From positions 1-54,872 of the forward strand of contig JAYEOM010000027.1 of the NCBI GenBank assembly GCA_034722955.1: a stretch of DNA of 54,872 nucleotides, written 5' to 3'. This DNA is from Campylobacterota bacterium (GTDB lineage Bacteria; Campylobacterota; Campylobacteria; Campylobacterales; Sulfurovaceae). The position numbers were made by a program, and so were the translations under genes. This document shows positions 1 to 54,872 of this stretch, in pieces (within the stretch, counting starts at the first letter, position 1; the number at the start of each line of letters is the position of its first letter). The notes under the pieces are model-generated. The model had not been told where the DNA came from and made no database searches. It worked only from the letters and a program-made list of their open reading frames with translations.

Positions 1-1
1 A

Positions 2-418
2 TATAGAGGCAATCCAAAACACTGGGCATACAGAGATGGTGAGGTAGAGAAGACTTTTTTGCAAAGGGTTTATCGTTTTGTAGATATCTACCTCAATTTA
101 TCTGGTTCCCATGTGACTCTTCCACGAGTAGATAAGCAGGGTCTGATAGAAGTGAAGAGCAGTATGTTTATGAGAGCCTATAGCAGAAGATTTAAGTTTA
201 TGGAGGGGATGAAGATACGAAGGGTTAAAAATGCCATGACCGAAGCAGCCCAAAAAGGTGAAAACTTTCATCTCTGGTGGCATCCACATAATTTTGGTAT
301 AAATCAAGAGGAAAATATGGCTAATCTGGAAGAGATTTTAGAGCATTTTGATGACCTGAAACAAGAGTACGGTATGGTTTCTCTAACTATGCAGGAGCAG
401 GGGATATTTTATGGATAA
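2..418 (+). CDS. polysaccharide deacetylase-family (CE4-like) protein, C-terminal part; the 5' end lies outside the window
   Basis: The frame is open from base 2 (YRGNPKHWAYRDGEVEKTF...) upstream of the listed TTG at 59. The motif NFHLWWHPHNFG recalls glycan-locus deacetylase/deformylase-like proteins. The stop overlaps the next start (ATGGATAA). Confidence 0.5.
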   Translation, partial: YRGNPKHWAYRDGEVEKTFLQRVYRFVDIYLNLSGSHVTLPRVDKQGLIEVKSSMFMRAYSRRFKFMEGMKIRRVKNAMTEAAQKGENFHLWWHPHNFGINQEENMANLEEILEHFDDLKQEYGMVSLTMQEQGIFYG

Positions 419-1181
419 AAAGTTCAGGATTGTTATGCTCATAGGCAGAGATGACTCTTCAAGTATCATCTACCATGCACTCAAGGGTGAGTTTCAGGTT
501 GAGAAGGTTATCATAGAGGAGCCAGTCCCAAAACAGAGAGTGATCACCAATAGGATAAAACGGCTGGGTCTTTGGGTAGTATCCGGTCAAATCCTCTTTA
601 TACTATCCAACAAACTATTTTCAAAGTTTGCTATATCTAGGATAGATGAGATCAAGGAGCAATATCAGCTAGATGATAGTGCGATAGATGATGATAAACT
701 GCTGCATGTCGAGAGTATCAACGATCAAGAGGTCATCGAAATACTCCAAGAGATAGACCCCGATGCCATAGTGGTCAATGGTACGAGGATCATCTCCGGA
801 GAAGTTCTAGACTCTCTGGATAAGCCTTTTGTCAATACTCATGCAGGTATCACCCCGAAATATAGAGGTGTACATGGCGGGTATTGGGCTTTGGTCAATG
901 ATGATGCGGAGCATTGTGGTGTTACGATACATTTGGTAGATAGAGGTATCGATACGGGAGAGGTTCTGTATCAGGAGACTATCTGCACCACAGAGGCTGA
1001 TAGCTTCAACACATATCCATATCTACAGCTAGCCCAAGCTATACCACTCATGAAACACTCCCTAAGAGATATAGAGGAGAGCAGACTCAAGATAAAAAAA
1101 GTTGATCTTCCCTCGAAGCTCTGGTACCATCCAACTATCTGGAGATACCTATGGAGTATCATAAAGAGAGGAGTCAAGTAG
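411..1181 (+). CDS. formyltransferase-family protein (short form, candidate sugar N-formyltransferase)
   Basis: HAGITPKYRGVHGGYWAL and LVDRGIDTGEVLYQE match the Fmt/PurN-type HxxxxPxxRG and DxGxDtG motifs. At 256 aa it has no Fmt C-terminal domain, and it sits in a glycan locus. Confidence 0.7.
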   Translation: MDKKFRIVMLIGRDDSSSIIYHALKGEFQVEKVIIEEPVPKQRVITNRIKRLGLWVVSGQILFILSNKLFSKFAISRIDEIKEQYQLDDSAIDDDKLLHVESINDQEVIEILQEIDPDAIVVNGTRIISGEVLDSLDKPFVNTHAGITPKYRGVHGGYWALVNDDAEHCGVTIHLVDRGIDTGEVLYQETICTTEADSFNTYPYLQLAQAIPLMKHSLRDIEESRLKIKKVDLPSKLWYHPTIWRYLWSIIKRGVK

Positions 1182-2246
1182 ATGATCCCATATATCATTA
1201 CCTTTGGCTTTATCTCATTGATGGCTATGATGCAGCCGATAGATAAGCCATGGAGTAGTCTCAAGATATGGATCCCTATGACCATATATCTGATCATCTT
1301 TGTGGGATTGCGTCATGAAGTGGGATCTGACTGGGATAACTATTTGGCAATGTTCAATCGTGATGTTCCACAAATGAGCTATGGAGATGCATTGGTACAT
1401 GGTGATCCTGCCTTTTGGCTACTGATGGTTTGGGTGACAGAGATGGGATGGAGTATTCATATAGTCAATCTAGTGTCTGGTATCTTTTTTGTGACTGGGT
1501 TGGTTGTCTTTGTTCGCACTATGCCCAACCCATGGTTGGCACTGGTCGTAGCTACTGGTTATACTGTGCTGACTTTGGGGATGGGATATGTGAGGCAGGG
1601 AGTAGCACTGGGTCTGTCACTGTGGGCGATAACAGCACTGGTCGATCGTAAATTTGTCAAGTTCTTTATCCTTATCTCTTTTGCTACAGCATTTCACAAA
1701 TCGGGAGTATTGATGCTCGGGTTTGGGCTTTTTCAGGGGGGCAGAGGTAAATACCTCAAAGCTATAGCAGCTGTAATGATGGGGATAGGTATCTACATGG
1801 CTTTTATGTCAGGAAATGAAGAGCATTATGTGGAGACATATATAGATAGTGCTATGAAATCATCAGGTGCTTACATACGAATATTTATGAACCTTATACC
1901 AGCACTTATATTTCTATATTTTCGCAAAAGATGGTATCAGCTCTGGCCCGATAGCTATACATTGTGGTACTTGATGGCATTGGCATCACTGGCTGCTGTA
2001 CCTTCTGTATTTATATTGTCAACAGCAACAGATCGTGTTTCACTCTATCTGATACCGCTGCAGTTTGTCGTCTTTTCGAGTCTTCCGCTACTCCTGCAAG
2101 GAGTCATCTCCCCTAAAGTAACTACATTTCTGGTTGTTTTTTATTATGGATTGGTCTATTTCGTTTGGCTTAATTTTGCTGCTTGGGCTTTTGCTTGGGT
2201 TCCCTATCAAAATATCCTTAGTGATTATTTTGGATATCTGTATTGA
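1182..2246 (+). CDS. EpsG-family polytopic membrane protein (putative glycan polymerase)
   Basis: About 10 predicted hydrophobic helices. GSDWDNYLAMF resembles the EpsG signature. The ATG directly abuts the previous stop. Confidence 0.65.
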   Translation: MIPYIITFGFISLMAMMQPIDKPWSSLKIWIPMTIYLIIFVGLRHEVGSDWDNYLAMFNRDVPQMSYGDALVHGDPAFWLLMVWVTEMGWSIHIVNLVSGIFFVTGLVVFVRTMPNPWLALVVATGYTVLTLGMGYVRQGVALGLSLWAITALVDRKFVKFFILISFATAFHKSGVLMLGFGLFQGGRGKYLKAIAAVMMGIGIYMAFMSGNEEHYVETYIDSAMKSSGAYIRIFMNLIPALIFLYFRKRWYQLWPDSYTLWYLMALASLAAVPSVFILSTATDRVSLYLIPLQFVVFSSLPLLLQGVISPKVTTFLVVFYYGLVYFVWLNFAAWAFAWVPYQNILSDYFGYLY

Positions 2247-2306
2247 TATCTATATCAAAACAAAAACAAAACAAAATATATGTATAATATGGAGAAAAAG
2301 AGTACC

Positions 2307-3437
2307 ATGGATAAGAGAAAAATCGTAATATCTAGTAATACCTCTTGGTTTATCTATAACTTTCATAGAGAGTTGGCTAGTGTGATGCAGAGCCAAGGGT
2401 ACCAAGTCGTTGTGGTGGCTCCTAGAGATGACTACTCTAAAAAACTAGAAAAACTGGATATAGAATTTTATGATATTGGGATCAGTAACAAGGGTACTCA
2501 CCCCATCGAAGATATCAAACTTTTTTTTCGATTTTACAAACTCTATAGATCTATATCACCTGATCTGATACTCCACTACACTATCAAGCCAAATATATAT
2601 GGAACTATGGCAGCAGGAGTGCTAACTGTACCAACCATCAGTACTATAGCAGGTCTAGGTACAGTCTTTCTCAACAATAAACTCTCTTCGCATATAGCAC
2701 GCCTCCTCTACAAAGTTGCACTGAGAATACCAAAGAGAGTTTTTTTTCTAAATAGTTATGATCGCAAGCTTTTTTTGGATTCAAATATTGTCAAGGTTGA
2801 GAAGACTGGACTCATACCAGGCTCAGGGATCGATACTGAAAAGTTCAAACCGGTCAATATAGATAGGAATCCCCAAGCCCCGATCTGCTTTTTGTTGATA
2901 GCTAGATTGATCAAGGACAAAGGAGTTGTAGAGTTTGTGCAGGCTGCAGAGAAGATCAGAGCTAAATATCCAGACAGTACAGGCTTAAAGTTCTGTATCA
3001 TTGGAGAGTATTATCATGGCAACCCTACCTCTATCACAGAAAAAGAGATGCAACATTGGGTAGAGGAGGGTTATGTTGATTATCTAGGAACTAGCGATGA
3101 TATACGACCCATCATAGCTAAGGCGGACTGCATAGTGCTACCATCTTATAGAGAGGGGATCTCTCAGGTTTTATTGGAGGCAGCTAGCATGGGAAAAGCA
3201 CTCATCGCTACTGATGTGCCGGGATGCAAAGAGGTGATCGATGATGGAGTCAATGGTCTCCTGTGTCATCTCAAAGATGCAGACTCGCTAGCCAAACAGA
3301 TAATAAAAATGTCAAATCTGAGCGATGAAGAGCGAGATGAGATGGGTCGCAGAGGCAGGGAGAAGGTGATCTCCCAATTTGAAGAGAAGATAGTCAATGA
3401 TGCCTATATGCGTGCGGTATCTGCTATCCTCTCTTGA
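2307..3437 (+). CDS. glycosyltransferase family 4 (GT-B, group 1)
   Basis: REGISQVLLEAASMGKALIATDVPGCKEVIDDGVNGLL is a typical EX7E-type GT4 C-terminal motif. The N-terminus KRKIVISSNTSWFIYNF is typical. The start at 2307 (MDKRK) is preferred over 2280. Confidence 0.85.
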   Translation: MDKRKIVISSNTSWFIYNFHRELASVMQSQGYQVVVVAPRDDYSKKLEKLDIEFYDIGISNKGTHPIEDIKLFFRFYKLYRSISPDLILHYTIKPNIYGTMAAGVLTVPTISTIAGLGTVFLNNKLSSHIARLLYKVALRIPKRVFFLNSYDRKLFLDSNIVKVEKTGLIPGSGIDTEKFKPVNIDRNPQAPICFLLIARLIKDKGVVEFVQAAEKIRAKYPDSTGLKFCIIGEYYHGNPTSITEKEMQHWVEEGYVDYLGTSDDIRPIIAKADCIVLPSYREGISQVLLEAASMGKALIATDVPGCKEVIDDGVNGLLCHLKDADSLAKQIIKMSNLSDEERDEMGRRGREKVISQFEEKIVNDAYMRAVSAILS

Positions 3438-3452
3438 GTTATATTTTTAAGC

Positions 3453-4622
3453 ATGAAGCTTTTGTTTGTTCATGATGAGATTTTTTTGACAAAAAATGGC
3501 AATGTCTACTCCAATAATCTACCATTCCCTATACTAAAACGATATTTAGATCAATTTTCACAAGTGACTGTTTTGGCTAGGAGTTTAGAGGTTGAAGAGA
3601 TTGGGGATAGATCTTTAGCTAGTGGAGATGGGATTGATTTTATTTTTTTAGAGAGTATCTCAACCCTTCGGTCATACTTTGGGCTGAGGCAAAAACACCA
3701 TAAAGTGATCGAGAGTATAGTTGGGAGCCATGATGCGGTGATCGTGAGATTGCCTAGTGAGCTAGGAGCTATGACAGCCAAGATAGCAGAGCAGAGACAT
3801 GTCAAATATCTGGTAGAGGTAGTAGGGTGTGCCTGGAGTGTTATGTGGTATTATGGAGGATACAGATCAAAAATATATGCACCGTTTTTTTATCTTAAGA
3901 TAAAAAACAGAGTTAAAAAATCTAACTATACCAGCTATGTTACTGAGCAATTTTTGCAAAATAGATACCCATCTGCCGATGGTGCAAAAGTTATCTCTCT
4001 ATCTGATGTGATGCTGCCTGATATAGATGAAGATATAGTATCACAGCGTCTATCCAAGATAGAAAAAAAAAGAGAGAAAATACTCTTTGGAACGATAGGT
4101 TCACTAAATGTGAAATATAAAGGAGTAGATAGTACTATAGAGGTACTCTCTAAAATATCACAGAGGTATGAAGATTTCGAATATCATATATTGGGCGAGG
4201 GTGATCCTGCAGAGTATCAGATGATAGCTGAGAGAGTTGGTATCGGTGATAAGATCTTTTTTGATGGTACTTTGCCTAGAGGAGAAGCAGTATATAGGTG
4301 GCTTGATCGTATGGATATCTATCTACAGCCTAGTTTAACAGAGGGTTTGCCCAGATCTGTACTAGAGGCGATGAGTCGCGGGTGTCCTGTAGTTGCTAGT
4401 TCTGTGGGCGGTATGCCTGAACTGTTGGATGAAGATCTCATATTTGATCACAAAAATCAGCAGAGATTTTTTGATCTGATTTGGAAAATGATGAATGATA
4501 AGGAGTTGATGAGAGAGTATGCTATGCAAAATTTTAGTAGATCAAAAGAGTATCAAGAGAAAATATTGAATAAAAAACGAAACAAATTTTGGCTCTATTT
4601 TAAGGAAGATATCAACCTTTAA
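3453..4622 (+). CDS. glycosyltransferase family 4 (GT-B, group 1)
   Basis: TEGLPRSVLEAMSRGCPVVASSVGGMPELL is a GT1/GT4 motif. Confidence 0.85.
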   Translation: MKLLFVHDEIFLTKNGNVYSNNLPFPILKRYLDQFSQVTVLARSLEVEEIGDRSLASGDGIDFIFLESISTLRSYFGLRQKHHKVIESIVGSHDAVIVRLPSELGAMTAKIAEQRHVKYLVEVVGCAWSVMWYYGGYRSKIYAPFFYLKIKNRVKKSNYTSYVTEQFLQNRYPSADGAKVISLSDVMLPDIDEDIVSQRLSKIEKKREKILFGTIGSLNVKYKGVDSTIEVLSKISQRYEDFEYHILGEGDPAEYQMIAERVGIGDKIFFDGTLPRGEAVYRWLDRMDIYLQPSLTEGLPRSVLEAMSRGCPVVASSVGGMPELLDEDLIFDHKNQQRFFDLIWKMMNDKELMREYAMQNFSRSKEYQEKILNKKRNKFWLYFKEDINL

Positions 4623-5766
4623 AGTATTTTTTTATCAATAGATATGGGCGTACAAAGTAGTAAAGAAAATATAGACTTTTTGGAAAATCAATATAGTTAT
4701 ACTCACTTCTTGAGGGTTTAATGATAACTTTATGCAGATAGAGTATCTTCTCTTTGAATCCCGGAAAAAGTTTGAGCATTATGATACTGTCACTGTAGTT
4801 GCCCTTTGGATATTGCCAACTATCTACTATGAACTGTACAGTATCATCGATCTCTGAATGGTTTTCAATCTTCTCTAAGATCACCTTTGGCAGTGGAGTG
4901 TCAAATAGCAGATAGCTCAAATAGAGACCTAGGTAAACCATCTTCTCAAATCCTCTATTTGTGATCTTCTGTACCAAGATATCCCAGTCGATCACACTCT
5001 TTCGTATCAAAACATCAAGGTCTTTGATCCACTCTATTCTCTTCCAGAGGTGCTTGGATCCATGTATAGAGAGATATAGAAGCATATTTTCAGTAGAGAA
5101 TGTAGAGAGGGTATGACCAAGTATATCTACCTCCTGTCTCTCATTCCAAAAATCTTCCAACTGAACTTGCAGAGGATAATCCTCATCCAGAAAAGACCAA
5201 TGCATCTCAAGTAAAATACCTTTTGATGAGTGAACATATCCTATATCATGCATATGTTTGATCCAAACCTTCTCTTGTGTAGTTGATAGAGTAAAAATTC
5301 TCTCATACCCTTGTGATTTGAGTATGCTATCAATCCTGTAGATATCTTTTTTTTGAATCAAAATATCAAGATCACCAAATTGCCTTAGTGTAATATCTCC
5401 ATACAACATCTTGGAGAGTGTAGGACCTTTAAATGCCAAAGCCTCTATACTGCTCTCCCCAAATATCTTCATCAAACGAATAAGCTCAGCACTCATCATC
5501 ATGTTTATCTGGGCAATGGAGCTATATCTCTGTTTTAGATCAGATAGAAGATTGCTATTTTGACTATCTATACTTTGGAGTTTTTTGTAGATTATCGGAG
5601 TAACACCGTGCTGGTTTGCCAAATCCATAACTATACCAATATCAATACTCTGTGTCAGGTATGAGTGGAGGAAGATCCTATCTTCTTTGGATATATCTGC
5701 TTGGCAACAGGTGATAAGAAATCTCAAATGATGATCAATATCTGATATTTTAATATTTAGCGACAT
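4612..5766 (-). CDS. nucleotidyltransferase-family protein (NTP_transf_5-like)
   Basis: LRQFGDLDILI and HLWKRIEWIKDL resemble the uncharacterised nucleotidyltransferase family that recurs in exopolysaccharide and RiPP loci. It is the only reverse-strand gene in the locus, and its 3' end overlaps the GT gene by 11 nt. Confidence 0.55.
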   Translation of the reverse strand: MSLNIKISDIDHHLRFLITCCQADISKEDRIFLHSYLTQSIDIGIVMDLANQHGVTPIIYKKLQSIDSQNSNLLSDLKQRYSSIAQINMMMSAELIRLMKIFGESSIEALAFKGPTLSKMLYGDITLRQFGDLDILIQKKDIYRIDSILKSQGYERIFTLSTTQEKVWIKHMHDIGYVHSSKGILLEMHWSFLDEDYPLQVQLEDFWNERQEVDILGHTLSTFSTENMLLYLSIHGSKHLWKRIEWIKDLDVLIRKSVIDWDILVQKITNRGFEKMVYLGLYLSYLLFDTPLPKVILEKIENHSEIDDTVQFIVDSWQYPKGNYSDSIIMLKLFPGFKEKILYLHKVIIKPSRSEYNYIDFPKSLYFLYYFVRPYLLIKKYFKG

Positions 5767-5860
5767 GGTGAAATCATAGCATAAAAAAGAGAAATATTTA
5801 AGTTCATATTATATGATATTATGTTAGGATAGTGGAAATATTGTACTAAAGGAGTAGATT

Positions 5861-6559
5861 GTGAAAAAGTTTAAATTCTCAATGGCAGTGATGGTTGTCT
5901 TAAGCAGTTTGAGTTTTGCCGAGGGTGATGCAGTTCCTATGGCGGCAGATGAGATAGAACAGGACTATTGGTATATAGGTGTAGCCGGTATATATCAGAG
6001 AACATACTCCGTAGATAGCGGATGGTTTAATGCCGGTATCAGGAGTCAGGATGAGACAGGTGGGTTAACAGGTATATTGGGTTACAACTTCAATGACTAT
6101 CTTGCATTTGAAGGGAGGTTGACAAAGACTCTGTTTAAAGAGGACTATGCAGACTCAATAAACTATGGTCTCTTTGTAAAACCACAATATAGATTTTGGG
6201 ATGATCAGGAGGAGAGTTGGGAAAATCTCGAAGAGGGGTACTTCTCTATATATGCCCTTTTAGGATATGGTGTAACACAGATAGATGGAATAGCTGGAAA
6301 CACACCTGGCTACGAAGATGCATATATCACCGATGACTCTAGCTTTCAGTGGGGTCTTGGTCTTAGTTTTACTTTTGCTGATGATAATGAGGATGAGTAT
6401 GATGAGCACGATCGGGAGGGTGATGTCAGTATCTTTGTTGAGTACAACTCATTTATGAGTGATAGAGATATAAATGCCAGACTTTATGTCTACGATCCAA
6501 CTATCTATGAGAAGCTGAGTCAAGATGGTATCAGTGCAGGAGTCAATTATAGATTTTAA
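5861..6559 (+). CDS. small outer-membrane beta-barrel protein (OmpA-like/porin-family barrel)
   Basis: GTG start 7 nt after AAAGGAG. Signal peptide MKKFKFSMAVMVVLSSLSFA. Alternating aromatic beta-strand pattern. C-terminal ...GVNYRF ends in Phe. Confidence 0.6.
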   Translation: MKKFKFSMAVMVVLSSLSFAEGDAVPMAADEIEQDYWYIGVAGIYQRTYSVDSGWFNAGIRSQDETGGLTGILGYNFNDYLAFEGRLTKTLFKEDYADSINYGLFVKPQYRFWDDQEESWENLEEGYFSIYALLGYGVTQIDGIAGNTPGYEDAYITDDSSFQWGLGLSFTFADDNEDEYDEHDREGDVSIFVEYNSFMSDRDINARLYVYDPTIYEKLSQDGISAGVNYRF

Positions 6560-6586
6560 CCCGAATTATGCAATATCAGGGGTCAT

Positions 6587-6628
6587 GCGTTGTAAAATCA
6601 ACTCACGCAGTGAGTGGATTTTCAACGC
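6587..6628 (+). promoter_or_regulatory. imperfect hairpin, followed by TATAAT boxes upstream of wzc
   Basis: gcgttgtaaaatcaactcac / tgagtggattttcaacgc pair with one bulge. There is no T-run after it. TATAAT lies at 6645-6650 and ATATAAT at 6661-6667, ahead of the ATG at 6705. Confidence 0.3.
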
Positions 6629-6704
6629 TTGACCTCGACTGTATTATAATCTGAATTTGGATATAATGTCGAAAAAATAGATTACTACTAGCAGGTTTAC
6701 AATA

Positions 6705-9041
6705 ATGACTCAAGAGAATAGGCATAAAGAGATTGAAAAAAAAGAGATAGATCTTCATGAGATATTTAGGATACTCCATCAGTATAAAATAGCTATTGTG
6801 CTGTTCGCTATGATTTTTGCTCTTTTGGCTGCTCTTTTTGCTTATTTTAAACCAGATATATACTCTGCAACTACTACAGTAGAGATCGGGATGGAGAGAG
6901 GAAATGGTAAAAATGATATTCTCTCTCAAGCGACAGTAGGTAGTACAAATACACCTGATACTGAGATGGATATTGTCAAATCCCGTTTTTTAGCAAACCA
7001 TGCACTCAAGAAGGTAGATTTTACTCATAGGTACTATATCAAAGAGGATATGAGAGAGCTTGAACTCTATAAAGCTTCTCCCTTTGATGTCAACTTGACG
7101 AAAGGAGAAGGGATCTCTTTTTTTGTTCATCCTGTTGATAAAACATTTTATCGTTTAGAGATTCGGGGGAAAGAGTGGTCTTATGATAAAGTGCATCGTT
7201 ATGGTGCAGTTGTCAAAAATGATCTATTTGAGTTTAAACTAAAGCTCAAAAAGGGCAGAGTACTTAGCAGTAATACTTATCGTTTCATTATACTGAATGA
7301 TCAGGCAGTAGTTGGGTATGCCGTAGGTGGCACAAGCGTATCTCAGCTAAGCAAATACTCTGCTATTCTAAAGATAAGCTATCAGGACAATGTACCACTG
7401 CGTGCCAAGGAGTATGCCAATGCTTTGGCAGAAGCTTATATAGAGCAGAGTGTATACCGCAAAACTAGAGAAGCGTCAAGAACACTGCAGTTTGTCGATC
7501 ACCAGCTCTTGGACACCAATGACAATCTTCAAAAATCTGCCGTATTGCTAGAGAACTTTAAAATTAAAACAGACACTATCAACTTGAATACTAAAGCTCA
7601 AGGTGTTGTCTCTAGGATGAGTGGACATGAGACTAGCATAGCCAAGCTGAAGATCGAAGAGGGGCTTCTTGATTCACTCTATAAACAGGTTAAGGATGGG
7701 AAAAATCTAGAGACATTGACGCTGACTGGGATGAGAGTGGATGGTGCTCTATCTGGTTTGATCAAAGAGCTTCAGCAGAGTGTTGTGAATCTAAAGACTA
7801 TGCGTTCATACTATACAGATCAATATCCTGGGGTAAAAAAGCTCAAAAAACGGATATCAGAGTTCAAAAGTATGATTATTAAAACTATTAACAGTATGAA
7901 GAAAAATGTAAAAGAACGAAGAGTTTTTGTTGCTGAATCTATGCAGGAAGAGAAAAAAGCACTCAACAGGCTTCCTGAAAATGAGAGGGAGTATGGTAGA
8001 CTGCAACGAATGTTTAATGTAAATGAGAAGATATACTCATACCTTTTGGAGCAGCGTTCCGCTACAGCCATAGCTAAAGCTTCGACAGTGAGTAAAAATC
8101 GTATTTTGGATAGGGCACTATATCCCGGAGGTTCTATCAAGCCTAAAAGGAGACTAATAGTACTTATAGGTTTCATATTGGGATTGATCATAGGGGTCGG
8201 ATATGCTTTTTTGCGTGCCTTCTTAGATGATAGGATCAAGAGCGAAGAGGATATATCCAGAGGTACAGATGCAGGACTATTGGGTACCCTGCCAAGAATG
8301 AGCAAAAAATATGAGAGGGGAGGAACTCTCTATGTCTTTGACTCTCCAAAGTCTATGATAACAGAGGCTTACCGAAATATTCGCACAAATCTCAAGTTTC
8401 TATCACAAAAAGATACTTCTCAAGTCATAGTCGTGACTTCGACTGTAGCCGGCGAAGGGAAAACAACAATCTGTGCAAACCTTGCAGGGATTATCAGTAT
8501 GACGCACAAGAGAGTATTGGTCATGAATCTAGATATGCGCAAACCCATACTGCATAAGGAGTTTGGTCTGCATAATGATAATGGTATCAGTATGGCTCTC
8601 TCAGGCTCTACTATGTTATCAAAAATTATCCAGCATACGGCTTATGATAACCTCGATCTCATCTCATCTGGTCCTACCCCCCCTAATCCTAGCGAGCTTA
8701 TCCATAGTAAACGAATGGAGGATATATTAAGCAAACTCAAAACTATCTATGATGTCATTATCTTGGATACACCTCCTGTAGGAGTAGTGACTGATGCTAG
8801 AACGCTGATGGATCTCGCTGATGTGACACTATATGTCATTCGTTCAGAGTATGCAAAAAAAGCATTTTTACGCAGTATAAATGAGCTATATCACTCCAAG
8901 GGAGTAGATAGCTTCGGTTTAGTACTCAATGCAGCAGATATGCAAAAACATGGATATGGATATGGATATGGATATGGATATGGATATGGATATGGATATG
9001 GATATGGATATGGCAGTGATTATTATGTCGACAAAGAGTAG
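6705..9041 (+). CDS. wzc: polysaccharide co-polymerase / BY-kinase (Wzc-type tyrosine autokinase)
   Basis: N-terminal Wzz-like domain with two TM segments and a coiled region. Walker A is VTSTVAGEGKTT. The conserved GPTPPNPSEL and ILDTPP motifs are present. The tail is Tyr-rich, (GY)10-GSDYY. Confidence 0.9.
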   Translation: MTQENRHKEIEKKEIDLHEIFRILHQYKIAIVLFAMIFALLAALFAYFKPDIYSATTTVEIGMERGNGKNDILSQATVGSTNTPDTEMDIVKSRFLANHALKKVDFTHRYYIKEDMRELELYKASPFDVNLTKGEGISFFVHPVDKTFYRLEIRGKEWSYDKVHRYGAVVKNDLFEFKLKLKKGRVLSSNTYRFIILNDQAVVGYAVGGTSVSQLSKYSAILKISYQDNVPLRAKEYANALAEAYIEQSVYRKTREASRTLQFVDHQLLDTNDNLQKSAVLLENFKIKTDTINLNTKAQGVVSRMSGHETSIAKLKIEEGLLDSLYKQVKDGKNLETLTLTGMRVDGALSGLIKELQQSVVNLKTMRSYYTDQYPGVKKLKKRISEFKSMIIKTINSMKKNVKERRVFVAESMQEEKKALNRLPENEREYGRLQRMFNVNEKIYSYLLEQRSATAIAKASTVSKNRILDRALYPGGSIKPKRRLIVLIGFILGLIIGVGYAFLRAFLDDRIKSEEDISRGTDAGLLGTLPRMSKKYERGGTLYVFDSPKSMITEAYRNIRTNLKFLSQKDTSQVIVVTSTVAGEGKTTICANLAGIISMTHKRVLVMNLDMRKPILHKEFGLHNDNGISMALSGSTMLSKIIQHTAYDNLDLISSGPTPPNPSELIHSKRMEDILSKLKTIYDVIILDTPPVGVVTDARTLMDLADVTLYVIRSEYAKKAFLRSINELYHSKGVDSFGLVLNAADMQKHGYGYGYGYGYGYGYGYGYGYGSDYYVDKE
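8952..9011 (+). repeat. perfect hexanucleotide microsatellite (GGATAT)x10 inside the wzc 3' end
   Basis: Ten uninterrupted GGATAT units, read directly from the sequence, encode (Gly-Tyr)10. Confidence 0.95.
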
Positions 9042-9049
9042 ATGTAGAT

Positions 9050-9778
9050 ATGTTTTTTTTCAAAAATAAAACTACCAAAGATGCTGTACCTCTACTAGAG
9101 GTAGATCTGCACTCTCATCTGATCCCAGGTATCGATGATGGATCTCAAAACATGGAAGAGAGTTTGGATATACTCAAATCCATGTCAGAGTTGGGATATA
9201 AAAAAGTGATCACTACACCGCATGTTATGGCAGATACATACCGTAATAGTACTGAGACTATCTTGGATGGTTTGAGATCACTCAGAGAGGAGGTGTCTAA
9301 AGCAGGAGTTGATATAGAGATAGAAGTTGCTGCAGAGTATTATCTCGATGAGGAGCTTACAGAGCGTCTAAAAAATGATGATATATTGACTATAGGAGAT
9401 GGGTATCTTCTTTTTGAAACCTCATATGTCTCTAAACCGATGAATTTTGAAGAGACAGTTTTTGAGATAGGTACAAAGGGTTACAAACCTCTGCTAGCAC
9501 ACCCCGAACGATATCGATACATTACAGATCCCAAAGAGATGTATAGTCAGATGAGAGATCTAGGTATTTTTTTTCAACTTGATATCAACTCATTGGGGGG
9601 ACACTATGGTAAACAGGCTTTTGAACTTGCCAAATTTCTTACAGAGTCTGGAATGATAGATTTCATAGGTAGTGATATTCATCATAAAAAACAGGTTTCA
9701 TACTTAAAAGAGGTTTTCAGGAGTAAATATTACCTTGAAGTGTGGAAAAAAAGTGAAATTAAAAATAATTTCTTATAA
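9050..9778 (+). CDS. cpsB: CpsB/YwqE-type PHP-family protein-tyrosine phosphatase
   Basis: N-terminal DLHSHLIPGIDDGS, TTPHV, AHPERY and GSDIHH are the metal-binding motifs of Mn-dependent CpsB phosphatases. It lies immediately downstream of wzc. Confidence 0.85.
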   Translation: MFFFKNKTTKDAVPLLEVDLHSHLIPGIDDGSQNMEESLDILKSMSELGYKKVITTPHVMADTYRNSTETILDGLRSLREEVSKAGVDIEIEVAAEYYLDEELTERLKNDDILTIGDGYLLFETSYVSKPMNFEETVFEIGTKGYKPLLAHPERYRYITDPKEMYSQMRDLGIFFQLDINSLGGHYGKQAFELAKFLTESGMIDFIGSDIHHKKQVSYLKEVFRSKYYLEVWKKSEIKNNFL

Positions 9779-9811
9779 ATTAACCAAAAATTAATAGATT
9801 AATCAAAAAGT

Positions 9812-9820
9812 TGTTATAAT
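9812..9820 (+). promoter_or_regulatory. extended -10 (TGTTATAAT) candidate internal promoter for wza
   Basis: TGnTATAAT sits 29 nt upstream of the ATG at 9849, with AAAGGAGAG as the SD in between. Confidence 0.4.
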
Positions 9821-9848
9821 ACTAATTAATATCTAAAAGGAGAGAGCT

Positions 9849-10586
9849 ATGAACAAGATCATCAAAATAGTTGGAGTATTAATACTACTTCTTGTAGTTA
9901 GCGGATGTAATTCTGGAAGATCAGACTATGAGCTGTTGAAATCAAAAAAACAGGTCAAATCTGAAAAAAAGATGTCGATGCAGAGTATAGAGTACAAAAT
10001 CATGCCGCATGATAGACTATCTGTAGTGATTTATCAATATCCGGAATTGACACCGACATCAATGAATGAAAAGGGTATTTTGATTGATAATGAGGGGTAT
10101 ATATCTCTTCCTTTGATACACAAAGTAAAAATAGCAGGATATACACAGTCAGCAGCGGCTAGAATGATAGAGGGTCGATATAAAAAGTATTTGACTGACC
10201 CTTCACTGAATATCGAAGTTATGAATAAACGGGTTTATGTCTTGGGAGAGGTGAAAAAACCAGGGGTTGTTCAGTTGGATAATGAAGTAGGAACAGTGAT
10301 GCAAGTTATCGCTCATGCTGGGGGCTTGACAAACTCTGCACGGAGAGATAGTCTCTATATTGTGAGTAGTGATGGTAAAAATAATATGACAATGCGAAGA
10401 GTAAACCTAACAAGCTTCTCTTCTATACAGCGAACAAACATAGTCATAAAACCAAATGATGTACTCTATGTACAGCCTAATAAGTGGAAGTCGTTTAAGG
10501 TTGCTTCAGATGACTTCACTTCACCATTTGTGACGATCACTAAGATTGCAGCACCATTTGTAACTCTGAAGTATCTTTCAGATTGA
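9849..10586 (+). CDS. wza: polysaccharide export outer-membrane lipoprotein (Wza-like)
   Basis: Lipobox LLVVSGC. YKIMPHDRLSVVIY and VYVLGEVKKPGVV resemble the Poly_export/SLBB motifs. Confidence 0.8.
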   Translation: MNKIIKIVGVLILLLVVSGCNSGRSDYELLKSKKQVKSEKKMSMQSIEYKIMPHDRLSVVIYQYPELTPTSMNEKGILIDNEGYISLPLIHKVKIAGYTQSAAARMIEGRYKKYLTDPSLNIEVMNKRVYVLGEVKKPGVVQLDNEVGTVMQVIAHAGGLTNSARRDSLYIVSSDGKNNMTMRRVNLTSFSSIQRTNIVIKPNDVLYVQPNKWKSFKVASDDFTSPFVTITKIAAPFVTLKYLSD

Positions 10587-10602
10587 TATAGTCTGTCTGT
10601 TT

Positions 10603-11622
10603 ATGTATATTGAATTTACGACAGTTTTTTTTGTTGCGATTTTTTTTATTAGAGCAGTACGATTTTATGCACCTAGGATTGGACTAATAGATATCCCAAA
10701 TGAGAGAAGCTCTCATATGGTTCGTATCCCAAGAGGGGCAGGTATAGGGTTTTATCTTGCTGTTGCAGTTGTGATGCCATTTTTCTACCCTTCGATGATA
10801 TTGGAGTATCCTTGGCTCTTTTTTGCTACTCTTTTAGTCTTCACCATAGGTCTGCTGGATGATCATAGAGATGCTTCTCCTCGTACTAAATTTATCGTCT
10901 TGACGATCAGCACCATTTTTTTAAGTTTTGATGGTTTTGTTATTGACAATGTAGGACTATTTTTTGGTATGGATATTTCGTTGGGATGGTTTGCTCTCCC
11001 CTTCACCCTCTTTGCTGTTGTGACTTTCACCAATGCACTCAACCTTATAGATGGGTTGGATGGGTTGGCAGGGAGTGTTAGTATAGTGATCCTCTTGAGC
11101 TTTTTTATTGTGGGGTATCAAAATAGTGATCTATTCATGATAATAGTTTCAGGCTCATTTATAGCTTCTCTCTTGGCTTTTCTCCTCTTTAATTGGCATC
11201 CTGCATCTATCTTTATGGGTGATAGTGGCTCTTTGGTACTAGGGTTTATTATAGCACTGCTAGCTATCAGATCATTGGCGTATATACCTGCTGTTAGTAT
11301 ACTATTTATCGCTGCACTGCCTATCATCGATACTATGATAGTGGTTATCCGTCGTAAACGCACGGGTAGAGCTGTTTTTTCTGCTGATAGATGTCACTTG
11401 CACCATGTACTTCGTCACTTTTTTGCTGAAAGTACCCCAAAAACAGTGATATATCTTATCTCTATGCAGGCAGTCTACTCATTGACAGGACTACAGTTCG
11501 CAAAGGAGAGTGATGGTGGCTTTATACTTTTGTTATTTCTCCTCAATATAGTAGTAGTCTATCTCTCTGTTGATGCTATGATAAAACGCCAAAAGTGTAT
11601 CTGCGGAGAGAAGAGGGTTTAG
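10603..11622 (+). CDS. MraY/WecA-family (GT4) undecaprenyl-phosphate sugar-phosphate transferase
   Basis: IPNERSSH, GLLDD, NLIDGLDGLA and IFMGDSGS are WecA/WbpL signature motifs. It is a polytopic membrane protein. Confidence 0.85.
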   Translation: MYIEFTTVFFVAIFFIRAVRFYAPRIGLIDIPNERSSHMVRIPRGAGIGFYLAVAVVMPFFYPSMILEYPWLFFATLLVFTIGLLDDHRDASPRTKFIVLTISTIFLSFDGFVIDNVGLFFGMDISLGWFALPFTLFAVVTFTNALNLIDGLDGLAGSVSIVILLSFFIVGYQNSDLFMIIVSGSFIASLLAFLLFNWHPASIFMGDSGSLVLGFIIALLAIRSLAYIPAVSILFIAALPIIDTMIVVIRRKRTGRAVFSADRCHLHHVLRHFFAESTPKTVIYLISMQAVYSLTGLQFAKESDGGFILLLFLLNIVVVYLSVDAMIKRQKCICGEKRV

Positions 11623-11642
11623 GCTACCCCAAGGAGATAAAC
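11619..11642 (+). repeat. 24-nt element, copy A (TTAGGCTACCCCAAGGAGATAAAC)
   Basis: An exact 24/24 reverse-complement match to 51233-51256. It overlaps the TAG stop of the GT4 gene. Confidence 0.9.
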
Positions 11643-11654
11643 ACACAAATAGCC

Positions 11655-12221
11655 TTAATCTATCTCTAGTACTGAATAGACTTCACTCTCAAACCCATCT
11701 TTTCCATTTAAAAATCCAAGCTCCATGATAAAGCAGCACTCTACACAGTGAGCACCTACTTTGTCTATGAGGCTGGCAGCTGCTTTTGCAGTACCTCCCG
11801 TAGCGATGAGATCATCGATGAGGAGGACTTTGGATCGATCTCCTGATACAGTACAGCATCCATTCTCTCCAAATGCATCTATATGGATCTCTACTTCATC
11901 AAAACCATACTCTAGGGAGTATTTTTCAGCGACTGTAGTATATGGAAGTTTCCCTTTTTTTCGTACAGGAACAAACCCTACCTGAAGCCTATCTGCTAGT
12001 GAAGCACCAAAGATGAAACCCCTAGCATCTATCCCTGCAATATAATCTAGTTCATAGTTACGATAACGCTCAGTCAAATGATCCATCAAAGTTTTAAATG
12101 CTTCTGGATTGTTGAGCATGGTGGAGATATCTTTAAATACAATACCTGGTTTTGGGAAATCTGGAATATCACGGATACTTCCGAGGATGATCTCTCTATC
12201 TTCTTGACTTAATTTATGCAT
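11655..12221 (-). CDS. apt: adenine phosphoribosyltransferase
   Basis: [12 protein letters not shown] and the PRPP-binding loop [14 protein letters not shown]. Confidence 0.9.
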
Positions 12222-12282
12222 ATTGTTGCCTTTCTCTATAGTTATTAGTTGATATATTGTTGCTATCTACTTGTATTTGGTA

Positions 12283-12738
12283 TTATCCTAGATCAGATCC
12301 AAAACTGCACCCCACTTCTATCTTGTTGACGCGTTTTGCATGTCGTCCACCCTCAAATGGTGTTTGGCAGAAGGCATCTATCATACTCTCTATGACTCCT
12401 CTGCCTACGACCCTCTCTCCAAATGCAAGTATATTGGCATCATTGTGAGCTCTAGACATAGCAGCTGTATAAGCATCATGACATAGTGCTGCACGGATAC
12501 CCTCTACTTTGTTGGCAGAGATAGATATGCCGATGCCTGTACCGCAGATCAGTATACCAAAGCTTCCTTGATCATCCATAACAGCTTTGGCACAAGTGTG
12601 GGCATAGTCTGGATAGTCAACTCTATCTGCCGAGTCTGGACCCAAGTCGATGATCTTGTGTCCTAGTGAAGTGATATACTCTTTTACAAATGCCTTGAGC
12701 GCATATCCGGCATGGTCTGTTGCGATGTAAAATTTCAT
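12283..12738 (-). CDS. rpiB: ribose-5-phosphate isomerase B
   Basis: MKFYIATDHAGY...GILICGTGIGISISANK is the RpiB/LacAB signature. The start is trimmed to the ATG at 12738. Confidence 0.9.
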   Translation of the reverse strand: MKFYIATDHAGYALKAFVKEYITSLGHKIIDLGPDSADRVDYPDYAHTCAKAVMDDQGSFGILICGTGIGISISANKVEGIRAALCHDAYTAAMSRAHNDANILAFGERVVGRGVIESMIDAFCQTPFEGGRHAKRVNKIEVGCSFGSDLG

Positions 12739-12773
12739 AAATTTCCTTTTTGATTCTAGTTGATAGTTTGACT

Positions 12774-13421
12774 CTATCCCAATAGTAAGTTGACTATCCA
12801 CACTACAGGTTTAAATAGGTAGGCAGAGAGAGGTGTAAAGAGGATGGCTAACAGTATGAGCATACCATAAGGGGCTACTCTGTCATAAAAAGCGGTGAAG
12901 CCTCTGAGGTTCCACCCTTGTGCTAGATAGCGAACAGCATTGGCACCATCTAGTGGCGGTATAGGCCATAGATTGAAGATACCCAAAAGTACATTGATGA
13001 TCACACTTTGATAGAGAAGCAGGGCGATAAAGGCACTAAGTGCTGAATCTGGGTGAGCAAATAGCGGGAAGATAGCCGCAGATATCGCTGCTAAGACAAA
13101 GTTGTAGGTGATACCGGCTAGAGAGACTGCTACAGCTGCATTGGTGCCACCATTTCTAGTGACGGTATTGATATTGATCGGGACAGGCTTTGCCCATCCG
13201 AATATAAAGGGTGCGCCACTAAAATATAGTGCAGCCGGCACAAGAATAGTACCTATGGGATCGATATGCTTGATGGGGTTTGGACTAAGTCGCCCCCGAC
13301 TCTTTGCTGTATCATCTCCATATCTGTATGCAACCCAGCCATGCATGATCTCATGACCTACTATAGCGATGACCAGAGCGATGATCATCGTGAGAAGTTT
13401 GATAATTTCTACTTCACTCAT
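12774..13421 (-). CDS. site-2 protease family (M50) membrane metalloprotease
   Basis: HEIMHG (HExxH) lies in the first TM region. NLWPIPPLDG is the second conserved motif. Confidence 0.8.
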   Translation of the reverse strand: MSEVEIIKLLTMIIALVIAIVGHEIMHGWVAYRYGDDTAKSRGRLSPNPIKHIDPIGTILVPAALYFSGAPFIFGWAKPVPININTVTRNGGTNAAVAVSLAGITYNFVLAAISAAIFPLFAHPDSALSAFIALLLYQSVIINVLLGIFNLWPIPPLDGANAVRYLAQGWNLRGFTAFYDRVAPYGMLILLAILFTPLSAYLFKPVVWIVNLLLG

Positions 13422-13436
13422 AGCTATCTCTCCTCT

Positions 13437-14414
13437 CTACAGGATAGGTTCTTCTAGTTGGATGGATTCTATACGGCGACCTATGCGTCCCCATCTGACT
13501 TTGTATCGCTCCTTCTCCCAGAGTGTTTCACAAGCTTTTGTATCTATTGGTCTCTTGCCGCAGACTCTATGGAGACCTGCATGATCTTGTCCTGAACCAT
13601 AAGCATCATCACCTTTGAGCATCTTGTCGTAGCTGCGACTCTCTAGACTAAAGTAGATAAGCCAAGGTTTTCCAACTATCAGCCTATAGGGGATAGAACC
13701 CCAAAATCGGCTATCGTTAGAGTTGTCACGATTGTCACCTATCATATAGTAGTGATCTTGTTCTACTCTTTTGTAGAGTGCATTGACAGGGCGCTCTTTG
13801 ATCATATACTCAGGAGCAACCAAATCTTCGATATAGATTGGAGACATATCGATATCTTTGTCATAGGCATAACTCTTGAGCAGAGATTCAAATATATTGC
13901 CATGACCTTCAGGGGTATACTGTATCCCTGGATATTTGCCCATGTATGGGTTTGATACCCAGAGTTTATCTCTCAGGGAGATGATCTTCTCTTTTGGGTA
14001 GTTCTCTTTGATATACTCATCCCCTTCATGGAAGTGTATAAGCATCTTTTTGTCAGTATAGATCAGCTCATCGCCTCCAACAGCAACACATCGTTTGACA
14101 TAGTGGATCTTATTGTTTTTTGGGAAGCGGAAGATGACTATATCTTCCCTCTGGGGTTTTGGACCCTCTATCAAGTGGCCATTGTCAAACATATCAGGCA
14201 GTAGGGGTACCTCCAGCCATGGCAAATGCGGTGTAGGGATACCGTAACTAAATTTTTTGGCAAATAGAAAATCACCAATAAGCAGACTTCGTTTCATCGA
14301 TCCACTGGGGATGACAAAAGATTGTGCAACAAAGAATATCAAAAAGAGAACTATTATAACAGTTCCCGTCCAGGTTCCGGAGAAGTGGATAAGTTTAGCA
14401 AAGAATTTTTTCAT
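13437..14414 (-). CDS. lepB: signal peptidase I
   Basis: IPSGSMKRSLLIGD (catalytic Ser box), YVKRCVAVGGD (Lys box) and GDNRDNSNDSRFWG. Confidence 0.9.
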   Translation of the reverse strand: MKKFFAKLIHFSGTWTGTVIIVLFLIFFVAQSFVIPSGSMKRSLLIGDFLFAKKFSYGIPTPHLPWLEVPLLPDMFDNGHLIEGPKPQREDIVIFRFPKNNKIHYVKRCVAVGGDELIYTDKKMLIHFHEGDEYIKENYPKEKIISLRDKLWVSNPYMGKYPGIQYTPEGHGNIFESLLKSYAYDKDIDMSPIYIEDLVAPEYMIKERPVNALYKRVEQDHYYMIGDNRDNSNDSRFWGSIPYRLIVGKPWLIYFSLESRSYDKMLKGDDAYGSGQDHAGLHRVCGKRPIDTKACETLWEKERYKVRWGRIGRRIESIQLEEPIL

Positions 14415-14415
14415 T

Positions 14416-15258
14416 TTATCTCTTTTGGGCAGATTTGAGTGTGTTCTCTAGCAGCATAGCGATAGTCATGGGACCCACACCGCCTGGTACAGGGGTAATA
14501 TGGCTGCATTTTGGACTCACCTCAGGGAAATCTACATCCCCTACGAGTGAACCGTTCTCTACGCGGTTGATCCCTATATCGATCATGATGACCCCATCTC
14601 TCACCATATCTGCTTTGATCAGAGCAGGAACACCGACACCTACGATGACTATATCTGCGGCTAGAGTGTGTCTCTTGAGATCTTTTGTATATATGTGAGT
14701 GATGGTTACAGTCGCATTGGCATTGAGCAGTAGACTAGCCATAGGTTTTCCGACGATATTACTCGCACCTACTATACAGACATCTTTGCCCTCTAGCTCT
14801 ATCTCATAAGCTTCAAACATCTTCATCACGCCTAGAGGTGTACAGGCTACGAAACTATCCAAGCCTGTCACAAGGCGACCAACATTGTAGGGGTGAAAAC
14901 CATCTACATCTTTCTTGGGATCAATCACTTCGATGATCCTGTCTGTATCGATATGTTTTGGCAGTGGTAACTGTACGAGTATACCATCTATACGGGGATT
15001 GTTGTTCATCATCTCTATAGTTGCGATGATCTCGTCTTGGCTGATAGTCTCAGGCATATTGTGTGTAATAGAGTAAAATCCAACCTTTTCACACGCTTTT
15101 GCCTTCATCTTGACATAAGCATGACTTGCTGGATCATCACCTATCAGTATGACAGCTAAACCAGGGACTATATTTTTCTCCTGCTTGAGTCTATCGACCC
15201 CTTGGATCACTCTATCTTGAACTCTGCTTGCGAGAGATTTCCCATCGATGAGTTGCAT
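14416..15258 (-). CDS. folD: bifunctional methylenetetrahydrofolate dehydrogenase/cyclohydrolase
   Basis: MQLIDGK..., PGLAVILIGDDPAS, GILVQLPLP and VTPVPGGVGPMTIAMLL. The start is trimmed to the ATG at 15258. Confidence 0.9.
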   Translation of the reverse strand: MQLIDGKSLASRVQDRVIQGVDRLKQEKNIVPGLAVILIGDDPASHAYVKMKAKACEKVGFYSITHNMPETISQDEIIATIEMMNNNPRIDGILVQLPLPKHIDTDRIIEVIDPKKDVDGFHPYNVGRLVTGLDSFVACTPLGVMKMFEAYEIELEGKDVCIVGASNIVGKPMASLLLNANATVTITHIYTKDLKRHTLAADIVIVGVGVPALIKADMVRDGVIMIDIGINRVENGSLVGDVDFPEVSPKCSHITPVPGGVGPMTIAMLLENTLKSAQKR

Positions 15259-15372
15259 ATATTTCACTTTCACCGATCGATCAAACCACTATTGTCATGG
15301 TTGCCGATCAATCTTCTAAAATTTTTAGGGTATTATATCAAAATAAATTTAGTATTAGAGGAGTCTTTGGTT

Positions 15373-15714
15373 TTGAAAAAAATATGGTATCTGCTCCCCT
15401 TGGTTCTCGTAGCCAAGGAGGACTTCATCTCCGATTTTGAATATGGTCAAATGCTCTACAAAAATCCCAGAGGGATCAGTTGTGCATCTTGCCATGGATT
15501 GAGAGGAGAGGGGAGAGAGATCGTATCTTATCAAGACAAGAATGAGACTATTGTCATCAGAGGTTCAGATATACGCAATAGGTCACTTGAAGAGATAGAG
15601 TCGATAGTTGCCAGAAATCATAAAGTAATGCCCAAGTATTATCTCACCATAGAGGAGGTCGAAGCGATCTACAACTATCTACAAGAGATAAATCGATCAT
15701 CCTCTACAGAGTAG
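15373..15714 (+). CDS. small monohaem class I cytochrome c
   Basis: CASCHG haem-binding motif. Signal-like KKIWYLLPLVLVA. TTG at 15373 lies 9 nt after AGGAG (15359-15363). The longer listed ORF would overlap folD. Confidence 0.6.
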   Translation: MKKIWYLLPLVLVAKEDFISDFEYGQMLYKNPRGISCASCHGLRGEGREIVSYQDKNETIVIRGSDIRNRSLEEIESIVARNHKVMPKYYLTIEEVEAIYNYLQEINRSSSTE

Positions 15715-17092
15715 GTGCAGTCACTACCCCTGCTATCAGAAAAGCAAAACTTGCCAGTATGCCACCGATCAGTGCATATGGTATCTGCGTACGGACATGC
15801 TCTATATGGTCGCAGCCTGATGCCATAGATGAGATGATGGTAGTATCAGAGATGGGTGAAGCATGGTCTCCGAAGATACCCCCGGATATGACCGCTGCTA
15901 TGACTAGAGGAAGGTTGAGATCCATCATCGCACCTAGAGCTAGAGCGATAGGCATCATGATAGAGAAGGTTCCCCAGCTCGTTCCCGTAGAGAAGGCAGT
16001 GATGGAGGAGATGACAAAGATGAGTAGAGGCAGGAGTATAACGGGGAAATTACCCTCTAATATATGTGCCAAATAGGCAGCAGTTCCCAGATCTCCTATC
16101 ACCCTCCCGATGAGCAGTGCCAAGATCAATATCATCACAACAGGGATCATATCTCCCATCCCTTGGTAGAGTGACTCGAAATAGGCTTTGTGTCTCATGA
16201 TCTTTGCCGGGATATAGTAGAGATATAGAAAAAACAGCGTGATTATCACAGCATAATAGACAGAGGTAGATCCACTACCACTCAAGATATCGCCTTTGCC
16301 TGTGATGTAGAGTATGATCGGTACCGAGAGTACCATTATGATGATGGGGAGTAGCATTTGCCATAGTGATGACTGACCAGGGTGTCTCTCCAGATCTTTG
16401 AGATATGCTACAGCTTTGGCCGAAGAGATAGGGCCTATATCCAGGTCGAAAAGTATAACTATGAGTACAATGATCAGTGTAAATATAGCATAAAAGTTGA
16501 AAGGTATAGATGCAATTAGCAGTGAGAGTGCATCTCCCTCTATGACACTACTCTCGATAGCAGTGAGTATCAATCCAAGCAGCAGTGCCCCCCAGCCATT
16601 GAGAGGTATGAGTGAGCAGATAGGTGCAGATGTTGAGTCACATATATAGGCGAGCTTCTCTCTAGAGACACCGTTTTTATCACAAAGAGGCTTGGCAACA
16701 GTCCCCGCAACCAACGAGGTGATGGAGGACTCTATAAAGATCAAGATACCGATAGAGTAAGCCAGTAGCATGGCACCGCGAGGCGAATCGATAGAGCTTG
16801 ATTTTGTACCCAGATAGGTGACAAAGCGTTCGATGGCACCACTATCGCCTAGTATCCGAATGATAGAACCCACAAGAAGCATAAAGATCAATGTTTTTGT
16901 GATCCACCCCTCAGCAAAGAGTGCGATGAGACCATCAAATGTAGCAAAAAATGCATCACCGGGATGATATCCATGGAGTACAAGTTCTCCTACAAATACC
17001 CCTCCAAACAGAGAGATAACCACATCTTTTGTTGTAATAGCCAAAATAATTGTTAGCAGAGGTATCGCTAGTGATAATATTCCATATTCCAT
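15704..17092 (-). CDS. nhaC: Na+/H+ antiporter NhaC-family transporter
   Basis: About 12 TM helices. The overall NhaC-like pattern includes AITTKDVVISLFGGVFVG and GIFGDHASPISDTT. Confidence 0.8.
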   Translation of the reverse strand: MEYGILSLAIPLLTIILAITTKDVVISLFGGVFVGELVLHGYHPGDAFFATFDGLIALFAEGWITKTLIFMLLVGSIIRILGDSGAIERFVTYLGTKSSSIDSPRGAMLLAYSIGILIFIESSITSLVAGTVAKPLCDKNGVSREKLAYICDSTSAPICSLIPLNGWGALLLGLILTAIESSVIEGDALSLLIASIPFNFYAIFTLIIVLIVILFDLDIGPISSAKAVAYLKDLERHPGQSSLWQMLLPIIIMVLSVPIILYITGKGDILSGSGSTSVYYAVIITLFFLYLYYIPAKIMRHKAYFESLYQGMGDMIPVVMILILALLIGRVIGDLGTAAYLAHILEGNFPVILLPLLIFVISSITAFSTGTSWGTFSIMMPIALALGAMMDLNLPLVIAAVISGGIFGDHASPISDTTIISSMASGCDHIEHVRTQIPYALIGGILASFAFLIAGVVTAPTL

Positions 17093-17171
17093 AGGAGGAA
17101 TTATACCATGAAACTATTAGGCATCTTGATACTCTCTATAGCCACTGCGATACAACATATCGAGATTAAAA

Positions 17172-17526
17172 TCATATCTTTTCTGGTAGTGAATATATAA
17201 AAATTTGAAAACTTGTATTTTTGTAAGTTACTGCCATAAGTCTTTTATGTTTTGTAAAATCTTGAGTTATATTGTTATAGCTTCTATAATCTTTAAGAAC
17301 TTTGATTTTTTTTGATTCTCTTTGCAAAGACTCAAAACAACTAAACCAGTAGTCTATTCCATCCACCAGAGTTCTCTTCTTGCTTTTTATCCGTCTCATC
17401 ACGAAGTGGCTCAAATGGTATAATCTCTTCATCTAAATCATCATAATCTTTATAAAAACCACACAGTATATTTTCTATAACTATCTGGTCTGTAATACCC
17501 TCACAAGCTAATCCAAATTTTGCCAC
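17172..17526 (-). pseudogene. frameshifted remnant of a DUF4276/TOPRIM-like gene
   Basis: MAKFGLACEGITDQIVIENIL looks like the xEGxTD N-terminus of DUF4276/TOPRIM proteins. The reading frame breaks near 17341-17432 into two overlapping ORFs. The DNA is AT-rich. Confidence 0.4.
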
Positions 17527-17883
17527 TTAAAAGCCTTTGGAGTCTCTTTTGCTACTATAAGTGTAATATAAAATAGTATAAATAGAAATCCTTCATTTGC
17601 ACTTCGTTGGTCTATTTCTCTATAAAGATACTTATCTTTTATGATAACCTTATTTTCTAATGAGGAGATATCAGTAGGGATTGCTATATCTTCAAACCAG
17701 TTAAAAAGCTGTAGAGATTTGATAATCATCTTCATATAACTTTTGTCTTCATAATTATTAATTACTTTAAGAAGCTTTAATAATCCTTCACCATTAATCC
17801 CTAGTGGTTGAATTTGTCCCTCCTACTTCCAACTCTAGATCATAAATAGATTTAAAGTTTTGTATGTGTATATTTTTTATCAT
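17508..17883 (-). pseudogene. decayed AAA/ABC-type ATPase gene (N-terminus plus signature region, internally deleted)
   Basis: The ATG at 17883 gives MIKNIHIQNFKSIYDLELEVGG, then a stop at 17794. A shifted frame continues IQPLGINGEGLLKLL, a Walker A that lacks its Lys-Ser. Later, RSANEGFLFILFYITL resembles an ABC signature. The total is far too short for an intact ATPase. Confidence 0.45.
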
Positions 17884-17912
17884 CTGTTCTTCTTTTGTTT
17901 TTATTTGCCCTA

Positions 17913-18848
17913 TCAATACCCATTGATACTATACTGCACATAGAACTTTATCTTGGTTTTTTTGCGTGGCAGGGGGTAGTCTCTGTATGCTAATCTTATG
18001 ACTTGGATGGTGTTTTGGTCTAGGGCTTCATATCCCATGTGTCTCTCTAGTCTTAGGTTGCTTATCTTTCCATTTGGGTGGAGGTAGAAAGAGACTATGT
18101 TGACACCCTGTTGACCTGTTCTGGCAGCTACCTCTGGGTATCCGTTGCGACTGAGTGTCATCTGGGTGATTCTATGGATGATACCTAGATTGTTTTCTAT
18201 AAATCTCTTCTGTTGGGAGCCGTAGCTGTTGAACTCACTTCCATAGAGCTGTTTTATCATTCGTTTGGTTGAAGGGCTTGCTTTTGATGCTCTTCTTGGT
18301 TTTGAGTTGAGTGCTTTTGATCTGCTGCTCCCCATCAATGAGTTTGCCAAGGGTGATTTATAGTTCTGTTGTTTAAGCTTTTTTTGTACAGTTTTTCTCT
18401 TTGGCGGCACTTTTTTTATAGGCGGTTTTTTGACAATCTTTTTGACTTTTTTGGGCTCTTTTTTGACTAACTTTTTTGGCTCTTTTTTGATACTTTTAGT
18501 AACATTATTATCCTCTGTAGCTTTGGCAGCAGTGAGTATCTTTTTCTCTTTTATGACTTTTCTTTTAGGTTCGGGTCTCTCTTTTATGACTTTTTTGGGT
18601 TCAGGTTTGGGTGTAATGATCGGTTTTGGCGGTACTATCTTGGGCTGAGGTTTAGGTCTTGGTTTTGGTGCAGGAGGTACAAACTGCGAAAGATCGAGCG
18701 AGATCTTCTTGCCACTCTCTTTTGGCGGAGAGACAAATATCTTCTCTGCACTAACCCAAAAGAGCAGTAGGATCAATAGGTGCAATAGTAGTGATAGTGC
18801 GAACCCCTTGAGTGTTCTTATCTTCTCTCTTTGTCCTCTTTTTATCAT
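17913..18848 (-). CDS. tonB: energy transducer TonB
   Basis: N-terminal TM anchor, a long Pro/Lys-rich spacer (PPAPKPRPKPQPK...) and a C-terminal TonB domain (YPEVAARTGQQGVNIVSFYLHPNGKISN). Confidence 0.8.
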   Translation of the reverse strand: MIKRGQREKIRTLKGFALSLLLHLLILLLFWVSAEKIFVSPPKESGKKISLDLSQFVPPAPKPRPKPQPKIVPPKPIITPKPEPKKVIKERPEPKRKVIKEKKILTAAKATEDNNVTKSIKKEPKKLVKKEPKKVKKIVKKPPIKKVPPKRKTVQKKLKQQNYKSPLANSLMGSSRSKALNSKPRRASKASPSTKRMIKQLYGSEFNSYGSQQKRFIENNLGIIHRITQMTLSRNGYPEVAARTGQQGVNIVSFYLHPNGKISNLRLERHMGYEALDQNTIQVIRLAYRDYPLPRKKTKIKFYVQYSINGY

Positions 18849-18890
18849 GTTCTCTTTTCTGTTTAATATTATGATCTTGTTGCATAATAC

Positions 18891-18913
18891 GGTATAATTT
18901 CAGGAATTATACC
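18891..18913. promoter_or_regulatory. perfect 9-5-9 palindrome carrying mirrored TATAAT boxes between tonB and hemL
   Basis: ggtataatt-tcagg-aattatacc. It reads GGTATAAT on both strands, 18 nt upstream of the hemL ATG. Confidence 0.45.
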
Positions 18914-18930
18914 GAAAAAGGATATGAATA

Positions 18931-20238
18931 ATGGGTTATGATAAGAGTATAGAAGCATTTGAAGAGGCGTATCGTGTCATTCCTGGTGGTGTTGACTCAC
19001 CAGTAAGAGCATTTTCCAGTGTGGGAGGAACACCACCATTTATCGAGAGAGGGGAGGGGGCTTATCTCTATGATATCGATGGCAATCGCTATATTGATTT
19101 TGTACAGAGTTGGGGTCCTTTGATCTTTGGTCATTGTGATGAAGATATAGAGAGAGCAGTGATTAATGCAGTCCATAGAGGGTTGAGTTTTGGTGCACCT
19201 ACAACGATCGAGACCAAGTTGGCAGATGAGATCGTCTCACTCTTTGATGCGATAGATAAGATACGCTTTGTGAGTTCTGGTACAGAGGCAGTGATGAGTG
19301 CATTGCGTTTGGCTAGAGGATATACTAGCAGAGATGATATCATCAAGTTTACCGGCTGTTATCATGGGCATAGTGACTCTCTATTGGTTCAAGCGGGCAG
19401 TGGTGCTGTGACATTTGGTCACCCTAGCAGTCCCGGTGTTCCAGCTGACTTGACCAAACATACACTACTGGCACAATATAATAATATAGAGAGTGTCAAA
19501 AAGTGTTTCAGTGATAGCAAAGAGGGGGTTGCCTGTATCATTATCGAACCTATCGCAGGTAATATGGGGTTGGTACCAGCTGCAGAGGAGTTCCTAAAAG
19601 AGTTGAGAGTGCTTTGTGATGAGCATGGTACACTGTTGATATTTGATGAGGTGATGAGTGGATTTAGAGCTTCACTGAGGGGTGCAGAGGGTTTGACCAC
19701 TGTCAAGCCTGATATGATCACACTGGGCAAGGTGATAGGTGGTGGTATGCCTGTAGGTGCATTTGGTGCTAGAGCTGAGATCATGGCACACCTCTCTCCG
19801 GAGGGTCCAGTCTATCAAGCAGGGACACTTAGCGGCAATCCTGTAGCGATGGCTGCGGGACTTGCTAGTCTCAACAAACTCGTGCATCACCCTTCACTAT
19901 ATGTCACTATGGGCAACAGTGCCAAACGATTGATGCGGGGGTTCAAGAGTGCCGCCGATAGTGCCGGTATCCCTCTAGTGACCAATGTTCGCGGTAGTAT
20001 GTTTGGATTTTTCTTTAGTGATAAGCCAGTAGACAATTTCGAAGAGGCACTAGAGAACGATAGTGAAGCTTTTGCCAAATTTCATAAAGGGATGCTGGAT
20101 AGAGGTATATATCTCGCATGTTCAGCCTATGAGACAGGATTTATCTCGACAGTTATGAGTGATGCTATGATCGATGAGACGATAGAGGCAGCTCATATTG
20201 TCATGCAGGAGATGAAGAACTCTGCAGAGGAGGAGTAG
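18931..20238 (+). CDS. hemL: glutamate-1-semialdehyde 2,1-aminomutase
   Basis: [12 protein letters not shown] and FDEVMSGFR, with the PLP-lysine context [16 protein letters not shown]. Confidence 0.95.
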
Positions 20239-20240
20239 AT

Positions 20241-20564
20241 ATGGATGACAGAGAGCAGATAGCCAACGAGAGTCAAGAGCCAAAGATGAAAAAAATTGTT
20301 GATGCCGCAGATGGCTTGAGTCTGGGTATCTCTATCGTTGTTGCAATTTTGATCGGTGTAGGTTTGGGTTTGGGGATGAAGCATCTCTTTGGATATACTT
20401 GGCTCTTGTGGCTTGGTGTATTTTGGGGTATCAGTGCAGCGATACTAAATATATATAAAGCCTACAAGAGGCAGAAAGCATCACTCGATGAGTTGGCAAA
20501 AGATCCTAGATACTCTCAAAAACGATATGATGCATCAGCAGAGGATGAGGATGACAAATATTAA
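20241..20564 (+). CDS. AtpZ/AtpI-like small membrane protein
   Basis: Two TM helices, with GLSLGISIVVAILIGVGLGLGM typical of the AtpZ/AtpI family. There is no ATP synthase operon nearby. Confidence 0.45.
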   Translation: MDDREQIANESQEPKMKKIVDAADGLSLGISIVVAILIGVGLGLGMKHLFGYTWLLWLGVFWGISAAILNIYKAYKRQKASLDELAKDPRYSQKRYDASAEDEDDKY

Positions 20565-21108
20565 CAAAAAGATACTCAATACTCTTCTTGTGATTGATAT
20601 TGGTATTCTTATATTTTGTATACTTTCAGGAGATCGCAACTGGCTCTATACGACACAGATAGGTTTTTTTACTTCATCATTGGTGATCGCTGCCTCTATG
20701 GCAAGCTACCGTCGCATGATAGAGAAACGACTGGAGTATGGCTCTGTTCCCATAGAAGATGATCGTGAAGAGCTTGACAAGATAGATGATCCATATGATC
20801 TATATAGTGATAATCCTCAAGAGAGAGAACTCTCCAAAGAGGAGTTTGCAGAGGTGGTCAAGGAGGAGAGAGCTCTACAGAAATCCAACAAGAGATCTAT
20901 CTCGGAAGTGATCAAAGACTCTAGGGCATTTTTGTCATTTTATCGTCTCGGTGCTTATGCTCTGCTCATACTGGGATTTTTCTATCTCAACCGTCATGAA
21001 TATTTGGATATTTCTGCCTACTTCTTTGCATTGAGTGTACCACCGGTGATAGTAGTCATCATGCTTATGCGTGAAAACAAAAGCAGTACGGAGATTAAGG
21101 TTAAATGA
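20551..21108 (+). CDS. hypothetical membrane protein (2+2 TM with an acidic central loop)
   Basis: The ATG at 20551 is preceded by GAGGATGAGG and overlaps the upstream stop. I recognise no family. Confidence 0.5.
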   Translation: MTNINKKILNTLLVIDIGILIFCILSGDRNWLYTTQIGFFTSSLVIAASMASYRRMIEKRLEYGSVPIEDDREELDKIDDPYDLYSDNPQERELSKEEFAEVVKEERALQKSNKRSISEVIKDSRAFLSFYRLGAYALLILGFFYLNRHEYLDISAYFFALSVPPVIVVIMLMRENKSSTEIKVK

Positions 21109-21599
21109 AAAAATCAGAGTATGAACAGGAGTTATTTGAGGCTTATATAGGTACTCCAGAGAAGTTTGACTGGTATACACAAGCCTTTGAGTATTTTGAA
21201 CAGAGAGAGAACAGGATGAGCTGGTACTGGAGTATCTGGGCGATGATAGGTGGGTTCTGGTACCTCATCTATCGCAAGCAAATGAAGATGGCAATGATAG
21301 TTCTATTTGTATCTATATTTTTGGGAGCTATCCTGCCTATGGGGTTACTGCCTTTTGTTATGCTTCTGTTTGCTATCGCTATGGGTGGGTTTGGTACCTA
21401 TTTTGTCTATGCCCAATACCGTACTAAACGAGAAGAGTTAGAGGCTGTTTTGGATGATGAAGAGAAGAGAATCCTCATAATGAAGTATAAGATAGGCGGT
21501 GTCAATCGACTAGCGATCCCCATGGCGATCATCATGCTGATTTCACTGATATCGATAGTTATAGGATTGGCAGTGATGTCAGGGAGAGTAGTACTATAA
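21105..21599 (+). CDS. DUF2628-like membrane protein
   Basis: WYWSIWAMIGGFWYLIYRKQMKMA resembles the DUF2628 core. There is a 4-nt start/stop overlap with the upstream gene. Confidence 0.5.
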   Translation: MKKSEYEQELFEAYIGTPEKFDWYTQAFEYFEQRENRMSWYWSIWAMIGGFWYLIYRKQMKMAMIVLFVSIFLGAILPMGLLPFVMLLFAIAMGGFGTYFVYAQYRTKREELEAVLDDEEKRILIMKYKIGGVNRLAIPMAIIMLISLISIVIGLAVMSGRVVL

Positions 21600-21604
21600 T
21601 AGTG

Positions 21605-21613
21605 TGCTATAAT
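21605..21613 (+). promoter_or_regulatory. extended -10 (TGCTATAAT) promoter candidate for the ABC transporter operon
   Basis: A perfect TGnTATAAT 22 nt upstream of the ATG at 21635, with AAGGAG between them. Confidence 0.5.
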
Positions 21614-21634
21614 GATAGAAATTAAGGAGTAGAG

Positions 21635-22417
21635 ATGTACAAAAATTTATTGATTGCTTTATCGGCTTTGCTCTTATTGTCAAGTTTGGTCTATGCTGAC
21701 AGGTTAGCAGATATAAAAAGTGCAGGTATCTTAAAAGCTGGTGTTAAATTTGATTTTAAACCATTTGGATTTGTAAATGAGAAAAATGATGTAGTAGGTT
21801 TTGATATTGATCTATTGAAGTATATTGCTAAAGAGTTAGGTGTGAAAGTAGAGTTTCAGCAAGTCACATCTAAAACACGCATACCATTGGTAGTAGGTGG
21901 GCAGATAGATATAGCTGCTGCATCAATGACACATAAGATTCAAAGAGATGATGCGATTGATTTTACCATCTCATACTTCTTTGATGGGCAGTCTATACTT
22001 GTCAGAGATGATTGCAAGGCAACAGATGCCAAAGAGTTTGCAGGTAAAAAAGTAGGAGCCATTCAGGGTGCTACAAGTGGTGAAAACTTTAAAAAAGCTG
22101 TACCTGATGCGAAGATTGTCTCTTTTCAAGAGTATCCACAGGCCATTATGGCACTCAAAAAAGGCAAGATAGATGCTGTGACTACAGATCTCATCTGGTG
22201 TACAACACAAGCCAATGATAGTAGAGGTACTCTGAAGGTAACTGGCGGAACACTCTCAACTGAACCTTATGGGATGGGTGTAGCTGAAAATGAGTCTAAC
22301 TTCAGGGATGCAATAAACTTTGCTATTCAAAATGCTGTCAAAGATGGCACATATACTAAACTATATAAAAAATGGTTTGGTAAGAATCCAACGGTACTTC
22401 CTGAACTCTGGCCATAG
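21635..22417 (+). CDS. amino-acid ABC transporter substrate-binding protein (family 3 SBP)
   Basis: Signal peptide. GILKAGVKFDFKPFGF and DIAAASMTH are typical polar amino-acid SBP motifs. Confidence 0.9.
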   Translation: MYKNLLIALSALLLLSSLVYADRLADIKSAGILKAGVKFDFKPFGFVNEKNDVVGFDIDLLKYIAKELGVKVEFQQVTSKTRIPLVVGGQIDIAAASMTHKIQRDDAIDFTISYFFDGQSILVRDDCKATDAKEFAGKKVGAIQGATSGENFKKAVPDAKIVSFQEYPQAIMALKKGKIDAVTTDLIWCTTQANDSRGTLKVTGGTLSTEPYGMGVAENESNFRDAINFAIQNAVKDGTYTKLYKKWFGKNPTVLPELWP

Positions 22418-22451
22418 ATGAGGTACTCCTATCAATTTAAAATAGGGCTTC

Positions 22452-23186
22452 ATGGATATGGGATATGAATTTGACTGGTCAGTGCTGTTGACCTATAGAC
22501 AACTGCTTATAGATGGGTCTGTGATGACTTTGAAGCTATCTATGATCGGTATATTTTTTGCTTTTCTGCTCGGTTCGCTTATGGGATTGGCTAGAGTAAG
22601 TAAAAACTTTTTTATATCACTTTTTGCTGCATATTATGTAGAGTTTTTTAAAAATATCCCACTTATTGTACAGATGTTCTTTATCTATTTTTCGTTTTCA
22701 TTGACAGATATATTTCCAACTCTGGAAGTTTTTGGAAGCTGGTTGGGTTTGGAAAATTATAATGAATTCTTCTCTGCACTATTGGCTCTGATCACTTATA
22801 CCAGTACCTACATAGCAGAAGCTATAAGAGGCGGAATACAATCTCTTCCAAAAGGACAATTAGAGGCTGCCAAGACATTGGGTATGGACTATATTCAGTC
22901 TATGCACCTCATCATATTTCCTCAAGCTATAAAATTGGTATGGGGACCCATCACGAGTCAATTTATCAATTTGATTAAAAATTCATCTTTGGCCATGACT
23001 ATAGGTGTTGCAGAGTTGACTTTTGCGACACAGGAGATAGACAGTTTGACTTTTAGAGGGTTTGAAGCAGCTACAGCAGTTACACTCCTATATCTATTGT
23101 TAACTCTGATTACATCATCTATTATGTCTCTTATAGATCGATATGCACTGATTAGAACAAGTAGTACCAAAAGCGTGATACGATGA
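22452..23186 (+). CDS. amino-acid ABC transporter permease (His/Glu/Gln/Arg/opine family)
   Basis: EAIRGGIQSLPKGQLEAAKTLGM is the EAA loop. Confidence 0.9.
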   Translation: MDMGYEFDWSVLLTYRQLLIDGSVMTLKLSMIGIFFAFLLGSLMGLARVSKNFFISLFAAYYVEFFKNIPLIVQMFFIYFSFSLTDIFPTLEVFGSWLGLENYNEFFSALLALITYTSTYIAEAIRGGIQSLPKGQLEAAKTLGMDYIQSMHLIIFPQAIKLVWGPITSQFINLIKNSSLAMTIGVAELTFATQEIDSLTFRGFEAATAVTLLYLLLTLITSSIMSLIDRYALIRTSSTKSVIR

Positions 23187-24001
23187 GTAGAAAATTGAAT
23201 GAATATTTTGATGAACATAAAATGTTATTTTTTATTTTGAACTTGCTGTTTATTGTCCTGCTTTTAAAATGCTTTCAAGTGCTTGCATTTCCTGATGCAG
23301 ATTTTCAAGCAGCATTAACAGCTGGAAATATAGAGTTTATGATGTTTGGTATGAGAGATGAACTTGGCGGATTTGTTTTGACATTTGCTATAGCCATCAT
23401 AGCTATGCTCTTCTCTTTCGTTTTTGGTTCTTTACTCGGGATTGCTAGGTACAGTAATATTAAAATTTTAAAGATTCCAGCAACTATCTATATAGAACTA
23501 TTTAGGGCTTTGCCACTTATTATGGTAATATTTTGGGTCTATTTTGCTATTCCCATCGTAGGAGCAGCAATATTTGAAACGAAGATAGCTCTATCTGCTT
23601 TGATAAGTGCTATCATCTCTTTTACACTTTTTGAATCAGCATATATAGCAGAGATAGTCAGAGCAGGGATAAACTCTATCCCAAAAGGACAGTTTGAAGC
23701 GGCAAAGACATTGGGAATGAACTCTTGGCAAATATCTACTATAATAATCCTGCCGCAAGCATATAGAAGAATGATACCAGCTATATCTTCTCAATTTGTT
23801 TCACTCTTTAAAGATACATCTTTAGTCTATGTGATAGGTGTTGTTGAGTTTTTTAGAGCTGCTACTATTGTCAACAATAGGATATATATGAGTTTTGAAA
23901 TACTGAGTTTTGTTGCAATAGTATATTTTGTATCAGCATTTACACTGAGTAAGATAGCAGAACAGTTAGAAAAAAAAGTAGCAAAACAGTTGCATGCTTA
24001 G
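23183..24001 (+). CDS. amino-acid ABC transporter permease
   Basis: EIVRAGINSIPKGQFEAAKTLGM is the EAA loop. There is a 4-nt overlap with the upstream permease gene. Confidence 0.9.
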   Translation: MSRKLNEYFDEHKMLFFILNLLFIVLLLKCFQVLAFPDADFQAALTAGNIEFMMFGMRDELGGFVLTFAIAIIAMLFSFVFGSLLGIARYSNIKILKIPATIYIELFRALPLIMVIFWVYFAIPIVGAAIFETKIALSALISAIISFTLFESAYIAEIVRAGINSIPKGQFEAAKTLGMNSWQISTIIILPQAYRRMIPAISSQFVSLFKDTSLVYVIGVVEFFRAATIVNNRIYMSFEILSFVAIVYFVSAFTLSKIAEQLEKKVAKQLHA

Positions 24002-24010
24002 GAGTTTTAG

Positions 24011-24763
24011 GTGAATAAATATATGGTAGAGATGAGAGATATAGAAAAGTACTATGGTAAGTTTCATGCCTTGCAAGATATCAATTTCAATGTTGCAGAG
24101 GGAGAGATAGTAGTAGTCTGCGGACCAAGCGGAAGTGGGAAATCGACTCTAATCAGGTGCATCAACAGACTTGAAGATACTACTAGCGGAACTCTAATAG
24201 TAAATGGAGAAGATTTGGCAGATGCCAAAACAGATATCAACAGTGTTAGACAGCAAGCAGGTATGGTATTTCAACATTTCAATCTTTTTCCTCATAAGAG
24301 TATTTTAGAAAACATCACTATAGGTCCCATAAAAGTAAAAAAAATGACTAAAATAGAAGCTAACAAAAAAGCCATGAAGTTACTTGAAAAAGTCAAGATT
24401 TTGGATCAAGCTGACAAATATCCAGGTGAGCTCAGTGGTGGAGAGCAGCAGAGAGTCGCAATAGCTAGAACTCTAGCTATGGAACCTAAAATTATCTTAT
24501 TTGATGAACCTACATCTGCATTGGATCCTGAGATGATAGGTGAAGTACTGGATGTTATGAAATCATTAGCAAAAGAGAACTATACTATAGTGTGTGTAAC
24601 GCACGAAATGGGTTTTGCCAAAGAGGTGGCTGACCGTATAGTCTTTATGGCTGATGGCATGATATTGGAAGAGAATAGACCAGAGGAGTTTTTTAATAAT
24701 CCCAAAACTAATAGAGCTAAACAATTTTTAAATGAGATTTTAGATAAGGCTACCACAAAGTAA
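24011..24763 (+). CDS. amino-acid ABC transporter ATP-binding protein
   Basis: Walker [10 protein letters not shown], signature [13 protein letters not shown] and Walker [12 protein letters not shown]. The GTG start follows AGGAG. Confidence 0.95.
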
Positions 24764-24765
24764 AT

Positions 24766-24790
24766 TTGCCTCTTCTGTTTAGAGAGGCAA
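24766..24790. terminator. candidate bidirectional hairpin between convergent genes
   Basis: ttgcctct-(9 nt loop)-agaggcaa, a perfect 8-bp stem. It overlaps the last codons of the response regulator. Confidence 0.35.
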
Positions 24791-25777
24791 CTTACTTAGT
24801 GTGGCAAATTTTTGAATAGTTTGAATAATATGATCTACATCAATTGGTTTGTATAGCACAAGATTAGCACCGCTCTCTAATAGTTTCTCCTTAGTCTCTC
24901 TGCTGGTATCACTTGTAAGACCAAAGATAGGAACCCTATCATACTCTTTCTCTTTTTCAATTTGACGAATGACTTGTATAGCTTCATGACCGGACATGCC
25001 TGCCATTATCTCATCCATGAAGATAAGGTCTATCTTCTTATGTTTAAACCTCTCTATAGCTTCAATGCCACTCTCTGCAGTAATTATATTGATGGAGTAA
25101 TCATGTAAAACAGCCTCTAAAAATCTCAAAATAATCACACTATTATCAACAATCAAAATATTTATAATGCTAGTATCGTTTTCAATCAATGACTCTTTAG
25201 TGATATCTTTATCATCTTCTACTGCTATTTGACCACTGTTTTGATCGTTTGCAGTAATCTTTGCATGAATGGCAATCGAAAATCTATTGATATAGTCGAT
25301 ATCTTTTTGCGTGAATGGCTCTCTGTTTGCATCGGTTGTTGCAATCCAGACAATGGCAATAATATTTTTTGTATCACTATGATCAAAAATAGGTACAACC
25401 AATATATCATTGATTTTAGCATCGATAAAATTGTCTATATTTTTACGATAGAGAAAATTTCTTCTTGCATGGGTAGCAATATAAGGTTTTTTGGAGTAAA
25501 AAGACTCAAATAAAATACCCTCTACACTTGATTCGGCACTGATGGGAATATCTATCTGCTTACTAACAATATGAAAGTTTTTTTCCTTTGAGTTTAATAA
25601 AAGGACAAAAGCTTCTTGAGCAGATGTGATCTCTTTAACTCTTTTTTCATACTCTAAAACTGTTTCAGAAAAAGTAAAATCCTCATTGAGTCTTTTTTCA
25701 CATTCTAAAAGGATATCTTCAAATGCTTCTTCAGTCAACTCACTTCTATTTTTCATTGAAATGTCACTTTCGTTCAT
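24779..25777 (-). CDS. response regulator with an N-terminal GAF-like sensory region and a C-terminal receiver domain
   Basis: The C-terminal ILIVDNSVIIL...DLIFMDEIMAGMSGHEAI...LTSD...KP is a CheY-like receiver. No DNA-binding output domain is seen. Confidence 0.7.
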   Translation of the reverse strand: MNESDISMKNRSELTEEAFEDILLECEKRLNEDFTFSETVLEYEKRVKEITSAQEAFVLLLNSKEKNFHIVSKQIDIPISAESSVEGILFESFYSKKPYIATHARRNFLYRKNIDNFIDAKINDILVVPIFDHSDTKNIIAIVWIATTDANREPFTQKDIDYINRFSIAIHAKITANDQNSGQIAVEDDKDITKESLIENDTSIINILIVDNSVIILRFLEAVLHDYSINIITAESGIEAIERFKHKKIDLIFMDEIMAGMSGHEAIQVIRQIEKEKEYDRVPIFGLTSDTSRETKEKLLESGANLVLYKPIDVDHIIQTIQKFATLSKLPL

Positions 25778-25998
25778 ATTAAGACTACTTCTGCATCAAG
25801 TATTAGATAGACCTTAGAGAGCGTCTTCAAATGCTTCTACACTGTTAGGTATAGCTATACTCAAAAGCATTCCTAGTTGAACTTTTTTACTATTGATCAG
25901 CATTCCCCATCTGTAATCACCCAAAGGGAGGATTATAACCATATGATCCCCTTCCAAATCAAGGATATAGTACTTATGTCTTGAATATGTGAGTGGTA

Positions 25999-27294
25999 CT
26001 AGTTAAACTCTCTCTCTCTTATAGTTAGATAGTTGCTAACACCCTCTGCAATCCCTTTGGCTATACGATTTTGATAGTCTGCCTTGAAGAGTCTAGCTCG
26101 TTCTGTCGGATTTGTGATATAGCCAACTTCTATCAAGATGGAAGGCATCTGTGCACCTACAAGCACCCAAAATGGAGCTGGTCTGACACCACCATCTTTG
26201 ACACCTCTGTACCGTTGTTTTAAGTTTCGTATCATTCTAGATTGGACATCGATGGCTAACTTGTGAGATAGTTCGATTTTTGGTCCTGAGAGTACAGCAT
26301 TGAGGATGACATTATTACTTAGGAAATCATTTTTGTTCAAGACAACACTATTCTCTTTTGCTGCGATACGCTTCGATCTAGCACTTCTAGTAGTCTGTAG
26401 AAAATAGGTTTCAACCCCATAGACTTTATTGTATCTACGCTTGTTAGCGATAGCATTTGCATGTATAGAGATAAAGATATCTGCCTTGTGTCTGTTAGCA
26501 AACTTGGTACGATTTTTGAGCTTTACATATCTATCATTGGTTCGTGTCATTTTGACTCTGAAACGCTTCTTTTTCAAATACTTCTCTACACGCTTTGCTA
26601 TCTGAAGTACTATGACTTTTTCATAATAACGCCTCGCTCCGATAGCACCGCTATCTTTACCTCCATGACCGGCATCAACTACGATAGTATAAGTTTTTTT
26701 TAGAGAAGAGCTGCTGCTAGTACTCTTAGAGGTAGATTTACTACTAAATAGTGAAGAGAAGATCGAAGTTTTTTTCTTTGGAGCTGTTATGGGTTCAGCA
26801 GGTTTTTGTAGTTTGACCTTTGGTCTCTCTTTTACTGTTGGTTGATTCTTCTTTACTCTTTTTGCAGGTGCTACGGTTTGTTGTGCATATTTGCGGGAAG
26901 TGTTAAACGATATGTTGCTACTCTTTGGAAGGGTGATAGTATAAATATTGCGGGATGCCATAGGTTGATATCCATATGCCTTGTACGGAGTATTTGTCTC
27001 AATAACGATGCGTACTACACTGTTTTTATGCTCTCCTACGCGGAATGATCGGACACCTTCTGAGGAGAGAGCAGAGACAATATCGTAACTTTTCAAACGG
27101 GTATTTTTGATATCAATCACATGTCTTGGTGGGTTGGTCAAGATCAGCTCATGTATATCATCTCTATTGATGTAGGATGAAAAAACCAAGTTAAGTTCAT
27201 CATTTTTGATCTCTGCTCTCTTTAGTGTATTGACTGCAAAGGCAAATGAACTATTGAGAACCAATATGAGTAAAAAAAGGGGAAAAAATTTCAA
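25999..27294 (-). CDS. N-acetylmuramoyl-L-alanine amidase (AMIN domain plus Amidase_3)
   Basis: TIVVDAGHGGKDSGAIG, ISIHANA and ILIEVGYITN. There is an N-terminal AMIN-like domain and a low-complexity S/K linker. The start is TTG. Confidence 0.85.
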   Translation of the reverse strand: MKFFPLFLLILVLNSSFAFAVNTLKRAEIKNDELNLVFSSYINRDDIHELILTNPPRHVIDIKNTRLKSYDIVSALSSEGVRSFRVGEHKNSVVRIVIETNTPYKAYGYQPMASRNIYTITLPKSSNISFNTSRKYAQQTVAPAKRVKKNQPTVKERPKVKLQKPAEPITAPKKKTSIFSSLFSSKSTSKSTSSSSSLKKTYTIVVDAGHGGKDSGAIGARRYYEKVIVLQIAKRVEKYLKKKRFRVKMTRTNDRYVKLKNRTKFANRHKADIFISIHANAIANKRRYNKVYGVETYFLQTTRSARSKRIAAKENSVVLNKNDFLSNNVILNAVLSGPKIELSHKLAIDVQSRMIRNLKQRYRGVKDGGVRPAPFWVLVGAQMPSILIEVGYITNPTERARLFKADYQNRIAKGIAEGVSNYLTIREREFN

Positions 27295-27299
27295 AACAA

Positions 27300-28397
27300 C
27301 TACACTTTCTCATTCATAAGTTTATCTAAAAGCTCTTTGACAGTTATGATTTCATTGAGTCTATATCCATTTGATCCGGTAAAGAAGAGTCCAGATTCAA
27401 CCTTGCCATCATAAGCATCACTCAATCTATCAGCGATACAAAATCCTACCTCCTTGGCTTCTACTCCTCGTTTGCAAGGAGCAACACAGTTGGATACACA
27501 AGATATCTTTGGTGCAGTTTTCTCTTCGATCATAGTCTGAAGATTTGTTTTGACACCTCTTGCAGGGTAACCTACCGGTGACTTGAGAAGTTTGATATCC
27601 TCACTCCTCGCATCCAGAATAACCTGTTTGAAATTATCATGTGCATCACACTCAACAGTACCTATAAATCTAGTACCCATCTGTACTCCAGCAGCACCCA
27701 TCTCTAACATCTTGGAGATATCATTATGATCCCAGATACCACCTGCTGCAATCACAGGAATATCTCCCCAATTTTTCGCCTCTTCTATAACTGGAGGCAG
27801 TATCACTTCAAGTTGATTTTCAGGGAGAAAGCACTCCTCATATTTAAAGCCTTGGTGACCACCGCTGAGCGGACCCTCTACGATGACAGCATCTGGAAGT
27901 CTTCCATGTGTTTTTTTCCAGCGACGACATATGATTCGTAAAGCTTTAGCGGTTGATACTATAGGTATCAGTGCTACATCAGGATAAGCTTTGGTCGCCT
28001 CTGGCATAGTCAGAGGTAGACCGGCACCAGTGATAATCATATCGGCACCCGCTTCACAGGCATCTTTGACGATACGATCATAATCAACAGAGGCATAGAG
28101 TACATTACACGCAAGCGGTTTATCTCCACAAATATCTCTGGCACTCTTAAAAATAGCATGAAGAGCTTTTGCAGAGTAGAAGTTGTCTGCTTCAGAGGGA
28201 CGCATATCTTTGAGAAGTTTATCTGAGTATTCACGGTTATGATAGATACCTGTACCTACAGAACTGACTACTCCTAGTCCCCCCTCTTTGCTTACAGTGC
28301 CTGCAAGCTGATCCCAAGAGATCCCTACACCCATACCACCTTGAATGATAGGCTTCTCTATAGCATATTTTCCTATTTTAAAAGGTTTAAAAGACAT
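27300..28397 (-). CDS. nitronate monooxygenase-family NAD(P)H-dependent flavin oxidoreductase
   Basis: PIIQGGMGVGIS, AAGGIWD and GAAGVQMGTRF are NMO/FabK-like TIM-barrel motifs. Confidence 0.8.
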   Translation of the reverse strand: MSFKPFKIGKYAIEKPIIQGGMGVGISWDQLAGTVSKEGGLGVVSSVGTGIYHNREYSDKLLKDMRPSEADNFYSAKALHAIFKSARDICGDKPLACNVLYASVDYDRIVKDACEAGADMIITGAGLPLTMPEATKAYPDVALIPIVSTAKALRIICRRWKKTHGRLPDAVIVEGPLSGGHQGFKYEECFLPENQLEVILPPVIEEAKNWGDIPVIAAGGIWDHNDISKMLEMGAAGVQMGTRFIGTVECDAHDNFKQVILDARSEDIKLLKSPVGYPARGVKTNLQTMIEEKTAPKISCVSNCVAPCKRGVEAKEVGFCIADRLSDAYDGKVESGLFFTGSNGYRLNEIITVKELLDKLMNEKV

Positions 28398-29596
28398 TAT
28401 ATGATCCTCACTTTTGCGAATTTTCTTTTTCCTACTTGCAAGATATACTCTCCTGCACTCAGTTTCATCTTCTCATCACTGATCTTCTCTTGGTCGATAC
28501 GAACGGCTCCCTGCTTGATATCTCTTCTCGCTTGAGAAGTAGAGGGTTCTATACCTACCTCTAGCAGTGCTTTGCATATCCATATATCAGCCTCCAGTTC
28601 ATACTCTTGGATATCACTTGGAGTGAGATTTGCTTTAAAGACATTATCAAACTCCTGCTTAGCTATCTTGGCAGACTCATCATCATAGAATCGCTCAGTG
28701 ATCTCTAGTGCCAAACTCTCTTTGGCTGCTTTGGGATGAAGTTCTCCGCTTGAGACCTCCTTTTTGAGCTGCTCGATCTCCTCTATGGACTTTTCACTAA
28801 GTAGCTCATAGTAACGCCACATCAACTCATCTGAGATGGAGAGTACCTTAGCATATATATCTTTGGCTGGCTCTGTGATGCCGATAAAGTTACCTAGAGA
28901 CTTACTCATCTTCTGTATACCATCAAGCCCTTCAAGTATAGGCATCATCAGTACAGCTTGCTCTTTTCCTACCTCATAAGATCGCTGAAGCTGTCTCCCC
29001 ATCAATAGATTGAACTTTTGATCTGTACCGCCTAACTCTACATCACTCTCTAGTGCTACACTATCATATCCTTGAAGTAGGGGATAGAGAAACTCTGAGA
29101 TAGAGATATTTTGTTCTGCATTGTAGCGTTTTTCAAAATCATCACGCTCAAGCATCCGTGCTACACTAAAGCGTGTTGTCAAGGCGACTAGTCCATCTGC
29201 ACCTAGTCTGTCCAGCCAATCCGAGTTGAATACTACTTCTGTTTTTTCCGGATCAAGGATCTTGAAGACTTGCTCTTGATAACTTTTGGCATTCTCTAGC
29301 ACAGTATCTCTATCAAGCCTCTTTCGTGTCTCACTTTTACCTGTAGGATCCCCGATCATAGCGGTAAAGTCACCGATCAATAGTTGAATTTGTGCACCAT
29401 ATTTTTGGAAGGTTGCCAACTTTTGAAGTAATACTGTATGTCCTAGGTGAAGATCAGCCGCAGTAGGGTCAAACCCTACCTTGACCTTGTAGGTTTTATT
29501 ATCATTGATATACCCTTGAAGCAGTTTTTCAATCCGTTCTCTATCAATAATTTCCACTGCCCCTCTGCTGATCTCATCTATTGCTTGTTGTATCAT
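28397..29596 (-). CDS. tyrS: tyrosine--tRNA ligase
   Basis: HLGH (HIGH motif), KMSKS and a C-terminal S4-like domain. Confidence 0.95.
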
Positions 29597-29611
29597 TCTT
29601 TGTTACCTTTT

Positions 29612-31768
29612 TTATTGATTATATGCATCATTTAGACTGATTATGTCTACCAATTTGAAGCGTTGAGAAATTCTCTCCTCCAAAACACTCTTCTTTGTTT
29701 CGGCACTCTCTACTTCTATTTGACAATACTCAGCACTATCACTGCTCTTGATCCCTAGCTCGATACTCGTCAAGTTTAGATCAAGAGCTGATATTTTTCC
29801 TAAGAGATCAGCCAGTGCACCCTTGCGATTGTAGAGGCTGACAATGAGACGATAACGAGATAGTTTTTCACTCTTCCACTCTACAAAGACCATGGACTCT
29901 CTGCCGACTATCTTCTGATAGGCTTTACGGCATAACTTATGGTGTATAATAGCCTTGTTATCCTTATAAAAGGCAACAATCTGATCACCAACTTTAGGAT
30001 GACAGCAGTAATCAAACTCTACACCTTCAAAGTGCTTATTTGTATAAAATAGAAAATGCTCTATCTCTTTGATATATGGTTTCTTATAACCTCTCTTCAT
30101 CAACTCCCAGAATCTAACCTGTTTTTTCCCAATATAGTCAGCGATTTGATGGATTACCTCTTTATAATAATCCAAGTGAGTAGGTAACTTATATAGACTC
30201 TGTGTCAATCCCAAATCATCAATAACCTGTTGAATTTTTTCAACATCATGGGTGAGCAGTGTGGCTAAAATATTATAAGCACTAAACTCGTCACTCTCTT
30301 TGATGCGATGACGACAGCGACTTCGTATACCATCTTTTGCTCGTGATGTTTTAACTGTATCAATCCAAGAACAGTGCATTTTTGGATCATCTTCTGTGAT
30401 GATATTGACGATATCACCATTTTTGAGGATAGTCAAGAGTGAAGATTTGTGTTTATTGATCAATGCAATATTGGCAGTTTTACCTATCTCAGAGTGTATA
30501 GCATAGGCAAAATCCAAAGCAACAGAGTTTTTTGGCAGAGTATAGTAGTCCCCTTTTGGTGAAAAGACAGCTATATCTTCACTGAAAAGGTCACTCTTTG
30601 CCAACTCATAAAACTCTTCAATAGAATCATTTTGATAATTGAGTCCCTCAAGCCACTCAAGATGAACTTGTTGTGAGCCACCCTCTTTATATTTCCAGTG
30701 TGCAGCTATACCGTACTCTGCGAGTTTATGCATCTCTAAAGTTCTTACCTGAGACTCTACAATACCATCATCATCAAATAGTGTAGTATGAATCGTTTGA
30801 TATCCATTCTCTTTGGGGAGTGCTATATAGTCTTTAAATCTTGATATCAGAGGAGTAAACTCCAGATGCAGCAGCCCCAAAATACGATAACACTGTATAG
30901 GCTTATTGACAATGATACGGATCGCCAAGAGATCTAAAACCTCCTCTATGCTGATCCCTTTTCTATGCATCTTTAGGTAGATAGAGTAGTAGTGCTTGAC
31001 ACGACCAAAGATTTCAAAACTATCGACATGGAATCCATCAGTATGCATTACGGCAGTGACTTTTTGGATGAAAGCATTGAGCCTGAATTGCAGGTTTTGT
31101 TTATTTGATTTGATATATTCATCAATCTGAGCATAATCGTTTGGGTAGATATAGTAAAAGCTTAGATCTTCTAGAGAGTTTTTCAATCGTGAAATACCCA
31201 AACGGTGAGCTATAGGTGCATAAACAACCAGAGTCTCCTCTGCAATACGCTTCTGTTTTATATCTGAAAGAGCATCTAGTGTGAGCATATTGTGCAGTCT
31301 GTCACAAAGTTTGATCACCAAGATACGCACATCCTTGATAGATGCGATAAGCATCTTTCGGAAACTCAATGCAGAGTTGATCAGCCGATCTCCAGAGGCA
31401 GATGGAATCAGTTTTTCATCACGAATTTTTACAATCTTAGTCAATCCGCCAACTATATGAGCGACATCACTCCCAAACTCATTTTCAAGATCTTCTAAGC
31501 TGTAGTCAGTATCCTCCACAACATCATGTAGAAGTGCAGAGGCTACCATAGTCTCATCTCCACTGATAGTAGCAGTTATTGCAGCGACAAGGATTGGATG
31601 TATGATATAGGGTTCACCACTCTTGCGTTTTTGCCCTTTGTGAGCCTCTACAGCAAGATCTAGTGATCTATCTATCAGATCAGTTTTTGGAGGGATGATC
31701 TCAAATAGAAATGCTTTTGCATCCTCTTCGGTATGGATATCTTTTATAGAGTCTAAAAAAGTATCCAA
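29612..31768 (-). CDS. spoT: bifunctional (p)ppGpp synthetase/hydrolase, RelA/SpoT family
   Basis: HD domain (HPILVA...LLHDVVEDT), a synthetase region (YQTIHTT), and TGS and ACT-like C-terminal domains. Confidence 0.95.
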   Translation of the reverse strand: MDTFLDSIKDIHTEEDAKAFLFEIIPPKTDLIDRSLDLAVEAHKGQKRKSGEPYIIHPILVAAITATISGDETMVASALLHDVVEDTDYSLEDLENEFGSDVAHIVGGLTKIVKIRDEKLIPSASGDRLINSALSFRKMLIASIKDVRILVIKLCDRLHNMLTLDALSDIKQKRIAEETLVVYAPIAHRLGISRLKNSLEDLSFYYIYPNDYAQIDEYIKSNKQNLQFRLNAFIQKVTAVMHTDGFHVDSFEIFGRVKHYYSIYLKMHRKGISIEEVLDLLAIRIIVNKPIQCYRILGLLHLEFTPLISRFKDYIALPKENGYQTIHTTLFDDDGIVESQVRTLEMHKLAEYGIAAHWKYKEGGSQQVHLEWLEGLNYQNDSIEEFYELAKSDLFSEDIAVFSPKGDYYTLPKNSVALDFAYAIHSEIGKTANIALINKHKSSLLTILKNGDIVNIITEDDPKMHCSWIDTVKTSRAKDGIRSRCRHRIKESDEFSAYNILATLLTHDVEKIQQVIDDLGLTQSLYKLPTHLDYYKEVIHQIADYIGKKQVRFWELMKRGYKKPYIKEIEHFLFYTNKHFEGVEFDYCCHPKVGDQIVAFYKDNKAIIHHKLCRKAYQKIVGRESMVFVEWKSEKLSRYRLIVSLYNRKGALADLLGKISALDLNLTSIELGIKSSDSAEYCQIEVESAETKKSVLEERISQRFKLVDIISLNDAYNQ

Positions 31769-31774
31769 GGAGGA

Positions 31775-31981
31775 TCAACTCTCAAGACTAACTATAATTT
31801 TGCCTTCAGCAATCTCTTGAAGGGCAATATCAGCATACTTTACTCTTCTTGGGTCAAAATCAATCAGAGGTTGAGCACCATTAGCAAGTTCAGCAGCTCT
31901 CTTACCTACTGCACTAGCAAGTAGATATCTATCAAAATTTACATTTTCCAATGCCTTGGCTGTCATCTTTTCTACTCTCAT
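31775..31981 (-). CDS. rpoZ: DNA-directed RNA polymerase subunit omega
   Basis: [18 protein letters not shown] is the omega core. It sits between pyrH and spoT, as in Helicobacter and Campylobacter. Confidence 0.8.
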
Positions 31982-32007
31982 TATTGTTCCTTTTAAAAAT
32001 TTTTATG

Positions 32008-32775
<768 letters not shown>

Positions 32776-34101
32776 CTAAAGTCTTATCATCTTCATAGGA
32801 TTGATATGTTTTGAATTTTTCGTCGCTTCAAAGATCAATTTTCTAGAGACCTTTCCAACAACATATCCCTTTTTGATCTTGCGTCCCTTTTTGATCTCTG
32901 GACTGATCTTGGATAGACCGGCATAAATAGTGTGTATTTTATTCTTATGAGATACTACGACAACTTTCCCTAGCATAGAGCTAGATCCAGCAAAAACAAC
33001 CTTGCCATTGAGAACATTTTTGACTTTTGCATTTCTTGTAGGTGCTTTGAGCGTAATTGACTCATTAAAAATTTTGATTTTATAGATAGGATCGATATAT
33101 GTACCAAATGTCTTAACTACTTTCGCACCTCTTATTGGTGATATAGTCTTTCCTCCGTAATAGGCAGAAACCTTATTTTTTGTATAAGATGATCCTACTT
33201 TTCTGATATTTCTGTTTGTTGTTGCTTTAGTCTCTGTTTTTGCAGTATAGACAACCTTTGTACCCTTTTTTCTAGCCTTTTTTCTAGCCAACTCTCTCTC
33301 TTTACGCTCTTTTCGCTTTCTCTTCTCTTGAGCAATCATAAGAGCTTTTTGTTCAGCAGCTATCCTGCGTTCATTCTCTACCTCTTTTTTCTTTAGGATA
33401 TTTAGATCTGCTAGTGTTGAACGAAGAGCATTTTGTTTGTCCATCGCCTTTTGTAGTTTTTTGCGATACTGATCTTCATCTTTAGAGAGTTTTTTAACCA
33501 GCTTCCGTTTGGTAATCCTCTGTTTTTCATAATCTTTTTTCTGTTTTGCAATCTTGTCTATTCTCTCTTTGGCACTTTTTCGTCTTTTAGTAATCTTCCG
33601 TTTTTGAGCTTTGTTTTGATCAATTTGTCTCTTTAGTTCTGCTAACTCTCTACTATTTTGCTCTTTGAGCAATCCATATGCCTCCTGCATTACGATCGAT
33701 TCTCTGCTTGGGTCGTGCGATTGGTTCATGGCGTAGATAATACTTGATTGATTGGCTAGTATTTTGATAAATTTATCATGTTCATTGATGATTTTTTGAT
33801 TGATTTGAGTCAATACTCTATCATATTGAAATAGTTCATTTTTTGATTTTTTATATACTTTTTCATTTTTACTATACTGACTACTCAAACTCTCTAACTT
33901 TTTATTTAATACACTGTTGGCATTATTTGCTTTTTTGATATCTTTAGCTATCTGCTCTAGCTGATCATTTACCTCTTTTTGATTTTGAGCATTTGTATCG
34001 AGACTCTCTTCAGATTTTTTGATCTTTTTATTGGTTGATGATGTTGCATAGAGTGGCATAGATATCATAAGTATACTTATAAAAAAAATGATTTTTTTCA
34101 T
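32776..34101 (-). CDS. envC: EnvC-like murein hydrolase activator (coiled coil plus degenerate LytM/M23 domain)
   Basis: Signal peptide and a long K/E/Q coiled coil. In the C-terminal M23-like fold, the usual HxH is replaced (VSHKNKIHTIYAGL). It lies immediately downstream of ftsEX. Confidence 0.65.
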   Translation of the reverse strand: MKKIIFFISILMISMPLYATSSTNKKIKKSEESLDTNAQNQKEVNDQLEQIAKDIKKANNANSVLNKKLESLSSQYSKNEKVYKKSKNELFQYDRVLTQINQKIINEHDKFIKILANQSSIIYAMNQSHDPSRESIVMQEAYGLLKEQNSRELAELKRQIDQNKAQKRKITKRRKSAKERIDKIAKQKKDYEKQRITKRKLVKKLSKDEDQYRKKLQKAMDKQNALRSTLADLNILKKKEVENERRIAAEQKALMIAQEKRKRKERKERELARKKARKKGTKVVYTAKTETKATTNRNIRKVGSSYTKNKVSAYYGGKTISPIRGAKVVKTFGTYIDPIYKIKIFNESITLKAPTRNAKVKNVLNGKVVFAGSSSMLGKVVVVSHKNKIHTIYAGLSKISPEIKKGRKIKKGYVVGKVSRKLIFEATKNSKHINPMKMIRL

Positions 34102-34104
34102 TGA

Positions 34105-34929
34105 CTACTCCTTGGCACTAAAGACCACAAAATATACTGAAACTATGACAACTAGCAGAGATATCCCAAGCAATATGAGAAAATCATTGGCTTGAAAGAG
34201 TAAGTTTTGTTTCTTCATCAAAATCTCAATATGACTCTCTTGAGCCCATTTATACTTGAGGGAGAGGAATAATCCACTCGTTAAAAATGTTGAGATGATG
34301 GCATCAATAAGTGCTACTCGAAATAGTACACCACTTCTGAGCATCATCGGTGCACCGAAAATCTCCATAACCTGCATACGCTCCTCGTGAGCATATTTCC
34401 ATATCTCCATCTGCTTGACGATCAGAAGGAGACTGACTAATCCCATAAAACCAATAAAAGCATGGAGTGTAAATTTTATAAAACTAAATAGCTTATAGCT
34501 ATTGGTATAACTATTGCCAAATGTCTCTACACGCTTGATCATTTGATTGTCTTCTAGATCTCTTTTGATATCTTCTAGTGCTGAACTGTGCAGATATGTA
34601 TCAAGCTTGATATTGTAAAAGTAGGGTAGAGCTTTTAGTATCTCCTCTCCGTTAGATTGGCTTAAGCCCTCGGATATCTGTTTTGCCAACTTCTCTTTAT
34701 CTATATCTTCTTTTTCGTTGATATGTTCATTGAGCTTTTTAAAATCATTTAACTCCATAGGCTTGTAGGTTACAACAAACATAGAGTAACCCTCCTTTAG
34801 ACCCTTCTCATAGCTATCTGTTGTACGGTCAAATACCAAGTAAAACTCTATGCCAAGCAGTATGGCCATCATGGGAAAAATAAAAGTAAGATGGTTTCTA
34901 ATGAACTTCATAAACGCCCTTATGTTCAA
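34105..34929 (-). CDS. ftsX: cell-division ABC transporter permease FtsX-like
   Basis: One TM, a periplasmic loop, then three TM helices. It follows ftsE with an overlap. The start is uncertain (34929 or 34911). Confidence 0.75.
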   Translation of the reverse strand: MNIRAFMKFIRNHLTFIFPMMAILLGIEFYLVFDRTTDSYEKGLKEGYSMFVVTYKPMELNDFKKLNEHINEKEDIDKEKLAKQISEGLSQSNGEEILKALPYFYNIKLDTYLHSSALEDIKRDLEDNQMIKRVETFGNSYTNSYKLFSFIKFTLHAFIGFMGLVSLLLIVKQMEIWKYAHEERMQVMEIFGAPMMLRSGVLFRVALIDAIISTFLTSGLFLSLKYKWAQESHIEILMKKQNLLFQANDFLILLGISLLVVIVSVYFVVFSAKE

Positions 34930-35572
34930 TAATAAAATGCCGATAGGGATGACTAAATATAGAAGGAATTCTATGCGTTACAACCAATACTGTAGTATTG
35001 AGTTGCTGGCAAGCATTTTCCATCAAGTCCCAGATCACATTGGATGAGTACTCATCGAGGTTTCCTGTAGGTTCATCTGCTAAGATCAAAAATGGATTCT
35101 TAGCCAAAGCACGAGCTACACCGACACGCTGCTGTTCTCCACCACTCAACTCTAGAGGGTAGCGATCTTTATGCTCAGATAGTTTAACATGCTTAAGTAG
35201 TCGCTCTGCTTGTGTATCTTGCACATCAACAGAGTATCCTGCTATCATAAGCGGCAAGACGGCATTTTTTTTGACACTCCACTCATTGATCAGTTTATAG
35301 TCTTGAAAGATAATTCCCAAATGTGTTCGGAGCTCTTGAAGCTTTCGTTTGTTGACTGTCTCCATATCCAATCCTCCGACAACCAAGCTTCCCTCAGCAG
35401 GTTTGAGTTGACCATAAAATGATTTTAAGAGTGTAGACTTTCCGCTACCACTAGGACCAGTGATAAAAACAAATTCACCTTTTTTAACAGAGAAAGATGT
35501 ATTCTTGATAATCTCTGTTTCGCCATAGGCAAGTGTGAGATTAGTTGTATTGATAACAAAATTGCTAGACAT
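34898..35572 (-). CDS. ftsE: cell-division ATP-binding protein FtsE
   Basis: [27 protein letters not shown] and ILADEPTGNLD. The start is trimmed to the ATG at 35572 (MSSNFVI...). Confidence 0.9.
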   Translation of the reverse strand: MSSNFVINTTNLTLAYGETEIIKNTSFSVKKGEFVFITGPSGSGKSTLLKSFYGQLKPAEGSLVVGGLDMETVNKRKLQELRTHLGIIFQDYKLINEWSVKKNAVLPLMIAGYSVDVQDTQAERLLKHVKLSEHKDRYPLELSGGEQQRVGVARALAKNPFLILADEPTGNLDEYSSNVIWDLMENACQQLNTTVLVVTHRIPSIFSHPYRHFIIEHKGVYEVH

Positions 35573-36737
35573 GCAAGTACTCCATGATTTTTTGATGTGC
35601 CAGATAGTTGACAGCTGTTTTGACTGGTATCGAACTATAATACCTGCATATATTTTTATCCAAAAGTATATATTTATGCTCAGGTCTATCGAAACTGCCA
35701 AAAGCACACTTTATCAGCATTCCACTCTCCCCTATATTATATACTCTCTCAAAGTGAACAAAGTAACCCTTGAGTATCACCGCTTTAAGGGGTATAGTTT
35801 GCTCTAACTCGTCTCTATAGTAACACCCCTCAAAAGAGAAGTCAATATCAATCGACCTGTTGTCTGATATCTCTCTTGAGAGAAGGTGAATCTCATAGAT
35901 ATCCTTCTCTTGTCGTATCCATCTTGCCTCATATTTACTAGTGATGGCTAACTCTTCATTTTTGACTATTTTCACTTCTGCTCTGGGTAGAGCAAAAAAT
36001 GTTTCCATACTATACCAGAAATACTTTTGACTATCGGTACGAAGTTCTAGACGACCACTGGGAGTCAGTACACGAAGTGACTCATCTGTAAAGCTGGGAC
36101 TGATAACTCTGCGGTGTGGTTTTTTGTCCCAAGGCACAGGAAAATGGACAAAGATCTGCTCACAACTGTTGGAGGGCAACATCTCTAAAAATAGTCTTGC
36201 ATCATAGTTTACAACCCAGATATTTTTTAAACCCTGAAGTTCAATCTGCTTGAGTACCTGTTGTGCTGATGGAGTATGAATCTCTATACCGATAAAGAGT
36301 CTATCTGGGTTTTGCTGTGCTTGGTAGAGGAGATGTCTGCCACTTCCAAATCCAACCTCAAGGGCGACACTCTCAAAAGGAAATTTTATCGATTCAAAAT
36401 CTTTAATCTTTTTGAAATACTCTGAAGAGAGAGCCGGCTTATCTCTAGATAGTGCTATATTGGAAGTAAGAATCTCTAAGTTTAACTCTCTGGACAAAGA
36501 GTCTAGAGCCTCTTTGATCAAGTTGACTTTGAGTGGACGGGTCACCTTGTCATACTTGAGCATATCACTCTCCTCTTCTCGTTTGAGCTGCAAGAGAAAC
36601 TCTTCTCCTTGATACTCAATACCAAATAGAAGATCACTGCCACTCAGAGGATCTGCTATAAATTTAACAATACCACTACTTTTGACTATCTTGTGTAGAG
36701 TTTCGTCATTTATCTTTTTGACTTTGATGTGCGGCAT
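35565..36737 (-). CDS. trmB: tRNA (guanine46-N7)-methyltransferase with a long N-terminal extension
   Basis: LEVGFGSGRHLLYQAQQNPDRLFIGIEIH and FPVPWDKKPHRRV are TrmB motifs. Confidence 0.8.
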   Translation of the reverse strand: MPHIKVKKINDETLHKIVKSSGIVKFIADPLSGSDLLFGIEYQGEEFLLQLKREEESDMLKYDKVTRPLKVNLIKEALDSLSRELNLEILTSNIALSRDKPALSSEYFKKIKDFESIKFPFESVALEVGFGSGRHLLYQAQQNPDRLFIGIEIHTPSAQQVLKQIELQGLKNIWVVNYDARLFLEMLPSNSCEQIFVHFPVPWDKKPHRRVISPSFTDESLRVLTPSGRLELRTDSQKYFWYSMETFFALPRAEVKIVKNEELAITSKYEARWIRQEKDIYEIHLLSREISDNRSIDIDFSFEGCYYRDELEQTIPLKAVILKGYFVHFERVYNIGESGMLIKCAFGSFDRPEHKYILLDKNICRYYSSIPVKTAVNYLAHQKIMEYLHV

Positions 36738-36752
36738 TATTTTCTCACTCTT

Positions 36753-37706
36753 CTAATCTATAAAATAGTTACTGATTATTTTCGGATTTATCTTGTTTTT
36801 GATCTCTTCGGACTCAAAATTTTGAGCCAAATATAACTTCATATCATCAAATAATGGTGCTACAAATTCCATTTTTTTACCACTCACTGGGTGTTGTAGA
36901 TAAAGCAAATATGCGTGTAGGCTTACTCGACCTATTATATCTCTTTTGCTCTTAAAGCCATATAAGCTATCATCCAAAATATGCCTTCCTAGCGTATTGA
37001 GATGTACGCGTATCTGGTGAGTTCTTCCTGTAAAGAGTTTGGCAAGTATGAGTTCTTGGTTGCTCTTGCTCTCAGATAGTTTGACAAATGCTGTCTTAGC
37101 CTCTTTGCCATCTGCAACACTATCCATCTTCAATCGATTGTTTGGACTGCGACCTATGGGCTTGTTGACGATACAATCCTCTTTTAGCGGATAGTCGATG
37201 ATAGCTAGATAGTAGCGTCCCATACTCTTCTCTTGCAGCTGTTGGCTGAGATTTTGGTGTGCCTCATTGTTTTTGGCAATGACCAATGCACCGGTAGTCT
37301 CTTTATCGATACGGTGGACTATCCCATGCCTCTCCTCTCCAGAGATCGTCGAGAGAGAGACCCCTTTGTCTATCAGCCAATCCACCAGTGTAGGCTCTTT
37401 GACACTTGGTGCAGGATGGACTACCAATCCACTAGGTTTATTGATTACCAATATATCTTCATCTTCATAGATGATCTCTACATCAAAATCGATCTCGACT
37501 GCTTCTTGTTTTTTGGCCTCTATGAACTGATACTCTATGATATCATCCACGCTAAGTTTGTAGCTTGTTTTTGTGATACATTTTGTATTGACTTTTACAA
37601 GTCCATCGCGTACCAACTTCTCTATTTGATTACGACTGATACCCAATGCTTCAGCCATTATCTTATCTATGCGACCATTTTTTTGGATGAGAATTGTTTG
37701 GCTCAT
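36753..37706 (-). CDS. RluA-family 23S rRNA/tRNA pseudouridine synthase (RluD-like)
   Basis: S4 domain at the N-terminus. Catalytic HRIDKETTGALV. FTGRTHQIRVHL. Confidence 0.9.
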   Translation of the reverse strand: MSQTILIQKNGRIDKIMAEALGISRNQIEKLVRDGLVKVNTKCITKTSYKLSVDDIIEYQFIEAKKQEAVEIDFDVEIIYEDEDILVINKPSGLVVHPAPSVKEPTLVDWLIDKGVSLSTISGEERHGIVHRIDKETTGALVIAKNNEAHQNLSQQLQEKSMGRYYLAIIDYPLKEDCIVNKPIGRSPNNRLKMDSVADGKEAKTAFVKLSESKSNQELILAKLFTGRTHQIRVHLNTLGRHILDDSLYGFKSKRDIIGRVSLHAYLLYLQHPVSGKKMEFVAPLFDDMKLYLAQNFESEEIKNKINPKIISNYFID

Positions 37707-38524
37707 TATGGCTTGCAGCCTAAAGGTTCAAGTTTGATATCATCCCGTCTCCATCGAGCTGGGTCTAGGAAGGTATCATCATGGATATGTTTGAAGGAGG
37801 CGTTGATCATCTTGAAGATATTCTCATTGTCATCCTCCAAGGCTTGGAGCCATAACTTGGTCTTCTCTCTTGCGTGTGGCAGTTTGACATTTTTCATCAT
37901 CGCAGGACAGGATTCATCCCCGATAGGCTGTAGTCTATTCTCATCAGCAAAAGCTCTAAGCTGTCGCTCTCTGACTTGTATCAATGGTCGAATCAGATGA
38001 AATCCCTTGCCTGTCTTGTAGATCGGTGCCATAGAACGCATCGTACCGTTATAGAACATATTCATAAAAAAACTCTCTACAGCATCATCAAAGTGGTGTC
38101 CAAGTGCTACTTTGTTAAATCCGCCATCTTGGGCATAGCTATAGAGTGCTCCTCTCCTCATTCTGGAGAAAAATGAGCAAAATGAACTATTCTCACGGAT
38201 CGCATCTTGGGAAATATCAAAGATTCCAGTCTCATATACAGTATGCCCGATACCCTGCTCCTCACAATGCTGCTTGAGATATCTATAATCCTCACCAGGC
38301 ATACCATAGTGGATAGTGCAAGCTTCAAACTCGAAGTCGAAAGGTGCATGTCGCTGGATATGCTTGAGTGTATGCACTAGTGCTAGAGAATCCTTCCCCC
38401 CGCTCAGTCCGACAAGTACCTTGTCTCCCTCTCCGACAAGACAAAACTGTGCATTGGTTCTTCCTGTGGTTCTAAGAATTTTTTTACTCAGTTTTACCTG
38501 TTTGATCTGGCTACTCAATGGCAT
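37706..38524 (-). CDS. PP-loop ATPase of the TtcA (tRNA 2-thiocytidine) family
   Basis: VGLSGGKDS is the PP-loop, and ALGHHFDD is present. The motif FCSFFSRMRRGALY aligns to TtcA CSLCSRLRRG, but the second Cys is replaced by Phe. Confidence 0.6.
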   Translation of the reverse strand: MPLSSQIKQVKLSKKILRTTGRTNAQFCLVGEGDKVLVGLSGGKDSLALVHTLKHIQRHAPFDFEFEACTIHYGMPGEDYRYLKQHCEEQGIGHTVYETGIFDISQDAIRENSSFCSFFSRMRRGALYSYAQDGGFNKVALGHHFDDAVESFFMNMFYNGTMRSMAPIYKTGKGFHLIRPLIQVRERQLRAFADENRLQPIGDESCPAMMKNVKLPHAREKTKLWLQALEDDNENIFKMINASFKHIHDDTFLDPARWRRDDIKLEPLGCKP

Positions 38525-39209
38525 CTACCATATCTAGTATAAACTCTGCACTCACTTTGGCAGAACTATCCAAAAATGTATCAAAATCAAATCCGGCATC
38601 CATATCTGCACTATCACTGATAGCACGCAAGATAAAGAAAGGGGTATCCAGTGCATTGCAGACGACAGCCACACTAGCCCCCTCCATTTCAAGTGCATGA
38701 GCATCAAATATCTCGGCTATCCAACTCTTTCGTTCATGGTTGGCTACAAACTGGTCACCTGTAGCTATCATACCCTCTTTGAGAGGCAATCCTTTTTTTG
38801 CTGCGATCTCCTTGGCAATACTCCTCAAATAGGGATCTGTGGGGATACATACTTCCCCCTCAGGAACAAAGCCATGAGGATGTCCAAATGCTGTGATATC
38901 CAGATCATGCTGACACAATCCATCTGCGATGACCAAATCACCGATATTTAGATCAGGATCTATCGCCCCAGCTACACCGGAAAATAGCAGCATATTGCAA
39001 CCAAATTTTTCGAGCAGTGTAGATGCCGTCAATGCCGCAAAAACTTTACCTATCTTGGAGTAGGCGATCACTATATCTTTGCCTCTATACTCTGCTTCAT
39101 AAAAAGTATTTGCAGCATACTCTATCTTTTTGATATTGGTTACCTGTGCCAAAAGTGGTGCTATCTCTTCAGGCATTGCACCCATGATTGCTATTTTACG
39201 ACTCTGCAT
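38511..39209 (-). CDS. mtnN: 5'-methylthioadenosine/S-adenosylhomocysteine nucleosidase (the MTAN used for futalosine-pathway steps in this phylum)
   Basis: KIAIMGAMPEE, GVAGA, EMEGASVA and RAISDSAD are MTAN motifs. Confidence 0.85.
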   Translation of the reverse strand: MQSRKIAIMGAMPEEIAPLLAQVTNIKKIEYAANTFYEAEYRGKDIVIAYSKIGKVFAALTASTLLEKFGCNMLLFSGVAGAIDPDLNIGDLVIADGLCQHDLDITAFGHPHGFVPEGEVCIPTDPYLRSIAKEIAAKKGLPLKEGMIATGDQFVANHERKSWIAEIFDAHALEMEGASVAVVCNALDTPFFILRAISDSADMDAGFDFDTFLDSSAKVSAEFILDMVDAIE

Positions 39210-39385
39210 TGATACCTCACTTGCATTGAATTTTACGCTTCTGCTCTATCTCTTTAGAGGGAATTAAAAACAGAGAGAGATTATAACATAATCTAAATGA
39301 AGTGAGTTGAGATAGCCTTATTTCAGAAAGTTAAAGTATTTGCTTATCTTGTTAGAGTATAATTTTTAAAATAAAAGGAGATAAA

Positions 39386-40015
39386 ATGGTAAAGATCAAG
39401 ATATTATCTGTGGCTGCACTTGCGATACTGATGGTTGGATGTGGAGAAGATCCAAAAGAGAGTGTTGCTATAGATAAAGATGAACTCAAAACAGAAGAGG
39501 TTGTAGCCGGTGCAGTGGACAAAACAGTTGAAGCTGCTGCAGTGGATACTACTGCTATCGCCAAAGAGGGTGACAAAGCTGATGATACTATCAAGAAAGA
39601 TCTATCTGATGCCATGCTCAAAACCAAAGAGGTAATAGCCGGTGCTGTAGATAAGTCAGTTGAAGCTGCTGCTGTGGCATCTACTGCTATCGCCAAAGAT
39701 AGTGACAAATCTGTAGAAGCTATCAAGAAAGATCTATCTGATGCCACGCTCAAAACCAAAGAGGTCATAGCAGGTGCTGTAGATAAGTCAGTTGAAGCTG
39801 CTGCTACAGCATCTACTGCTATCTCAAAACAAATTGACCAAGCTGTAGAGGCTATCAAGAGAGACTCATCTGAAGCTACACTCAAGAGTGAAGAGGTCAC
39901 AGCCGGTGCAGTGGACAAAACAGTTGAAGCTGCTGCAGTGGATACTACTGCTATCGCCAAAGAGGGTGACAAGGTCAAAAAAGAGTTATCTGATGAAGTT
40001 GACAGTGTCAAATAG
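39386..40015 (+). CDS. repeat lipoprotein (four 44-aa amphipathic repeats)
   Basis: TATAAT at 39358-39363 and AAGGAG 5 nt before the ATG. Lipobox AILMVGC. The body consists of EV(I/V)AGAVDK(S/T)VEAAA... repeats. Confidence 0.75.
   Translation: MVKIKILSVAALAILMVGCGEDPKESVAIDKDELKTEEVVAGAVDKTVEAAAVDTTAIAKEGDKADDTIKKDLSDAMLKTKEVIAGAVDKSVEAAAVASTAIAKDSDKSVEAIKKDLSDATLKTKEVIAGAVDKSVEAAATASTAISKQIDQAVEAIKRDSSEATLKSEEVTAGAVDKTVEAAAVDTTAIAKEGDKVKKELSDEVDSVK
39497..40015 (+). repeat. tandem repeat, period 132 nt, about 3.9 copies
   Basis: Units start at 39497, 39629, 39761 and 39893. Units 1 and 4 share an identical run of about 70 nt. Units 2 and 3 are closest to each other. Confidence 0.9.
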
Positions 40016-40045
40016 TATATAGTATTTGGTCATATTAAGATATTG

Positions 40046-40066
40046 CCAACTGAACTCATCAGTTGG
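40046..40066 (+). terminator. hairpin between the lipoprotein gene and the basic-protein gene
   Basis: ccaactga-actca-tcagttgg, a perfect 8-bp stem. There is no T-run, and GGTATAAG follows directly. Confidence 0.25.
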
Positions 40067-40132
40067 TATAAGACTACACAATCTACACACTTTTCTCTGT
40101 CACTATACGATATCATATCTCAAGGAGAAATT

Positions 40133-41251
40133 ATGAAATTTCATAAAAATTTTTTGACTTTTACATCTGTAGCTATACTCTTTTTTTTCTATACTAGCAC
40201 TTCTCTTTTCGCTTATGAGAGTAGAGCTATCTATCCAGAATCTGAAGATATCAGCTACAATCTTGACCTAGATGCTGTCGCTTCACTCTTTGGGACATCA
40301 AGCAATTTGGAGGATTTTGAATGGAAACTCAACGATCCTAGCAGGCAGATATCAAACCTCGATCTAAATGGTGATAACCGAGTAGACTATCTAAGGGTTA
40401 TAGAGACTACTAAAAACTGGATACATCTGATCGTCATACAAGCTATCATAGGTCCCGATCTCTACCAAGATGTTGCTACTATAGAGGTCAGCAGAGATAG
40501 ATATAGGCGAACTTCTATACAGATCATAGGAGATCCATATCTATACGGAAGAGACTATATAATAGAACCATCTTATCTCTATGTGCCTCTGATCTACGCT
40601 GTTTTTTGGGGTAGTAGATATTATCGCCCATACTACTCTCACTATCGTTGGGGGTACTATCCTACCCGTTATCGTGCCTGGAGACCTCGCTCGATACCAT
40701 ACTATCGTAGACATATCCATAACCATATAGATAGTCGAAATCGCTATAGATACAGATCTACTGCTCGCAGAAACAGTCACACCAAGCAGATGTACAGGCA
40801 AATCAGAAAAAATGACTATGCACGCAAATATCCAAATAGATCCCATGCCAAGCGGAAACTGCGTAGGAGTACTCACAGAAAGCATCAAAACAGTAGAGCA
40901 GTAGATCAAAATAGATACAATTATAAAAACCGACCAAGATCAGAAAAACCAAACAGAAAGAGTCATCAAAGAGAGATCCGTCGAGAACCTAAAAAATACA
41001 AAAGAGAGAGAACAAGAGAGAGAACAGAGAGTCGTCAACATAGAGCAGACAGAACGAACAGAGCCTACGATAGAACGCGCCAAGAGAAGAGAGTACAAAA
41101 ACAAAATATCCAAAAGCAAAATAGAGAGAGACGCCATCAAAATCGTCAAAACATCCAGAAGCGATCACTCTACAAAAACAGTGAAAGAGGGGCACAAAGA
41201 CGACCTATCAAAAAGGAGACAACCAGAAGAGGAGATATAGAGAGACGATAA
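40133..41251 (+). CDS. secreted protein with a hyper-basic Arg/Lys/Gln/Asn/Tyr-rich C-terminal half
   Basis: The ATG at 40133 lies 6 nt after AAGGAG. Signal peptide MKFHKNFLTFTSVAILFFFYTSTSLFA. It has a DLNGDNRVDYLRV Ca-binding-like loop, followed by about 200 aa of low-complexity basic sequence. Confidence 0.65.
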   Translation: MKFHKNFLTFTSVAILFFFYTSTSLFAYESRAIYPESEDISYNLDLDAVASLFGTSSNLEDFEWKLNDPSRQISNLDLNGDNRVDYLRVIETTKNWIHLIVIQAIIGPDLYQDVATIEVSRDRYRRTSIQIIGDPYLYGRDYIIEPSYLYVPLIYAVFWGSRYYRPYYSHYRWGYYPTRYRAWRPRSIPYYRRHIHNHIDSRNRYRYRSTARRNSHTKQMYRQIRKNDYARKYPNRSHAKRKLRRSTHRKHQNSRAVDQNRYNYKNRPRSEKPNRKSHQREIRREPKKYKRERTRERTESRQHRADRTNRAYDRTRQEKRVQKQNIQKQNRERRHQNRQNIQKRSLYKNSERGAQRRPIKKETTRRGDIERR

Positions 41252-41274
41252 ATCGTCCCTTTTTACCCCCACTA

Positions 41275-41298
41275 CAGTATATTTTAGATAATATACTG
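41275..41298 (+). terminator. AT-rich perfect hairpin (9-bp stem) downstream of the basic-protein gene and upstream of metG
   Basis: cagtatatt-ttagat-aatatactg, followed by TTTCGATATTT. Confidence 0.35.
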
Positions 41299-41346
41299 TT
41301 TCGATATTTATCAATCCAAAACTCATTTGTTTAAGGAGCATACCCT

Positions 41347-43299
41347 ATGTCTTGCCACAAAAAAGCCTACATCACAACACCCATCTACTATGTCAATGAT
41401 ATCGCTCATATAGGTCATGCTTATACGACTATCATCGCTGATACACTCGCTCGCTACTCTCGCATGAGTGGCTTGGATACACTCTTTTTGACCGGAACGG
41501 ATGAACATGGTCAAAAGATCGAACACTCAGCACTAGATAGAGGCAAAACACCTCAAGAGTATGCCGATGAGATCTCTGCTACTTTCAAAAATCTTTGGGA
41601 TGATTTTGATATCTCTTATGATATATTTATCCGTACTACAGATGAGGATCATAAGAGAGGAGTACAAAAAGCCTTTTCTGGGATGATGGAAAAAGGAGAT
41701 ATCTATAAAGATGTCTACAAGGGACACTACTGTATCTCTTGTGAAACTTTCTTTCCCAAGACTCAGCTTGTAGATGATGAATTTTGTCCTGAGTGCGGAC
41801 GAGCCACCTCTGTGGTAGAGGAGGAGAGCTACTTCTTCAGGCTATCACAATACCAAGATAAGCTGCTAGCCTGGTATGAAGAGAATCCTGACTGTATCCT
41901 GCCAAAAAGCAAGAGAAATGAGGTGATCCGTTTTGTAGAGAGTGGACTAGATGACCTCTCTATCACCCGTACCAGCTTTGACTGGGGAGTCAAACTCCCA
42001 GCAGAGCTAAATGATCCCAAACATGTCATGTATGTCTGGCTTGATGCTCTGATGAACTACCTCACAGCCCTAGGTTATGGCGGTGATGAGAAAAATATAG
42101 ACTTTTGGCCGGCACGAGTACATCTCATAGGCAAAGATATCCTCCGTTTTCATGCTATCTACTGGCCTGCATTTTTGATGAGTCTCGACTTGCCACTGCC
42201 AAAACATATCGCTGCTCATGGATGGTGGACTAGAGATGGTGCAAAGATGAGCAAATCAAAAGGTAATGTAGTCAATCCAAAAGAGGTTGCTGATGCCTAT
42301 GGGTTGGATAATTTCCGCTATTTTATGCTCAGAGAGGTACCTTTCGGCGGTGATGGTGACTTCAGTCAAAAAGCATTGATCGATCGGATCAACTCTGATC
42401 TTGGTAATGACTTGGGCAATCTTCTCAACCGTCTCATAGGTATGAGCGGCAAATATTTTGCTGGTCGTGTAGATAGCAGTTGTGTAGGTGACTACTATCA
42501 ATCAGAACTAAATGAGGTCAATGACTCTATCCAAAAACTAGAACCATTTCTGTTTGAGATGCAACTACACAGATATCTCGAAGAGCTCTGGAGACCGCTT
42601 AGTGTTGCCAACAAGGCTATCGATAAATACCAGCCTTGGACATTGATGAAAGAGGGCAAGGAGAAGGAGGCGATGGCACTCAATGGACTCATCGCTACGA
42701 TCCTAGCCAAGGTTTCGATCATGCTCTACCCTGTAATGCCACAGACATCAACCAAGATCGCTTCTGCACTAGGGTTTGATATATCTCAATATAGCTGGAG
42801 TCGCCTGATCATCAAAGACCAAGAGCTTAGTGAGTTTACCATAGAGAAGATCCCTCCTCTCTTTCCTCGCATAGAAGAGGCACTGCTAGCTCATGTCGAA
42901 CCCCAAAACAAAACAGCCAAAAAGGCAGAGAAAGCAAAAGAGAGTCCAAAAGATGAGAAAGATGAAGGTGTCGCTCTGATAGGCATAGATCAGTTTTTCC
43001 AGACATCACTCAAGATCGGTACAGTTATCAAAGCAGAAGAGGTTCCAAAAAGCAAAAGACTCCTACTCTTGCAGGTAGATATCGGAGAGGATCAGCCACG
43101 ACAAGTAGTTGCCGGTATCAAAGAGTGGTACAGTGCAGATTCACTACTAGAGACACAGGTATGTGTAGTTGCCAATCTTAAACCAGCCAAACTGATGGGG
43201 ATGAGAAGTGAAGGGATGCTGCTAGCAGCAAAAGATAGTAGCGGGTTGAGCCTGATCCGTCCAGAAGCACCCAAAACTAACGGCACATCGATAGGTTGA
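41347..43299 (+). CDS. metG: methionine--tRNA ligase with a C-terminal tRNA-binding (EMAP/Trbp111-like) domain
   Basis: HIGH motif (IAHIGHAY), a zinc knuckle (CISCETF...CPECG) and KMSKS. Confidence 0.95.
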   Translation: MSCHKKAYITTPIYYVNDIAHIGHAYTTIIADTLARYSRMSGLDTLFLTGTDEHGQKIEHSALDRGKTPQEYADEISATFKNLWDDFDISYDIFIRTTDEDHKRGVQKAFSGMMEKGDIYKDVYKGHYCISCETFFPKTQLVDDEFCPECGRATSVVEEESYFFRLSQYQDKLLAWYEENPDCILPKSKRNEVIRFVESGLDDLSITRTSFDWGVKLPAELNDPKHVMYVWLDALMNYLTALGYGGDEKNIDFWPARVHLIGKDILRFHAIYWPAFLMSLDLPLPKHIAAHGWWTRDGAKMSKSKGNVVNPKEVADAYGLDNFRYFMLREVPFGGDGDFSQKALIDRINSDLGNDLGNLLNRLIGMSGKYFAGRVDSSCVGDYYQSELNEVNDSIQKLEPFLFEMQLHRYLEELWRPLSVANKAIDKYQPWTLMKEGKEKEAMALNGLIATILAKVSIMLYPVMPQTSTKIASALGFDISQYSWSRLIIKDQELSEFTIEKIPPLFPRIEEALLAHVEPQNKTAKKAEKAKESPKDEKDEGVALIGIDQFFQTSLKIGTVIKAEEVPKSKRLLLLQVDIGEDQPRQVVAGIKEWYSADSLLETQVCVVANLKPAKLMGMRSEGMLLAAKDSSGLSLIRPEAPKTNGTSIG

Positions 43300-44282
43300 T
43301 GATGACAATAGATGCACTGCTAAGCCTGACCGATGGCACACTTCAAAACAAACCAACTATTCATACCATAGAGGGAGCTACTGTCTTCCCATCCAAGGTA
43401 GAGCATGGAGATCTCTTCTTCTCTTCCAATCCTGACGAGATCAAGAGTGCCTTGGAGAGTGGTGCTTATGCCATCATCTATGATGATGATAGCATTACTA
43501 TAGACGATCTTGAAGTAGCTTGGATCAAGGTGCACTCCATACAAGATGCAGCATTTAAACTTCTGAGATATGTGATCTTGGAAAAAGATGCAGCATTTTA
43601 TCTACTATCAGAGCATGAGAGTAGTTTTCTTAAAATGATACTTCTGCAAAAGAGCAATATTTCATTCATCTCAGGTGAGTGGAAAAAGGCCTTTGAGCAG
43701 ATATTGAACTCATCACAAAAGCTTTTTGTAGGTAGCGATGAAAGACTCATGAAACATATCAAACCTGATATAAAACACCTCGAACGAGAGGTAGATGGGT
43801 ATCCTATCAACGATACACTATTTAAGACCACCTTCAAAGTCGGTGGTTTTGTCTATCAAGATAAAGAGCTTATCCCTTTTCATCTAGAGTATCTATTGAG
43901 AGTTGTTGATTTTTGTGAAGCAAATGAGCTGCCTTACTCCATAGATCGTGTCAAATATACCAAACATTTCGTCCCTGTGTTTATAGATGCCAAACTCAAT
44001 GCCACCCACTCATCCAAGAGTGACAAAGTAGTGATATTTGCAGATAACCTTAAAGATATCAACCAAGCTAGAGAGTATATCAAATACAATGGTACTTGGG
44101 TCAAAAGCATTGTTCTCACTCCGCCAAAAGTCAAGGTAGAGAATCTCACTCGTCCATTTTGGTTTGAGACTGAAGAGGAGGTGAGGGAGACACTCAGCAG
44201 TGTACACTTCAACTATGCTTTCATATATACACTAGATAGGAGTATCCTCAACCAGATCAAAGAGGAGTATTCACTTTTTTAA
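43299..44282 (+). CDS. hypothetical protein with an N-terminal region resembling the MurF N-terminal domain
   Basis: The TGATG overlap with the metG stop suggests translational coupling. The region LTDGTL...VFPSKVEHGDLFFS...ALESGAYAII resembles the MurF N-domain. No P-loop is visible. Confidence 0.55.
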   Translation: MMTIDALLSLTDGTLQNKPTIHTIEGATVFPSKVEHGDLFFSSNPDEIKSALESGAYAIIYDDDSITIDDLEVAWIKVHSIQDAAFKLLRYVILEKDAAFYLLSEHESSFLKMILLQKSNISFISGEWKKAFEQILNSSQKLFVGSDERLMKHIKPDIKHLEREVDGYPINDTLFKTTFKVGGFVYQDKELIPFHLEYLLRVVDFCEANELPYSIDRVKYTKHFVPVFIDAKLNATHSSKSDKVVIFADNLKDINQAREYIKYNGTWVKSIVLTPPKVKVENLTRPFWFETEEEVRETLSSVHFNYAFIYTLDRSILNQIKEEYSLF

Positions 44283-44395
44283 AAAATGACTCCTCCTGTT
44301 ACCCCATCAACCATACTCATCTTTTTTTATACTTTTGGAGCGGTGATAATACCTCTGATGAGTTGGATAGTGGTGATATGGATAAAAAACGATAC

Positions 44396-44418
44396 TCTCC
44401 AATTGGGGTAGCCTTAGT
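44396..44418 (-). repeat. degenerate copy B of the 24-nt element
   Basis: On the minus strand it reads ACTAAGGCTACCCCAATTGGAGA. It shares GGCTACCCCAA plus GGAGA with copies A and C, with a 2-nt insertion. It overlaps the TAA stop of the radical SAM gene. Confidence 0.55.
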
Positions 44419-45280
44419 CAAACCGCTTTTTATAGCTACAGTGTTGACACAATTTTTCTACCGCTATACCCTCCCTAAATCCATCTATCATCGACTGAGA
44501 TCTATTGCTGCTGAGTATCTCATCAAGGCTCTGTCGATGAAGATCTCCCAACTCTATCACACCATCGCAGTCTAGACAACAAGGGACTGCTATGCCACTG
44601 GCCAATATAGCTATATGAGAGTTCAAGCCCTGACAGTTACCATCTCCATAGTGTGGGTTGCTTAGAGATGGCCACTCAAAATAGTGATCAAAATGCAGAA
44701 GGACTTTACGATTCAAACGAATCGATTTGGGTCTCTCTGACTCTATCTCGTCAGAGTTTAGATGGACCGCAAAAGCATCTGATAGAGAGTCAAATAGCTC
44801 TTGGTTAAATAACCTCTCACTCATCACCTCATCCAGATTCCAGATACGCAGATTGATAAAGAGCTCATTTTTTTCTTTTATCTTCTCTTGAGATAGCGAG
44901 ATAATAGGATCAAGGTATTGCTTCAGAGTCAGAGAGGTATCATTTTTATTGTAACTATTTAGAGATATATTGATCTGTTTTACAGCAGGATGAAATAGTG
45001 TTTGATAGCTATGTTTTTTCAGATAGTATCCACTTGTTGTCAAAACAGCTTTCATCCCATGGCGATCTAAGATATCAAGATAGTCACTCAGGTTAGAGAG
45101 TATCATAGGGTCACCAACCACATGACATGCTATCTCTTTGGTATAGCTTTTCGCCTGTTTGACAATAGAGTCAAAAAATTCTGTTGACATGGTGTGGGTC
45201 GGAAGCTCTTTAGTAGGGCAAAAAGAGCAGCTCAAACCACAAATATTGGTCAGCTCAATATAGATGCGGTGAAACTTCAT
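44414..45280 (-). CDS. radical SAM/SPASM-domain protein
   Basis: CGLSCSFCP (CX3CX2C) near the N-terminus. The C-terminal Cys cluster is PCCLDCDG...CQHC. Confidence 0.85.
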   Translation of the reverse strand: MKFHRIYIELTNICGLSCSFCPTKELPTHTMSTEFFDSIVKQAKSYTKEIACHVVGDPMILSNLSDYLDILDRHGMKAVLTTSGYYLKKHSYQTLFHPAVKQINISLNSYNKNDTSLTLKQYLDPIISLSQEKIKEKNELFINLRIWNLDEVMSERLFNQELFDSLSDAFAVHLNSDEIESERPKSIRLNRKVLLHFDHYFEWPSLSNPHYGDGNCQGLNSHIAILASGIAVPCCLDCDGVIELGDLHRQSLDEILSSNRSQSMIDGFREGIAVEKLCQHCSYKKRFD

Positions 45281-45285
45281 CTATA

Positions 45286-46365
45286 CTAATCATCACTCTC
45301 TTGCATACATTTAGAGAGATCATCAAAATTTTGACTTCTGCGAATACATGGCATTTTACGCTTCATATCCAATATCTCCCTCTCTAGCTCATCGAGAGTA
45401 TCCTCTTTTGTGATCTTGGTCCATAGTGCAATCTCTCTATCTCTGTTCTTTTCACCACTTATCTTCTCCTCTACCTCTAATAGTTTGGAGAGGCAGAGAT
45501 TGGCAACATCTAAATCATCTGCATTTTCCAGACAGACACGAGACTCTTGTATCTCACTCAACAGCTCCGGCAATAGATCTTTTTGTTTCCGGAACATCCC
45601 CTCTGTCAATACTTCATCATTTTTCAGCTCTGCTGCTATAGTACTGTCAGAGACCTCTGCCTTGACTGATTTATCTATTTTCTGTATATTTTGTATATGT
45701 GTCTCTTTGCCCTCCTTCATTATAAAACCTTTTTTGGTACCCTCTTTAAATTCTGGCAAAATAAAAGAAGCTTCTGAAATATTATTATCAAAATCGATTG
45801 AAGTTGCTACCTTGGTCACAGGTACACCAGAGACCAATGATTCAACTTTAAGTGGTATACCTTTGTAAAAACACCATTTTTTTCCTTTGTAGAGCCATCT
45901 ATTGCACCTATAACCCAAAACTGATGAGGTACCCATCATTTTGCCCTTGGCTTTCATATCTTCTATCTCTCTCTTGTAGAGATCTTCTCCTGATGCAATA
46001 GCAGCTTTTATGATAGGATCTTCAGTGGCTTCAATCTTTTTATTTTTAAAATCTACACGGTAAACAACACCTTGATCTTCATAATGGAGAGTACGAATGA
46101 TATTTGTATTTTTGACAGATCCAGTAGTTAATTCTGTATATTTCTCTTTGTAGAGCTTGCGGGCACCCCACTCTGCGAAGATCAGTGTTGATTTTCCATC
46201 AATCTCATGATAACTATTTCCAGATATCCTGTCACCACCTTCTATCTCATAATGCACAATAGCCGACTCCACATCAAAACTTTTGAAGAGACTGCCTGCT
46301 TGACTATAGGTCAGCAGTAGACCAACCAATGTCAACATATATAATACTCTTTTGTATAGTAACAT
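45286..46365 (-). CDS. secreted DUF4412-like protein with an acidic helical C-terminal extension carrying two Cx12C pairs
   Basis: Signal peptide. LGYRCNRWLYKGKKWCFYKGIPLKVE resembles the DUF4412 core. The C-terminus has CLENADDLDVANLC and CIRRSQNFDDLSKC. Confidence 0.55.
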   Translation of the reverse strand: MLLYKRVLYMLTLVGLLLTYSQAGSLFKSFDVESAIVHYEIEGGDRISGNSYHEIDGKSTLIFAEWGARKLYKEKYTELTTGSVKNTNIIRTLHYEDQGVVYRVDFKNKKIEATEDPIIKAAIASGEDLYKREIEDMKAKGKMMGTSSVLGYRCNRWLYKGKKWCFYKGIPLKVESLVSGVPVTKVATSIDFDNNISEASFILPEFKEGTKKGFIMKEGKETHIQNIQKIDKSVKAEVSDSTIAAELKNDEVLTEGMFRKQKDLLPELLSEIQESRVCLENADDLDVANLCLSKLLEVEEKISGEKNRDREIALWTKITKEDTLDELEREILDMKRKMPCIRRSQNFDDLSKCMQESDD

Positions 46366-46374
46366 TATTTTTCC

Positions 46375-47121
46375 TTACTCCAACATACTTTTGAGGATTC
46401 TCTTCCCAGCATCTTTCTGTGCTTCATCTATTTCAGGTAAATTTTTCATACCATCTACAGCATCTTTAGGTAGTACAAAGAGATTGTCAGGAAGCTCCTC
46501 ACTGCTTAATTTGACAAATCTAATCCCCTCTGCCAAGAGTAGTGCATATCCATCAGTTACCAGCATCATGGACTCCATGTCATGATCTATCTCCATCCCA
46601 TAAGGCCCTTCACCAAACTGCTTCAGTATATCAAAAGAGATTTTCATAGCATCAACTACATCTCTGTTGTTGGTCACGACAATCTCCTCTTTGTACCTCC
46701 TGCCATCCTCTTCTGACTCTACTTCCCACACTTCTCCTCTGATACCGGATACTACTTGAGGGGCACCTCTGTTTAGGATGGTAAAGAAAGGCTTCTCTTC
46801 TGGTGCATTCTGCTCTCTGGAAACATTGAGTTCATCCTCTAATTTGGAAGTTGCACCATCTATCTTGTCCATATCCATATAGGTCAACTGTCCATTCTCT
46901 TTGAGTACTGTGTAGTGTCTGCCATCTATGAGATACTGACCCTCTGCGTTAGTACTATTTTGATCTTCCTTCTTGTAAAATGAGAGTTTTACATGATTGG
47001 CATCTTTATACTCTATAACCTCATATAGTTTACCATCAAGACCACTATCCATCTCATAAGTCATCGTGAAATCTGCTAAGAGCAGTGTAGTCATCAAACC
47101 CGTTAAAACTATCTTTTTCAT
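46375..47121 (-). CDS. secreted DUF4412-like protein
   Basis: The start MKKIVLTGLMTTLLLA at 47121 is preferred. VSGIRGEVWEVESEE resembles the DUF4412 core. It lies 9 nt upstream of the next gene. Confidence 0.55.
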   Translation of the reverse strand: MKKIVLTGLMTTLLLADFTMTYEMDSGLDGKLYEVIEYKDANHVKLSFYKKEDQNSTNAEGQYLIDGRHYTVLKENGQLTYMDMDKIDGATSKLEDELNVSREQNAPEEKPFFTILNRGAPQVVSGIRGEVWEVESEEDGRRYKEEIVVTNNRDVVDAMKISFDILKQFGEGPYGMEIDHDMESMMLVTDGYALLLAEGIRFVKLSSEELPDNLFVLPKDAVDGMKNLPEIDEAQKDAGKRILKSMLE

Positions 47122-47245
47122 CAATACCATCCACTTTGCAAATTTTATATACATTTATATGTCTATATTGTACACAAAAAGCTAAAACCTATGCTTTAGA
47201 ATCACTACTATTCTACATTAATCTATCTAGGTTTATATAAAAGAT

Positions 47246-47254
47246 TGCTATAAT
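47246..47254 (+). promoter_or_regulatory. extended -10 (TGCTATAAT) promoter candidate
   Basis: A perfect TGnTATAAT 36 nt upstream of the ATG at 47290. Confidence 0.45.
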
Positions 47255-47289
47255 AAGTATAAATATGTATATGTAAGGATTAAGTGAGT

Positions 47290-47718
47290 ATGTTTTTCAA
47301 CCAAGATAATTGCCCTGGATGTATGCAAAAAGGGAGTAAGATTCAAAGTGATACGATGATCCATCATGTCAAAGATATCAGCAAGATGGGTAACAATGGC
47401 TACTCTTTTTGCCATTCACCAGAGTGCAATGTCGTCTACTTTAAGGATGAAGAGGTATTTACTACTGACATGATCAACAAGGAGATCGGACTCAAAGATA
47501 GTGCATCAGAGAGAGGAGTCATCTGCTTTTGCTACAACTATTTCAAATCAGAGCTTTATGAGCCTTCGCTTATCGATAAGATCAATATCAGAATAGACAA
47601 TTATGGTAGCCGCTGTGACCTCAGAAATCCTGCCGGAAGATGTTGTCTCAAAGATATCAAAAGAGTACAGACAGAGAATAGAGGGAATAGGTTTAATAAT
47701 AATTTCAGAGTTAAATAG
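47290..47718 (+). CDS. Cys-rich metal-binding protein (CopZ N-terminal-like putative Fe-S/Zn metallochaperone)
   Basis: CPGC...FCHSPEC...CFC...C...NPAGRCCL. The Cys spacing recalls the Cys-rich domain of archaeal and bacterial CopZ-like proteins. Confidence 0.45.
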   Translation: MFFNQDNCPGCMQKGSKIQSDTMIHHVKDISKMGNNGYSFCHSPECNVVYFKDEEVFTTDMINKEIGLKDSASERGVICFCYNYFKSELYEPSLIDKINIRIDNYGSRCDLRNPAGRCCLKDIKRVQTENRGNRFNNNFRVK

Positions 47719-47768
47719 GATATATCTATTCTTGGTAACTTCCTAAATATCCTACAGAGTGACTCGTC

Positions 47769-48179
47769 TTGACATACTTCATACTCTTTTCTGTCTCCCT
47801 GCTGGCTGCTACCATTCTTCCCATATCAAGCGAAGCAACCTTACTCTACTATCTCAATGAAGGCAAATCAGCCTGGATACTCTTGATAGTCGCAGGAACA
47901 GGAAATGTATTAGGATCTATCATCAACTATCTGATAGGCAAAAGAGGGGTAGATTATCTGATCGATCACAAGAAGATCACAGCAGATAGGATAGAGAAGA
48001 GCGAACTGTTTTTCAGAAAATATGGTATCTTTGCCCTTCTGCTCTCATGGGTACCTATCATCGGAGATCCTTTGACATTTGTTGCAGGTATGCTACATTA
48101 TGATTTCAAGAAGTTTGTGCTGATTGTTTCGATAGCAAAGTTTGGACGGTATCTTATAGTTATCTCTCTATTTATTTAA
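47769..48179 (+). CDS. YqaA-family (DedA/SNARE-associated superfamily) membrane protein
   Basis: AATILPISSEATLLYYL and GTGNVLGSIINYLIGKRG are typical YqaA motifs. The start is TTG with a weak SD. Confidence 0.65.
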   Translation: MTYFILFSVSLLAATILPISSEATLLYYLNEGKSAWILLIVAGTGNVLGSIINYLIGKRGVDYLIDHKKITADRIEKSELFFRKYGIFALLLSWVPIIGDPLTFVAGMLHYDFKKFVLIVSIAKFGRYLIVISLFI

Positions 48180-49085
48180 CCCTCCCATTTTTTTGAGTAG
48201 TACTCTCTTGATCATCTTTATAAAACCTCTAGGAGATAGTATCTCTATATTTGGCAACCACTTTATGATTAGCTCCTCTAGCTCTCGTAGGTTACTTACG
48301 GTATAGTGTACCTCTATATCTCCATTGTCATAAGTACGGATCACCTCTTGACTAGGTAGATATTTTTTAAAGAGGAAAAAGCGTCTCACTCTCTTGTCTA
48401 CCCTAAGCCTCACTACTATCTCCTCCTTGCCAAAAGCAGCAAATGGAGTCTGAATACGGGTGATAAAACTACTCATATCTCTATATATATAAAATACATT
48501 TTTGGTACTCACAACCTCCTCTATCATCGAGATACGCAGAAACTCAAAGCAATCTTTAGAGATATTCTCACCTACTAGATAGAAGTTTTCATTGAGAAAT
48601 AGTATCTTGTAGGGGTGAAATCTTCGCTGGGTTTTGATGCGTTCAGTCATATATACTATCTTTATCTCTTTTTTGAACCTGATAGAGTGCTCTAGCTTTT
48701 TAAGTACCTCTCTGTTTTGCATATTTTCAAATGGACGGGACTTGAAGTCGTAAACCTCTAGAGATGTTTTGATAAGTCCCTTGGTCTTCTCAGATATCAG
48801 ACTCTGCTTATCTGTCATACCAAAAAGATTGACTATATTTGCCAGAGTCATCAGATCTGTAGCACTCAACACATCCTCTAGCAGTACCCTCCTATACCCC
48901 TGATAACACTCCCCATCTTTAGTCATAAAATCCCCAAACAGCTCACGAATCAGTTCAAAATCCCTACGAATAGTCCTATCACTCACCTCATAAGCAGTAG
49001 CTAAATTGGTCACGCAGAGTTTTTTGCCATCATTGAGGTCTTTTAGTATCTCTATGGTGCGGTATAGGCTGGATTTTTGGCTCAT
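48168..49085 (-). CDS. HTH-WYL-WCX transcriptional regulator
   Basis: N-terminal wHTH (LYRTIEILKDL...VSDRTIRRDFELIRE). Central WYL-like region (HPYKILFLNENFYLVGE). C-terminal extension (ELEELIIKWLPNIEILSP). Confidence 0.8.
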   Translation of the reverse strand: MSQKSSLYRTIEILKDLNDGKKLCVTNLATAYEVSDRTIRRDFELIRELFGDFMTKDGECYQGYRRVLLEDVLSATDLMTLANIVNLFGMTDKQSLISEKTKGLIKTSLEVYDFKSRPFENMQNREVLKKLEHSIRFKKEIKIVYMTERIKTQRRFHPYKILFLNENFYLVGENISKDCFEFLRISMIEEVVSTKNVFYIYRDMSSFITRIQTPFAAFGKEEIVVRLRVDKRVRRFFLFKKYLPSQEVIRTYDNGDIEVHYTVSNLRELEELIIKWLPNIEILSPRGFIKMIKRVLLKKMGGLNK

Positions 49086-49097
49086 AGTTTATCTTTA

Positions 49098-49343
49098 TTA
49101 CAAAAAAGGATTGTGCAATCTATCTATGAAAAAATCAAAATCACTCTCTTCTCTAATCTCTTGTTGCCACTTCTCAGGGTCTTTGATGCGACCATTTAAG
49201 ATATCAAAAGCATAATTTTGACTGTTGGGTGATTTATCCTCCCGAATGACTTCAATTTGATTATTTGGAAAATCTTGAAGTAGTTTTATAATCTTGTTTA
49301 TATATTCATCGTTGGCTTTGATCGTTAGTGTCTCTGTCATCAT
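49098..49343 (-). CDS. hypothetical 81-aa acidic protein
   Basis: A strong AAGGAG 4-7 nt before the tandem ATG ATG. I recognise no family. It lies 12 nt upstream of the WYL gene. Confidence 0.6.
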   Translation of the reverse strand: MMTETLTIKANDEYINKIIKLLQDFPNNQIEVIREDKSPNSQNYAFDILNGRIKDPEKWQQEIREESDFDFFIDRLHNPFL

Positions 49344-49367
49344 ATCACTCCTTCTATCTTTTAAACT

Positions 49368-49376
49368 ATTTTAGCA
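49368..49376 (-). promoter_or_regulatory. extended -10 (TGCTAAAAT) candidate promoter for orf81-WYL
   Basis: The minus strand reads TGCTAAAAT 24 nt upstream of the orf81 ATG, inside the 69-nt prfH-orf81 gap. Confidence 0.35.
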
Positions 49377-49412
49377 TATATTTTATTTTTTATCTATTTT
49401 TCACAAGTACTG

Positions 49413-50003
49413 TCAAGCCTCTTCAAACCCACTCCCCACAAATACCTTCACCGCTTCCCCTCTGCTGACTGTTTTTCCCTCTCTCCAGAGTTTTTGTCTA
49501 TTGTGAGAAATACTCTGTTGTTTCAATAGTTGTACTTTGTGGAGAAGTCTGCTTAGGGCTATTTTTTTGTTTTGGTGTTGGCTTCGCTCTTCGTAGCTGA
49601 TGGCTTCTACTCCCGATGGTGGATAGATGGCTCGTACTCCGCTACAGGTAGTGTTGACATGTTGACCGCCTTTTTTAGGGCTTTTCATCGTTTGGTAGAT
49701 GATCTTTTGTCTATCTATCTGATGAGTATGGGTCTGGCTGTAACAAGATAGAGAGAAGTACCAGTTTTTGCGTTTGTGTTTGGGGCGAAAGGGGCTTTGG
49801 GATCTCCAGAGGAGTGTCCCAGCTAGGGCGAGGATTCTGCTATCATCGCTTTGTAGGAGTATAGAGCGGTAACATCTGGTACAACTACCCTCATCCAGCT
49901 CTATCACTTCAAATGCAAACTCTCCATCTATCCATCGCAGAAAATGCCACAATGCCCTACAGACCTCATCTACTCCATTGCCACTACTGATATGTACCAG
50001 CAT
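49413..50003 (-). CDS. prfH: peptide chain release factor H-like protein
   Basis: GGQ motif (SPKKGGQHVNTTCSGVR). Short (about 196 aa) RF-like protein with no codon-recognition domain. The ATG overlaps the rtcB TGA (TGATG) and sits 5 nt after AAGGAG. Confidence 0.85.
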   Translation of the reverse strand: MLVHISSGNGVDEVCRALWHFLRWIDGEFAFEVIELDEGSCTRCYRSILLQSDDSRILALAGTLLWRSQSPFRPKHKRKNWYFSLSCYSQTHTHQIDRQKIIYQTMKSPKKGGQHVNTTCSGVRAIYPPSGVEAISYEERSQHQNKKIALSRLLHKVQLLKQQSISHNRQKLWREGKTVSRGEAVKVFVGSGFEEA

Positions 50004-51073
50004 CACGACTCCTTGTAGGTGAGAATAGGACGAAACGAGGCGATGACTCTAGCCAAACCAGCCTCTACCAAATCATCTATAACCACATCTATATTTTTAT
50101 AGGCTTGTGGTGCCTCTTCGTATAGGAGTTTGCTATCCGAACAGATGACACGAGAGCCTATAGAGCTGCGTTTTAGATGCTTCTTGGTATATCTGTTGCG
50201 TAGTTTGGCTTCAGCACTGCTCCGCTCCCACTTTCTGCCTGCACCGTGAGCTAGAGAGTAGTTGGAGAGTGATGTGGTATCTGTAGGCATCACTAGATAG
50301 CTGAGGCTTCCACGACTCCCTGCGATGATGACTGCTCCACTATCTGTCGGCGTGGCTCCTTTACGGTGAAGCCAGTTATCATCTTGCTTGATGATAGAGT
50401 TGTGTGCTGTGTCACTGATAGGTTTTGGCATCACATCTAACCGGATAGCTTTTAGTAGCTTGCGGGCTATCTCTGCTCGACTATGTTTGGCATACAGTAT
50501 CGCTTGGTTGTGTTTTTGGAGATACTCCTGTGCCTTTGAACTCTGAGCATCCATCCCCTCGCTTGGCTCATAGCCCCCTGCTACAGAGTCGAAGACCATC
50601 TGCCCAAACGCACGAGAACCACTATGTATCAAAACATACAAAGAGCTATCATTTAACTCCAACTTCTCAAATATCTCCCTATCTATGACCTCATCTACGA
50701 GGTGTAGCTCTGCAAAGTGGTTACCTTTGCCTATACTCCCTAGATGATAACCTAGCCGTGGCATATCAACCTCTATATCATCTAGTGACTCTAGCCGTGA
50801 GAGTTGCTTGACAAACTTATCTACCTTTATCTTGCGAGGCTTTACACTCACCTCAAAGAGACTCATCCCACACCCTATATCTCCACCGATAAGATGTGGA
50901 TATATTCTATCCCTGACCACTATTGCCATCCCATTTGGCACATACCCCACACTCAGATCAGGAAGCCCCACAATATGCTGAACCCCTCTAAAATGTGTTA
51001 TCTTCTCTAGTGTCTCTACACTTCGTGAGTCAATCCAGTTACTCTTTGAAGCGATAATCTTTAACTTGTCCAT
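50003..51073 (-). CDS. rtcB: RtcB-family RNA ligase, release-factor-H-coupled subtype (RtcB2)
   Basis: GGDIGCGM, GKGNHFAELH, HSGSRAFG, AHNSI and HGAGRKW match the RtcB metal and GTP/His-guanylylation motifs. It is shorter than canonical RtcB, as expected for the PrfH-coupled clade. Confidence 0.9.
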   Translation of the reverse strand: MDKLKIIASKSNWIDSRSVETLEKITHFRGVQHIVGLPDLSVGYVPNGMAIVVRDRIYPHLIGGDIGCGMSLFEVSVKPRKIKVDKFVKQLSRLESLDDIEVDMPRLGYHLGSIGKGNHFAELHLVDEVIDREIFEKLELNDSSLYVLIHSGSRAFGQMVFDSVAGGYEPSEGMDAQSSKAQEYLQKHNQAILYAKHSRAEIARKLLKAIRLDVMPKPISDTAHNSIIKQDDNWLHRKGATPTDSGAVIIAGSRGSLSYLVMPTDTTSLSNYSLAHGAGRKWERSSAEAKLRNRYTKKHLKRSSIGSRVICSDSKLLYEEAPQAYKNIDVVIDDLVEAGLARVIASFRPILTYKES

Positions 51074-51146
51074 ATAGTCTCCATGGTTTTGTTTTGTCTA
51101 TTTGTATTCTCTGGTTTAGTTGTTTTTGTTTTTTGATATGTCTCAT
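51039..51146 (-). CDS. candidate 35-codon leader ORF overlapping the rtcB start
   Basis: AAGGAG-ttcca-ATG at 51146. It encodes MRHIKKQKQLNQRIQIDKTKPWRLYGQVKDYRFKE. It ends 35 nt inside rtcB in another frame. Confidence 0.35.
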   Translation of the reverse strand: MRHIKKQKQLNQRIQIDKTKPWRLYGQVKDYRFKE

Positions 51147-51232
51147 TGGAACTCCTTATTTTATATGGAAGATGATACAATATTTTGGTGACATATTTTG
51201 TCCAGTAGAAAATTGTTAAATATTATTGGAAA

Positions 51233-51256
51233 GTTTATCTCCTTGGGGTAGCCTAA
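51233..51256 (-). repeat. 24-nt element, copy C
   Basis: The minus strand reads TTAGGCTACCCCAAGGAGATAAAC, identical to 11619-11642. It lies 85 nt downstream of the aminotransferase stop. Confidence 0.9.
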
Positions 51257-51341
51257 GTTAGATTTGGTATTAGATGGTGTAGATAGTACAAAATACCCTA
51301 TGGACATTTAATCAGATGCATCATATAGCACCCTTTGGCTT

Positions 51342-52457
51342 TTACTCTTGCTCTAAGATACTCCTGCGGATCAATCCACAAACTCTTTTGACATCTTCTC
51401 TGCTCATCTTGGTTCCGCTAGGTAGACATAGACCACGATAGAAAAGATCTCTACTTGTGCCATTGGAAACACTCAGTGAATCTTTAAAAAGAGGTTGCAT
51501 ATGCATAGGCTTCCATAGTGGTCTACTTTCGCAGCCATCTAGCTTGAGTCTATCTATGATATCATCTATGTTTACACCATCTCTAAAGAGCAGTGTCGTT
51601 AGCCATCTGTTGCCATGACTTTTGGCTAGTTCTGGCATCCACTCCACATCAAGATCCTTGAGTTCATCTCTATACCACTCAAATATCTCTCTCTTCTTCT
51701 CTACCCTCTCCTCTATAACTTCCATCTGCCCTACACCTATAGCAGCAAGGAGATTACTCATACGGTAGTTGTACCCATACTCTAGATACTCATAGTGCAG
51801 CATATCCTCTTTGGCCTGTGTACTGTAAAACTTGGCTTTAGCTATCCACTCTGCATTGTCACTCACTAGCATACCACCGCCACTAGTCGTCACTATTTTG
51901 TTGCCATTAAATGAGTAGATGCCAAAATCCCCAAATGTTCCTGTATGCTTGCCACCATATGTAGCACCCAGCGACTCTGCTGCATCTTCTATGAGATAGA
52001 CACCATACTCTCTGCAGATTGATGCTATCTGCTCTATCTCTGCTGATTGTCCATATATATGAGTCAGGATCAAAGCTTTTGGTCTCTTTGTGGCAGTTTT
52101 CAAGTACTCTTTGAGAAGTTTAGGGTCAAGGTTCCAACTCTCTCTTTCGCTATCTATGAAGATTGGATTGGCATGTTGGTATAGGATAGGAGATACAGAA
52201 CCTATGAAAGTAAAAGTAGATGCCAAGACATCATCATCTTTGCCTATCCCCAAAACCCTCAAAGCCAAGTGGATAGCAGCAGTGCCACAAGTCACAGCCA
52301 ATGCATTTTTGGTACCAGTATAGTTGCAGATAGATGCTTCAAATCTATCTACGAACTCACCACCAGGAGCGATATAGTTACTCTCAAATACTTCATCTAT
52401 ATATTTGTGTTCATTGTTACTCATATGTGGAGGAGATAGGAAAAGTTTTTTATGCAT
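51342..52457 (-). CDS. DegT/DnrJ/EryC1/StrS-family sugar aminotransferase (PLP-dependent)
   Basis: LSPPHMS..., DVLASTFTF and the PLP-lysine context SFNGNKIVTTSGGGML. Confidence 0.9.
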   Translation of the reverse strand: MHKKLFLSPPHMSNNEHKYIDEVFESNYIAPGGEFVDRFEASICNYTGTKNALAVTCGTAAIHLALRVLGIGKDDDVLASTFTFIGSVSPILYQHANPIFIDSERESWNLDPKLLKEYLKTATKRPKALILTHIYGQSAEIEQIASICREYGVYLIEDAAESLGATYGGKHTGTFGDFGIYSFNGNKIVTTSGGGMLVSDNAEWIAKAKFYSTQAKEDMLHYEYLEYGYNYRMSNLLAAIGVGQMEVIEERVEKKREIFEWYRDELKDLDVEWMPELAKSHGNRWLTTLLFRDGVNIDDIIDRLKLDGCESRPLWKPMHMQPLFKDSLSVSNGTSRDLFYRGLCLPSGTKMSREDVKRVCGLIRRSILEQE

Positions 52458-52561
52458 TAATTGTTCTCTTTATAGATATGTTATTTGCATTCTAGCAAAG
52501 AATGACTTAGTAGCTGGATATTCCAACAAAACAGACGATTTGTACCACTGCAATAGAGTTG

Positions 52562-53548
52562 TCACTCATCAATATGCAATGCTTTCTTTATATTGATAGC
52601 CCTAGCTATTAGATATAGAAACAATATACTAACTAGAAACAAAACTAACTCTAATGAGGGGTTATTCATAGCTAGCCAAGCAAGGATAAAAAGAGTAGTA
52701 TTGATGATCACAGAGTAGATTACAACTCTGCTATGACTCCATCCACTCTGGGTGAGTTTCTGGTAAGCATGTTTTCTATGTGCCTTTAAGAGATGCTCCC
52801 TATTTCTATATCGCCTGTAGAGCGTAAAGGTAGCATCAAACCAAAATAGAGCAAATAGTATTAACCAGATGATGATTGAGGTGCCATGATTTTGGTAATA
52901 TATGGCAAAGATGGCGATATTGTATCCTAGAAGTGTACTCCCTGCATCCCCCATAAAGATCTTCGCCTTATGCCAGTTCCAAACCAAAAATCCCAAGACG
53001 GAAGCGACGAATACCAAAAAGTGGACTTCACCGAAGAGTAGATAGCCAGCGATGCCCAAGAAGACGGCTTCACTTCCTGCATATCCGTCTATGCCGTCGA
53101 GAAAATTATAGAGGTTGATGAACCAGATGATGGCGATGACGGCTATGGTGTTGGTGATGATCTGATTTTCTATCGTGAAGAGTCCAAAGTCGAGTACGTT
53201 CAAGCCGCCTAAAAACCAGAGCCCCGCCAGCGCTGAAAAAAGCTGCGCCGCAATCCTCACCTTCGGTCTCAGTTCATACAGATCATCCAGATAACTGACC
53301 AGTGCGATCACCGCTCCGGCCATCAAGGCATAAAATAGGTCTGATGAGATCTGATCAACAGCGAACAGATAGCCAATGCCGGCAAACCAAGTCACAGCGA
53401 TGGCCGTACCCCCGCCATGAGGCGTAGGTGCCGCATGCGAACTCCTGTCATTGGGGATATCCATCAGCGACTTTTTGATGGCATAGTTTTTTACCAAGTA
53501 TGTTAACCCGAATGACAATATAAACAATACTATATAAACATTCAACAT
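52562..53548 (-). CDS. MraY/WecA/WbpL-family (GT4) undecaprenyl-phosphate sugar-phosphate transferase, second copy
   Basis: IPNDRSSH, YLDD, NFLDGIDGYA and IFMGDAGS. Confidence 0.85.
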   Translation of the reverse strand: MLNVYIVLFILSFGLTYLVKNYAIKKSLMDIPNDRSSHAAPTPHGGGTAIAVTWFAGIGYLFAVDQISSDLFYALMAGAVIALVSYLDDLYELRPKVRIAAQLFSALAGLWFLGGLNVLDFGLFTIENQIITNTIAVIAIIWFINLYNFLDGIDGYAGSEAVFLGIAGYLLFGEVHFLVFVASVLGFLVWNWHKAKIFMGDAGSTLLGYNIAIFAIYYQNHGTSIIIWLILFALFWFDATFTLYRRYRNREHLLKAHRKHAYQKLTQSGWSHSRVVIYSVIINTTLFILAWLAMNNPSLELVLFLVSILFLYLIARAINIKKALHIDE

Positions 53549-54403
53549 TTAAAATTTACCATTTAACATTAGCTTGATCCCCTCTTGCGTACTTACCCTG
53601 TTCTCAAAGCCAAGCATCTTTTTTGTCCAGCTGTTATCTACTTCCAGACTCTCATAAAGCCGCTTGTAAAATGATGGCTTGACTGATTTCAACAGCTGCG
53701 GAAAGAGCGGAAGAGCGAGCAGCGTTACTCTCCTGCCTCTCACCTTGGCGATGATCTTTATCAGCTCCGTTGTAGAGACCGGCTGATCATCACCGGCCAG
53801 AAAAGTGCCTCCTGTTTTACTTTCACATAGCCTCTCGATCATATCGCAGAGATTGCCGATGTAGACCATGCTTCGCCTATTGTCGATGCCGCCGAAAGGC
53901 AGGACGGGCACTTTATCTACCAGTTTTACCAGGTTGAGGATGTTTGCCTTCACCCCTTTGCCGTAGACGATAGGGGTACGGAGTATAGAAACGATAAAGT
54001 CATCATCTTCCATCTCCCTGAGCCGGTTTTCGGCTTCGAGTTTACTAATGCCGTAATCATCCAGGGGCTTGCATTTCGTTGTTTCCGTATATGACCCATC
54101 AGTCTCTTCACCATAGACTTTGACACTGCTCATAAAGATAAGCTGCTTCACGCCGCTCTGCTTCGCTTTCTGCGCTAATGCCAGCGTATTGTCCACATTG
54201 ACCCTCTGGTACTCCTCTTTTGCCGCTCCGCCCATTTGGTGTACCAGCGCCGAAAGATGCACGACGGTATCGATCTGTGTAAGATCCAGGCTATCCAGTT
54301 CATCCTTTAAAAAAGAGAAAGTCTCTATATTATACCTGTCGCTGTAGTTGCTTTGAAAATAGCTGCCTATGAAGCCGGAGCTTCCTGTGAGTAGAAGTTT
54401 CAT
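53549..54403 (-). CDS. NAD-dependent epimerase/dehydratase (SDR family)
   Basis: TGSSGFIGS Rossmann motif and the YGISK catalytic YxxxK. Its stop abuts the downstream ATG. Confidence 0.85.
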   Translation of the reverse strand: MKLLLTGSSGFIGSYFQSNYSDRYNIETFSFLKDELDSLDLTQIDTVVHLSALVHQMGGAAKEEYQRVNVDNTLALAQKAKQSGVKQLIFMSSVKVYGEETDGSYTETTKCKPLDDYGISKLEAENRLREMEDDDFIVSILRTPIVYGKGVKANILNLVKLVDKVPVLPFGGIDNRRSMVYIGNLCDMIERLCESKTGGTFLAGDDQPVSTTELIKIIAKVRGRRVTLLALPLFPQLLKSVKPSFYKRLYESLEVDNSWTKKMLGFENRVSTQEGIKLMLNGKF

Positions 54404-54872
54404 TTTTTAAAAAGCTCCAATATTTTTTTCGGGTACTTGGAGTAGATCTTCGCCAGACTCGTCCTGATCCCATTTTCATGGCAGGCGCGCAAGATCTCTT
54501 TATTTAAGATCCAGTTGCTTTTCAAATTGCTTGTGCTCACTCCCCCCATTCTCATCACCGTTAAAACAGCATCGATATAGCTGTATGAGAGGCTGTTTTT
54601 ATGCAGGAATCTTATAAGCAGCTCATAATCCGCTGCAATTATATAGTCGGTCTTATAGAGGCCGAATCTGTCATAGAACTCTTTTTTTACGAAAAATGTC
54701 GGATGTGCCGGCATCCAGCCATAAGCAAATTTTGACGGTTTGAATTTTTTGGAAGAGTATCGTCTGACATACTTATTAAGATTATCAGGTTTCACATAGA
54801 CCAAATCGGCGAAAACAGAATCTACCTTCTTTTCTTCAAACTCTTTTACAACTCTAGAGATCACCTCATCAT
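54400..54872 (-). CDS. glycosyltransferase family 2, C-terminal part (the N-terminus lies beyond the window end)
   Basis: The frame is open to the window edge. WMPAHPTFFVKKEFY...AADYELLIRFL is typical of the GT2 C-terminal half. There is a 4-nt overlap with the epimerase start. Confidence 0.65.
   Translation of the reverse strand, partial: DEVISRVVKEFEEKKVDSVFADLVYVKPDNLNKYVRRYSSKKFKPSKFAYGWMPAHPTFFVKKEFYDRFGLYKTDYIIAADYELLIRFLHKNSLSYSYIDAVLTVMRMGGVSTSNLKSNWILNKEILRACHENGIRTSLAKIYSKYPKKILELFKK

Follow-up and report, generated by a model that had tools for sequence, protein, structure and literature searches.

In a 54,872-nt stretch of DNA from a Campylobacterota bacterium (contig JAYEOM010000027.1, hereafter the window), we find a gene pair, rtcB2-prfH, that we regard with good confidence as a ribosome rescue and repair operon governed by a dedicated WYL-family transcription factor, the small gene orf81 that separates the pair from the regulator being a relic.

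Results

Four co-directional ORFs lie on the minus strand of the region. rtcB2 (50003-51073, 356 aa) encodes an RNA ligase of the PrfH-coupled subfamily, and prfH (49413-50006) a short GGQ release-factor homologue of 197 aa when read from its GTG start, an alternative ATG lying one codon after it. They are followed by orf81 (49098-49343, 81 aa) and by the gene of an HTH-WYL-WCX transcription factor (48168-49085, 305 aa). The stop codon of rtcB2 overlaps the start codon of prfH (GTGATG), and gaps of 69 nt (49344-49412) and 12 nt (49086-49097) stand before orf81 and the WYL gene, respectively. This layout had been described in a sequence-only reading of the same DNA and was confirmed, together with the motifs quoted there (GNHF, HSGSR, AHNS and HGAGR in RtcB2; GGQ in PrfH), the TGCTAAAAT box within the 69-nt gap and the AAGGAG preceding the orf81 ATG.

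The RtcB2 protein scored 202 bits with PF01139, 428 bits with NF007153 (cut-off 407) and 376 bits with TIGR03073 (cut-off 272), and its alignment to P. horikoshii RtcB spans the DIxCG, GNHF, HxGSR and HGAGR motifs. PrfH contains an RF-1 domain (61 bits) and reached 158.1 bits with TIGR03072, slightly below the NCBIfam equivalog cut-off of 166.65; its closest solved structures are CgPrfH (9mor) and EcPrfH (7sa4), with GGQHVN aligned. It does not carry a C-terminal tail of the type described elsewhere (PMC12829566). Judged by these scores and alignments, in which neither the RtcB motifs nor the GGQ context were disrupted, rtcB2-prfH is, as the earlier reading had proposed, a genuine RtcB2-PrfH pair; it is intact and belongs to the short type known from E. 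coli, and prfH is predicted to be translationally coupled to rtcB2. The likeness extends to gene order, since in the E. coli ribosome rescue and repair pair (PMC9304027, PMC9223846, PMC13166195) an RtcB2-type ligase likewise overlaps a short GGQ release-factor homologue that comes directly after it. Unlike the E. coli-type pair, the PrfH of the window is about 35% identical to proteobacterial PrfH and falls under the TIGR03072 cut-off.

Family scans of the WYL protein confirmed its domains (HTH_DeoR, WYL and WCX in Pfam; 65 bits with the PADLOC WYL model). The search for homologues returned 358 matches at E <= 1e-10, and among the 120 of these 358 that were listed identity ranged from 66 to 90%. 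In an orthologue alignment 90 columns were invariant, among them the VSDRTIRRDF stretch of the recognition helix. At the sequence level the protein had no match among solved WYL members; its AlphaFold2 model (pLDDT 76) matched DriD best in Foldseek (E = 8e-15), followed by PafBC, CapW, BrxR and WYL1.

The collection scanned, in which each Campylobacterota species is represented by one genome, yielded 29 distinct loci of WYL orthologues with 2.5 kb or more of DNA upstream. An RtcB ligase gene neighbours the WYL gene in 24 of these 29 loci and is divergent from it in all 24, directly adjoining it in 11 (intergenic regions of 81-212 bp); rtcB2-prfH is present at 15 of the 24 and a 448-aa RtcB alone at the other 9. 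Relatives are about 70% identical to the window in RtcB2, about 71% in WYL and 54-60% in PrfH, and the similar values for RtcB2 and WYL are compatible with co-inheritance. No RtcB gene was found nearby at five WYL homologue loci (L023, L036-L038 and L046), and four of these homologues belong to a subgroup set apart by its recognition helix, VAPRTIQRDI. The prediction that relatives would share this neighbourhood held at most of the loci for the ligase and failed for orf81, a homologue of which was found in no relative.

These counts bear on the view that the WYL regulator controls something else and that its place beside prfH is an accident of rearrangement. Its tandem gene order is indeed unique to the window, WYL regulators gate defence systems elsewhere (as the PADLOC match recalls), and the nearest WYL relatives (75-90% identical) adjoin unrelated genes (Fic, LMW-phosphatase-like, YkuD and Sel1); no operator of the kind described below was found beside those that are 75-80% identical and lie in such contexts, so that linkage in this sub-lineage is loose. 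Nevertheless, the divergent RtcB gene at 24 of the 29 loci, the invariance of the recognition helix among orthologues, and the presence of the operator before rtcB2 both in the window and in relatives whose WYL gene is unlinked make such an accident quite unlikely. On this comparative evidence the WYL regulator and RtcB ligase genes are linked in evolution, and the regulator is no chance neighbour. The closest rtcB2-prfH relatives keep the operator, the promoter and the leader ORF with no WYL gene adjacent, and in the MAG GCA_029935855.1 the WYL gene (90% identical to that of the window) and rtcB2-prfH lie on separate contigs; where the two are unlinked, the regulator would act in trans.

The predicted WYL operator, TGACATATTTTGTCC, is a 15-bp imperfect palindrome, (G/T)GAC-N7-GTCC, at positions 51189-51203 (no strand assigned). 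It is common to the WYL/RtcB loci, in whose intergenic regions this block keeps its position and covers the -35 of the ligase promoter. The operator was derived from 11 directly divergent intergenic regions, the pattern being drawn by eye and partly from loci later counted, and it turned up at the equivalent place in over 20 additional loci. The pattern GWCRNATWNTGTCC has a single match in the window and 52 matches in 1.03 Mb of WYL-derived loci, against about one expected as estimated from its information content; the majority of the matches fall in loci outside those used to derive it. Allowing two mismatches added in the window only a degenerate match at 28392, which is at chance level. The operator also precedes genes for the 448-aa RtcB, a CCA-adding enzyme (L023) and an SPFH protein, and we found no description of it in the literature searched.

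The candidate rtcB2 promoter (51177-51204, minus strand) consists of a -35-like TGGACA, which sits within the operator, a 16-nt spacer and a -10-like TATTGT (9 of 12 consensus matches in the promoter scan); the same hexamers with the same spacing were read by eye in the control regions of relatives. The rtcB2 -10 element is weak, whereas the promoters of the 448-aa RtcB and SPFH genes have good -10 boxes (TATAAT and TATACT). On the other side of the operator, most divergent intergenic regions of relatives show a TGnTAYAAT element 6-8 nt before it; an extended -10 matching TGATACAAT is the predicted driver of the WYL-side operon there. In the window this element (51173-51181, plus strand) is orphaned, as no WYL gene follows, and blastn similarity to relatives ends near 51214, about 11 nt past the operator. 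The conserved operator upstream of the window's rtcB2, together with the RtcB linkage, supports the earlier proposal that the WYL protein may control the repair pair.

Downstream of the promoter lies a leader ORF, MRHIKKQKQLNQRIQIDKTKPWRLYGQVKDYRFKE (51039-51146, minus strand), of 35 lysine/glutamine-rich codons, preceded at 6 nt by AAGGAG; its last 35 nt overlap rtcB2 in a different frame. Of the 17 rtcB2 loci scanned in Campylobacterota, 14 have a comparable leader ORF, as do L136-L138; the leader ORFs of relatives have 25-44 codons rich in K, N, Q and R, possess a ribosome-binding site and overlap the rtcB2 start. This leader ORF and the WYL operator distinguish the window operon from the four proteobacterial loci inspected, at which neither was present. 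The leader RNA showed no significant predicted structure (z = 0.84).

The scan of orf81 against family models gave nothing above threshold, no Pfam or NCBIfam model matches its antitoxin family, and no close relative occurs among 5.8 billion proteins. An exhaustive phmmer search did recover 11 relatives (66-85 aa, 36-49% identity). The relatives of orf81 make up a small family of VapB antitoxins whose partners are PIN toxins, and they lie in unrelated contexts. It is 38-49% identical to VapB-type genes that precede a PIN gene and overlap it by 4 nt. As in VapBC type II systems, members of the family are genes of ~75 aa overlapping by 4 nt a ~121-aa PIN gene, an arrangement seen in 21 of 45 loci, that is, in most of those where the contig continues far enough. 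The part derived from vapB (49141-49343, minus strand) covers residues 1 to about 68, and within it positions 49211-49141 are 83% identical in DNA to positions 560-630 of the vapBC locus L083. The remaining tail, FDFFIDRLHNPFL plus the stop codon (49098-49140, minus strand), resembles the C-terminus of the L083 VapC, FSFFTDRLLNPFE, with 9 of 13 residues identical and the ends aligned, an identity reached by none of 20,000 shuffles. The orf81 DNA alignment leaps over 351 nt of the reference vapBC, whose toxin partner is a PIN domain protein (PF01850, 45.5 bits). Because its last 13 residues correspond to the toxin C-terminus, orf81 is best read as a vapB-'vapC deletion fusion that lost about 350 nt, leaving the antitoxin fused in frame to the end of the toxin; unlike VapBC systems, the window contains no toxin gene beyond these 13 codons.

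orf81 also retains, like VapBC cassettes, a promoter-like box and a ribosome-binding site of its own. The vapB genes of its family elsewhere mostly show a TGnTATAAT-like box 20-35 nt before an AAGGAG-type site, and the promoter scan read TGCTAAAAT (49368-49376, minus strand) as an extended -10 element; this box and the AAGGAG fit the predicted promoter and ribosome-binding site of the vapBC cassette and not a control site for WYL.

These data weigh on the earlier proposal of a four-gene self-sensing module with orf81 as a dedicated adaptor, immunity factor or anti-regulator and the 69-nt gap as a WYL control site. In its favour, the genes are co-directional with little space between them, and orf81 possesses, besides its promoter-like box, a good ribosome-binding site. 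However, among all loci examined the order rtcB2-prfH-orf81-WYL occurs in this window only: none of the roughly 50 related WYL and RtcB2 loci has the co-directional arrangement, divergence being the rule there, and the closest relatives have regulator and operon unlinked. Moreover, an orf81-family profile found no homologue in 81 WYL-derived loci, the gene is missing from every related WYL or RtcB locus, its relatives and its tail belong to toxin-antitoxin systems, and no operator copy lies in 49344-49412. We consider the module highly improbable, and the comparison indicates that orf81 has no conserved part in the repair system.

Discussion

In the arrangement that we propose, the operator over the -35, the weak -10, the strong ribosome-binding site and the leader ORF running into the rtcB2 start form a conserved control block before rtcB2-prfH. 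A WYL dimer would bind the operator through its winged-helix domains, and binding of a signal, in the form of single-stranded nucleic acid, to the WYL domain would switch the promoter. The favoured mode is repression that the ligand relieves, since the predicted operator covers the -35 of three target promoter types at two spacings. To our knowledge, every solved WYL regulator whose ligand is known binds single-stranded DNA, and DNA damage or infection by phage may accordingly be the signal instead of RNA damage.

DriD and PafBC both activate transcription from sites near the -35. The weak rtcB2 -10 and the activator status of these two proteins argue against simple repression. The same regulon could be read with the opposite sign, the WYL protein being a DriD/PafBC-type activator that replaces the -35 contact and is triggered by single-stranded DNA upon DNA damage or phage infection, with the RNA ligases serving a general damage or defence response and not a loop that senses RNA breaks. 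DriD and PafBC are the best structural matches, DriD and CapW were solved with single-stranded DNA, by our own count the centre of the operator falls at about -26 to -31 in the target promoters, which is broadly the position of PafBC-type sites, the -10 of rtcB2 is weak, and the Fic, SPFH and phosphatase-like cargo genes resemble those of conflict systems. On the other hand, the operator-to--10 spacing varies by about 5 bp across promoter classes (own count), which strict class-II-type activation tolerates poorly; the good -10 boxes of the 448-aa RtcB and SPFH promoters are expected under repression; the start region of the WYL-side promoter is also under the operator; and the regulon centres on RNA-end-healing enzymes (two RtcB types and the CCA-adding enzyme). 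We therefore hold activation to be a possible but distinctly less probable alternative to ligand-relieved repression.

The WYL gene of the window lacks its own ribosome-binding site (AAAGATAAACTATG), which makes its expression in this contig uncertain. As it is co-directional and downstream of prfH, it is probably expressed by read-through from the rtcB2 and vapB promoters, an arrangement that would maintain autoregulation. At most, orf81 would be an orphan antitoxin that also supplies promoter activity to the WYL gene.

RtcR is a CARF-sigma54 activator of the rtcBA RNA repair operon (PMC7790460). In both systems an RNA ligase operon has its own one-component regulator, which includes a domain for sensing nucleic acids and whose gene is usually divergent from the operon. 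They differ in that RtcR is a CARF-AAA+-HTH protein acting on an enhancer-dependent sigma54 promoter, while the window regulator is HTH-WYL-WCX and its target promoter looks sigma70-type with the operator over the -35; in addition, no rtcA homologue was noticed, by inspection, among the ligase-neighbour genes. With DriD, PafBC, CapW and BrxR the regulator shares its architecture and fold (Foldseek E values of 8e-15 to 1e-7) and a palindromic site near its own gene and the target promoters. Unlike these proteins, which act on DNA-damage genes, CBASS and BREX, its predicted targets are RNA repair genes. Taken together, the region probably comprises one toxin-antitoxin relic, orf81, and one functional unit, a WYL-regulated rtcB2-prfH.

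Results

The four minus-strand open reading frames (ORFs) across 48168-51073 were recovered exactly as the sequence-only reading had given them, together with the overlap of ligase and release factor, the 69-nt gap, the AAGGAG sequence and the 12-nt gap before the WYL gene. The ligase gene rtcB2 (50003-51073, minus strand) lies directly upstream of the co-oriented prfH (49413-50006, minus strand), the TGA stop of the former and the start of the latter overlapping within GTGATG at 50003-50006; an overlapping, co-oriented rtcB2-prfH order has likewise been described (PMC1586002). RtcB2 scored above both curated cut-offs (NF007153, 428.4 bits for a cut-off of 407; TIGR03073, 375.9 bits for a cut-off of 271.8). 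Its motifs are intact, as had been claimed for GNHF, HSGSR, AHNS and HGAGR: the DIxCG cysteine, GNHF, HxGSR and the GMP-carrying histidine of HGAGR, which make up the set aligned to P. horikoshii RtcB (4dwr, 1uc2), all match that enzyme, and AHNS was found by reading the sequence. PrfH is a 197-aa protein without RF domain 1, and the GGQHVN stretch of its RF-1 domain aligned to the solved PrfH proteins, in agreement with the GGQ reported earlier. TIGR03072 (IPR017509) was by far its best family, with RF2 second at 65 bits, the score lying under the equivalog cut-off (158.1 vs 166.65 bits). In a search against solved structures the closest were CgPrfH of C. gingivalis (9mor, 94.2 bits) and EcPrfH (7sa4, 92.5 bits over residues 1-196), and RF1 and RF2 structures reached only about 40 bits. 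The protein has no basic C-terminal helix, its end at residue 197 aligning with that of the 204-aa EcPrfH, and it does not belong to the PrfH-CT subfamily, whose members have a basic C-terminal tail and 225-250 aa (PMC12829566). The window pair is a member of the known RtcB2-PrfH family. [quoted passage not shown]

The WYL gene (48168-49085, minus strand) encodes HTH_DeoR, WYL and WCX domains, all above cut-off (27.6, 32.1 and 31.9 bits), in the order N-terminal winged HTH, WYL domain and C-terminal WCX; the regulator belongs to the known HTH-WYL-WCX class. Because a sequence search of solved structures gave no match for this protein, it was compared by means of a structure model (pLDDT 76) and Foldseek, which placed DriD first (E = 8e-15), followed by PafBC, CapW, BrxR and the Cas13-associated WYL1; several of the DriD and CapW structures matched are complexes with ssDNA. 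Homologues numbered 358 at E <= 1e-10; the best 120 of these 358 share 66-90% identity, and the named sources among the 120 are Sulfurovum, Halarcobacter and other Campylobacterota. The alignment of 29 homologues contains 90 invariant columns, including the recognition-helix stretch VSDRTIRRDF.

A profile scan with this alignment, at one genome per species, returned 76 loci, 43 of them orthologues at 50-90% identity. The linkage count was restricted to distinct loci reaching 2.5 kb or more upstream of the WYL gene, 29 in all, onto which RtcB2, PrfH and other proteins were mapped. An RtcB gene was present on the strand opposite WYL in 24 of the 29; fifteen of these 24 contain rtcB2-prfH, some of them with a second RtcB of 448 aa, and nine contain the 448-aa RtcB alone. 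One exception, locus L023, has a CCA-adding enzyme in place of RtcB, and four further loci lacking RtcB belong to a subgroup, 56-65% identical, with a different recognition helix; two of the four are second copies in genomes that also hold an RtcB-linked WYL copy. In L023 a frameshift or stop codon has apparently broken the WYL orthologue beside the CCA-adding enzyme (5282-6193) into two ORFs, of 64 and 237 aa, and an IS200-like transposase gene adjoins it. RtcB and WYL are direct neighbours in eleven loci, with an intergenic region of 81-212 bp. The other loci have variable cargo genes between the control region and WYL, which run in the direction of WYL, the stop codon of one usually overlapping the start codon of the next; among their products are a 176-aa protein, a 107-aa protein resembling low-molecular-weight (LMW) phosphatases (motif CSRNQWRS), a 182-aa protein, Fic and a 76-aa protein. 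Cargo was seen directly upstream of WYL or just after it (4609-6004 in L003, 1153-2305 in L001, 10921-13585 in L030); family assignments in this slot are limited to Fic and the LMW-phosphatase-like match (LMWPc, Pfam, 29.5 bits for the 107-aa protein), and the 182-aa protein carries a GRIGRVYFSK motif. The conserved adjacency on which the proposed four-gene module depended stood for the pairing of WYL with RtcB but not for orf81 or for the co-directional order, neither of which occurred elsewhere among the related loci compared, and the supposed four-gene damage-response module is not borne out. As no annotated WYL neighbour was found at four proteobacterial rtcB2-prfH loci (Ralstonia, E. coli, Methylosinus and Shinella), the link appears specific to Campylobacterota plus one Cardiobacteriales MAG.

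All 11 directly divergent intergenic regions share a block made of an extended -10 element (TGnTAYAAT) facing WYL, 6-8 nt and the palindrome (G/T)GAC-N7-GTCC. The pattern GWCRNATWNTGTCC matched 52 times in 1.03 Mb of WYL-derived loci, where about one match was expected by our estimate from information content; 51 of the 52 were in loci of close WYL relatives, and most in loci outside the derivation of the pattern. This 15-bp palindrome, the predicted WYL operator, occurs over the -35 region of RtcB promoters at more than 30 loci. In the window a single copy, delimited by sequence conservation at 51189-51203, stands upstream of rtcB2; the pattern search found no second copy in the 69-nt gap or anywhere else in the window. 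Three kinds of promoter carry it: those between rtcB2 and the WYL-side operon, those just upstream of the 448-aa RtcB or, in L023, of the CCA-adding enzyme, and those ahead of a gene for a 370-384-aa SPFH/Band 7 protein downstream of WYL. Its presence at several gene types in the relatives suggests a multi-promoter regulon. The 448-aa RtcB, the 243-aa protein, SPFH, CCA-adding, LMW-phosphatase-like and Fic proteins are none of them encoded in the window. Operator-preceded genes were noted at 649-2798 of L002/L009, 4739-6134 of L016, 2652-4211 of L023, 1341-2908 of L027 and 13695-15185 of L030; the 448-aa RtcB behind the operator is often accompanied by a 243-249-aa protein of no known family, and the CCA-adding enzyme consists of PolyA_pol and HD domains. 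A similar palindrome, TGGACAGATTTTGTCCA, is found in a Trueperaceae MAG (L080, 4307-4320), 17 nt before the start codon of a distant WYL homologue of 22% identity.

Reading along the rtcB2 strand of the window, the control region comprises TGGACA (-35-like, inside the operator), a 16-nt spacer, TATTGT, AAGGAG and a 35-codon leader ORF, and by eye the control regions of the relatives follow the same order. The WYL-side -10 element is retained (51173-51181, plus strand) with no WYL gene after it, and the similarity of the window to its relatives ends about 11 nt past the operator. A transcript from this orphaned -10 (region 51173-51214, plus strand) would run antisense into a DegT-like aminotransferase gene (51342-52457, minus strand), and a terminator-like hairpin lies at 51242-51257 on the plus strand. 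The leader ORF (51039-51146, minus strand) is rich in K, Q and N, has a strong AAGGAG site and ends inside rtcB2, which is read in a different frame. At no fewer than 14 of 17 Campylobacterota loci, rtcB2 is preceded by a counterpart of this ORF, 25-44 codons long; counterparts also occur in L136-L138, the closest rtcB2-prfH relatives of the window, and in none of the four proteobacterial rtcB2 loci. The leader ORF could serve in translational coupling or sense the state of the ribosome. By prediction the leader RNA is unstructured, folding no better than shuffled sequence (z = 0.84), and an RNA attenuator at this position was rejected.

The 81-aa orf81 (49098-49343, minus strand; 69 nt after prfH and 12 nt before the WYL gene) had been described as an orphan of no recognisable family. 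This description was right for the family scans, in which nothing exceeded threshold (DUF3627 of Pfam, at 18.5 bits under a cut-off of 20.9, was discarded), and a word-indexed search of 5.8 billion proteins returned orf81 itself only; an exhaustive phmmer search of 1.8 billion representatives, however, tied it to 11 relatives, 66-85 aa long, among which the C-terminal motif AFGILKGRIKDPxxWQxxIREExDRDIY is conserved. A metagenome scan with a five-sequence alignment retrieved 45 loci of the family, and in 21 of the 45, which are most of those whose contig runs on far enough, a gene of 110-135 aa begins no more than 25 nt downstream, mostly with a 4-nt overlap. The partner tested scored 45.5 bits as a PIN domain (PF01850) and matched VapC of NCBIfam weakly, and we therefore assign the orf81 family to the VapB-type antitoxins. 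The part of orf81 that aligns with VapB spans residues 1 to about 68 and ends at IREESD, and the last 13 residues, FDFFIDRLHNPFL, are identical at 9 of 13 positions to the toxin C-terminus FSFFTDRLLNPFE of the reference vapBC locus L083, a match reached by none of 20,000 shuffles; in both orf81 and the L083 toxin the stop codon comes one residue past the shared NPF. At the DNA level, 49211-49141 of the window is 83% identical to 560-630 of L083, after which 351 nt of L083 are skipped and the last 41 nt of vapC follow. Instead of an intact PIN toxin gene after the antitoxin there are 13 toxin-derived codons fused to it, and VapC is encoded nowhere else in the window. The box TGCTAAAAT (49376-49368, minus strand) and the AAGGAG in the 69-nt gap fit the layout of promoter and ribosome-binding site ahead of other vapB genes. 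The AlphaFold2 model of orf81 is too weak for a structure search (pLDDT 70.7, pTM 0.31). The family profile found no member in 81 WYL-derived loci, and the family was likewise not found in a scan of viral contigs. As judged from these alignments, orf81 is the antitoxin of a decayed toxin-antitoxin cassette, a vapB-'vapC relic outside the repair system, whose protein may still be made; the role of adaptor, immunity factor or anti-regulator once proposed for it falls with its absence from the WYL-derived loci and its toxin-derived tail. On a Shinella plasmid (L130, NZ_CP015738.1, 1120-5489), genes for a long RtcB, RtcB2 and PrfH converge with an annotated vapBC pair that comes after them, a second PIN toxin-antitoxin cassette beside an RtcB2-PrfH operon, which may be coincidence.

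In L136-L138, whose RtcB2 is 76-79% identical to that of the window, operator, promoter, ribosome-binding site and leader ORF are all retained, but WYL is not a neighbour. One MAG (GCA_029935855.1) contains both L138 and L001 as contigs, and a Fic/phosphatase-like operon on L001 ends with the WYL gene most like that of the window (90%). The WYL genes next in similarity (75-80%) have yet other surroundings. Evidently, the regulator of this sub-lineage works in trans and the WYL 5' junction recombines often, and the tandem order of the window is one more outcome of this unstable junction. A duplicated piece of the WYL N-terminus (residues 1-34, 85% identical), located between the 176-aa gene and the full WYL gene in L131 (2329-2430) and L132 (2223-2324), points to recombination at the same junction. 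A single inversion of the rtcB2-prfH-operator segment would yield the order of the window, a path that we do not claim, as WYL and rtcB2 are unlinked already in the closest relatives. Since the flanking genes of the window (DegT-like, DedA-like and others) occur in none of the related loci, the ancestral neighbourhood is not reconstructible. A glycan-synthesis cluster (51342-54864, minus strand) occupies the DNA upstream of the control region, with a DegT-type aminotransferase, a WecA-like glycosyl-1-phosphate transferase, an NAD-dependent epimerase and a glycosyltransferase fragment, as labelled from the translations; its genes flank no WYL or RtcB locus of the relatives.

Discussion

The comparison shows that the WYL regulator, the palindrome and RtcB promoters travel together, and with an operator copy upstream of rtcB2 the putative control of the repair pair by the WYL protein, a part of the earlier proposal, is supported. 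We infer that the protein would bind the palindrome as a dimer and control rtcB2-prfH. Since the palindrome of the usual divergent layout also lies over the start region of the WYL-side promoter, the protein would there control its own operon as well. The WYL gene of the window lacks a ribosome-binding site and is probably translated from read-through transcripts starting at the rtcB2 and vapB promoters. As to the sign of the control, we lean slightly towards repression, because the site covers the -35 region at two spacings by our count and the -10 boxes are good in two promoter classes. Activation by the WYL protein is somewhat less probable, but is favoured by the weak rtcB2 -10 element and by DriD and PafBC being themselves activators.

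From the ssDNA complexes of DriD and CapW matched by the model, the response of PafBC to ssDNA and the binding of ssRNA by WYL1, a single-stranded nucleic-acid fragment is, by analogy, the probable trigger of the WYL protein. A product of RNA damage would be an attractive signal, given that the target enzymes join RNA ends and repair tRNA ends. That WYL factors sense cyclic-phosphate RNAs and regulate RNA repair has been proposed in general terms only (Aravind-lab review, PMC9503650). In the literature searched we found no published description of the regulation of RtcB2-PrfH in any organism, nor of a WYL regulator, operator or leader ORF for rtcB2-prfH. To our knowledge, no system other than RtcB2-PrfH combines rescue with repair of ribosomes cleaved in the decoding centre. 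The WYL-rtcB2-prfH arrangement is functionally similar to RtcR-rtcBA but differs from it in sensor domain and promoter type, and no lookalike of RtcR (a CARF-AAA+ sigma54 activator) or of the RtcA cyclase was found among the four genes and their immediate neighbours.

A broader model is possible, if on balance somewhat doubtful: the WYL factor of Campylobacterota would replace RtcR as the sensor of broken RNA and, through one operator, govern a dispersed RNA-repair regulon comprising rtcB2-prfH for ribosomes, the long RtcB with its 243-aa partner and, in some species, the CCA-adding enzyme, SPFH and the small LMW-phosphatase-like enzyme, with the K/N-rich leader ORF as a second, translational layer reporting ribosome health.

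Our results also hold a lesson for annotation, as a tidy co-directional "operon" with an acidic orphan can be the product of rearrangement and hold a decayed toxin-antitoxin cassette. The four-gene module dissolves, and a conserved, testable regulatory circuit for ribosome repair emerges instead, giving a concrete handle on the regulation of RtcB2-PrfH: a dedicated regulator, a defined 15-bp operator, a promoter layout found across dozens of species and a leader ORF. If the WYL domain binds cleaved RNA, this circuit would be a route into RNA repair independent of the CARF-based RtcR, and would widen the reach of WYL regulators from the control of DNA damage and phage defence to RNA repair.
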